A stretch of DNA of 42,413 bases from Myxococcota bacterium (GCA_036339465.1 JAYZAY010000097.1:1-42413), one strand, 5' to 3'. Numbered from the stretch's first letter, positions 1-42,413 are shown. The notes: generated by a model from the sequence alone, not told the origin. A program made the numbers and translations.

Positions 1-1
1 G

Positions 2-313
2 GTTCCTTATTATCTCCTTAAATCTGCCGGGAAGAAAATACGTTTTGTGGACTTTAAGGGCTTAACTACCAGAGACATTCATGGGTGTGAATGGGATTGG
101 GTAGAGTCGCCGTATGTCTATTTTGGTGACCTATTGAACTGTATCCAAGGCCACCTTGATTATGTTTATGACCTCGACCGACCGCCTTTCAAAAGGTTGG
201 GCACGTTAGACGAACATGGTTGTAAACAGATTCTTCTCGATGAAACTTTGATTGGCTCATCGGTGATGAAGACGGGAAGGTCGAGCTGGCAGTTTATCGC
301 CAAGTGTGAATGA
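2..313 (+). CDS. C-terminal fragment of a gene entering from the window edge; possibly a GT-C-like membrane glycosyltransferase
   Basis: Frame 2 is open from position 2 (VPYYLLKSAGKKIRFVDFKGLTTRDIH...) to TGA at 311-313. PYY...D-x-x-G-L-T resembles a periplasmic motif of GT-C-like proteins (weak recall). Confidence 0.4.
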   Translation, partial: VPYYLLKSAGKKIRFVDFKGLTTRDIHGCEWDWVESPYVYFGDLLNCIQGHLDYVYDLDRPPFKRLGTLDEHGCKQILLDETLIGSSVMKTGRSSWQFIAKCE

Positions 314-865
314 CCGCTTTTGGATAAAGTCTTTGTCAACCCATCGAACCCTGCTCAAACACGCAGAACTGACCTACATGGTTGCTGCCCCCTGCTCGCC
401 ATTCGGTAGGTGGTCCCCGGTAGGCGGTCGGTATAATCCTTCATACCACGACAACATAACGGCATCTTGGCCCTTTAAGAACAGGATAGAGTCGTAATCG
501 TTTTCTCTTAGCGAGTGGATATGGTTTATCTAAGCCATTTGATTATTTGGGCTTGAAGCCACGAGTTTCGTGGTGACTGGGCGCAGACTTCTTGGTCACA
601 GGGTTGGCGGGGATATTTTTTGGTCGCTCAATTATCTGATGTTCCAACATGGTCGCCTTACTCCAAGGTTGGGAGGAACTGAATAGCGCGGATATTCGTG
701 TGATCGAACGGGTTTTTGGAGCAGAAGTAGATTTCGGCCTGATGGATTAATCGAGTCAAGGTCTGACTTCAGTTTTGGTATGTAAGCAGGGGGCTACTGG
801 GAACGATCGGAGAGAGTGGAGTTAACTTGATTTGGCCGGGCAGTTCGCTGCCGTGTTGGTCCCCC

Positions 866-2617
866 TCACTCAAAAACACAAAACTGGCCTACCCGGGTCC
901 CGCCCATGTTGGCGATACGACAGGTCGCCCCCGCCAATCGGTCTGTGCAGTCGCTGGTGCTGCCGCACATGCTCGAACATCGGCGATTCACACACCAGTC
1001 GCTGGCGCACTCGCTGTCGGTGTTGCAGGTGGTGCCGTCTGCCGCGGTTCCAGAGCCCATCTTGGGCAAGCATACGGGGGTCCAGCCGGTTTGGGTGTTG
1101 AGTAGCATCGGCCAAGGCTGACACGCGCTTTCGCTTTCGCAGTCCCCATTGGAGCGGCAGTGGTCCACACAGGTTCCGCTACAGGTCCCCGAAGCACAAT
1201 CACTGTTGCTATTGCAAAGCTCGGTGGAATCTCCCGTGCAACTTCCCGCACAAATACCACTGTCGCATTCCAGGCCTTGAGCACAGCTCTCCCCCACAGA
1301 CTTCAGGGTAAAGTCAAAGCCGTTGGCCGTGCCCACAGCGCTATTGACCGCACTCCCCGCGCAGAAGTGATAATCCGATGATTCGTAAACGGCCAGAGTG
1401 GGCTCAGCTTGGAACCAATGGGCAATGCACACCTCGTTGGTGTCACAATCCCGATTGGCCCCACACATGCGCATGCAGGTGTTGTTGCCTAAGCACATCA
1501 ACGATTGGCAGCTGTTGGTTGTGCCCAAACAAGTCGCTCCCGGTGCCGTGGTAAAGGGGTAGCCAGGGAAGGGCGAACCATCTTCTAAGGTAGCGGGCAT
1601 GCTGCCTTTGGGCCGACACAATACCGCGCCGTCTAAAGTGCCACTCATGAAATTGAAACACGCAAATTCCGAAGGACAATCATCGAGGCCACCCTGCCCA
1701 TTGCCCACACAGGCCCGCGTGCAGAAGGAACTCTCGGCGGTGGTGATGCAATCCATCCCCGACCCACAAGGCTGTGTGGCTGAACATGGATTGCCCAATC
1801 CCGGGGTTTGAGCTGCCGTATTACCGCCATTGCCGCTATTGCCGCCATTGCCGCCGTTACCGCCATTGCCGCCATTGCCGCCATTGCCGCTATTGCCGCC
1901 ATTCCCGCCACTGGTTCCGCCTGTGTCTCCACCGGTGCCGGTTTCCTCTGAGCCATTCCCAATATCGACGCCACCGCCGCCGCTGCTACCAATGCACTTG
2001 CCAGCCAGACACTCCTTGCCTTCGCCGCAGGTTAAGGTGTCTGAGCAAGGTGCGCATTGGCCCACGCTTAAGTCACAAACTTCGAGGAAGGGCTCGCACT
2101 GGCCTTGGGTGGCGCAACTGGGACGAGTCTCATTTCGCACACACTGGTTGTTTTCGCAGATGCCGTCGTGGGGACAGTGGGCGTTGGTGGTACACTGCAC
2201 GCAACTGCCGGAGTTGAATTCGCACACCAAACTTCCCTCGCATTGATCAATATGGCTGCAGCTCCCCTCGTCTAGGGATATGCAGGCACCCTCGCGGCAG
2301 ACTGTGGAATCATCGGTGGAACAATGCGCGTCGATGAGGCAAGTAACACATACTTCGTTCACCAAATCGCAATACATGGCCGCCGGACAATCATTGGTAC
2401 TGCGGCATGTTTGAGGCGCTAGAGGAGCATCGCTAGAATTGCTGTGGTCACCACCGGCGCCCGTTGTGGGTGTCATGGCTTCACCGTCATTGGGGTCGTC
2501 GCAGAGCTTGTCTGCGCAGGGTCTGGAGCGGTTGGAGCTTCGGCTCCCACAAGCGCTGAGGGTGGATACAACAAGCATTAAGGCACCAAAAAAAACGAGC
2601 GCAGTACGACGACTCAT
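866..2617 (-). CDS. Cys-rich repeat lipoprotein with Gly/Asn linker
   Basis: Signal peptide with lipobox LSAC; many C-x3/x4-(D/H/E/Q)C repeats; central (GNG)n low-complexity linker; 583 aa. Confidence 0.85.
   Translation of the reverse strand: MSRRTALVFFGALMLVVSTLSACGSRSSNRSRPCADKLCDDPNDGEAMTPTTGAGGDHSNSSDAPLAPQTCRSTNDCPAAMYCDLVNEVCVTCLIDAHCSTDDSTVCREGACISLDEGSCSHIDQCEGSLVCEFNSGSCVQCTTNAHCPHDGICENNQCVRNETRPSCATQGQCEPFLEVCDLSVGQCAPCSDTLTCGEGKECLAGKCIGSSGGGGVDIGNGSEETGTGGDTGGTSGGNGGNSGNGGNGGNGGNGGNGGNSGNGGNTAAQTPGLGNPCSATQPCGSGMDCITTAESSFCTRACVGNGQGGLDDCPSEFACFNFMSGTLDGAVLCRPKGSMPATLEDGSPFPGYPFTTAPGATCLGTTNSCQSLMCLGNNTCMRMCGANRDCDTNEVCIAHWFQAEPTLAVYESSDYHFCAGSAVNSAVGTANGFDFTLKSVGESCAQGLECDSGICAGSCTGDSTELCNSNSDCASGTCSGTCVDHCRSNGDCESESACQPWPMLLNTQTGWTPVCLPKMGSGTAADGTTCNTDSECASDWCVNRRCSSMCGSTSDCTDRLAGATCRIANMGGTRVGQFCVFE
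1820..1909. repeat. Ten tandem 9-bp units (consensus ATTGCCGCC) encoding the GGN/SGN linker
   Basis: Read directly: attaccgcc attgccgct attgccgcc attgccgcc gttaccgcc attgccgcc attgccgcc attgccgct attgccgcc attcccgcc. Confidence 0.95.
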
Positions 2618-2970
2618 CGAGGAAACTCCTTACAAGCACGAAGCTGTCATTGTTGGATACCGAGCGACTTGGACAAAGGTCGGTTCAGTAAACCTACTTA
2701 AACAGACAAAAACCTACGCTGGATAAGAGGTTTTTGAAACCATAAATGCGCTTGTGACTGTTGAATAGTGACAATTAATAAATATCTGTGACCACAGAAA
2801 GTACAAACATGTAGGGCTTTTTCCGGGTGTCTGGGTGATGCTGTGTGGGGGGATTTCGGAAGAGTTCACCCATTGAGACTGAATTTATGTGTTCTTGGGG
2901 GTGGCAACCGCATCCTAGCTCAGTTATCTAGGCCGCATCGAAAAGAAATTCGGAGAAAGGTGAGTTTCCT

Positions 2971-4488
2971 ATGCAAGTTTCATTTGTGGCAGGTTCAATC
3001 GAAAAAGTGAAGGCGGATTTTGTGGCCGCTGGGGTTTATCAGGGCGATAAAAAGGTGGAGCTCGGGCATTTGGAGGCCCGGGCAAATGGGACCCTCAAGA
3101 CCCTGGGCACCAACGCTAAGCGGTCTAATTTTGATGGCAAAATCGGCCAGAAATATCAGTGCACGCTCCTAAATGGAGAGGGGAGTCAGGATTTCTTGCT
3201 CTTGGGAATGGGGCAGAGAGAAAAAGTAACCGCTCAGTCTCTCACCAATCTCGCGGCAGATGCGGTGAAGCAAGCGCAAAGTGTTGGTGCTTCAAATGCC
3301 ATATTGGTGCTTCCCGAATTGGGAGAAGACGGTGCGAAGGTGGTTGAAGATCTTGCGCGAGGTGCTTCCTTGGGAACCTATAAATACGACGTGTATCGTT
3401 CTGAGAAAGACAAGTCCAAGGGGCTTAAGAAACTGGTGGTGGCGGTTACCACGGAAGTGGATGCCAAGACCAAGAAGTCTGTCGCTCAGGGAATGTCTCG
3501 GGGCCAAAAGGTCGCGGCGGGTGTAGCCCTAGCGAGAAACCTTGTGAATGAGCCTCCGAGTGACCTTTATCCCGAAACATTTGCGAAGCAAGCTGAGAAT
3601 ATGGCCAAGGCGGAAGGTCTTAAGTGTAAGGTTTATAAGCCTGCGGAACTCAAAAAGATGAAAATGAATCTCCTTTTGGGCGTAGGCCAGGGGAGCGCTC
3701 AGACCCCTCGGTTGGTTCATCTTACTTACACGCCCGCATCGGCCAAAGATGCCAAGAAAGCTCCCATTGTTTTGGTGGGCAAAGGAATCACCTTTGATTC
3801 CGGTGGCCTTTGTTTGAAACCTGCCGGCAGCATGAGTGGCATGAAAATGGATATGGGCGGTGCTGCTGCGGTGATGGGTGCGATGCTTGCTGTGGCTCGG
3901 TCAAAACCAAAGATTCCAGTTCATGGGATCTTAGCCTTGGCGGAAAATATGCCTTCGGGCACGGCGATTCGGTTGGACGATGTCATCAAAGGTGCGTCAG
4001 GTAAGACTGTAGAAGTTAATAACACCGATGCAGAGGGGCGTTTGGTACTCGCCGATGCCCTACATTATGCCACCGGATTAAAGCCCCGGTACATTGTGGA
4101 TTTGGCAACGCTCACGGGTGCTTGTATGGTGGCCCTTGGGCCTCACACCGTCGGACTTTTCAGCAATGACGACGACTTAGCCAATAGCCTATTGAATAGC
4201 TCCGACGGTGCCGGAGAGCATTTCTGGCGCTTACCGCTTACGGAGAGGCTCCGGGAGCAACTCAAGAGTGACGTGGCGGATATGAAAAACACCGGGGAGC
4301 GATTTGGCGGGGCGATTACCGCAGCGCTCTTTTTGAAAGAGTTTGTGGGCGACAATGCCTGGGCACACCTCGATATTGCGGGTGCGGCCATGACCACCAG
4401 TGAGAGCGGCGCGTCCACCAAGGGTGGATCGGGTGTTGCGGTGGCAACCCTTGTGGATTGGATCCAGGGTATGCCATCATCTAAGTAA
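2971..4488 (+). CDS. pepA: Leucyl aminopeptidase (M17)
   Basis: Motifs GKGITFDSGG, MKMDMGGAAAV, NTDAEGRLVLAD, LATLTGA, WAHLDIAG; SD-like AAGGTGAG upstream. Confidence 0.97.
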   Translation: MQVSFVAGSIEKVKADFVAAGVYQGDKKVELGHLEARANGTLKTLGTNAKRSNFDGKIGQKYQCTLLNGEGSQDFLLLGMGQREKVTAQSLTNLAADAVKQAQSVGASNAILVLPELGEDGAKVVEDLARGASLGTYKYDVYRSEKDKSKGLKKLVVAVTTEVDAKTKKSVAQGMSRGQKVAAGVALARNLVNEPPSDLYPETFAKQAENMAKAEGLKCKVYKPAELKKMKMNLLLGVGQGSAQTPRLVHLTYTPASAKDAKKAPIVLVGKGITFDSGGLCLKPAGSMSGMKMDMGGAAAVMGAMLAVARSKPKIPVHGILALAENMPSGTAIRLDDVIKGASGKTVEVNNTDAEGRLVLADALHYATGLKPRYIVDLATLTGACMVALGPHTVGLFSNDDDLANSLLNSSDGAGEHFWRLPLTERLREQLKSDVADMKNTGERFGGAITAALFLKEFVGDNAWAHLDIAGAAMTTSESGASTKGGSGVAVATLVDWIQGMPSSK

Positions 4489-5282
4489 TGAAGTCATGGC
4501 AGCAGTTGTTGGACCGGGCCAACATCTTTTTTCAACAGGGGCGATGTCACCAAGCCCTGCAGTATTGCGATAAAGCAGCCTTTGAAGCCAAGGATGGGCG
4601 CTATGAAGCCCGCCTGCTTCGCGGACGTATTCTTTTGGAGCTTGGAGACGTGCGGGGGGCTTTGAGCGCCTTTGAGAGTATTGCCTCCATCGACATTTTA
4701 GATGCACGTGTGGATTTTCACCGCGGCGCGGCGCTTTTTGAGCTGGGGCGCTTGGCTGAAGCGGATGGGGCGCTTCGGAGTGCGGTTCGTTGTGATGACA
4801 CCCTGGCTGAAGGATATTATTTGTTGGGCTTGATATCGGAATTACTTCAGACCGAGGAAGAGGAGCATTTTTTCCGCGAGGCTAGGCGTTTGGAGCCGGA
4901 GACATACAGCCCGAGTTGCCACCGCCGACATGAAGATTTTGAGGATTTGATTTATGCTGCCGTTTTGCGTTTCCCCGAACCCGTTCAACACGCGTTAGAG
5001 CAATATTCTATTGTTATTTCAGAGCTTCCCTTGGTGGATCAACGCCGCAAGATTTATCCTGAAATGTCTCCTCGGTCTTTGGCTTTGGTTTGGGGCACGC
5101 CCCTAACCAGCGGTGGTGTGGAAGGGGGTGAACCATGTTTGATGGTCTTTAAGCGCAATGTGGAGCGCGCTTTGAAGACCGATGATGAAATTGTTGCGCA
5201 TTTGGCTGGTGGGGTATTGCGTGAATTTGTGAATTCTCTTGATGAAATAGAAATAAACCTTGACGATTATTCACTCGACTGA
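4488..5282 (+). CDS. TPR-repeat protein with C-terminal Zincin_1-like domain, metal motif degenerate
   Basis: N-terminal TPR-like helices (RGRILLELGDVRGAL, RGAALFELGRLAEA); C-terminal 'LMVFKRNVER...VLREF' matches the Zincin_1 layout; TAATG coupling to pepA. Confidence 0.75.
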   Translation: MKSWQQLLDRANIFFQQGRCHQALQYCDKAAFEAKDGRYEARLLRGRILLELGDVRGALSAFESIASIDILDARVDFHRGAALFELGRLAEADGALRSAVRCDDTLAEGYYLLGLISELLQTEEEEHFFREARRLEPETYSPSCHRRHEDFEDLIYAAVLRFPEPVQHALEQYSIVISELPLVDQRRKIYPEMSPRSLALVWGTPLTSGGVEGGEPCLMVFKRNVERALKTDDEIVAHLAGGVLREFVNSLDEIEINLDDYSLD

Positions 5283-6324
5283 TTTTCCCATCCTCGAGTT
5301 CGGGGAACAAAACGAGGCTGGTATGGCGGTAGTAGAGCAATACATAGAATCTTTTGACGGGACGCGGTTGTTTACCTCCACCAGTGGAGAGGGTCCAATC
5401 CCGGTGGTTTTGTGCGATGGGTTGGGCTGTGATGGGTTTATTTGGCAGCATTTACGTCCTGTTTTTGAAGATCGCTGCACTTTTTACCACTTTCATTACC
5501 GGGGCCATGGTCTCAGTGCTTTGCCCGCGGTGGCCAACGCATTAACGGTTCGGGATTTGCGTTCTGATCTCAAGGCGGTGATGGACCACTATTGCCTCGA
5601 TCGTGCTGTGCTTATGGGCCATTCCATGGGTGTGCAGGTGATTTTGGATATGGCCATTCATCATCCCGAACGAATTTTGGGGTTGGTTCCCTCCTGTGGA
5701 AGCTTCGGACATCCATTGGATACATTCCATAATACGGATCTGATGGGACGGGTGCTTCCTTATTTACGGAAAATGCTGAAGATCTCCCAAAGGGTCGCTC
5801 AAAAGTTTTGGTCAAAATCCCTCACCACTGAAATTGCCTATCAGTTTGCGGTGAATCTCGAAGTGAATGGGAAAGTCCTCCGAAGAGAAGAGTTTGCGCC
5901 CTATTTTCGGCATCTTGCAATGATGGACGTCGGTGTGTTTTTGGGTATCGTCGAAGGTATGTCCGACCATTCCTGTGAACCGTTTCTTGATTGTATCAAG
6001 GTTCCTACTTTGGTGGTGGCTGGTCAATACGATACTTTCACCCCAGCTTTCTTGTCGGAAAAAATGGTACGACTTATTCCAAATTCAGAGCTTTTAATGA
6101 TTCCCGGCGGCACTCACGTGGCTCCGATCGAAATTCCAGAATTGCTCCATCTGAGACTTCGAGATTTTCTGGATACGAAAATAGCGCCCTTAATTGCACT
6201 TAAGAAAAAGGCAACGAAACCTCGGAGCAATGGCGCCACGAAGAAAAAAACGGTGAAAAAGAAAGCCCCTGCCAGAAAAAAGGTGGCGACCGTTAAGGCG
6301 CCTGGCCAAGAAGTGCAAGCTTGA
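5260..6324 (+). CDS. Alpha/beta hydrolase with Lys-rich C-terminal tail (start may be ATG 5323)
   Basis: DGLG oxyanion loop, RGHG, nucleophile elbow GHSMG, 'GQYDTFTP' Asp and 'GGTH' His. Confidence 0.9.
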   Translation: MTIIHSTDFPILEFGEQNEAGMAVVEQYIESFDGTRLFTSTSGEGPIPVVLCDGLGCDGFIWQHLRPVFEDRCTFYHFHYRGHGLSALPAVANALTVRDLRSDLKAVMDHYCLDRAVLMGHSMGVQVILDMAIHHPERILGLVPSCGSFGHPLDTFHNTDLMGRVLPYLRKMLKISQRVAQKFWSKSLTTEIAYQFAVNLEVNGKVLRREEFAPYFRHLAMMDVGVFLGIVEGMSDHSCEPFLDCIKVPTLVVAGQYDTFTPAFLSEKMVRLIPNSELLMIPGGTHVAPIEIPELLHLRLRDFLDTKIAPLIALKKKATKPRSNGATKKKTVKKKAPARKKVATVKAPGQEVQA

Positions 6325-6391
6325 ATCTCACAACCTTTGGGCTAATGTCAGGATGCCCGAACTTTTTGTTTTGTTTGAATTTGAGATTGCG

Positions 6392-7135
6392 CTATTCCTC
6401 TTTTTGACTGAGCTTATCCGCGATGGCCTTGATCTTATCCAATTTGGTGTTCACTTCTCTTTTCCTCTGTGCTTTGGGAGATAGTCCCACGGGGCCTTTG
6501 GTGACGAGTTGTCCGCTTGTAAGCATTTTCGGACCGTAATAGGGGTTTTGGATCGCTCCCTTTTCTTGTAGCCAGGTGGCGTTGAAGACCGGGCAGTAAT
6601 AGACATCGAGGCCTGGGGGCCGGGCGATCGAAGCCCAAACGGTAAAGGAACGTGATATTTCTTTGAAGTAGATTCTGATTTTTTCAATGTCGGCATCTTT
6701 CCCTTTGTAGATCAGTCGTCCGAATCGTCGTAAATTGGTTGGAATGTCGCGGAATAGAGGGGAGACTCCTGGGGGCATTTTCTCTGGCAAAAACCCTTTG
6801 AATTTTAGAGCGATAAGCCCCGCCGAACGGTGAATCCTCCAAAGCCGGCCTTGGGCGAGATATTTGTGTATTTCGAGATAGGCAGGCAGGGATTCAAGCA
6901 TCACCACTTCAAAAGGTCTTTGGGGTGGTCCTTGGTCGAAGTCTTCGTCTTTATTTGTTTGCGCCTTTGTCTTTGCGCCTTTGTCTTTCTTTTTCTTTTT
7001 CTTTTTCTTTTTCTGGGCCAAGGCTTCCTGTTGCCCAGGCACGATGGGGCCTAATACCACGGGCATACCGATGGCGAGGGTCAGCCAAAATAGCCAGGGT
7101 TTCAATATAAAACGATTGCTTCTAGTCCTCATCAC
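6392..7135 (-). CDS. Exported DUF3347-like protein with poly-Lys tract
   Basis: YYCPVFNATWLQ...IQNPYYGPKMLTSG resembles the DUF3347 C-terminal motif; hydrophobic N-terminus then ALA-QK9. Confidence 0.7.
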   Translation of the reverse strand: MMRTRSNRFILKPWLFWLTLAIGMPVVLGPIVPGQQEALAQKKKKKKKKKDKGAKTKAQTNKDEDFDQGPPQRPFEVVMLESLPAYLEIHKYLAQGRLWRIHRSAGLIALKFKGFLPEKMPPGVSPLFRDIPTNLRRFGRLIYKGKDADIEKIRIYFKEISRSFTVWASIARPPGLDVYYCPVFNATWLQEKGAIQNPYYGPKMLTSGQLVTKGPVGLSPKAQRKREVNTKLDKIKAIADKLSQKEE

Positions 7136-7841
7136 CTAAACTTATGTCGAAGTTAGCGCCAATTCGAAACTCGGTGAACCAATAGCTCCGTAGTTTATTT
7201 GGCACCAGCGTAAGGCTCGTAGTCTCTGCCGTGTTTGTTGTGGTGGCAGCATCCGCGGTTTCTGTATCCCCAGTGGTTGCATCATCGGTGGTTGTGGCAG
7301 TGGTGTCTGCGAGATTGGTGCTGAACTCAATTTGCTGATTTGGGTTTTGAAAACTGGGTTCTCGGCGGAGGTGGGCGCCGGCTTCGATGAAGAAGGGGAT
7401 GCCTGAGAAAGTAAAGGTATGGCCGATGCCAAAGCCAACGGTGGTTTGTTTTTCTCCTCCCAGAAAGCTATCGTCTTCTTTGCCGGCCCCATCGTATGCC
7501 GCAAGGATATGGGGAAAGATTAAGTGAAGTTTGCCATACCAGTTTAAACTCCTCGGCGATATTTTGATGCCCAAACGCATTTCCAGATCATTGGTCTGAC
7601 CAGTTTTACGGATGGGATCGACGATGTAGAGTAAACTGAGCTCGCCGATGACTTGAGGGGTTAGCGCATAGCCACCGATCACTGCCAGGGAGGTTTGTCG
7701 GCTTTGGAAAGCCGGTTCGGGGTTCATTTGAAGTTCATGACCAAAGCTGGTGCCCAGAGTCAGCTGGGCTAGGACCGAATTCGGAAGGCATATCACGATG
7801 CAAAAGACCAATAAGTAGCCGAACTTCCGTAACTTTTCCAT
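7122..7841 (-). CDS. Putative outer-membrane beta-barrel protein with Thr-rich loop
   Basis: ATG 7841 preceded by GGGGAGAG; signal peptide ending VLA-Q; alternating beta-strand patterns; terminal strand FRIGANF. Confidence 0.65.
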   Translation of the reverse strand: MEKLRKFGYLLVFCIVICLPNSVLAQLTLGTSFGHELQMNPEPAFQSRQTSLAVIGGYALTPQVIGELSLLYIVDPIRKTGQTNDLEMRLGIKISPRSLNWYGKLHLIFPHILAAYDGAGKEDDSFLGGEKQTTVGFGIGHTFTFSGIPFFIEAGAHLRREPSFQNPNQQIEFSTNLADTTATTTDDATTGDTETADAATTTNTAETTSLTLVPNKLRSYWFTEFRIGANFDISLGDED

Positions 7842-7913
7842 CTCTCCCCCCCACAGCCCTACTTGGATCCACTTACCTGAGTATACACCTAGTTTCTCAG
7901 GTTTCACGAAAGT

Positions 7914-8690
7914 TTATCGAGCTCTATTCAATATCTCCTGGGCGTGTTCCTGCACTTCCCCTTGGGCATCGTCGGAAATTTTCTGAAGTGTAGCCCAGGC
8001 TTGAGGTGTGGCTAGGGCTCCCAGACCATCGATACAGCTGTGTTTGATGTGGTTTGGCCCCGATTTTAACCCACTTTGGAGCAGGGAAAGTGCTTCCGGA
8101 TGATTTGATTCGCCCAGGAAATAGTAGGCGGCACATTTTTCTTCGCGCCGGCGACAAGTGATCCGGTCTTGGAGATACTCCATGCCCAAGGAATTTCCGA
8201 GCCGGCAAAGGGCGGCGGCAGCTTGAAGTCGGTCGGCCCATGGGTACCACCAGCGTTCTACATAGGGTTTGAGGGCCACAATGGCCAAAGTGTCTCCGCT
8301 TGCTCCCAAGGAACGAATGGCATCGAGGCGGTGAGTGCTTTTGGGTAGGAAGGAGGCGAGGCAACCGGTGGCTCTGATATCTTGCATTTCAGCCAAGGCG
8401 ATGGCTGCTTCGAATCGCACCTGTCCACTGGGGTCTTTGAGTCTTTGGGCAAGGGTCTCTTTAAGCTTGTGGGAGAATTCTCGTAGCTCCTTTGTACGTA
8501 CCTTGTCACCGAGGCAACAGGCAGCAGAACTTCGAATTTCATGGTCTGGATCGGAGAGCAGTTTTATCAAACCGGGAATATCCGTTTTTTCCAGTTTTTG
8601 CGCCCAGCTTTCTTCCGCGTTCTTAACTTGGGCGGCTTGGGTCGATGACGTGGCTGAGAATTCGCTCCCAGGCGAGGGTTCGGTTGGCAT
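7914..8690 (-). CDS. HEAT/PBS-lyase-like repeat protein
   Basis: Repeats LLSDPDHEIRSSAACCLG, LKDPSGQVRFEAAIALA, RLQAAAALCRLG. Start placed at ATG 8690 to limit overlap with holB (uncertain). Confidence 0.85.
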   Translation of the reverse strand: MPTEPSPGSEFSATSSTQAAQVKNAEESWAQKLEKTDIPGLIKLLSDPDHEIRSSAACCLGDKVRTKELREFSHKLKETLAQRLKDPSGQVRFEAAIALAEMQDIRATGCLASFLPKSTHRLDAIRSLGASGDTLAIVALKPYVERWWYPWADRLQAAAALCRLGNSLGMEYLQDRITCRRREEKCAAYYFLGESNHPEALSLLQSGLKSGPNHIKHSCIDGLGALATPQAWATLQKISDDAQGEVQEHAQEILNRAR

Positions 8691-9588
8691 TGACTCGAGT
8701 CCTATTTTGGTAGTCGATTGTGGCTTGGTAAACCGAGCCATTGGTTTTCCAGGTTGCGGCGACATTGGTTTTCCCATGGGAATGAATTGGCGACGCGCCG
8801 AAATGTGTGGCCATGTTGTCCCTTAATTTGGTGCACCATAGGAGAAATGCGAGTCGGCTGGTCTCGGTTTTACCACCGAGGTCCGATGCCAGCGTCACCA
8901 ATTCAAGGCTGTTGGGGCTTTTTAGAAAACGGTTCATTTTTTGGTCGAGTTCTTCTAGTTGTTTGTACTTTTCTTCCAAATTGTCCCGTTCTAGTTCCAG
9001 GATTCGTGCGAGTACGGGGTTGGGTTGCTCAATGCCGATGCTTTTCAAATGTTCTAATTGAAGCTCGATGGAACCCGAGTTTAGGTGAATGCGTTGAACC
9101 CGTGACCGGACGGTGACCAAAAGCGATCTGTATGCCGTGGTGGTAATAAAGAAAAATGCCGGGCCCGGTGGTTCTTCCAGGGTTTTTAGAAGGGCATTTT
9201 GGGCGGCTGGGTTCATCTTATCGCCACGGGAAATCAGGATCACATGGGCGTGGGAAATCGATGGTTTATGGGAAAGCCGTCGGTTGAGTTCACGAATGGG
9301 TTCGATTCCAATGGAATTTCTTTCGTTGGGAATGATGGAGATGGCGTCTGGGTGTCCGCCACTTTTAATTTGGGCACAAGACAGGCATACGCCACACCCA
9401 CTGTGTAACTCTGTACTTGGATTTTGGCAGAGCGCAGACTGAGCCACGGCGCGGCTGAATTGGTCGGCCAATTCGATATTTCGGGTACTGAAAACAGTTC
9501 CGTGGTGTAGGCGATTTTGCGCGAGTGCCCGACCGAGCTTATGAGTTGCGGTGGGTTGTCTGTTTTTCCAGGGGATCAAAACTGCCAT
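8623..9588 (-). CDS. holB: DNA polymerase III delta-prime subunit
   Basis: Zn motif LC...CGVCLSC, HPD, AAQNALLKTLEEPP, TVRSR, C-terminal NANRTLAWE. Confidence 0.9.
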   Translation of the reverse strand: MAVLIPWKNRQPTATHKLGRALAQNRLHHGTVFSTRNIELADQFSRAVAQSALCQNPSTELHSGCGVCLSCAQIKSGGHPDAISIIPNERNSIGIEPIRELNRRLSHKPSISHAHVILISRGDKMNPAAQNALLKTLEEPPGPAFFFITTTAYRSLLVTVRSRVQRIHLNSGSIELQLEHLKSIGIEQPNPVLARILELERDNLEEKYKQLEELDQKMNRFLKSPNSLELVTLASDLGGKTETSRLAFLLWCTKLRDNMATHFGASPIHSHGKTNVAATWKTNGSVYQATIDYQNRTRVNANRTLAWERILSHVIDPSRPS

Positions 9589-9757
9589 GGTGGGCTTATA
9601 ACATGAGTGATTCAGGCTACCAAGCCCTAGAGTGTCGCCTCCTTGGATTGGAGGTTTTTCCCCGGTTGGACGTGTACACTGCTTCGTGGTCCTCCGAATT
9701 CTCTTGACCCTCTGGTCAGAGGAACGTACCCACCCACTTCAGTGAGGAGAGTACCAA

Positions 9758-11101
9758 ATGACATTGCCAGCCAATCAGCTTGGCCTAGAGGCAGCGGAGA
9801 TCTCGGGTTCTGGATTGAAGAAGAGATCCATCGACTCTGTTCAAGTGGCGGGGGGAGAGGTCTCTGAGGCCTCGGTGAGGGTTTCAGAGTCGAGTTCTTC
9901 GGTGGCGCCTAACGCTGCGATGAAGTTCGGAGTCGAGTCCTCAAGTTTCTTGGATTCCAAGAGCTGCGAAGATTTCTCCTACCGAAAGCGTGCGCCCATC
10001 TGGGAATCGGTGACTTTGGAGCAATGGTCGGATTGGAAATGGCAGCTGAAACACAAAGTGACCACCATCGCCGAGGTTGTCGAGGTGTTTCCCGAATTGA
10101 AATTGAAAGGGGCTGAGCTCGAAGAAGCGGCTCGAATCTTTACCCTTGGGGCTACTCCCTACTATCTTGCTTTGGCCACGTCTTCTTCTCTGGCCGACCC
10201 TATTTTGCGTCAAGCGATTCCCTGCGAAGATGAATTGCATCTACGCGGCGATGAAGAAGCGGACCCTCTGGCAGAAGACCAATATATGCCCGTTCCTGGT
10301 TTGACTCATCGTTATCCTGACAGGGTGCTTTTGTATACGACCCATCATTGCGCGATGTATTGTCGTCATTGTAATCGCCGTCGTAAAGTGGGTGATCCGA
10401 GTTCGGCTCCATCTAAAGAGCAACTTTTGCGGTGTGTGGATTATGTTCGTGAACATCCAGAAGTGCGGGATATTTTGGTTTCTGGCGGGGACCCACTTAC
10501 GTTAGCAGACAGCCGTCTCGATTGGCTCCTGGGGCAATTACGGGCCATCCCGCATTTGGAGATTATTCGGATTGCTACGCGTATACCGGTTACGCTGCCG
10601 CAGAGAATTACCGAGGAGCTTGGGGCTCTCCTTAAAAAATACCACCCGATTTATGTGAGTACGCATTTCAACCATGTGGCCGAATGTACGCCAGAATCAG
10701 GTGAATCCCTGAGGCGACTGGCGGACTATGGGTGTGTTGTTAACAATCAGATGGTTTTATTGAGGGGCGTCAACGAAGATCCGTCTATGGTAAAAAAACT
10801 CAACCAGTGGCTTCTGAAAAACCGTTGCCGTCCTTACTATATTTTTCAATGCGACTCAGTGGAGGGCGTAGGGCATTTTAAGACGCCGATTGCCACAGGA
10901 ACGAGGTTGATTGATAATTTGCGCGGCTGGACCAGTGGTTTGGCGGTTCCTCATTATGTGGTGGATCTCCCAAAAGGAGGAGGCAAAGTTTCTGTACAGC
11001 CGGACTATTGTCTAGAATCGGAAGGTGGGCGGTACCGGTTTCGAAATTATAACGGAGAAGTCTATGAGTATGTTGATGGGGTGTCCCATGAGAACCCGTG
11101 A
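9758..11101 (+). CDS. KamA-family radical SAM aminomutase (lysine 2,3-aminomutase/EpmB-like)
   Basis: LTHRYPDRVL, CAMYCRHC, SGGDPL, RIPVTLPQRIT, GLAVP, PLP lysine in GGGK. True start may be downstream. Confidence 0.93.
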   Translation: MTLPANQLGLEAAEISGSGLKKRSIDSVQVAGGEVSEASVRVSESSSSVAPNAAMKFGVESSSFLDSKSCEDFSYRKRAPIWESVTLEQWSDWKWQLKHKVTTIAEVVEVFPELKLKGAELEEAARIFTLGATPYYLALATSSSLADPILRQAIPCEDELHLRGDEEADPLAEDQYMPVPGLTHRYPDRVLLYTTHHCAMYCRHCNRRRKVGDPSSAPSKEQLLRCVDYVREHPEVRDILVSGGDPLTLADSRLDWLLGQLRAIPHLEIIRIATRIPVTLPQRITEELGALLKKYHPIYVSTHFNHVAECTPESGESLRRLADYGCVVNNQMVLLRGVNEDPSMVKKLNQWLLKNRCRPYYIFQCDSVEGVGHFKTPIATGTRLIDNLRGWTSGLAVPHYVVDLPKGGGKVSVQPDYCLESEGGRYRFRNYNGEVYEYVDGVSHENP

Positions 11102-11130
11102 TTTCTTGGCCCTCTAATATGACTCCTGAG

Positions 11131-11170
11131 TACGACTAAATAGTACTAAGTAATACTAAATAATACTAAA
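11131..11170. repeat. Four tandem 10-bp AT-rich repeats (consensus TAATACTAAA)
   Basis: tacgactaaa tagtactaag taatactaaa taatactaaa, in a convergent intergenic region. Confidence 0.85.
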
Positions 11171-11296
11171 TACCCGGCGTGGTCAGAGTACAACACAGAC
11201 CTAGGCTTGGCCGGTTATACGAAGTTGTGGCTTTTGGGGGTCTCAGGGTCTTTTGCGTAGAGCATTGTGCGTTTGGGCTGATTGAGATGAAGGTTT

Positions 11297-12388
11297 TTAT
11301 GAACGAAATTGCGAAATCCACGCTTGCAGTTCTTGTGCCTTTTCCGGGTGAAACCCTTCCCGGGCATCGATGATTTGGTTGAGCGAAGTTTTATAGCCAT
11401 AGCGAGTTGGATCGGTACTTACAAAAATACCACAGGTTGGTGTTCCCAGTGCCACTGAAAGGTGCATGGGGCCAGTGTCACAACTGACGGTAGCTGTTGC
11501 GGCGGCCATGAGGGCACTTAGGGTTTGTAAATTGGTGTCTGGGGCGACAATGACACGGTCACAGTTTTTTGAAATGGAGTCGGCTATGGCTTTTTCCGTA
11601 GGGCCCCAGGTACAGAGAATCGGCACGCCTTGCCCACCCATAATATAGGCCAGCGCGACATATTGTTGTGGGGAAAGTTGTTTTTCCTTTAGTCGAGCCC
11701 CTAAATTCAGGATAAAGAATGGGTGGTGATGGAGATTGTGAAGCTTAAGTATGGCATCGGCTTTAGGGCATTGTGGGGCGGTGAGAGAGGGGGTCGTGAC
11801 CTGGGTATGGGGAGGGAATTGCCTTAGTAATTCCAGTCGCATTTCAATTTCGTGGGAAGTGTCTTGTTGTGCTTTAGGGATCCCACAGGCGTGGTCAAAC
11901 ATTTCGGAGAATTGGAGTTCTGTGATCGCACCACAGTATTGTGCCCCGGCTAAACGGGTCATTAAGTGGTGGGTGAGAGAAGGGACGGTTGGATTTCCAG
12001 CATCCAACGCAATTTGGTATTTTTCTCTGCGCAATTGTGTCATGGTTTTAACCACGCCGTGGTTGCCGAAAATCTTTCTTTTGGTAAATGGAATAATTTG
12101 GACACCCGATTTATGATTTTTCAAAATCTCCTGGCTGCGCCTATTTCCCAACAAGTGAATGGCTCCGTGTGGGTAAATATTACGTAGGGTTTCTAATAAT
12201 GGGGTCATCATTACGAGATTGCCGACCCGCTCATCGATTCTCACAACAAGAATTTTTGGACTTGGAAGATTTTTCGGAAGGGCAAGCTTGGGGTGGCGGC
12301 GAAACAATCGAACGATGACTCCAAGCAAGAACCTACGCCCCGTGAATTCAATCCATTCTCGGAAATCTTTCAGATTTCGACCTGCCAT
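11297..12388 (-). CDS. Glycosyltransferase family 9 (LPS heptosyltransferase-like)
   Basis: KILVVRIDERVGNLVMMTP N-terminal motif; SCDTGPMHLSVALGTP. Confidence 0.92.
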   Translation of the reverse strand: MAGRNLKDFREWIEFTGRRFLLGVIVRLFRRHPKLALPKNLPSPKILVVRIDERVGNLVMMTPLLETLRNIYPHGAIHLLGNRRSQEILKNHKSGVQIIPFTKRKIFGNHGVVKTMTQLRREKYQIALDAGNPTVPSLTHHLMTRLAGAQYCGAITELQFSEMFDHACGIPKAQQDTSHEIEMRLELLRQFPPHTQVTTPSLTAPQCPKADAILKLHNLHHHPFFILNLGARLKEKQLSPQQYVALAYIMGGQGVPILCTWGPTEKAIADSISKNCDRVIVAPDTNLQTLSALMAAATATVSCDTGPMHLSVALGTPTCGIFVSTDPTRYGYKTSLNQIIDAREGFHPEKAQELQAWISQFRS

Positions 12389-12397
12389 AGAGAGCGT

Positions 12398-12970
12398 TTA
12401 AACCTGGGCTTGCAGAAAGCCTTTAATGTATTGATAAGCAGAGGTTAAGGAGTAGGCCAGGCTGATATAAGTGAGAAGGAGACCGATTTCATAGCAATCA
12501 ATGACGCCTTCAAATACGATGAAATCGACGTAGTATTTGTAATGCATGATGAGTGCACAGGTTCCCAAGGTGCTAAAGACGGTTTTGAGTTTTCCGCCTT
12601 CTCCAGCGGCGATGATAATTCCATCGGAAGCGGCGATAGCTCGTGTGCCCGTGATGACAATCTCTCGGGTGGCAATGACCATGACAATCCAAGCAGGAAC
12701 CCATGTTCCCGGTAGTTGCAAGAGGGCGATGAGGGTTATTAGGGCGAAGAGTTTATCGGCGAGGGGGTCCAAAAATTTTCCGATGACGGTGACACTGTTG
12801 GTTCGTCGGGCGATGGCGCCGTCTACGATATCCAAAATTCCCGCTAAGCCATAGAGCAGGCTTGCCCAATAGCAGAGTTCGCGGGTTTCTACACCGGGCC
12901 ACAGCATCCAAAGGATAATGGGGAGAAGTCCTAGGCGACCGACGGTAATAATGTTTGGCAAATTCCACAT
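12398..12970 (-). CDS. pgsA: CDP-diacylglycerol--glycerol-3-phosphate 3-phosphatidyltransferase
   Basis: MWNLPNIIT start; DIVDGAIARR...GKFLDPLADK signature; RE and GKLKT motifs. Confidence 0.93.
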   Translation of the reverse strand: MWNLPNIITVGRLGLLPIILWMLWPGVETRELCYWASLLYGLAGILDIVDGAIARRTNSVTVIGKFLDPLADKLFALITLIALLQLPGTWVPAWIVMVIATREIVITGTRAIAASDGIIIAAGEGGKLKTVFSTLGTCALIMHYKYYVDFIVFEGVIDCYEIGLLLTYISLAYSLTSAYQYIKGFLQAQV

Positions 12971-13115
12971 GATGGCATCCATGTCATATATTTTGTTCCC
13001 TCTCAATGGTCTGGGGCGATACAATAATATCATGTTTCGTGGAAATCGTGGAAATCGTGGTTGAGGGGCGATTTACTCAGGCGGAACTGTCGCTTTTCTT
13101 ATTTGGTGGACGGAT

Positions 13116-14741
13116 TTAATCGGCGCAAACACCCGAATTGTTTCGACTAGATAGGCCAAAGGACCATTGCAGAGCGTATTCTGCACTGACATCGACCCAA
13201 TCATCGTGATCCATATTTTTTCCACCCAGGCCATTTGAAGAATAATCCACCATCGAGGGTTGATAAAAATAGTTCATGGCACTGTCGTAGGCAAACCATG
13301 TTGTGCGATCGATTCGATGGTGGGCTTTTGTATTAAGGCCGAGGGTATGTCCCAATTCGTGAATGAGTGTGCCGGCTTGGGCAAGCACTCTGCCTTCAAT
13401 CCACCAGGTTGAATCATCGATAGCGAAAAAATCTCCAATCGCTACGCCGGAAGCATCGTTCCATAGCACTCTGGTCATCAGGGCGTATCGAAAGGCGTTG
13501 TAGCTTTGATAATCGAAGTACTGTCGATAAAAGTCGTGTGCCTCTTGTCGCACGAGGCAATCTCGCGACGGGATAGTGCCCTGTCTTTCAAGATGGAGAT
13601 GGTAACCATGTCGGTGAAGTTGGGTGGTAACCAAGCGCTTTGCTTGGGTCGATAGGGCATGACCAGACATGTGGTCTAGTTCCACGAGGATTTCAGGGCG
13701 CGTAGGATCGGTGATCCCACCAAAGTCGCGCCCTACAATGGCTTCGTTTTTTTCCGATATTCCATCTTTGTCGGTATCTGCGGAAGCCAGGGTTGGGTTT
13801 GGATCTGAAAAGTAGTCGACTTTGAGGCGAAAGAACAGTTCATAGTCCCAGTCACTTTTTCGAATGCGCCTAGAAAATACTTCCCCTGGCGAGACGGTGT
13901 TCAAGTCGATGTCGAATGCAAATAGTTTGTCATCCACGAGCCAATTGTTGGTGGCTTGTGGGTCATCTTCCCAACCTTCAAGGTGGATGAGTGCAAGTGT
14001 GCTATGGGGTAGGGAGCCGACGACTCTTTGGGCAATGGTGGTGGTGTATACGCGTTCGTCTCCATCATCAAAACTGTTCCAATCGTTGAGATTGGCATTG
14101 GGATAGCGAATGTCATCGGCGATGAGATAGAATTCGTCTTTGCCCCAATCCTCTTGTTCATCATGGGAAATAATTTTTGTAAGAATGATTGAGAGGCGTT
14201 TATTACATGGCCCATCAAACCAACCATCCGCGTCGGTATCGGGGTTGTTGGGATCTGTGCCGGCTCTTATTTCGGCACTGTCTGTCAGGCAGTCTTGATC
14301 AGAGTCTCGGGTGTTTTCCAGAGATTTTCTCTGTCTATGGGACCGGATATTGCGTCGTGCGGGTGAGGGTATGGGCAGAGGGCGAATCTCTGCATCATTT
14401 ACAGAATGCGGCGTGTCTTTATCGGAACGGGTTTCGTCGGAATCGTGGGGCTTATCGTCAGATTTAAGGTCTTGGATGGAGTTGGACCATTTTAGGTCTT
14501 CTTTGGTGAGGCTATTTCTCGGGGAGCAGGGAACTTCTTTTGGTGGTGGCTTTCGGGCCAGTGAAACTGCGGCCTTTGTGGGTTGATTTGAGGATGGTAA
14601 TGTCGGCTTTTGGTGGATTGTTTGAGAGGGAGCGACGTTGGTTTTCGCGACTCGGGGTTTGGCTTGATTTTGAGGAAGGCTGCCACAGCGACTGAAGATT
14701 AAGCATAGGGAAAGCAAGGATATGAGGGAGCGTATTGACAT
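13116..14741 (-). CDS. Secreted (lipo)protein zinc metallopeptidase with TSP3-like Ca-binding repeats
   Basis: GGAGG before ATG 14741; signal peptide with Cys (FSRC); DSDQDCLTD/TDPNNPDTDADG/DTDKDGIS repeats; HELGHTLGL and SAMNY Met-turn. Confidence 0.8.
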   Translation of the reverse strand: MSIRSLISLLSLCLIFSRCGSLPQNQAKPRVAKTNVAPSQTIHQKPTLPSSNQPTKAAVSLARKPPPKEVPCSPRNSLTKEDLKWSNSIQDLKSDDKPHDSDETRSDKDTPHSVNDAEIRPLPIPSPARRNIRSHRQRKSLENTRDSDQDCLTDSAEIRAGTDPNNPDTDADGWFDGPCNKRLSIILTKIISHDEQEDWGKDEFYLIADDIRYPNANLNDWNSFDDGDERVYTTTIAQRVVGSLPHSTLALIHLEGWEDDPQATNNWLVDDKLFAFDIDLNTVSPGEVFSRRIRKSDWDYELFFRLKVDYFSDPNPTLASADTDKDGISEKNEAIVGRDFGGITDPTRPEILVELDHMSGHALSTQAKRLVTTQLHRHGYHLHLERQGTIPSRDCLVRQEAHDFYRQYFDYQSYNAFRYALMTRVLWNDASGVAIGDFFAIDDSTWWIEGRVLAQAGTLIHELGHTLGLNTKAHHRIDRTTWFAYDSAMNYFYQPSMVDYSSNGLGGKNMDHDDWVDVSAEYALQWSFGLSSRNNSGVCAD

Positions 14742-14849
14742 ATTTCCTCCAGCTTTTGATAGAGCCGCTGAGTTGAAACGCTTCATGCCCTTTTTGGGTT
14801 CGCTCTTTCATTTTCGCTTGTGGCTGGGCTCACGGATGCGTGATTCATT

Positions 14850-15395
14850 TTATCGAGGAAGGCTTTTGTCCCAGGCTTCCAGGTAGTAACGGTAAATCTT
14901 TAAGACTTTCTCCACGTATTGTTGTGTTTCAGTGTAAGGGGGGACCCCTCCATATTTCTTAACAGCACCAGGCCCTGCATTGTAGCTCGCAATGGTTGGT
15001 ACCAAATTGCCATTGAATTGGTTGGCCAAGGTTCTTATGTATCTTGTTCCACCATAAATACTTTGTCGTGGCGAAAATGGATTGTTGATATGCATGGCTT
15101 TGGCTGTGGCAGGCATGAGTTGCATGAGTCCGATGGCTCCAGCGGGTGAAATGGCCTTGGGGTTGAAACTGGACTCGGCTGCGATGAGAGCCTTAATTAA
15201 AGCGGGTGGGAGACGATAGTATTTGGCGGCTTCCCGAATGATTTTGTCAAATTTGGCGTTGTGGAGTTGGTAGAGTTGAGTCCATTGTTTAACGGCTTGA
15301 TAGCTTTGGCTTTTTGTGCCCGCTTCTATGGGAGCGGGTTTCAAAAAGAGAGTACAGAGCAGGAGAATACCCATGGGTTTGAGAAAGGATTTCAT
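14850..15395 (-). CDS. Lytic transglycosylase (SLT domain)
   Basis: AESSFNPKAISPAGAIGLMQLMP, SYNAGPGAV, PPYTETQQYV; ATGA overlap with nadB stop. Confidence 0.93.
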   Translation of the reverse strand: MKSFLKPMGILLLCTLFLKPAPIEAGTKSQSYQAVKQWTQLYQLHNAKFDKIIREAAKYYRLPPALIKALIAAESSFNPKAISPAGAIGLMQLMPATAKAMHINNPFSPRQSIYGGTRYIRTLANQFNGNLVPTIASYNAGPGAVKKYGGVPPYTETQQYVEKVLKIYRYYLEAWDKSLPR

Positions 15396-17011
15396 GGTGA
15401 TGGGATTGGAGAAGTTGTCCATTTCATTTGTCTGCGGTCAGCCTTTTCTCCAATTGTATCATACGGAGCGGATTCGTCTAACTTAGGGGTATCCAGATTG
15501 TAGTGTAGTCCTCGGCTTTCGCGGCGTTTCTGAGCGCTACCTACGATCAGCTGAGCGACCAAGGCGAGATTTCTCAGTTCAACGAGATCGGAGGTGAGTT
15601 TAAACTTCCAGTAATATTCATGGATCTCTTCTTGGAGTAATTCCACGCGCTTGGCGGCCCGTTCTAGCCTTTTATCGGTGCGCACGATGCCTACGTAGTT
15701 CCACATGCGCCTTCTTAACTCGTCCCAATTATGGGAAACAACGACCTGCTCATCGGGATCAATGGCTCTGCCTGGATCCCATTCTCGAATGGATTCAGGG
15801 TGGGTGATAGTTTTGGTTGATTCAGCCATATCTTCTGCTGCCCATTCAGAGACAACAGAGGCTTCTAACAAGGAATTGGATGCGAGTCGGTTTGCTCCGT
15901 GTAGACCCGTGCAGGCGGCCTCTCCTGCAGCCCATAATCCGGGTACGGTGGTGGCGCCTTTCACAGAAGTATAGATGCCCCCACACATATAGTGAGCTGC
16001 AGGGACGACAGGGATGGGCGTTTTGGTCATGTCGATTCCGACGGCTAAGCAGGCAGAATGGATATTTGGGAAACGGCTGGCGATGTATGCGGGGTTATGG
16101 TGTGTCATATCAAGGCAGACATGATCATCTCCGGTTCGTTTTAATTCCCTATCGATGGCTCGGGCCACAATGTCTCTGGGGGCTAAGTCTGCCATGGGAT
16201 GGATATCCTGCATGAAAGGTGTTCCATCTTGTCGTCTTAGGATCCCACCTTCTCCCCGAAGTGCTTCGCTTATCAAAAATGACTTTGCCTGGGGATGATA
16301 GAGGCATGTGGGGTGGAATTGGAAGAACTCCATATTGCGTATCTTTACGCCGACTCGGCAGGCCATGGCCACGCCGTCTCCCGTGCTGATATCGGGATTG
16401 GAGGTATAGAGATACGCTTTTCCCGTGCCACCGGTGGCGATGAGTGTGGCTTTCGCAAGGATTGTAAGCACTTTGCCGCTGCGGATGTTCAAGACGTAGG
16501 CACCTAGAACTCGGGTGGTTTCACCGTTATTGTTTCCTTTGAAAAGGTCGACCGCGATATGTTGAGGCAGGATCTTTATCTTATCGTTTTCCATGGCCTT
16601 TTTTCGTAGTGCGCGATCGATTTCACGCCCAGTAATATCCTGTGCATGCAGAATCCTGCGGCTACTGTGGCCGCCTTCTTGGGTTAGATCATAGGTGCCA
16701 TTATGGCCATCGAAACGCACGCCATGGCTCATGAGTCTCTGGGCTGCACTGGGACCTGCTTCGATAATTTTCTCGACTGTGCTTCGGTGCCCGAGGAATG
16801 CGCCGGCCTTTAGGGTGTCGTTCACATGGGCTTCGATACTGTCGTTTTCGCTCATGACGCTGGCCAAGCCGCCTTGTGCATATGTGGTGGTACTTTCGCC
16901 AGGCTCACGTTTGCATATCACCAAGACCCGTCCATAGGACGCCAGTTTTAGGGCTGCGTTGAGCCCCGCCAATCCACTTCCAATCACGAGATAATCTGTT
17001 TGTAGTGCCAT
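15392..17011 (-). CDS. nadB: L-aspartate oxidase
   Basis: GSGLAGL, YAQGG, EGGHS, QFHPT, LISEALRGEG, LAPRDIVAR, GLHGANRLASNSLLE, ESRGLH. Confidence 0.97.
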   Translation of the reverse strand: MALQTDYLVIGSGLAGLNAALKLASYGRVLVICKREPGESTTTYAQGGLASVMSENDSIEAHVNDTLKAGAFLGHRSTVEKIIEAGPSAAQRLMSHGVRFDGHNGTYDLTQEGGHSSRRILHAQDITGREIDRALRKKAMENDKIKILPQHIAVDLFKGNNNGETTRVLGAYVLNIRSGKVLTILAKATLIATGGTGKAYLYTSNPDISTGDGVAMACRVGVKIRNMEFFQFHPTCLYHPQAKSFLISEALRGEGGILRRQDGTPFMQDIHPMADLAPRDIVARAIDRELKRTGDDHVCLDMTHHNPAYIASRFPNIHSACLAVGIDMTKTPIPVVPAAHYMCGGIYTSVKGATTVPGLWAAGEAACTGLHGANRLASNSLLEASVVSEWAAEDMAESTKTITHPESIREWDPGRAIDPDEQVVVSHNWDELRRRMWNYVGIVRTDKRLERAAKRVELLQEEIHEYYWKFKLTSDLVELRNLALVAQLIVGSAQKRRESRGLHYNLDTPKLDESAPYDTIGEKADRRQMKWTTSPIPSP

Positions 17012-17175
17012 GGCGTTTCCGTTGAGTTCTGCGTGATGAAGTGGCGCTTATTGCAGCCTGATTTAGTCTTTTCCAAGGGGTGTATTCAAAAAGAAGTACG
17101 GGATAAGCGACTAAAATATCCATGGTGCTCTATAGAACTTGACCTTGGAGCCGTCAATCGACATGTTGGGATCGC

Positions 17176-18105
17176 ATGGAACTTGGCCTGTCTGATTTAG
17201 CTTCTTTGGGTTTACTCGTTTTATCTATCGTGATGTTGACTCGCGGTGCAGACAGTTTTGTCGAAAGTGCTGCACGTATCGCGCGGCGCCTCAATATTTC
17301 CGAACTCGTTATTGGCTTGACGTTGGTGAGTTTTGGGACTTCAGCGCCGGAGTTAGCGGTTTCGGTTGGTGCGGCTTTGACCGGTCGTGACGCCATCTCT
17401 GTTTCGAATATCGTAGGGTCAAATATTTTTAATTTGGGGATTATCCTGGGCTTATGTGGTTGTTTGGTGGTGGTTCAAGCTAGCAAGAAGCTTGTTTGGC
17501 GGGACATGACTTTCTTGATTGGCGTGTCCTGCGGCTTATTTGCGGCACTGTCGGATGGTGTTTTGGAGCGGTGGGAGGGCGTGGTGATGCTTTCTCTCTT
17601 GGTGGGGTATCTCACCTTTTTAGTGAAGTCCAAAGAAGAGTTCCACGTCGATAATGGTACCAAGCCGGCGACCTGGCGCGATGGCCCGAAGCTGTTTGCG
17701 GGTTTGGCTTTGATTTTAGTGGGGGCCCACTTTTTGGTGGAGAGCGCATCAGTTTTGGCCCGGAGCTTCGGTGTATCGGAATGGGTGATTGGGCTGACGA
17801 TTGTGGCGGCAGGAACCTCTGCGCCTGAATTGGTAACGGCTCTGTCGGCCATAAGAAAGGGGCGACATGGTATTTCTGCGGGGGCTTTGGTTGGCAGCGA
17901 TATCTACAATGTTTTGGGCGTATTGGGAACTGCGGCGGTGATCACACCATTGAATATTGAGGCGAGCGCATTGCCCAGTGTGGGCTTGATGCTGGGTGCC
18001 ACGGTCCTGGTGTGGATTTTTTTCCGTACGGGTTGGAGTATAGGGAGACGGGAGGGTATCATTTTGGTACTTGTCGGTCTTTTTCGTTGGTATTACTATA
18101 TATAG
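17176..18105 (+). CDS. Calcium/sodium antiporter (YrbG/CaCA family)
   Basis: Two alpha-repeats GTSAPEL with GSNIFN / GSDIYN; about 10 TM helices. Confidence 0.93.
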   Translation: MELGLSDLASLGLLVLSIVMLTRGADSFVESAARIARRLNISELVIGLTLVSFGTSAPELAVSVGAALTGRDAISVSNIVGSNIFNLGIILGLCGCLVVVQASKKLVWRDMTFLIGVSCGLFAALSDGVLERWEGVVMLSLLVGYLTFLVKSKEEFHVDNGTKPATWRDGPKLFAGLALILVGAHFLVESASVLARSFGVSEWVIGLTIVAAGTSAPELVTALSAIRKGRHGISAGALVGSDIYNVLGVLGTAAVITPLNIEASALPSVGLMLGATVLVWIFFRTGWSIGRREGIILVLVGLFRWYYYI

Positions 18106-18133
18106 TATTCGGGTGTCCGGGGGGCGGCGGGAC

Positions 18134-19150
18134 ATGCAGGTCTGGAAAAACTTGGAAGCGACCGGCGGTGGCCGAACTTTGGTGATCACCGAGCCCTGCA
18201 TAGGTTTGCGGGCGATTCTGGTGATCGACGATACCACCCTGGGGCCTGCCGCTGGTGGTATTCGAACCCACGCGTATCATTCCTTTGAAGAAGCCCTTGG
18301 GGATGCTCAAAGTTTAGCGCGAGCAATGACTTATAAGTGTGCTTTGGCTGGGTTGAAGGCCGGTGGTGGAAAGATGGTGGTGTTGGAGCCGGAGCCAGGG
18401 CACCGGGCTCAGGTGTTTCGGCGGATTGGGGAGGTGATTGAAGAGCTCGGTGGTCTCTTTCGAACCGCGGGCGATGTAGGTACCACTGTCGCTGACCTAG
18501 AGGAAGTCGCCAAAACGACTCAATTTGTTCACTCAAATAGCGAAGAAATGGAAGACGCAGTCGCCGCAGGTGTCATGCGATGTATGAACGCGTGCATCGA
18601 TCATCATGGTGGCTCCGGCCTGGCGGGTTTGAGGGTGGCGGTCCAGGGTTGTGGTAAGGTGGGCGGAGCCGTGATTAATAAATTGGCTTGTGCGGGCGCG
18701 GAGTTATGGATCGCGGACAATGATTTATCGTTGGTGCGGGGATTGGCTGACCGGTACCAGTGTAACCTTTCGACCCCGGGCAACATCTTATTTGAGGATG
18801 TCGATATATTGGCTCCCTGTGCCACAGGGGGAGTGCTTAATCATCATGTTGTCAATGATGTTCGGGCGTGGGCGGTGTGTGGCGCTGCGAACAACGCTTT
18901 GGTGGATACTGAGGTTGCGTCACTCCTCCAACTTCGTCGTATTCAATGGGTGCCAGATCTTCTTGCTTCAGCGGGGTCGGTTATTTATGGGATAGGCCGG
19001 TCGGTGATGGGGTTGGATGATACCGATTCTTTGCTTGAGGACCTTGGATTGCGGGTTACTGATATATTGGAGCGTTCGGAAAAAACAGGTGTTTCCACCG
19101 AGCTTGTGGCGACCGCCATGGCGCGGGAAATCCTGAGGCAGATGGACTGA
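18134..19150 (+). CDS. Leu/Phe/Val amino-acid dehydrogenase
   Basis: LGPAAGGIR, MTYK, GGGK, VAVQGCGKVG Rossmann motif, PCATGG, GAANN. Start placed at ATG 18134. Confidence 0.9.
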   Translation: MQVWKNLEATGGGRTLVITEPCIGLRAILVIDDTTLGPAAGGIRTHAYHSFEEALGDAQSLARAMTYKCALAGLKAGGGKMVVLEPEPGHRAQVFRRIGEVIEELGGLFRTAGDVGTTVADLEEVAKTTQFVHSNSEEMEDAVAAGVMRCMNACIDHHGGSGLAGLRVAVQGCGKVGGAVINKLACAGAELWIADNDLSLVRGLADRYQCNLSTPGNILFEDVDILAPCATGGVLNHHVVNDVRAWAVCGAANNALVDTEVASLLQLRRIQWVPDLLASAGSVIYGIGRSVMGLDDTDSLLEDLGLRVTDILERSEKTGVSTELVATAMAREILRQMD

Positions 19151-19157
19151 GGGACCC

Positions 19158-21674
19158 ATGGGAGTGAAACTCCAATGGCCGAATTCTGAGCCCATCGATG
19201 CGTATCTAAAAGATTGCATTGACTATACTCGGAAGTATCCCGTGTGGTTGATGACCGCACAACCCGGTGCTGGTAAAACGACTCGATTGCCACCGGCCTT
19301 ACTTCAATCGTTTGAGGACCATTTGACGGTTGTGGTTCAACCCCGTCGGATTGCGGCCCGAATGGCGGCAGAGTATCTGATCGGATTGCATCCCTCAATC
19401 GCAGCCCGGATTGGGTATGAGTTTCGTTTTGAATCTACTCGTACGAAATCTACACGGTTGCTATTTACAACCGATGGCATGTTCTTGCGGCAGCTCATGG
19501 GGGGGAAATATCGAGGTGAGAAGCTGATTTTGGTTTTAGATGAATTTCACGAACGGCGGATTGCGGGGGATTTACTTTTAGCTCTGGGTTACCGAGCACA
19601 AAAAGAAACGGAAAAAGCTTGGAAGGTGATTGTGATGTCTGCCACGTTGCAGGCGGATACGATTATGGCTCGATTTGGCGACCTTCCTATTCTCGAAATA
19701 CCTGGGCGAACTTATCCGGTTGAACTCGACTATCTTTCTGTACGGTTGTTGAAAGAAAAGTTGGAACGTAATCTCTTGGTGGCCCTGAAAAAAAATTATC
19801 AGGAGGGTGAAATGGGCAGTGCTTTGGTCTTTTTACCTGGAGTGGGTGAGATCAATCGGGCCATGAAGGATTGTGCGCCATGGGCGAAAGAGAAAGGTTT
19901 TTCACTTTTTGCACTCCATGGGAATTTGAGTCCAGATGAACAGCGAAGAGCGGTGAAAGAAGGTTCTCGTCCCAGAGTGGTTTTTGCGACGAATGTGGCG
20001 GAAACATCGTTGACCGTCGAAGGGATCACCACGGTGATTGATTCTGGCCTTGAGAGACGGGCTACTTTCGAGGATGACGTGGGAATTTTGGGGCTAGAGT
20101 TGGCTCCCATCAGCCAGGCATCGGCAATTCAGCGGGCGGGTCGGGCTGGTAGAACCATGGCTGGCCAATGTTATCGTCTTTTTACTGAAAATGATTTCAA
20201 ATTGAGGCAAGAGCAGACCCGGCCAGAAATTGTTCATGCGGATTTGTTGAACTATGAATTAATGTTGGCGGTGCATGGTCTTTCATTGGGGTCGATCCCG
20301 CTATTAACTTCCCCCCGCGAGTCTGCTTTATTGAGGGCTCAAGCGGTGCTTGAGCTTTTGGGGGCGACTCAAGACGACGTTGCGACGCCCTTGGGTTGCG
20401 AGTTGGCGGCGTTGCCAATGCAACCCCGGGTGGCGAAATTTTTTCACGAAGGTAAAGACCTTCTTCCTTCGGAAATCCATCTTCCATTAACAGTGCTCTT
20501 GAGTCAAAGTGAATGGTTTAGGGATAGACCGCCGGTGGATCACCGGGAGGATTGCGACCTACTACTTCGGGTTGAACATCTCGTCGGTAAGAGGGAGGCT
20601 TGGCAACCTCCTTGGGCCCATATGTTTCGTCGGGTTTTGAAGCAATATCGAAAGTTCTTACCTAAGCAAATCGGTTTTCCTTCGGAAGATTGGACTGAAG
20701 TTTATAAGAGGGTTTTAATTCGCGCATTTCCTGACCGATTGGCGAAACGGGTCAAGGCAAACTCAAAGGAATGGCTCTTGGTGGGTGGGAGTCGTTGTAT
20801 CGAAGGGCCCTCCACTTGTGTTTCCAGTGATGGTGAATGGGGCGTGGTTGTAAGTCTTAGGCGGGCCCATCGGGGTATGAAAACGATCCCAGAGATTTCG
20901 GCACTTTCGTTGGTAGAGCGTGATTGGGTTTTCGAAGAACGACTTGACTTTATGGAAGAGTCGATTGAATTGATTTGGAATGACAATCTGTTTCGGGTTG
21001 AACAAATTGAATCCATAAAACTTGGTGCCATTAATTTTGAAACCAATAAGACGATCCCTAGGCCTTCTAAGGAAGCTGCCACGGTTTTGGTTCGTGAGTT
21101 AAAACGGAGTGGCTTGGCTAAGTTGAAGTGGGTGGGGTTGATTGAGGTGTTCAGAGCCAGAGTGGAAAGCGCGTTAAAAGAGGTTCCCTGGGGGAGTGGA
21201 ATTGAGTTTGAGGAATGGCTGCATGATTGTCTGTTGGAATTGGGTGAGCATCATGGTGGATACCGCGAACTAGAATCACTGGATTTTCAGTCAGCCTTGA
21301 AGGGGCGGTTGGGTTGGGAGCTGGCGCAGGAATTGGATTACCTGGCCCCGAGGACGTTACATCTAAGCAACAACAAGAAATTTTCAGTGCATTACGAGAT
21401 TGGGAGAGCGCCATGGGTTCGGGGATATATCCAAGACTTTTTTGGGCTCGACTCTTTGCCCACCCATATTGGTAAGCGGGAGGGGCTAACGGTGGAGCTT
21501 TTGGCACCGAACAAACGGCCGGTTCAGGTCACTGCAGATCTAGGTGGGTTTTGGCAGAATCACTACCCGAATTTGGTGAAGGGGCTATCGAGGCGTTATC
21601 CACGTCATTATTGGCCAGACGAACCCATGACGGCCAACCCCCTATTGTTAAAGCGTTATCTTCATAAGCCATGA
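19158..21674 (+). CDS. hrpB: ATP-dependent helicase HrpB
   Basis: GAGKTT, DEFHER, MSAT, ATNVAETSLT, QRAGRAGR; C-terminal PVQVT...RYPRHYWPDEP. Confidence 0.95.
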   Translation: MGVKLQWPNSEPIDAYLKDCIDYTRKYPVWLMTAQPGAGKTTRLPPALLQSFEDHLTVVVQPRRIAARMAAEYLIGLHPSIAARIGYEFRFESTRTKSTRLLFTTDGMFLRQLMGGKYRGEKLILVLDEFHERRIAGDLLLALGYRAQKETEKAWKVIVMSATLQADTIMARFGDLPILEIPGRTYPVELDYLSVRLLKEKLERNLLVALKKNYQEGEMGSALVFLPGVGEINRAMKDCAPWAKEKGFSLFALHGNLSPDEQRRAVKEGSRPRVVFATNVAETSLTVEGITTVIDSGLERRATFEDDVGILGLELAPISQASAIQRAGRAGRTMAGQCYRLFTENDFKLRQEQTRPEIVHADLLNYELMLAVHGLSLGSIPLLTSPRESALLRAQAVLELLGATQDDVATPLGCELAALPMQPRVAKFFHEGKDLLPSEIHLPLTVLLSQSEWFRDRPPVDHREDCDLLLRVEHLVGKREAWQPPWAHMFRRVLKQYRKFLPKQIGFPSEDWTEVYKRVLIRAFPDRLAKRVKANSKEWLLVGGSRCIEGPSTCVSSDGEWGVVVSLRRAHRGMKTIPEISALSLVERDWVFEERLDFMEESIELIWNDNLFRVEQIESIKLGAINFETNKTIPRPSKEAATVLVRELKRSGLAKLKWVGLIEVFRARVESALKEVPWGSGIEFEEWLHDCLLELGEHHGGYRELESLDFQSALKGRLGWELAQELDYLAPRTLHLSNNKKFSVHYEIGRAPWVRGYIQDFFGLDSLPTHIGKREGLTVELLAPNKRPVQVTADLGGFWQNHYPNLVKGLSRRYPRHYWPDEPMTANPLLLKRYLHKP

Positions 21675-21732
21675 TTTATCCATTATTTTCGGAGGTATCT
21701 GAGTTGACCATGGCGCCCAGAAAGGTGACAAG

Positions 21733-23955
21733 ATGGTTATGAACCGAAAACGAAGACGTAAAGGTGGTGGAAGTCGGCAAGATGATGGTCGTCGGCGCTA
21801 CCCTAAGCGCAGGCGTAGCCATAAATCCGATTCACCACAGACAACAGTTGGGGTGCTTGTCATCCATAAGGATGGTTCAGGAACGGTTATGTCCGAAGAT
21901 GCCAAGATTGGGCAGCTTTTTGTTCCGGAGGAATGGATTGGTAATTTTGGGGATGGGCAGCGGGTCCGGGCAGAGGTTTCGGTGGGACGGAAAGGGCGTT
22001 TAAAAGCACGTCCTCTGATTGAAGAAGCGCGTCGTCGATATCAAATTGCGAGTACCCGGGCGCGGGGCGAAGAAATTATTGCTTATTCTACCGATACTCG
22101 TGAGTTTTGGGCTCTGGTGGATATCGACGAGGACGACCGCAGCGAGTTTCTCTTCGGTGTGGTGGTGGTGGTGGAAGAAGTTGACCGAGGCTGCTACGAA
22201 GAAGGAAGAATGCCACAAGCCAGGGTTGTCGAGGTGTTGGGCGATATTCAAGATGAACGTACACAGATTGAGATGGCCACTTGGGGGCAGGACATTCCCA
22301 AACACTTTTCCGATGCTACTCTTGAGGAGGTGGAAGGTTTTGTTCAGCCACAAGAGGATGAATCCCTTTGGGTGGGCCGTAAAGATCTCAGGAATATTCC
22401 CTTTGTTACGATTGATGGTGCCGATGCCCGCGATTTTGATGATGCGGTTGCGGCTCGACTCGAAAAGGATGGCATTAGGGTATGGGTTTCCATTGCGGAT
22501 GTGGCAACTTATGTAAAGGAGGATGCTCCTTTGGATCGCGATGCGATTGATCGAGCCACCAGCGTTTATTTTCCCCATAAAGTCGTTCCTATGTTGCCAG
22601 AGAGGTTGTCCAATGATCTGTGCTCGCTTCGTCCAGATGTTATTCGATTGACCCTTACGTGTGAATTTGTGGTGGACCGAAATGGGAAGCCTTTTAAAAC
22701 CGATGTTTATCCTTCTTTGATAAGGAGTCATGCCCGGCTGACCTATGAACAAGTCCAGGAATTCTTTGACCCAGGGAGTGAAAGTGCAAACGATTGGTTG
22801 GATGCGGTCAAGGATTCTGTGACTCAGGTTCGAAAGGCGGCAGGGTGGTTAAGGCAAGAGCGGTCTGAGCGAGGGGCCTTAGATTTTGATTTTCCTGAGA
22901 TGGCAGCGAAATTAACCGACGATGGGCGTCCTGAATGTATGGAATTGAGAGAGCGGCTCGAAAGCCATCGTGTGATCGAAGACATGATGATTGGTGCCAA
23001 TGAGGTGGTCGCCGAATACACATTGGCGAACGGGATTTCCGCTCTTTATCGCGTTCACAATGAGCCGAAACCCGAGAAATTGAAGGTATTGGGGCGCTAT
23101 GCTCGGCTTTTTCAACTTGGAATTGATTACCGACGCGCGATGGACCCAAAGTATGTGCCGCAGCTCGTTAGAGCCTTACAGGCTTCGGATAAAGCCAAGG
23201 CAGCTCAACTTCTTTTCTTACAGACCCTTGAACAAGCATGCTATGGTCCGGAGAATTTAGGCCACTATGGGTTGGGTTCTGCGGCTTACTTGCATTTTAC
23301 TTCACCCATCAGACGCTATCCCGATTTGGTTGTCCACCGCATGCTTTGGCGGTATTGGCGCGGTGAAGACTGTCAAGCGGATTTACGGGGCTTGGGTGAA
23401 GAAACGTCGACGAAGGAACGTCGGGCGGTTAAAGCTGAGCGGGATGTTTCAAATTTGATTGGCACCCTTTTAGCGAAGCGACACTTGGGGGAAACCTTCA
23501 AGGCAACTGTAACCGGAGTGCATCCGGTCGGACTTTTTATGCGCCTCGATTCGTTATGGGTAGATGGGCTTCTACCTATCGAACAGCTTTCGAAGAATTT
23601 TCGGGATTATTTTGATTATGTGGAAGAACGGCTTCACCTTTTTGGGCGTCGAAGTAAGCGAATTTTTGAGTTTGGGGATGAACTTGAAGTTTGTGTTGTA
23701 GATGTGGATCCGGATTTGCGGCGGATACGTCTGGGGCTCAAGTTGGGCATTGAGAAAAAAGAGGTTGAGGCTGAGGTTGAGGCTGACTCTGTTTTGGAGG
23801 CGGCAAAGATGGATTATCTTGCACGGGCGAGAGAACGTTTTGGCAGTAATACATCCGGTGGAGCTTCGAAGAAAAATTCAAGGGGCGGTGGAAAAAAACC
23901 TGCGGCGGGTCGTGGCAAAAAAAAGATTAAAAAATCGACAAAGAACCCCCGTTGA
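21733..23955 (+). CDS. rnr: Ribonuclease R (RNB domain + S1)
   Basis: TIDGADARDFDDAV, LSNDLCSL, HFTSPIRRYPDLVVHR, S1 domain, basic tails. Confidence 0.93.
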   Translation: MVMNRKRRRKGGGSRQDDGRRRYPKRRRSHKSDSPQTTVGVLVIHKDGSGTVMSEDAKIGQLFVPEEWIGNFGDGQRVRAEVSVGRKGRLKARPLIEEARRRYQIASTRARGEEIIAYSTDTREFWALVDIDEDDRSEFLFGVVVVVEEVDRGCYEEGRMPQARVVEVLGDIQDERTQIEMATWGQDIPKHFSDATLEEVEGFVQPQEDESLWVGRKDLRNIPFVTIDGADARDFDDAVAARLEKDGIRVWVSIADVATYVKEDAPLDRDAIDRATSVYFPHKVVPMLPERLSNDLCSLRPDVIRLTLTCEFVVDRNGKPFKTDVYPSLIRSHARLTYEQVQEFFDPGSESANDWLDAVKDSVTQVRKAAGWLRQERSERGALDFDFPEMAAKLTDDGRPECMELRERLESHRVIEDMMIGANEVVAEYTLANGISALYRVHNEPKPEKLKVLGRYARLFQLGIDYRRAMDPKYVPQLVRALQASDKAKAAQLLFLQTLEQACYGPENLGHYGLGSAAYLHFTSPIRRYPDLVVHRMLWRYWRGEDCQADLRGLGEETSTKERRAVKAERDVSNLIGTLLAKRHLGETFKATVTGVHPVGLFMRLDSLWVDGLLPIEQLSKNFRDYFDYVEERLHLFGRRSKRIFEFGDELEVCVVDVDPDLRRIRLGLKLGIEKKEVEAEVEADSVLEAAKMDYLARARERFGSNTSGGASKKNSRGGGKKPAAGRGKKKIKKSTKNPR

Positions 23956-23986
23956 TTCAGAGTGACTCAATAAAAGTATCGTTTTG

Positions 23987-24634
23987 CTACTGAAGCCAGG
24001 TAGGTTCAAAGTCAGGGGATGCTAGCTCTATCTCAAAAAGAGCATTAAGTAGTTGGGCTCTTTGGATGAGGCCTGCGGCTTCTAGAAGCACTTGTTTGTC
24101 TCCGGGGTCGAATGGGGCGCCCATGCAGATTGCATTTACAAACTCTTCGTCTTTAGCTTGTTCAATCAAGTCCCAAGCGATATTGAAAGAACGCGACTTC
24201 GCGAATTTTCGTAGTTGTTCCAATAGGGGCTTCCTGTTTAATTTCCTATGATTCTGCGGACATAGGTCATCCATAAATGGCTCGAAATCAGGGACGATGA
24301 CTCGGTAGCCTGAGTCGGTAAGGGGAAGTTCTTGTCTTATTGAGAATCGACAAACACCCGTGAGGACAATATAAAAATGTCCGTCCTGTGTTTCTTGGTG
24401 GGACGTGAGTCTTCCGAGGCAGCCGGTGCTATAAAGTTGGGGCATTGTTTCCGGATATTCAATGACCTTTGGCTGGATCATCCCGATTAACTTAGCATCT
24501 TCGATGGCCTCTTGAATCATGAGGCGGTATCTTGGTTCGAACACATGCAATGGTAAATTGGTTCTGGGTAGAAGGAGACAACCTGGCAAAGGGAAAATTG
24601 GAAGGTGGTCTAAAACGGTTTCAATTTCAAGCAC
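23987..24634 (-). CDS. Stand-alone LON peptidase substrate-binding domain protein
   Basis: LPIFPL...LPLHVFEPRYRLM, GCLGR, LTGVCRF, KQVLLEA; GTG 24634 preceded by GAGG. Confidence 0.88.
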   Translation of the reverse strand: MLEIETVLDHLPIFPLPGCLLLPRTNLPLHVFEPRYRLMIQEAIEDAKLIGMIQPKVIEYPETMPQLYSTGCLGRLTSHQETQDGHFYIVLTGVCRFSIRQELPLTDSGYRVIVPDFEPFMDDLCPQNHRKLNRKPLLEQLRKFAKSRSFNIAWDLIEQAKDEEFVNAICMGAPFDPGDKQVLLEAAGLIQRAQLLNALFEIELASPDFEPTWLQ

Positions 24635-24791
24635 GGCGACGACCTCGGGTATTTTTCGAAAACACCTGATACGATGAATTCTACCAGATTCTAGCTTTGC
24701 ACTCATCGTTTTTTTGAAGAGGCGTTTGTTTTAACTCGGGCAAATAGATCTCGTTATATTCAGGGCTTATGTGTGGAAGTGGGTGCCGGGT

Positions 24792-25724
24792 TTACATGTC
24801 GTCTGATTCGGTTTTTAGCTTGAGTTTAGCGCTGCATTCTCCGGGGGCCTCGGCCTCGCAGTTGGCTGAGGTGATACAATTTGTATACTCAGAAAAACTC
24901 TCTTCGGAGAAATTAACGAATATACGGTTACATGCCTTTTTGTTTGTGAAACCAAGGTTGGTATTGCAGTGCTCAAGGTAATTGATGAGTTCTTCGCAAT
25001 TTGAGTCTGTAGGTGGTTTGGGTGCAAGGCGGAATTCATTGATACAGGCCAATCTCTCTTCGAGTTCTTCGCATTGAAGAGGCTGTATGCATTTTGCATA
25101 CTCAAACAGGCTTTCCACTGAGAATAGTTCGGTTTGGAGTAGGCAGGATCCAATATCTTCTGCTTCTAGTTTAAACCCTCCCAGATTTGGGAGGTCACAG
25201 CCCTGGCTCCATTGTACGATGATCGAACAGGCTTGGAGGGCCATTACTGTGGGCGGTGCTGATAGGGTTGAGCCACAAGTGTCAAAGCGGTCGTCATTTT
25301 CTTTTAGGCAGCCCGGCTTGGTTACACATTCAACCCAACTCGAAAATACGTTGGAGGCGACCCCTTGGGATAAAGCACTGCAGTTGTCGTCTGTTGCTGT
25401 GGGTTCTAGTCCACATGCAGCTGACCATACGCGGTATTTTTCGCAGCTATTGGCACCTGTAAGTTTCAGTGCTGTTTCTGCACAATCATTGACTGCGCGG
25501 GATTCGTAGCATGCTGTTTTAAGCACACAGTCGGCGAAGGGGTCGAATCGCTGTGGGGTCAGTTCCCTGCGAACTTGATGGCAAAGGCTTTGGCTTGAAT
25601 CGACATACCGTGATTTCGGTTGCCCACAAAGATGGCTTCTTTCTTTGAGCGCTTCGCATGGTGATGAAGAGAAACACCCACAAAGAACACTCAATAAAGC
25701 ACCCAGATAAACAAATCTCGCCAT
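24792..25724 (-). CDS. Lipoprotein with four tandem six-cysteine domains
   Basis: Lipobox LCGC; four repeats with the same Cys spacing (see findings). Confidence 0.8.
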   Translation of the reverse strand: MARFVYLGALLSVLCGCFSSSPCEALKERSHLCGQPKSRYVDSSQSLCHQVRRELTPQRFDPFADCVLKTACYESRAVNDCAETALKLTGANSCEKYRVWSAACGLEPTATDDNCSALSQGVASNVFSSWVECVTKPGCLKENDDRFDTCGSTLSAPPTVMALQACSIIVQWSQGCDLPNLGGFKLEAEDIGSCLLQTELFSVESLFEYAKCIQPLQCEELEERLACINEFRLAPKPPTDSNCEELINYLEHCNTNLGFTNKKACNRIFVNFSEESFSEYTNCITSANCEAEAPGECSAKLKLKTESDDM

Positions 25725-25809
25725 GACGGTAGCTTGCCGCAAACGAGTCGTATTGGCCAGTGGAGAATGTAGGTGGGCTTAGGGGTGGGTGGGGTTAAAC
25801 GTACGCAAA

Positions 25810-26466
25810 CTAGTTATTGGCGGCCATCTTGTTGACTTCAGCGGCGAAATCTTCGCTCTTTTTCTCAAGACCGGCACCAAGTTCAAACCGAGTGTATCGA
25901 CGAATGGCGATTTTTTCGCCGATTTTCGCGATAAGGTCGTTTTGAATCTCTTCAACGCTTTGCTTGGGCTCCTTGACAAAGGGTTGTTCAAGAAGACAAT
26001 TTTCTTTGAAGAACTTGTTTAAGCGACCTTCAACTATTTTTTGAATCACTTCTGCGGGTTTCCCTTCGTCGGCGATTTGCGCAGAAAGGATTTCCTTTTC
26101 TTTTTCCACTGTATCGTTAGGAACCTCTTCCCGTGAGAGAAATTGAGGATTCGCGGCTGCAACATGCATGGCCACGTCCCGGACGAAGTTTTGAAAATCA
26201 TCGTTTCGAGCCACGAAATCAGTCTCGCAGTTCACTTCAAGGAGAACGCCAATTTTTCCACCGGCGTGAATATAGCTGCCGACGAGGCCTTCGGAGGCAA
26301 TCCGTCCCGCTTTCTTCTGGCTGGCTGCCATTCCCTGCTTCCTAAGAAATTCAATGGCCTTACCCAGGTTACCGTCTGCTTCACTAAGTGCTTTCTTACA
26401 GTCCATGATTCCCGCACCGGTTTGGCTGCGAAGTTCTTGAACCATTTTTGCTGAAATTGCCATCAT
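25810..26466 (-). CDS. tsf: Translation elongation factor Ts (short form)
   Basis: LRSQTGAGIMDCKKAL, EVNCETDFVARN, CLLEQPFVK. Confidence 0.98.
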   Translation of the reverse strand: MMAISAKMVQELRSQTGAGIMDCKKALSEADGNLGKAIEFLRKQGMAASQKKAGRIASEGLVGSYIHAGGKIGVLLEVNCETDFVARNDDFQNFVRDVAMHVAAANPQFLSREEVPNDTVEKEKEILSAQIADEGKPAEVIQKIVEGRLNKFFKENCLLEQPFVKEPKQSVEEIQNDLIAKIGEKIAIRRYTRFELGAGLEKKSEDFAAEVNKMAANN

Positions 26467-26501
26467 TCATATCCTCGTTAATGGTTAAACCAAGAGTAGA
26501 T

Positions 26502-27326
26502 TTATGCTTGTGCTGTTGTCGGTGGAGTGGTTTGACTTCCCGGAGCTCGGACAATCTCAACCTTTGGCCCTTTCGGTGGCTGCTCAGCTGTCTTTGCTGC
26601 AGGCTCAGGTGCTTTCTCAACAACTTGCGTTGCGGTTTTACCGAAAAGTTCTCCGCCTTCGCTGCATGCTTCCGCGGCTGCTTTAACAAAGACGCGGATC
26701 GAGCGAATTGCGTCGTCATTTGCGGGGATTGGGTAGTCGATATTTTGAGGGTTACAGTTGGTGTCGACGATGCCCACGACAGGGATCCCAAGCTTGTTGG
26801 CTTCTGCGTCGGCGATGTGTTCTTTTTTAACGTCAATCACGAAGAGCGCGCCGGGAAGCTTGGTCATATTTTTGATTCCACCCAGGTTTTTCTCGAGTTT
26901 ATCTTGCTCTCGCGTCAGGGTCAGAATCTCTTTTTTCTGTAGCTTTTCGTGGGTTCCGTCTTCTGCCATCTTTTCGATTTCTTTGAGGCGTTCAATACTA
27001 GTGCGAACGGTTCGGTAGTTGGTGAGACACCCGCCCAGCCAACGGAAATTGACGTAGTATTGGTCCGCGCTTTTGGCGAATTCCTGAATGACGTCTGAAG
27101 CTTGTCGTTTCGTACCGACGAAAAGAACCTTTTGTCCACGGGCTGTCACTGAATTGAGAAAATTCGCAGCCTTGTCAAAGAGTGGCACTGTTTGTTGGAG
27201 GTCGATGATGTAGATTCCATTTCTCGCTCCAAAGATAAATTGTTTCATTCGTGGGTCCCATCGATTGGTCTGGTGACCGAAATGAACCCCTGCTTCCAAC
27301 ATCTCGCGCATGCTTACTCGCGCCAT
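26502..27326 (-). CDS. rpsB: 30S ribosomal protein S2
   Basis: [56 protein letters not shown] before ATG 27326. Confidence 0.98.
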
Positions 27327-27410
27327 TTTGAACTCCTTTTGCGGTTGTACCTCCGCCCTAGTTGCCTGTCCCTTTTGGGCACCGCTAGGCTTGTGCTTGG
27401 GCGTGTGATT
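27327..27410 (-). promoter_or_regulatory. rpsB 5' leader (t44/S2 autoregulatory RNA-like)
   Basis: Minus strand CACACGCCC...CCUAG-CGGUGCCC-AAAA-GGG...GGCA-A-CUAGG-GCGGAGG...AACC forms nested stems, with the GGUGC and GGAGG elements typical of rpsB leaders. Confidence 0.7.
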
Positions 27411-27590
27411 TAAGTAAAAAAATACTTTAATTACGGGCGGGTTACCATAAAATATTGTCCTTGGCAATGAAGATTTCTAGGGACATTATATTTTAGGTGG
27501 CTGTGAAGGTTCGCACTGGAGGGTGGATTGATGGAAAATCCTCAGCCAAACCTTACGCCTGTGGGCTTTACTGGGCGAAGTTTTGATCTT

Positions 27591-27624
27591 TGCGCGGGAG
27601 CCTTATGGACCGCGTGTTTTTTTT
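27591..27624 (+). terminator. Possible intrinsic terminator
   Basis: Stem TGCGCGG/CCGCGTG (two G-U pairs, 12-nt loop) followed by 8 T. Confidence 0.45.
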
Positions 27625-27950
27625 AGTTTAATTATAACAAGTAGGTAGCGCTCCTTCAGCGGACTGGTTCTGGTTTGGGGGCTCATGGTTTTCCGGTGAA
27701 CCTGGCTTAGTTAGAATGCTCGATTGAATTGGGCGGAGACAAGCCTTGGGCTGATGGGGTTTGAAATGCTTGGTGGTTGATTTGGGGAGATGGAGGCCCT
27801 TGGTTCACCGAGAGTGGAGCCGCAAGGTTGGCTTTGCAGGTGCAGGGCAAAGTTTGTAATGGTGTGGTTTCGGTCATTTCTTAAGCGCCTCCGTCATTGG
27901 GGATTTTTGATGCTGGATTTTTTGGACCGAACACGGTCTAACTATGGGGC

Positions 27951-29579
27951 ATGTGGAAGAACAATTTTCAAACATCAAGACGCGTGGCAACGGGGAAACG
28001 AATGAGCGAAGGTTGGTGGGTGACGGGGCTTGTTTGGAAGCTATTTTCGTTGACCTTTTTATCCTGTGGTATGGCGTGGGCGCAACCTTCATTGGTTTGG
28101 GTGCGTGGGGCGGACGCCGGGGCGTCTCGTATTGCAGAGACGGATATTGTCTCGGTCCTTGCGGCGGTTGAGAGCCCCCTTCGGGTGATCAACGAGGTTG
28201 AGTACGCTAGAATTGCCAAGGAACTCGGTTGCTCTCGAAATCACTTTGGAAAATCGAAATGTTTCAAAATTGTCGCAGCCCGTTTGGGGGCGGACTTGGT
28301 GCTGGTGATTGAAAGTTCACGTCGTCTCTTCCGGAAAGATCAGAGGGGACAAGATCAACTTTTTGGGAAGTTCACCCTCTACCGTCGTGAGCAAACCCGG
28401 TTATTGTTTGCCCGCCGGTTTATCTTGGAAGAGGGGAAGATTTCTGAATCGGTTCGTCATGAGGTGGGGGAAAATCTTTCCACGATTGTTTCTCAGTGGA
28501 GTGGTGGCAACGCGGTGGCAGACAGTGCTTCTACGCCCACGGTTCCGACTGGCTCGCAAGCGTCTCAGAGTGTGCCCATGGAGCAAACAGCTTCCCAAAG
28601 TAGGTCGGAGCTGTCTGTGGCTTCAAAGCCTGGGGAAGTTTTTGAGGTGGATGGGAGGTCACCCGAACTGGCCTCCGGAGGGGATGGGGATAGGTCGGAT
28701 GACTTTCCCTTGGATGCTAAAGAGGAAACCGTGAATGGTGACGAGGAAGCGCCGCGCTCCTCTGATTCCGAAGCAAACCCCGAGGATTTTGATTCTGGAG
28801 TTTTTCGCCATTTTCAGTTTGAGAAATCTCGGGGCCTCGTTTTTGAATTTGGAATGGCGAGTTTTCTCCGTCAAGGGGCGTTGGTCGAAGGGGATGTGCC
28901 ATTTGTGCATAAATTTGGTTATCAAGATTCGGTCGGATTTGAAAAAAGTAGGGTTGGGCTAAAGCTTGGTTTTTCTTTTTACCCCCTTAGATGGTGGCAG
29001 CCAACGGCGTGGTGGGCGCAATTTGGTTTGAAAGTCAGGGCCAATATGTACGGTCAAAAAGTGGAGCAAGAGGGTCATTTGGGCCTGACGGTGGAAGGGC
29101 GCTTGGTTACCGATATTCGGGCGGGTCTTTTGTGGGAAGAAGTTCTGACCGATTCGGCCCTCAGTCAGGTTCGCGTTGGTCTTATGTATGGAAGTCTCAA
29201 TTTTCCTGGGGGCCGTGGTTTTCCAGATATTGGTTATCGCTTTATGGAGTTAAAGGGAGGGATCACCATGATTTTGTCCGAGGATTTTGATTGTGGTGTG
29301 AATCTTGGATTGATGTATCCCCATCGGGTGAGTGGGCAAGTGGAGACCCTCGGAAATCCTAGAAGCAACTTCTTTTTTGGGTATGAATTTGGCACGCGGT
29401 TGGCCTACAGCTTGCCTTGGTTGGATGCGGTGGCTATGTCAGGCTTTGTGGATGTTGATTATCAATCCTTGCGGTTGAAATATGAAGGTTTAGGGGAATA
29501 TGACTCCACGCCGGTGGTGGGGGCGGATATTCGAGATGATACCTGGTCTTTGGCACTGGGGTTGAGGGTGGTTTTCTAG
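27951..29579 (+). CDS. Exported protein: N-terminal domain, acidic linker, C-terminal outer-membrane beta-barrel
   Basis: Signal peptide ending AWA-Q; Ser/Glu-rich linker; amphipathic strands; terminal WSLALGLRVVF. Start may be ATG 28002. Confidence 0.75.
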   Translation: MWKNNFQTSRRVATGKRMSEGWWVTGLVWKLFSLTFLSCGMAWAQPSLVWVRGADAGASRIAETDIVSVLAAVESPLRVINEVEYARIAKELGCSRNHFGKSKCFKIVAARLGADLVLVIESSRRLFRKDQRGQDQLFGKFTLYRREQTRLLFARRFILEEGKISESVRHEVGENLSTIVSQWSGGNAVADSASTPTVPTGSQASQSVPMEQTASQSRSELSVASKPGEVFEVDGRSPELASGGDGDRSDDFPLDAKEETVNGDEEAPRSSDSEANPEDFDSGVFRHFQFEKSRGLVFEFGMASFLRQGALVEGDVPFVHKFGYQDSVGFEKSRVGLKLGFSFYPLRWWQPTAWWAQFGLKVRANMYGQKVEQEGHLGLTVEGRLVTDIRAGLLWEEVLTDSALSQVRVGLMYGSLNFPGGRGFPDIGYRFMELKGGITMILSEDFDCGVNLGLMYPHRVSGQVETLGNPRSNFFFGYEFGTRLAYSLPWLDAVAMSGFVDVDYQSLRLKYEGLGEYDSTPVVGADIRDDTWSLALGLRVVF

Positions 29580-29593
29580 TCTCTTTTGGATCC

Positions 29594-30220
29594 TTAAAGC
29601 TGCGTCATCAGCTCTCTACCAAGGTGGATAATCTCCTGGATAACCGAGGTTCCGGCAATGTAATGGCCACCGTCATCGTAGCCAAGTTCCGCCACTTTTA
29701 CCGCATTTTCGCAAACTTGGCTCATTTCATCCCATACAGATCCCAAGAGGAGATCGAAATCCCACCCACCTTCATCTCGCCCAAAGCGATTTTCGCTGAC
29801 CAAGCTCATAAAAATGATTTCGATAGGATCGACTCCTTCGTATTCTGCAACGGCTATGCGGAGGTCGTCCCATCTCTCTTCAGCGAGAAATGCCTGCCAG
29901 TCATCGGCATCGGGGTAGCGGTCGTAATAAGCGAGCCCGAATTCTCCCGCTTCGAGATCCACAGCGCAGAATACGTCATAATCACGCAATAATGTTTGAT
30001 AGCGCTTTTCAAACTGATTCGCGACATCGATTCCCGTGCTGGTGGGCTGTAGAGTGCTCTTGTCGTCGATGATGGCGTAGCTTTGCTCAATCAGCCAGGT
30101 CAGAATGGGTGTGAGAAGATCTTCATCTTCTGCAATGAGGGCAGCTGCATCGACATGGGGATCTTGCATCAGCCTAAGGAGATAGAGTCCAGCGTATTGG
30201 ATACGTCTTTGAGTTTGCAT
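29594..30220 (-). CDS. Acidic hypothetical protein, last gene of the PspA cluster (possible N-terminal winged helix)
   Basis: ATG 30220 lies just downstream of the DUF350 stop; 'WLIEQSYA...LQPTSTG' resembles a wHTH wing; FCAVDLEAGEF and RWDDLRIAVAEY blocks. Confidence 0.8.
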   Translation of the reverse strand: MQTQRRIQYAGLYLLRLMQDPHVDAAALIAEDEDLLTPILTWLIEQSYAIIDDKSTLQPTSTGIDVANQFEKRYQTLLRDYDVFCAVDLEAGEFGLAYYDRYPDADDWQAFLAEERWDDLRIAVAEYEGVDPIEIIFMSLVSENRFGRDEGGWDFDLLLGSVWDEMSQVCENAVKVAELGYDDGGHYIAGTSVIQEIIHLGRELMTQL

Positions 30221-30224
30221 GGGA

Positions 30225-31121
30225 CTAGCCAAGAAAGCAGGCATTGATGATGAATGCTATCACGATGGCCGAGCTGCCCTCGATCAAAGCAGCGCCCCAG
30301 TTCTGGTCGGTTGCGATCTCTTCATCCAACAAGGCACTGGGCAAGATTAATTTGTCGACCATGTAGCGGCTTGTGAGGAGTAAAAAGACTGCGATCACAA
30401 ACCATACAGCCAACCCAGGAAGAGAATCAGCGAATTTGATATAACCCGAGAGAAGCACCCCGATGGCCACGAGATTCATTCCGGCACTGATACCCGCTGC
30501 GGCGTTGTCTTTTTCGATCTCTTCGTGGAGGTCGAAACGGGTTACTTTTTGGTAGATAAAAGCAAAGAGGACGAAGAAGAGTTGGCCCGTGATAAAGAGT
30601 AGAAGCGTGGAGACGATCCCATCGACCACCAAAGGGCTCTCTCCGGAAAGTGCAGCATGGACGATGAGCCCTGAGCCGATAAAGCTTCCACATTCGGCGG
30701 CACCCGTGCCCAAATTTCTGTCTTCCACCAGCTCTTTGACATTGCAGAAGTGGTGAAAAATGATTTTGTCGTTGACGAGCCTCGCGATGTGCATCAGCGC
30801 GATTCCTCCCAAACACCAACTGACGGTCGCACCGATATCGCTTAGATATGCGAGAGCCTGTGAAGTGGCATCGCCTCCGTGCTCTTCACTTTGCAAGACG
30901 CTGAGTAGAATCATCCCCACCGCAAAGAGGTAGCCCGAAAATGCCACCGCCACGGCTTTGTTGTCGGCCTTGGTCAGCTGCTCATTGAGATCATAGGGCG
31001 CTAGCCAGTCAAAGATCCTCTTGGCGATGTAGAACACCATGAGAATCGTCAGCAGGTAGATTAGAGCGTGAGGGTCTAAAAGTTCCCAAATAAAATTGGT
31101 GTCTAGCATGTCTTCATTCAT
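30225..31121 (-). CDS. Tandem DUF350 (YjfL-like) membrane protein
   Basis: Repeated motifs YDLNEQLTKADNKAVA, KELVEDRNLG, FDLHEEIEKDNAAAG, EEIATDQNWG; GAGGA SD before ATG 31121. Confidence 0.9.
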   Translation of the reverse strand: MNEDMLDTNFIWELLDPHALIYLLTILMVFYIAKRIFDWLAPYDLNEQLTKADNKAVAVAFSGYLFAVGMILLSVLQSEEHGGDATSQALAYLSDIGATVSWCLGGIALMHIARLVNDKIIFHHFCNVKELVEDRNLGTGAAECGSFIGSGLIVHAALSGESPLVVDGIVSTLLLFITGQLFFVLFAFIYQKVTRFDLHEEIEKDNAAAGISAGMNLVAIGVLLSGYIKFADSLPGLAVWFVIAVFLLLTSRYMVDKLILPSALLDEEIATDQNWGAALIEGSSAIVIAFIINACFLG

Positions 31122-31134
31122 GACTCTATCCTCG

Positions 31135-31971
31135 TTATTTTCCACCGAAAGACCGTGAACTGCGGTTGTAGGAGCTTCCCCGCAAAGATGAACTGCGTCC
31201 AAAGCCACCGCTTCGCCGCGCTTTCGGGGCTCGCTGAGCTTGGAAACTCCTTTGTGACGACGTTGGATTTTTTAGACGTGCCTTGATCTTGGTGGCATTT
31301 TTGCCCCTGTTGGGCGAACGAATGTTGTCTCCAAGTCTCGATGAACCGGAGGATGCGTAGCGTGAGCTGTCGTATCGCTGACGACCGTTATAGGTCCCAT
31401 TGGGAACAGTAGGATAGGCGTGGTAGGCAGGAGGGTAGGAACCCCATCCCCAGGGAGAGAAATAGGGTCGATGGGGAGCAAAGAGGTAACCGAGCATGAG
31501 ACCCGTGCCAAGCCCCGGGGACCAACTGGAATGGTAGTAGTGATTTTGCCCGTAAATGGTGGGATTGCCCTTATATTCAACCTCCGCCGCGCCGTCGCTG
31601 CTCGATTGAATCTTGATGGTGGCGACCTCTTGCACGTCGCCTTTGGCAACTTCTGTGGTCAGAGAAAATCCCTTGACGCCTTCCTCCCCAAACTCTGTAA
31701 CATGGATATAGTCCACCTTGCCATCGCCGTTGAGGTCTAAGTTATTGACCCCGCTTTCCGGAGCGTTGAGTCGTTTTTCAAATGCTTCGGCGTCTTTGGC
31801 TTTTTCTAGGATCTGGCCAACCGCACGGAGATCCAAACCCTTGTCGGCATCGATCATTTGTGTGACGGAGACGTTGTAGTTCTGGTCAGGAGCCTGCATA
31901 CCCGCACAAAGGGAGAGGCCAGCGATGCAAAAGAACGCGGCCACCATCATTTTGAAGTATTTCTCAGCCAC
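31135..31971 (-). CDS. Exported protein with EF-hand-like loop and Arg/Ser/Gly-rich tail
   Basis: GGAGG SD; signal peptide; NNLDLNGDGKVDY; GLMLGYLF segment; tail RSGGFGRSSS...RSFGGK. Confidence 0.8.
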   Translation of the reverse strand: MAEKYFKMMVAAFFCIAGLSLCAGMQAPDQNYNVSVTQMIDADKGLDLRAVGQILEKAKDAEAFEKRLNAPESGVNNLDLNGDGKVDYIHVTEFGEEGVKGFSLTTEVAKGDVQEVATIKIQSSSDGAAEVEYKGNPTIYGQNHYYHSSWSPGLGTGLMLGYLFAPHRPYFSPWGWGSYPPAYHAYPTVPNGTYNGRQRYDSSRYASSGSSRLGDNIRSPNRGKNATKIKARLKNPTSSQRSFQAQRAPKARRSGGFGRSSSLRGSSYNRSSRSFGGK

Positions 31972-32007
31972 AATAAACCTCCTCCATGTTCTCTCTTTGT
32001 ACGAACA

Positions 32008-33693
32008 TTAAAAATACTTCTCCCAACCCTGCATGTATTCTTCGTAGACCACCGGTGAGGTCAGGGTGTTGATCTTCTGATGGCTAGTGGTGAGCTGATT
32101 TGCCCCAAATGCCAGGGATGCCCGTATTTTCTCTTCAGTGAGGTGGCGTGTTTGGATGTTATCCAACTTTGCCCCCTCGAGCTGGGCCCGCAAGGACGTC
32201 ACAGAATGCCATCGCGCATCGCCTGCCAACCACCACCCCCAGTCGCCCATGGATGGCACCGTTTCGTGGTAGGGCAAGGCGACAAAGCCTGCGCTTTGAA
32301 TCGTACGCCCGATGGTCAGAAATGCCTCTTTTGCATAATAGGGTGAGGTCGCTTGCTGAACGATGATCCCACCGGGCGCCAACCGTTTGCGAAGGAGCTG
32401 GTAGAAGCCGAGAGAATAGAGTTTCGCCAATTCAGGCGCATTGGGATCTGGAAAATCGAGAATGACGACATCATAGATACCCCGCACCTGCTCTAAGAAT
32501 TTGAGCGCGTCTATGTTGACAATCCGAACCGTCCCAACCTTGCTCAATGTTCGGGGCGATAAAGCGCGCTGGTTGGGTATCCAGAGGTCACGCATTCCAG
32601 ATGGAATGAGTGCGTGGTTTTCGACCAAAAACAGACGTGAATCGTTTAGGCTATTTTGATTTAACGCCACCATTTTTGGGTGGGTACGCGCCAATTCAAC
32701 AATCATGGGGTCGAGGTCACAAAGCGTGACGGTCTCAACACTTGGATATTTAAGTAGCTCGCGGGTTGCGAGACCATCGACACCACCTAGAACAAGAACG
32801 TGGCTTTTTTTCTTGGCGATAAGCATGGCGGGATGAACGAGATTTTCGTGATAGATCTGCTCATCTTGGCTATTGAACTGTAAGTGGCCATTGATGAACA
32901 TCGACGTGGCCCCTGTTTTGGATTCGGTTAGGACAACGTGTTGGTATTGGGAGGTGTTGGAGTAGACGATGGGCTCGCGATAGAGGGCCTGTTCTGCGTG
33001 GGCTGTCCAGGTGTCTGCAATGTAGAAGCCTAGGGTGACAAGCACAAGGCTGAAGGCGGTCAACCCTGAGAGTTTCTTTGGATGGTCGACATGGCGGTAA
33101 AAATAAATAAGGCCAAAAGCGGCGGTGGAAACGGTGGTGATTCCCAACACGAACGCCATTTGGGTTGTCGAAAAAAACTTGGGTAGAATGAAAACCCAGG
33201 CCAAGGCACCGCAAAGTGCGCCCACATAATCCATTTTGAGAATACCACCAATATTAAACTTAATCTCTTCGCTGTATTTGGCGTTGATCCGCATTAGGAG
33301 TGGAATCTCAAAACCGATGAGCAGGCCGATAGAGCCGATAAAGAAATACTGGACCAAGACAAAATGTTCGGGGAAACGCCCGTAGGCATCAAGTATGATG
33401 ATTGGGGCAAACGCGCCACAAATACCGAGGGTTAACTCGGCGAGAAGAAACTTGGATAAAAGTCCCCGATCGATGAGGTGTTTCTGGAGATCTGAGCCGA
33501 CGCCCATGAAGAACATCATCACCCCGATAATGATGGCCCATTGCTCCACGGAGTTTCCAAGCAAGTCGGAGGAGAGCTTACTCAGGGTGTATTCATAGGC
33601 CAGGCCGCACCCGCCCATGACAAAGATGCTGAAATAGAGCACCAAACTCTCTGTCGTTGGCCATCGAAACTTCCGTGCACCGCTTGTATCCAT
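32008..33693 (-). CDS. Membrane-bound spermidine-synthase-like (polyamine aminopropyltransferase family) protein
   Basis: About 7 N-terminal TM helices (GLAYE, GFEIPL, DYVGAL); SQYQ, YHENLVHP, VLGGxDG, DFPDP, LYSLGFY, VPSMGDWG. Confidence 0.92.
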   Translation of the reverse strand: MDTSGARKFRWPTTESLVLYFSIFVMGGCGLAYEYTLSKLSSDLLGNSVEQWAIIIGVMMFFMGVGSDLQKHLIDRGLLSKFLLAELTLGICGAFAPIIILDAYGRFPEHFVLVQYFFIGSIGLLIGFEIPLLMRINAKYSEEIKFNIGGILKMDYVGALCGALAWVFILPKFFSTTQMAFVLGITTVSTAAFGLIYFYRHVDHPKKLSGLTAFSLVLVTLGFYIADTWTAHAEQALYREPIVYSNTSQYQHVVLTESKTGATSMFINGHLQFNSQDEQIYHENLVHPAMLIAKKKSHVLVLGGVDGLATRELLKYPSVETVTLCDLDPMIVELARTHPKMVALNQNSLNDSRLFLVENHALIPSGMRDLWIPNQRALSPRTLSKVGTVRIVNIDALKFLEQVRGIYDVVILDFPDPNAPELAKLYSLGFYQLLRKRLAPGGIIVQQATSPYYAKEAFLTIGRTIQSAGFVALPYHETVPSMGDWGWWLAGDARWHSVTSLRAQLEGAKLDNIQTRHLTEEKIRASLAFGANQLTTSHQKINTLTSPVVYEEYMQGWEKYF

Positions 33694-33695
33694 CG

Positions 33696-34346
33696 CTATG
33701 ACCGACTGTAGACCGTTATATGCCTGGGATTGAGATCAACACTGTAATTCGCCTCAACTGTGCCGTCTTCCCATCGGACAAGGGTGAGGAACTGTTCCTC
33801 CTCCTCATCCTCAAATTCCCAATACTCGTATTCTTGGGGCTTCAGTTCGTTGTGATCGCGGCAAAAAATGGCATATCCGTGCTCTGAGGCCGTGTATGCA
33901 GTGCCTTCGTAGGTCAATTGTTTTGCCCCTGATAGGGTATCCAGATCCCCATACTTGAGATCCAATGTTTCGAGCGACGGTTGGGCAATGGTAAGGGAAA
34001 CAGTGAGCGCGTCATCTCGCTGAAGGGTTAGGAAAACATTTGATTCGCCGCGATCTGCCTCCAACTCGACCCAACGTTCGGAGCCCGATTTATGCAGATG
34101 GCGTGCAGTGATCTGCGCATCAAAGGATTCGGATCGTAGCCCCACGTCGTCTAGGTGAATGATTCCTCCCGAGCGAACATTCTCAATGGAGAGCTCCGTA
34201 CTTTGTGGATCCTGATTTTCTTTTTGGAGGGCCGAAAGCTTCGCCGCATTGGTGAGTTTGTTGGGCCCGCCGCCCTTAATTTGTGTTTGGTAAATATAGA
34301 GGAACACACAGCCAAACACGAGCGATACAATACCCACGGTAATCAT
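33696..34346 (-). CDS. DUF4178 domain protein with N-terminal TM anchor
   Basis: LSIENVRSGG, ERWVEL, LTYEGTAY, YEYWEF, LTLVRWEDG; context next to pspA; AAGGA before ATG 34346. Confidence 0.75.
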   Translation of the reverse strand: MITVGIVSLVFGCVFLYIYQTQIKGGGPNKLTNAAKLSALQKENQDPQSTELSIENVRSGGIIHLDDVGLRSESFDAQITARHLHKSGSERWVELEADRGESNVFLTLQRDDALTVSLTIAQPSLETLDLKYGDLDTLSGAKQLTYEGTAYTASEHGYAIFCRDHNELKPQEYEYWEFEDEEEEQFLTLVRWEDGTVEANYSVDLNPRHITVYSRS

Positions 34347-34440
34347 GAAGTTTTCTCGATCCTTTCTTAAAGACAACACGTAAGCTCAATTAAGGCCGTC
34401 TAGAACCGCCTACGAATAAAAGTATGGAGGGCACAACGCT

Positions 34441-35148
34441 TTAGCCCATTCCCATTTTGGCTTTGAGTGCGGCCAGCGAGTCTGCAGCTTTGACTTCACC
34501 TGCGCCCCCAGCCAACGCTCGGTCGATTTCGGCATCAACGTTGGTTTCAACCATGGCAATCTCCCCATAGGATTCGGCCAGCGCTTCTTCTTGAGAAACC
34601 TTGTCTTTCATTTTCTCTAGCATCGCGAGGGTCCCTGATGAATCGACCTTGGCAAGCTGTTGATTGAGCTTCCGCGTTGCTCCGGCAACCTTTGCTCGAG
34701 CGGTGAGGGTTGTTAGCTCGCTCTCCCAACTGGCGATCTGAGATTTGAGTTTCTTTACGTTTGCTTCGAGTTGACCGACCATGCCATCGTGCTTCTGTAG
34801 ATCCTTGGCAGTGGTCAAAGCCAAAGAAGATGCCGCTTCTTTCTTGGCCAAGGCTTCGCCGGCCAACCGGTCACCTTCGGCCGCATCAAGCGTGCCGCTT
34901 TGGGCTTTCTGTAGCAACAACATCGCTTTCTTCTCGTAGGTGACGGCTTGATCTTTCGTTTCTTGGAGGTCCCGTCGAGCGCGGATTTGAAGAGCTTTGA
35001 CCTCCGCGAGACTCCGCATACCCAATTCCAGATCCTTTTTGAGATCTCGAATTCCCTGCTGGGTCATCTTGATCGGGTCTTCGATCTGGTCGACGGCGGA
35101 GTGCGCTTCAGATTCGGCAAATTTAAACAATCGTTTGAAGATCCCCAT
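34441..35148 (-). CDS. pspA: PspA/IM30 (bacterial ESCRT-III) family protein
   Basis: MGIFKRLF amphipathic start, IEDP, long coiled coil, 'LEKMKDKV...EALAE', terminal LAALKAKMG; AGGAG SD. Confidence 0.95.
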   Translation of the reverse strand: MGIFKRLFKFAESEAHSAVDQIEDPIKMTQQGIRDLKKDLELGMRSLAEVKALQIRARRDLQETKDQAVTYEKKAMLLLQKAQSGTLDAAEGDRLAGEALAKKEAASSLALTTAKDLQKHDGMVGQLEANVKKLKSQIASWESELTTLTARAKVAGATRKLNQQLAKVDSSGTLAMLEKMKDKVSQEEALAESYGEIAMVETNVDAEIDRALAGGAGEVKAADSLAALKAKMGMG

Positions 35149-35163
35149 GATTTTCTCCTAAAT

Positions 35164-35586
35164 TCAAGCGGTTCCGAACCGGATCAATTCGTTGGCATTT
35201 TCAGCCAAGGCCAAGCTTAAAGCATTGATGGAACCCTCAAGCTCGTTGAGGTCGAGGTGTTGCAATTGCAGTGTATCGCGAAAAATAACGCGTTCTCCGG
35301 AATCGTCGAGTACAAAAGCACCGTGAACAAGAGTTCGATTCATTTGGAGGAGCCGTTTAAAAACCCCTTCTTTTGTGCTCTTAAGCAAAACAATAAATTG
35401 CTCTAGGATCAGGATAGAATCTTCGCAGTCAATCACGAGGTTTTTGAGTCCCCGACTCTCGTCATCGACGATAACCAGTTGCTCTTCGGTTACTTCTTTG
35501 GAAATGTTCAGGCCGAGATCAGACAAATAGCCCTTCACCAATTTTAAGTTATCTAAGCCTTGTAAGTCTTCAGTATCACTCATCAA
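35164..35586 (-). CDS. YbjN/CesT-like (T3SS-chaperone fold) protein
   Basis: KRLLQMNRTLVHGAFVLD...IFRDTLQLQHLDLNELEGSINAL; small and acidic; directly upstream of pspA. Confidence 0.85.
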   Translation of the reverse strand: MMSDTEDLQGLDNLKLVKGYLSDLGLNISKEVTEEQLVIVDDESRGLKNLVIDCEDSILILEQFIVLLKSTKEGVFKRLLQMNRTLVHGAFVLDDSGERVIFRDTLQLQHLDLNELEGSINALSLALAENANELIRFGTA

Positions 35587-35942
35587 CGGCCTCCTTTGTG
35601 TGTTTTCTCAAAATACGCCATGGCCTCGTTTAGCCCTTTGGAGATCTCTCCAGCGGTTTCCGTTTGCTCTGGAGTCTGGTGGTGCTTGTCCGGGTGGTAT
35701 TTACTAAGAAGCCGGCGATACGCGGCTTTTATTTCCGAATAGGATGCACCAGGTGCCAATTCTAAATTGGCGTAGTAGCGCGCCTCAAGCGGGTTTGGCT
35801 GCGACGCTGGCCAATGGGATGGACCGAATGCATCCCCATCTGGCTGAGAATCAAAAACCTCATGGTTTTCCACGATAGGTTTAGGGGCATGACGCTGCAG
35901 GTTGCTTCGAGCAACGTTTATGAGTCGCCGCCAAAGATTCAT
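35583..35942 (-). CDS. Small J-domain (DnaJ class C) protein
   Basis: YYANLEL...EIKAAYRRLLSKYHPDKH...LNEA with intact HPD; 4-nt overlap with next gene. Start ATG 35942 or 35966. Confidence 0.92.
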   Translation of the reverse strand: MNLWRRLINVARSNLQRHAPKPIVENHEVFDSQPDGDAFGPSHWPASQPNPLEARYYANLELAPGASYSEIKAAYRRLLSKYHPDKHHQTPEQTETAGEISKGLNEAMAYFEKTHKGGR

Positions 35943-36249
35943 ATCCAGTTTCGAAGTCGCCTCCATCGGAGGACTTCTACAGCAAATTTAAGTGGTGAGT
36001 CCAGAACTCGCGGACTAAAAGGACATTTGGCGCTGGTATATTGTGGTGGGGCGATCTCTGCTGAAACGTAGGTCACGACCGGCATATCAATGCAGCTCAG
36101 CAAACGCTTGCAAGCGCTCACACCGAGACAGGGCTTGATGTTCAAAGCCATCGAACCGGCTCTTTGTCTTGGTTGTCCGGGGGGCGGTTGGTTTTAAGCC
36201 ACTATTCGAGGCACTGAGGCCAGGCACGAAAGTTGTCATACCGGCAAAA

Positions 36250-37173
36250 TCAACTTTTTTGGGTCGTGGCCAAGTAAAATGATTCCAACGAGCCGCCTCG
36301 TTCGATTCCTAGGATACGACCCCCATCTGCAAAGATATGACTCACCGTTGCGTGGATGGCGTCTTCAACGGAAAGTCCATGGGGAACGAGACATTCCAGA
36401 AATCGGTCATTCAGTGAAAATGAGTATTGAGGGAGGTGCGAAGCCAGTTTTTCTAGGGCAATGGATGTTTGGGGGGCCAGTTCGATTTTGAGTTGTTGGT
36501 TTTTGCCCGTGAGTTCATCCATGGAGCCAGAGGCCACAATTTTACCTTCGTGGATGATGGCGCCGTGGGTGCATAATTTCTCCAATTGCTCTAATTGGTG
36601 GCTGGAGATGACCACGGTGGCGCCCTGGAGATGTTCTTGGATGATGGCTTTGACCCGAAGGGTTTGGGTGGGGTCGAGCCCTGCGGTGGGTTCGTCGAGA
36701 AATATCAATTGGGGTTTTCCCGCGATGGCCTGGGCTAGGCAAAGGCGTTTGTACATACCATGGGAAAGCTCTTTGACTTGATTTCGAGCTGCATCTTGTA
36801 GGTTGACGAGTTGCAGAATGCGATTTCTTTCTTTTTTTGCTTGGTTTTTTGGAACACCCGCGAGGTGGCAAAAGTATAGCGCGATATTTTCCACCCGCTC
36901 TTGCGGGGGAAGGAAGGAGTCTTGGGGTAGAAAACCAATTTTACCCCGGAGTTTGTGAAGGTTTTGGAGGGGGGTGCCAAGAATTTTGGCCTTGCCTGAG
37001 GATGGTTTAAGCCATCCCCCAAACATCCCAAAGGTGGTGCTTTTACCGGCGCCATTTTCGCCGATTAAACCAAAGATACTGCCTAAGTTGATGGAAAGGT
37101 TGAGTCCATTGACGGCATGGGTGTGGCCGAAGCTCTTGGTGAGGTTGAGGGTTTCGATGGCGAAGTCGGTCAT
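36250..37173 (-). CDS. ABC transporter ATP-binding protein
   Basis: GENGAGKST, LSHGM, FLDEPTAGLDP, SSH. Confidence 0.95.
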   Translation of the reverse strand: MTDFAIETLNLTKSFGHTHAVNGLNLSINLGSIFGLIGENGAGKSTTFGMFGGWLKPSSGKAKILGTPLQNLHKLRGKIGFLPQDSFLPPQERVENIALYFCHLAGVPKNQAKKERNRILQLVNLQDAARNQVKELSHGMYKRLCLAQAIAGKPQLIFLDEPTAGLDPTQTLRVKAIIQEHLQGATVVISSHQLEQLEKLCTHGAIIHEGKIVASGSMDELTGKNQQLKIELAPQTSIALEKLASHLPQYSFSLNDRFLECLVPHGLSVEDAIHATVSHIFADGGRILGIERGGSLESFYLATTQKS

Positions 37174-38069
37174 AGGTTTTTCCGAGAAAAGATAATGTAG
37201 GTGGCACCCAAGTAGAGCGTGAAAAGGCTTCCATAGGCCAGGAGCCCATATCCGAATTCCTTCAGACTGGCATGCCAGAGCTTGTGGGTAAAATGGGTGG
37301 GGCTGAGATGGCTAAAGAGTTGGACGAGGGTGTTGTCTTCACCCCACTGCCAAGCCATGACCGTGGGGCCTGAGGAAATGAGGGTGAGCAATAAGGCACA
37401 AAGAAAGAGGGCGCCCCGATTACTGGGACTGAGGACAGAGCCTAAAAAGATTAAGGCGCAGTACGTGACGCCGATAGTAAGTATGTTGATGAGGAAGATG
37501 AGGAAGCTCTGAAAAGTATGTTCCCCTTGGAAGAGCCCGATTGTTTCCTCGGACCAGAGGGCGAAGATGGCAATTATGGCTATCAAAAGGAGACCCAGAA
37601 TAAATTGTCCGCAATGGGCCAAGAGTCGGCCCAATAGGATTTCCAGCCTGGAGGCACGGAAGGTTTCAAAACGAAAGGTGTGACTCGCGAGGGGGGAACT
37701 TAGAACATCGTAGGTGGTTAGCAGGATTAAGGTGGGCAGGATCCACGATAAAGCCCACAATAGAATGGCAAAGATGGGTGTGCCCATGATGGCAGTGTTG
37801 ATTTGTTCGATCGGAAGGCCACTGCAGAATCCCATGAAGCCTTGGTAGAGCTCACTGCGGGCATAGTCAGCTGCATTCAGGGCTACGCTGAATGATAAAC
37901 CCTCTTGTTCGGATGCCTTTTGGATTTGGTTGTCTAACTCTTGGTTTAAAATGAAATAGCCGGTGGCCGCCATAAATCCGGTGAGGGCGTAGAGGCCGCT
38001 GGCGAGGAGGCCACGTTTCGAGTAGAAGAGTATCCGCAATTCGAAGAAGGCTATGCGCAATAGGGTCAT
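37170..38069 (-). CDS. ABC-2 type permease
   Basis: About 6 TM helices, SRLEILLGR motif, terminal FSRKNL; ATGA overlap with the ATPase. Confidence 0.85.
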   Translation of the reverse strand: MTLLRIAFFELRILFYSKRGLLASGLYALTGFMAATGYFILNQELDNQIQKASEQEGLSFSVALNAADYARSELYQGFMGFCSGLPIEQINTAIMGTPIFAILLWALSWILPTLILLTTYDVLSSPLASHTFRFETFRASRLEILLGRLLAHCGQFILGLLLIAIIAIFALWSEETIGLFQGEHTFQSFLIFLINILTIGVTYCALIFLGSVLSPSNRGALFLCALLLTLISSGPTVMAWQWGEDNTLVQLFSHLSPTHFTHKLWHASLKEFGYGLLAYGSLFTLYLGATYIIFSRKNL

Positions 38070-38072
38070 GGG

Positions 38073-39386
38073 TTACGCTCCCAACGCTGCTTTTCTAACG
38101 GCGTCAAAATCATCGGCGACTTCCCTGGGAACTTGGGCCTGGCCTAGGTCCACATCGGGAATCTCATTGGTGGTGGCCTTGGTCTTAAATTCCGTGAATT
38201 TTAAACCGTGAGCGGTGGAGATAACAACGATTTGTTCACCCTTTTGGATGAGATTGTCTTGAATGCCTTTTTCCGTAGCCGCCATGGCGACGGCGGTGTG
38301 GGGGCAGAGATAGAGTCCGTGGGCGTCGGCTTTGAGGGCCGCGCAGGTGAGCTCTTCTTCGGAGATGGACATCACAATTCCATCGGTGGCCTGGAGAGCT
38401 TTCACTGCTTTGGGATAGGAGACGGGATTGCCGATGCGAATGGCGCTGGCCTGGGTTTCTTGGGCTTGGATGGGCTTCAGTGCTTTAAAGCCGCTTTGAA
38501 AGGCGTTGAAAAGAGGGTTGGCTTTTTCAGCCTGGGCACAGATGAATCGTGGGATTTTTGAAATGAGGTTGGCGTCTTTGAGCATTTGAAAACCCTTATA
38601 AAGGGCGGATACATTGCCGAGGTTTCCGCCGGGGATCACCACCCAATTTGGGACATTCCAGCCCAATCCTTGGGCAATCTCCAGGGCCACGGTTTTCTGA
38701 CCCTCGATACGCAGGCTGTTTTTTGAGTTGGCGAGATAGACATTTTCCGCTTCACACAGGGCCTGAACGTGTTTCATACAACCATCAAAGTCGGAATCGA
38801 TGGCGATGACTTTAGCACCATGGCTCAGGGGTTGCACTAGCTGTGCGGCGCTGATTTTGCCCTTGGGTAGGAGCACTAGGGTGGGGATACCTGCCGCGGC
38901 GCCGTAGGCCGCTAGGGCGGCTGAGGTGTCGCCTGTGGAAGCGCAAGCAATGGCGGGAATATGAATGCCCCGCCGCCTCATACTCTGAACCTGAGAGACC
39001 AAAACGGTCATGCCCAAATCTTTGAAAGAACCCGTCAGGGTATGACCACATTCCTTGGTGAGGAGCTCGATACCGAGATTTTCGCTGAGCCGGGGCGCAT
39101 TGACTAGGGCGGTGGCTCCCTCCCCCAGGGTTACTATATCTTCGTTGGGAATATCCGGTAGGACCCATTCCTTAAAACGCCAAACCCCCGAACCATGGGG
39201 GCCCGGCTGTCCTCCCAATCTGCCTTGAAAAGTGCGGCGCCACTCTTCGGGGGATTTGTTTAAAAGGGTCGATGGGTCATAGGATACTTCTAGAAGTGCG
39301 CCACATTCGCCACAATTGTAGCGAATGTCATCGAGGGCGTAGCGATTATGGCAACGTATACATGAAAATTGTGCCTGCCTGGTCAT
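38073..39386 (-). CDS. thrC: Threonine synthase
   Basis: TLGEG, TGSFKDLGM (PLP Lys), CASTGDTSAALAAY, PGGNLGN, STAHGLKF; N-terminal CxxC...CxxC. Confidence 0.95.
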   Translation of the reverse strand: MTRQAQFSCIRCHNRYALDDIRYNCGECGALLEVSYDPSTLLNKSPEEWRRTFQGRLGGQPGPHGSGVWRFKEWVLPDIPNEDIVTLGEGATALVNAPRLSENLGIELLTKECGHTLTGSFKDLGMTVLVSQVQSMRRRGIHIPAIACASTGDTSAALAAYGAAAGIPTLVLLPKGKISAAQLVQPLSHGAKVIAIDSDFDGCMKHVQALCEAENVYLANSKNSLRIEGQKTVALEIAQGLGWNVPNWVVIPGGNLGNVSALYKGFQMLKDANLISKIPRFICAQAEKANPLFNAFQSGFKALKPIQAQETQASAIRIGNPVSYPKAVKALQATDGIVMSISEEELTCAALKADAHGLYLCPHTAVAMAATEKGIQDNLIQKGEQIVVISTAHGLKFTEFKTKATTNEIPDVDLGQAQVPREVADDFDAVRKAALGA

Positions 39387-39544
39387 GGCACCACTATGCC
39401 TAAGATGCCCAACAAATCAAATGTGTGACCAGACTTCCCTGAAATGACTTGAAAAGTGTTTAAAATAGACGAGATAAGGGTATAATTGACTTGATGGGAA
39501 GGTGGACTCACTGCTAGAGGTTGTCCAAGTTTGGAGTGATAAAC

Positions 39545-39922
39545 ATGAGCTTAATTCAGATTGAATCAGCGCAACCCTCGATGGCTTTGGCACCGATGCC
39601 TATTCAAATTACAGCGACGGCGGCCAAAATGGTGCAAGAGGCCATGGCCCAGGAGGAGTTGGCCAACCACGGTCTGCGGGTGGGGGTTACGGGCGGAGGA
39701 TGTTCTGGATTGCAATATCTTCTGGATTTCGAAGAGCTGCCCCACACCTTGGATTTCGTGGAGCATCAACATGGCGTGGAAGTTTTTATCGACCCGTTTA
39801 GTGCAGCCCATCTCAAGGGCACGGTTATCGACTATGTTGATAGCCTTCAGGGTTCTGGCTTTAAATTCCAAAACCCGAATATTGTTCGCTCTTGTGGGTG
39901 CGGAAGTTCTTTCCAAACCTGA
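39545..39922 (+). CDS. A-type Fe-S cluster carrier (IscA/ErpA/HesB family)
   Basis: GGGCSGLQY, IDYV, GFKFQNPN, SCGCGSSF; TATAAT at 39481-39486 upstream. Confidence 0.95.
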   Translation: MSLIQIESAQPSMALAPMPIQITATAAKMVQEAMAQEELANHGLRVGVTGGGCSGLQYLLDFEELPHTLDFVEHQHGVEVFIDPFSAAHLKGTVIDYVDSLQGSGFKFQNPNIVRSCGCGSSFQT

Positions 39923-39951
39923 AATACCCGTTATCCTTCGATTTGAATTCA

Positions 39952-41724
39952 TTACATAGAAATGGAGCCCTTGCGGAAATCCGTGGGGGCGATGTGGATG
40001 TTGACCAGCACGGGAAATCCCTCTTTGTACCAGGCTTTGGCTTGTTTGAGCCCGGGTTTAATCTCACTGGCCTGGGTGATTAACACGCCCTTGCCCCCAT
40101 AGCCCTCGGCGACGATGTGATAATCAGTTCGGAGAAGGCGGGTTCCCACGGCGGTTCCGAGCATTTCTACTTGTTCGCGTGCAATTTGAGCCCATGATGC
40201 GTCTGTGCCTACCACGGCTATCACCGGCATTTGATGTCTGACAAAGGTGTCGAATTCGGCTAGGCTATAGGCCGCGGAACCATCGCCGTAAATAATCCAT
40301 CGCTCTGAATCAGGTCGGGCCACGCCCGCACCGGTGGCAAAGCCTCCCCCCACACCGAGGGTACCGAAAACCCCAGGGTCTAACCAGCTAAGTGGGCTTC
40401 GGGGGCGAAGGATATAGGACGCCGTGGCTACAAAATCGCCTCCATCCACAATTAAGACCGATTTATCATCCAATTGTTTCTCGATTTCTTGGCACACTTG
40501 AAGGGGGTTTACGTATTCAGCGGGTGTGTATTTGGCTTGGCTTTCAATTTCCTCTTCGCGCCCTCTTTCGTTGCGCCGTAGGGTATTAATCCAGCCCTCC
40601 CATTTGCCGTAGGTTTTGGGCATTCGGTGACCAAGCTCGATTAGAAAGTCACCGGCATCGGCATGGATCGCCAAATCGGGTTTGCGGTTTTTGCTTAAAT
40701 CCCGGGGGCAACGATTGGCGGAAATGAGCTTTGCCTTTGAGGAAATACTTCGGCCGTATCCGAGCCGGAAGTCGAAGGGAAAACCAACCACGAGCACCAC
40801 GTCTGCCTCTTTTAGGGCTTTTCCACGGCGATGCCTAAATTGGATATTGCTTCCGGTGCCCAGAAGACCCCGGCCCATGCCGCCTAAGTAAGTTGGTATG
40901 CCCATTCTGCTTAGCGCTTTTCCGATGAGGTGCGCTTTGTTTGCTTGGGCCAGGGCTTGACTGCCCAATACCACCACCGGCCTTTCGGAGTTAGACAACC
41001 AAGTGACGGCCTGGGCTAGATCTTCGAAGTCCAGTTCAGGAATGAATGGCTCGATGGGGGGATTTGCCCATTGGTTTTCGTTTTCGGAAAAGAGTTTTCC
41101 CAAATGGTGATTGAGGTAAAGTTTGAGGGCCTTACTGCCCAGGTTTGTGGCTTTGTCAACGCCGGTTTCTCTCATGTACCATTCTCGGATGGTTGTTTCA
41201 TCATAGAGCAAGTCCACGGGAAGTTCGATGAAAACGGGACCAGGTACGCCGCTTTGGCTGATGCGAAAAGCGCGTTCCATATTCGGAATGATTTCTTTGA
41301 CGGTCTGACAGCTGGCAGACCATTTAACGTGGGGGGCCATCAGGCTCATTTGGTCGATGTCTTGGAGGGAGCCTCTCCCCTTTAGAATCGTTGCAGTTGC
41401 TCCCCCTAGGACAATGACTGGAGATTGGGCCATTTGGGCGTTTTTGACCGCGGTGATGGTGTTGGTAAGCCCAGGTCCTGCGGTGACGGCGGCGATGCCT
41501 GGAATGCCGGTCATTCGCGCCAAAGCATCTGCGGCAAAGACCGCGTTTTTTTCATCTCGGACATCAACGACCTTGATATGTTTTTGCTCTGCAGCGGCGA
41601 GGATTGGAGAAATATGGCCTCCGCAAAGGGTAAATATGGCCTGCACGCCGTGTTGTTTAAGGACTTCGCCGACTAAGTGACCACCGTTCATGGCTGATTT
41701 CCCCTGGTGTGAATTGGAGTGCAT
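39952..41724 (-). CDS. ThDP-dependent enzyme, acetolactate-synthase-like / ILVBL(HACL2)-like
   Basis: [48 protein letters not shown], terminal [10 protein letters not shown]. Start may be ATG 41691. Confidence 0.92.
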
Positions 41725-41745
41725 AGTTGTTGCATCGTTGATCTA

Positions 41746-42113
41746 AGACATCAAGGTAGGATGTCTGGAATTTTGGATGTTTAGCCAAAGGTTTGTTGTG
41801 CGTCCGATTTTCACCGAAAGACGAAATTGGCTAGGGGAAGGAGAGGGTTTTGAGACCTCCACTTTGATCCTCTCCACGTTCATTTTTCTTAGCGGGCGCG
41901 CTTGGTTCAGCAGGTTCTTTGGAGAGTTCTAGAAGCATGCCTTTTGCCTAATGAAGGCATGTTTCGGATGAAGTGATCCTGCGCTTTTACTTTGCATTCT
42001 CGGCTGCGGCAGGCCCCAAAAGGCCTTGACCCGGGGCCAGATACTTATTGTGTTTCTTTGGGGCTCACGATCATACACAAATCATCTCCGCACGTGCAGG
42101 CCGTGGTGTGATC
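41746..42113 (+). ncRNA. Candidate structured non-coding RNA next to the HNH gene
   Basis: Six consecutive inverted repeats; G-T pairs favour the + strand. Expression unproven. Confidence 0.35.
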
Positions 42114-42211
42114 TCCGGTCTAATAAATCATAAGTTCGGCCGCTAGAGCCCGAGGCTTAAACACCACGCCACTTTCCCATCCACTGGGCGCCAAAGGTTT
42201 GTTGCGCGTCC
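41784..42211. repeat. 22-bp direct repeat (21/22 identical) at 41784-41805 and 42190-42211
   Basis: gccaaaggtttgttgTgcgtcc vs gccaaaggtttgttgCgcgtcc. Confidence 0.9.
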
Positions 42212-42411
42212 CATTGATTGTGTAGACGGCATAGAAGCGTGAGGTTTTGAGGAGAGTGTTGCCCGCCCAGAAAGAAGGCTTGAAGGTGATGATACTCCAA
42301 ACCCTGCTTTTCCTTACATCTATGACCGGAGCTGGAGGTAAAGGTGCATTGAAAGTTGTCCCGATCTGCCACCTCACGCTTGATAGCGCTTGGAATGTGG
42401 CGGCCTGTCGC
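42157..42411 (-). CDS. HNH endonuclease, C-terminal part (gene truncated by the window edge)
   Basis: Frame open from the edge: ATGRHIPSAIKREVADRDNFQCTF...RC...LEYHHLQAFFLGGQHSPQNLTLLCRLHN, a beta-beta-alpha-Me HNH motif. Confidence 0.9.
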   Translation of the reverse strand, partial: ATGRHIPSAIKREVADRDNFQCTFTSSSGHRCKEKQGLEYHHLQAFFLGGQHSPQNLTLLCRLHNQWDAQQTFGAQWMGKWRGV

Positions 42412-42413
42412 TT

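Follow-up and report, generated by a model that had tools for sequence, protein, structure and literature searches.

Across all domains of life, membranes are repaired by PspA/ESCRT-III proteins. How the polymers of bacterial PspA are assembled and disassembled without a dedicated AAA+ ATPase is a question posed by Ravi et al. (PMC11237479). The subject here is a pspA-containing gene cluster within a 42,413-nt stretch of Myxococcota DNA (GCA_036339465.1, JAYZAY010000097.1:1-42413; hereafter, the window), for which the original prediction was a membrane-stress cluster that aminopropylates or methylates a membrane-associated target in envelope repair or defence.

A predicted eight-gene operon joins PspA to a putative polyamine-type enzyme

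ORF analysis of the window revealed that, as originally predicted, eight packed and co-oriented minus-strand genes fill positions 29594-35966 exactly, and searches against Pfam and NCBIfam upheld all the domain calls made for them (Table 1). Intergenic distances range from a 4-nt overlap up to 61-94 nt, and Shine-Dalgarno-like sites precede g2, g3, g6 and g7. The g2 reading frame, which starts with TTG behind an AGGAGG, shares 4 nt with the end of g1, and a 15-nt gap separates g2 from g3. The real start of g1 is probably M10 (35939) and that of g4, whose hydrophobic segment spans residues 9-32, probably M12 (34346). For g7, a longer ORF reaching 31208 overlaps g6, the alignment to its counterpart in the related genome G009 begins at residue 30, and GAGGA precedes M30. 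Scanning for promoter and terminator consensus sequences returned sites no more numerous than in shuffles and no convincing promoter in the spacer upstream of g1.

Table 1. Features of the cluster; labels g1 to g8 follow the gene order along the minus strand, with g1 at the high-coordinate end.
Feature	Description	Position	Strand	Profile match
g1	Small J-domain protein, 127 aa	35583..35966	(-)	Pfam DnaJ PF00226, E 2.6e-12
g2	CesT/Tir-like (YbjN-like) chaperone, 140 aa	35164..35586	(-)	PF22550 CesT_Tir_1, E 2.1e-46; YbjN, 1.5e-7
g3	PspA/IM30 (ESCRT-III superfamily), 235 aa	34441..35148	(-)	PF04012 PspA_IM30, E 4e-40
g4	N-terminal TM anchor + DUF4178 domain, 227 aa	33696..34379	(-)	PF13785, E 3.4e-9, above cut-off
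g5	7-TM + spermidine/thermospermine-synthase-like fusion, 561 aa	32008..33693	(-)	Spermine_synth, 2.5e-36; NF002956, 565 bits
g6	Exported or N-terminally anchored protein, 278 aa	31135..31971	(-)	No Pfam family
g7	Tandem DUF350 (YjfL-like) membrane protein, ~298 aa from M30	30225..31121	(-)	PF03994, 2 stretches, E 1.1e-57
g8	Acidic cytoplasmic protein, 208 aa from M9	29594..30220 (ORF to 30244)	(-)	No Pfam/NCBIfam family
Spacer	283 nt upstream of g1, likely promoter region	35967..36249	(-)	

GC and GC3 of the cluster resemble those of its flanks, and there is thus no compositional sign of horizontal acquisition, an origin entertained in the original prediction. The only PspA that tblastn found in the genome is g3 (single match). 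PspC (PF04024), the partner in the canonical PspF-PspABC system, was not found genome-wide by profile search (genome 92.8% complete), and no ATP-grasp family occurred among the 11 ORFs scanned, in keeping with the absences noted at the outset. Collectively, these data identify the cluster as a real eight-gene unit, probably an operon with a predicted role in membrane stress, that joins PspA to a putative membrane-embedded polyamine-type enzyme, which supports the notion of a PspA-centred envelope module.

The core of the operon belongs to a published class

Judged by gene content, the core of the operon is a member of the 'second major group' of CesT/Tir-PspA operons, a class already published from comparative genomics with a Shewanella example (Ravi et al. 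2024, mSystems, PMC11237479). Operons of this group are described with six to seven genes, and the window shares with them the CesT/Tir-PspA dyad, DUF4178, the 7TM-spermine synthase fusion, the 8TM DUF350 protein and a lipoprotein-like exported gene; g6 is likened to their 'novel lipoprotein' ('Ctha_1186 domain') by its position and its N-terminal hydrophobic anchor with a Cys. Compared with the group as presented in the main text of that paper, the window adds a leading J-domain gene and, in last place, the acidic winged-helix g8; the published operons are said to end 'in some cases' with an RHH regulator. That main text makes no mention of DnaJ, J-domain, Hsp70 or DnaK, and a literature search found no experiments on any member of the class, which agrees with its function having been called uncharacterised.

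The proposed link between PspA, DUF350 and polyamines stands, but the second group is a closer reference than the E. coli yjfIJKLMC operon originally chosen. The latter and the 'third group' of that survey (PMC11237479) do share a PspA paralogue, a CesT/Tir-like partner, a DUF350 protein and the polyamine link. However, the third group is described with a glutathionylspermidine-synthetase-like ATP-grasp, whereas the window cluster has neither ATP-grasp nor DUF2491 or DUF1190, its DUF350 protein is a tandem with 8 TM rather than 4 TM, and its enzyme is of the aminopropyltransferase type.

The architecture is conserved and has a commoner counterpart

In G009, which belongs to another family of the same taxonomic order, all eight genes recur in unchanged order with 51-78% identity. 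The genes flanking the window's cluster have no match there, so that the cluster is more than a chance assembly. The gene-neighbourhood survey proposed with the original prediction recovered this eight-gene synteny at loci L005 and L009 likewise, while L090 carries g1-g5 up to a contig end and L091 carries g4-g8. Of the 19 further CesT-like loci detected in the phylum, 17 have PspA after the CesT-like gene; the exceptions, L104 and L106, are only ~2.07 kb long.

Relatives of g8 are encoded at 130 loci among species genomes, 80 of which were kept. The 43 full-flank loci (at least 6.5 kb upstream and at least 4 kb downstream), which come from many phyla, contain PspA (41), g6 (41), DUF350 (38), SpeE (35) and SpeD (31). 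We call the window's layout type A and the commoner layout of the same system, SpeE-g6-DUF350-g8-K channel-CesT-PspA-SpeD-AAA+, type B. Common to both are g5, g6, g7, g8, the CesT_Tir_1 protein and PspA; gene order differs, and the window lacks the K channel, speD and AAA+. Type B loci feature a K+ channel (29/35), an AdoMet decarboxylase and a TerB/AAA+ ATPase, the last in 26 of 35 type-B-like loci versus 0 of 5 type-A loci, and DUF4178, present in the window as g4, in only one case. Two loci (L010 and L030) hold g6 and g8 with PspA, but no g5 or g7. Distribution among relatives is patchy, with g4 in 2/41 genomes and a g2-like protein in 21/401, and a metagenome scan with a small DUF4178 alignment yielded only 3 loci.

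The J-protein is a clade-specific addition

The g1 product comprises an N-terminal amphipathic helix like PspA helix alpha0, a variable linker, and a J-domain with HPD (H91 P92 D93); neither this motif nor R14 varies among 7 type-A sequences or among 29 family members. Alignment of the J-protein and PspA N-termini with hhalign spanned 25 columns (Prob 63.5, E 6.8e-5), and a scripted comparison scored 28.8, whereas 60 column shuffles reached at most 20.3. The similarity is short (17-25 columns at that probability) and could also reflect convergence of amphipathic helices.

The gene is present in 7/7 type-A loci having upstream sequence, in 0/19 other CesT-PspA dyads of the phylum and in no type-B locus. 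The J-protein, originally listed as an extra of this variant, is thus a clade-specific addition. Elsewhere, its family is usually not beside PspA (1/30 loci in another phylum). A wider J-protein-PspA linkage was considered and discarded, as it was not found in five other genomes carrying g8 loci, whose matches were limited to generic J-domains and a single HSD-bearing protein lacking a nearby PspA. The window's genome encodes two full-length HSP70 genes.

g5 keeps the motifs of an aminopropyltransferase

The g5 score exceeds the NCBIfam equivalog cut-off for polyamine aminopropyltransferase (472 bits), and its best PDB matches are thermospermine synthase 6bq2 (5.8e-31) and the T. thermophilus entries 3anx (1.8e-29) and 1uir (5e-29). 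Alignment of 55 sequences to 6bq2 and 1uir showed conservation of the SpeE motifs DEQIYHE, GGGDG, CDLD and DFPDP. In SpeE enzymes, GGGDG, the acidic residue after beta2, DxxDP and YHE are the cofactor and catalytic motifs, and the Asp of GGGDG disfavours SAM. The predicted SpeE-type active-site motif set of g5 is intact and, because these motifs are kept, including that Asp and DxxDP, aminopropyl transfer is favoured over methylation; of the two activities originally suggested, the former gains and the latter loses ground.

Codon 305 of g5 (32779-32781; variant at 32780) reads Val in the window, giving GGVDG, and Gly in all 3 covering runs (X1, X2, X7). Among 126 highly conserved SpeE columns, the window's g5 deviates at 6, the second-highest count in the set of 55 sequences. 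Decay of this SpeE copy, to which GGVDG and the lack of speD might point, is weakened as an explanation by the Gly in those runs and by departures that are not outliers. The seven hydrophobic segments of g5 are conserved in the 55 sequences, in all of which K+R is richer in the N-terminus and loops 2, 4 and 6 (mean 9.9) than in loops 1, 3 and 5 (mean 1.4). Applied to a hand-drawn 7-TM model, the positive-inside rule suggests that the catalytic domain may face outwards.

The absence of speD noted for the cluster extends to the genome (92.8% complete), in which AdoMet_dc (PF02675) had no match and an unfiltered search with an HMM of 47 cluster SpeDs reached no better than E 0.86; further, contigs of two other runs bridge the g8 end without speD. 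These results count against the aminopropyl-transfer reading in this genome. Among relatives, speD is present in 47/81 loci, and in G009 it directly follows g8, overlapping its end by 4 nt. It thus belongs to the system in relatives, its absence from the window reflecting either local loss or an assembly gap. The search for a dcSAM source covered the PF02675-type decarboxylase; the class 2 type is PF01536.

g6 and g8 define two conserved families

Besides a helical pair and a beta-sandwich, the g6 protein has a DxNxDG Ca-loop-like motif and a basic tail in which motifs are conserved, with GGK as its last residues. The EF-hand and RSGGFG features originally noted are present as DLNGDGKVD and RRSGGFGR, both conserved in the family; of 70 sequences, 56 end in GGK and 67 in xGK. 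The AF2 model (pLDDT 80.7) reached a best VIA-align Z of 3.9, hence no usable fold match, and Atlas matches were unnamed clusters only.

For g8, with 70 homologue clusters, the AF2 model (pLDDT 93.3) and the family alignment show an N-terminal winged helix followed by a conserved C-terminal domain. Residues 1-85 of the model matched DtxR-like, PadR and MarR structures at Z 6-7.3, the best Foldseek matches were DtxR/MntR (E ~0.1), and Atlas leads (MarR, Fe_dep_repress) all fell under the bar. Matches to the N-terminal winged helix fill these lists, and none of the matches listed (49 Foldseek, 50 VIA-align) is an ESCRT-II chain. The protein has a pI of 4.08 (family median 4.31, range 4.05-4.89, n=40); its winged-helix part has a pI of 4.40, with 7 K+R versus 13 D+E, and the consensus of the presumed recognition helix contains a single basic position, being mostly hydrophobic or acidic. 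Next to PspA in 41/43 full-flank loci, g8 is widely conserved as a core partner throughout the wider PspA-aminopropyltransferase family and is not the variant-specific addition first supposed. Complex prediction of g8 with the g6 tail (residues 196-278) scored 0.00 and gave no answer, speaking neither for nor against an interaction.

PspA beside a J-protein and a winged-helix protein recalls, as an analogy only, VIPP1 in chloroplasts, where HSP70B-CDJ2-CGE1 acts on VIPP1 rods (PMC12798727) and the winged-helix protein VIA1 binds VIPP1 (PMC13505992). Unlike the soluble g8, VIA1 is described as a protein with three TM helices that contains two winged-helix domains.

A proposed PspA-aminopropyltransferase envelope module and its alternatives

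We consider it fairly probable that the operon, including the roles proposed here, represents a lineage-specific version of a conserved PspA-aminopropyltransferase envelope module. PspA, as an ESCRT-III-type protein, would assemble on the stressed inner membrane, with the CesT/Tir-like protein as its small chaperone or regulator. Through its alpha0-like helix and HPD J-domain, the J-protein would recruit DnaK either to PspA or to the membrane sites that PspA occupies, and would drive PspA assembly and disassembly; that role would fall to the AAA+ ATPase in the commoner layout, and CDJ2-HSP70B plays it for VIPP1 in chloroplasts. With dcSAM as donor, the 7TM-SpeE protein g5 would aminopropylate a polyamine or the basic, lysine-ended tail of g6, and the DUF350, TM-DUF4178 and acidic g8 proteins would be membrane and adaptor parts of one complex.

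Alternatively, g5 could make spermidine or thermospermine and modify no protein, in which case the operon would serve polyamine biosynthesis and export at the membrane, with the 7TM part or DUF350 passing the product outwards to stabilise the envelope, and PspA as only a co-regulated stress partner. The equivalog-level score of g5, its best solved relatives being thermospermine and triamine synthases, and speD being co-encoded at most full-flank loci fit such an operon, and monitoring of polyamine concentration is one option offered by Ravi et al. (PMC11237479). We nevertheless find it unlikely, since it leaves unexplained the strict xGK end of g6, its tail motifs and its linkage to the system, and sits poorly with L010 and L030, which keep g6, g8 and PspA without g5 and g7, and with a genome in which no speD was found. 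As for g8, it might be an ordinary winged-helix transcription factor, that is, a MarR/PadR/DtxR-like sensor that regulates the operon in place of PspF or the occasional terminal RHH protein (PMC11237479). The structural matches of its N-terminal part favour this role, yet Z values below 8 may mean a common fold only, and the uniform acidity of the family, together with the near lack of basic positions in the presumed recognition helix, makes it somewhat doubtful.

Anti-phage defence by PspA and a modifying enzyme, as the original prediction allowed, is most improbable. The patchy distribution and the PspA genes with DUF350 neighbours that huge phages are reported to carry (bioRxiv 10.64898/2026.10.24.761521) would suit it, but PADLOC gave no family for 7 of the 8 proteins and, for g5, only a generic methyltransferase-level match (mad2, 5.3e-14), the cluster holds no nuclease, NTPase sensor or toxin-like domain, and its composition is flank-like. 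A bolder form of the envelope-module reading, quite unlikely as a whole, takes the cluster to encode an entire bacterial machine of ESCRT type, coupled to an aminopropyltransferase that faces outwards. Here, g8 may nucleate or anchor PspA as an ESCRT-II/VIA1-like adaptor; the J-protein may enter or adjoin PspA assemblies via its alpha0 mimic and recruit DnaK as an ATP-driven remodeller, thus standing in functionally for the AAA+ ATPase that the commoner layout carries, and for Vps4; and outward-facing g5 may modify the lysine-ended tail of exported g6. If true, this last activity would amount to protein aminopropylation of a new type, taking place at the periplasmic face.

What appears to be new here is g8 as a core partner, the clade-specific J-protein, and a speD that is usual in relatives but not found in this genome. 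From these sequences we infer what the operon may mean for PspA biology. As it encodes a J-protein of its own in place of the AAA+ ATPase of sister operons, it prompts the direct, testable hypothesis that DnaK is the motor; g8, by its linkage to PspA, becomes a candidate adaptor; and a chemical question arises as to the target and donor of a putative membrane-embedded and possibly outward-facing aminopropyltransferase in a genome without detectable speD.

Gene content and layout of the cluster

The eight co-oriented genes announced by the original prediction proved to be eight ORFs (g1-g8) that fill the cluster segment exactly, and searches against Pfam and NCBIfam confirmed each of the labels given to them (see table). 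Spacing between the genes ranges from a 4-nt overlap up to 61-94 nt at most, with Shine-Dalgarno-like sites upstream of g2, g3, g6 and g7. The true starts are likely M10 in g1, M12 in g4, M30 in g7 and M9 in g8. GC and GC3 of the cluster genes are the same as those of the flanking genes. Only one PspA and one SpeE copy, namely g3 and g5, were found in the window's genome, and PspC was not found anywhere in it, consistent with the predicted lack of pspC.

Two neighboring features were also recorded. Co-oriented upstream of the cluster, past a 283-nt spacer, lie a drrA-like ABC ATPase gene and a multi-TM ORF without family, a pair that is not kept beside the cluster in G009, a related genome from another family of the same order. 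On the other side, a 542-aa ORF without Pfam or NCBIfam family converges on g8 and ends 14 nt away from it; no relative was found at the syntenic G009 locus (L003).

Coordinates and annotation of the cluster and of features at related loci
Feature	Sequence	Coordinates	Strand	Annotation
542-aa ORF	window	27951-29579	+	
Cluster g1-g8	window	29594-35966	-	
g1	window		-	DnaJ-domain protein, Pfam 2.6e-12
g2	window		-	CesT_Tir_1 2.1e-46; YbjN match too
g3	window		-	PspA_IM30 4e-40
g4	window		-	DUF4178 3.4e-9; N-terminal anchor by hydropathy
g5	window		-	Spermine_synth domain; NCBIfam equivalog NF002956 565 bits (cut-off 472); seven hydropathy segments
g5 cofactor-loop codon	window	32779-32781	-	GGVDG in window
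g6	window		-	no family match (Pfam, NCBIfam); N-terminal anchor by hydropathy
g7	window		-	DUF350 x2, 1.1e-57; about eight hydropathy segments
g8	window		-	no family match (Pfam, NCBIfam)
ABC ATPase/multi-TM pair	window	36250-38069	-	
speD of G009	L003	3729-4115	-	AdoMet_dc, 128 aa
K+ channel of G009	L003	10629-11681	+	RCK-type
Protease-like gene of G009	L003	11731-12444	-	Peptidase_M50B-like
Cluster without g5 and g7	L010	6788-10621		Oligoflexales
Cluster without g5 and g7	L030	261-4089		Oligoflexales

Conservation of the cluster as a unit

All eight genes recur in G009 in identical order and with 51-78% identity, and the window's flanking genes had no match in that genome. Of the 41 related genomes searched, only G009 and the genome of the window yielded the DUF4178 protein. 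This layout with the J-protein first (type A) is complete in L005 and L009, occurs without g5 and g7 in L010 and L030, and is represented by portions on three metagenome contigs. Since L010 and L030 keep the order J-CesT-PspA-DUF4178-g6-g8 with SpeE and DUF350 genes absent from the locus, g6 and g8 remain with PspA even without the enzyme. An AdoMet_dc gene was located on a separate contig in both genomes. The commonest order (type B) is SpeE-g6-DUF350-g8-K channel-CesT_Tir-PspA-AdoMet_dc-TerB/AAA+.

The terminal gene g8 as a core member of the family

Relatives of g8 comprise 70 homologue clusters without any Pfam domain, and their alignment reveals invariant acidic and aromatic residues. Scanning one genome per species placed them at 130 loci, 80 of which were kept, from Verrucomicrobiota, Calditrichota, Thermodesulfobacteriota, Myxococcota, Oligoflexales, Nitrospinia and others. 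When the ORFs of 81 g8 loci, all of which contain g8 by construction, were searched with profiles of the window's proteins, DUF350 was detected in 72, g6 in 71, PspA in 65 and SpeE in 61, and the profiles of g1, g2 and g4 scored in 5, 5 and 6 loci only. At the 43 loci with full flanks, PspA and g6 were each found in 41, DUF350 in 38, SpeE in 35 and SpeD in 31. Most of the loci are in type B order. Thus g8 belongs to the core of a widespread family and is not, as had been proposed, a gene added by the window's variant. The linkage is not universal, since L036 (with flanks of ~10 kb on each side), L038, L059 and L070 carry a g8 homologue with the other cluster genes undetected.

The AF2 model of g8 (pLDDT 93.3) displays an N-terminal winged helix like those of DtxR-like, PadR and MarR proteins (Z 6-7.3), fold assignment being confined to this part of the protein. 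The g8 family is acidic throughout (pI median 4.31, range 4.05-4.89, n=40), as is the winged-helix part of g8 itself (pI 4.40), which disfavors, though it does not exclude, an ordinary DNA-binding role. That a protein of the ESCRT-III family can have a winged-helix partner has a precedent in VIA1-VIPP1 (PMC13505992). No specific likeness of g8 to ESCRT-II chains emerged among the matches listed (49 from Foldseek and 50 from VIA-align).

The J-protein of the type-A loci

The J-protein had likewise been presented as an added gene, and here the claim held. The g1 gene, with an invariant HPD, is present in all seven type-A loci having upstream sequence; no copy was detected at the phylum's 19 other CesT-like loci (PspA is adjacent in 17, the other two loci being short) or at any type-B locus. 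AAA+ ATPase genes occur in 26/35 type-B-like loci versus 0/5 type-A loci.

Over 17-25 residues at its N-terminus, g1 can be aligned with the N-terminal helix alpha0 of PspA (hhalign Prob 63.5, E 6.8e-5). A script scored this match at 28.8; 60 column shuffles reached no more than 20.3, and reversing the alignment gave 12.6. The small J family of g1 (53 clusters) has a conserved MSLxRRLxNVAR start. It is found in 82 of 301 genomes of another phylum, where PspA is near the small J gene at 1 of 30 loci (L122-L151) and the neighbors include a Peptidase_M50B-like membrane protease (7 loci), PilZ (3) and an adjacent DUF4178 (2). It therefore appears that g1 is a J-protein of membrane-proximal type which the PspA operon acquired within this clade. 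The window's genome contains two full-length HSP70 genes. By analogy with the chloroplast HSP70B-CDJ2-CGE1 system, which assembles and disassembles VIPP1 rods according to an excerpt of PMC12798727, we infer that g1 may bring DnaK to PspA.

The SpeE-like enzyme and the AdoMet decarboxylase

Thermospermine synthase 6bq2 (5.8e-31) and two T. thermophilus enzymes, 3anx (1.8e-29) and 1uir (5e-29), align with the catalytic part of g5, and the motifs DE..YHE, GGGDG, CDLD and DFPDP are kept across its family. The GGGDG cofactor loop reads GGVDG in the window alone, with Gly in 54/55 homologues. Contigs from all three sequencing runs covering the site (X1, X2 and X7) have C at 32780 and hence Gly at residue 305, so the Val is an allele private to the window's assembly, or an assembly error. 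A positive-inside pattern of charged residues was evident in 55/55 g5 sequences: K+R averages 9.9 for the N-terminus together with loops 2, 4 and 6, and 1.4 for loops 1, 3 and 5. With these charges and the seven helices of a hand-made TM model, the catalytic domain would lie outside the cytoplasm.

In G009, speD forms a ninth cluster gene, with a 4-nt overlap at the end of g8, and AdoMet_dc is present in 47/81 g8 loci; AdoMet decarboxylase belongs to the system in relatives. The predicted absence of speD from the window was borne out: its genome (92.8% complete) gave no PF02675 match and a best E of 0.86 with an unfiltered profile of cluster SpeDs, and contigs of X2 and X7 span the end of g8 without the gene. 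G009 also carries a divergent K+ channel gene 148 nt upstream of g1 and, beyond it, the Peptidase_M50B-like gene. None of these three is at the window's locus. As speD and the K channel are missing there, the window's cluster is a reduced form.

The putatively exported protein g6

In the AF2 model of g6 (pLDDT 80.7), an N-terminal helix and a helical pair are accompanied by the conserved loop DLNxDGKVD and a beta-sandwich, and no known fold was found to match the protein (best Z 3.9). Its tail is basic, with the last part (residues 248-273) modelled at low confidence, and bears the conserved motifs SPNAGK..IKAPLKxPTxSQKSFQ and SGGFGRS. The C-terminus is GGK in 56/70 sequences and xGK in 67/70.

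Relation to published operons

The core of the cluster matches the 'second major group' of CesT/Tir-PspA operons described by Ravi et al. 2024 (PMC11237479), so the architecture is already published; an RHH regulator ends the second-group operon in some cases. The words DnaJ, J-domain, Hsp70 and DnaK are absent from the main text of that paper. The published description of the architecture is comparative genomics only, and no functional study of this operon class was found in the literature searched. PADLOC lent no support to a defense role, and the suggested defense function is very unlikely. The original interpretation was partly right: the observation itself was confirmed, and the defense function and the status of g8 as an addition were not upheld.

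Judged by its sequence, the cluster is a new form of a known operon class, one described by comparative genomics. It offers three leads: g1 as a candidate DnaK recruiter, g8 as a candidate adaptor or regulator of PspA, and the enzyme g5 with its target and its donor.
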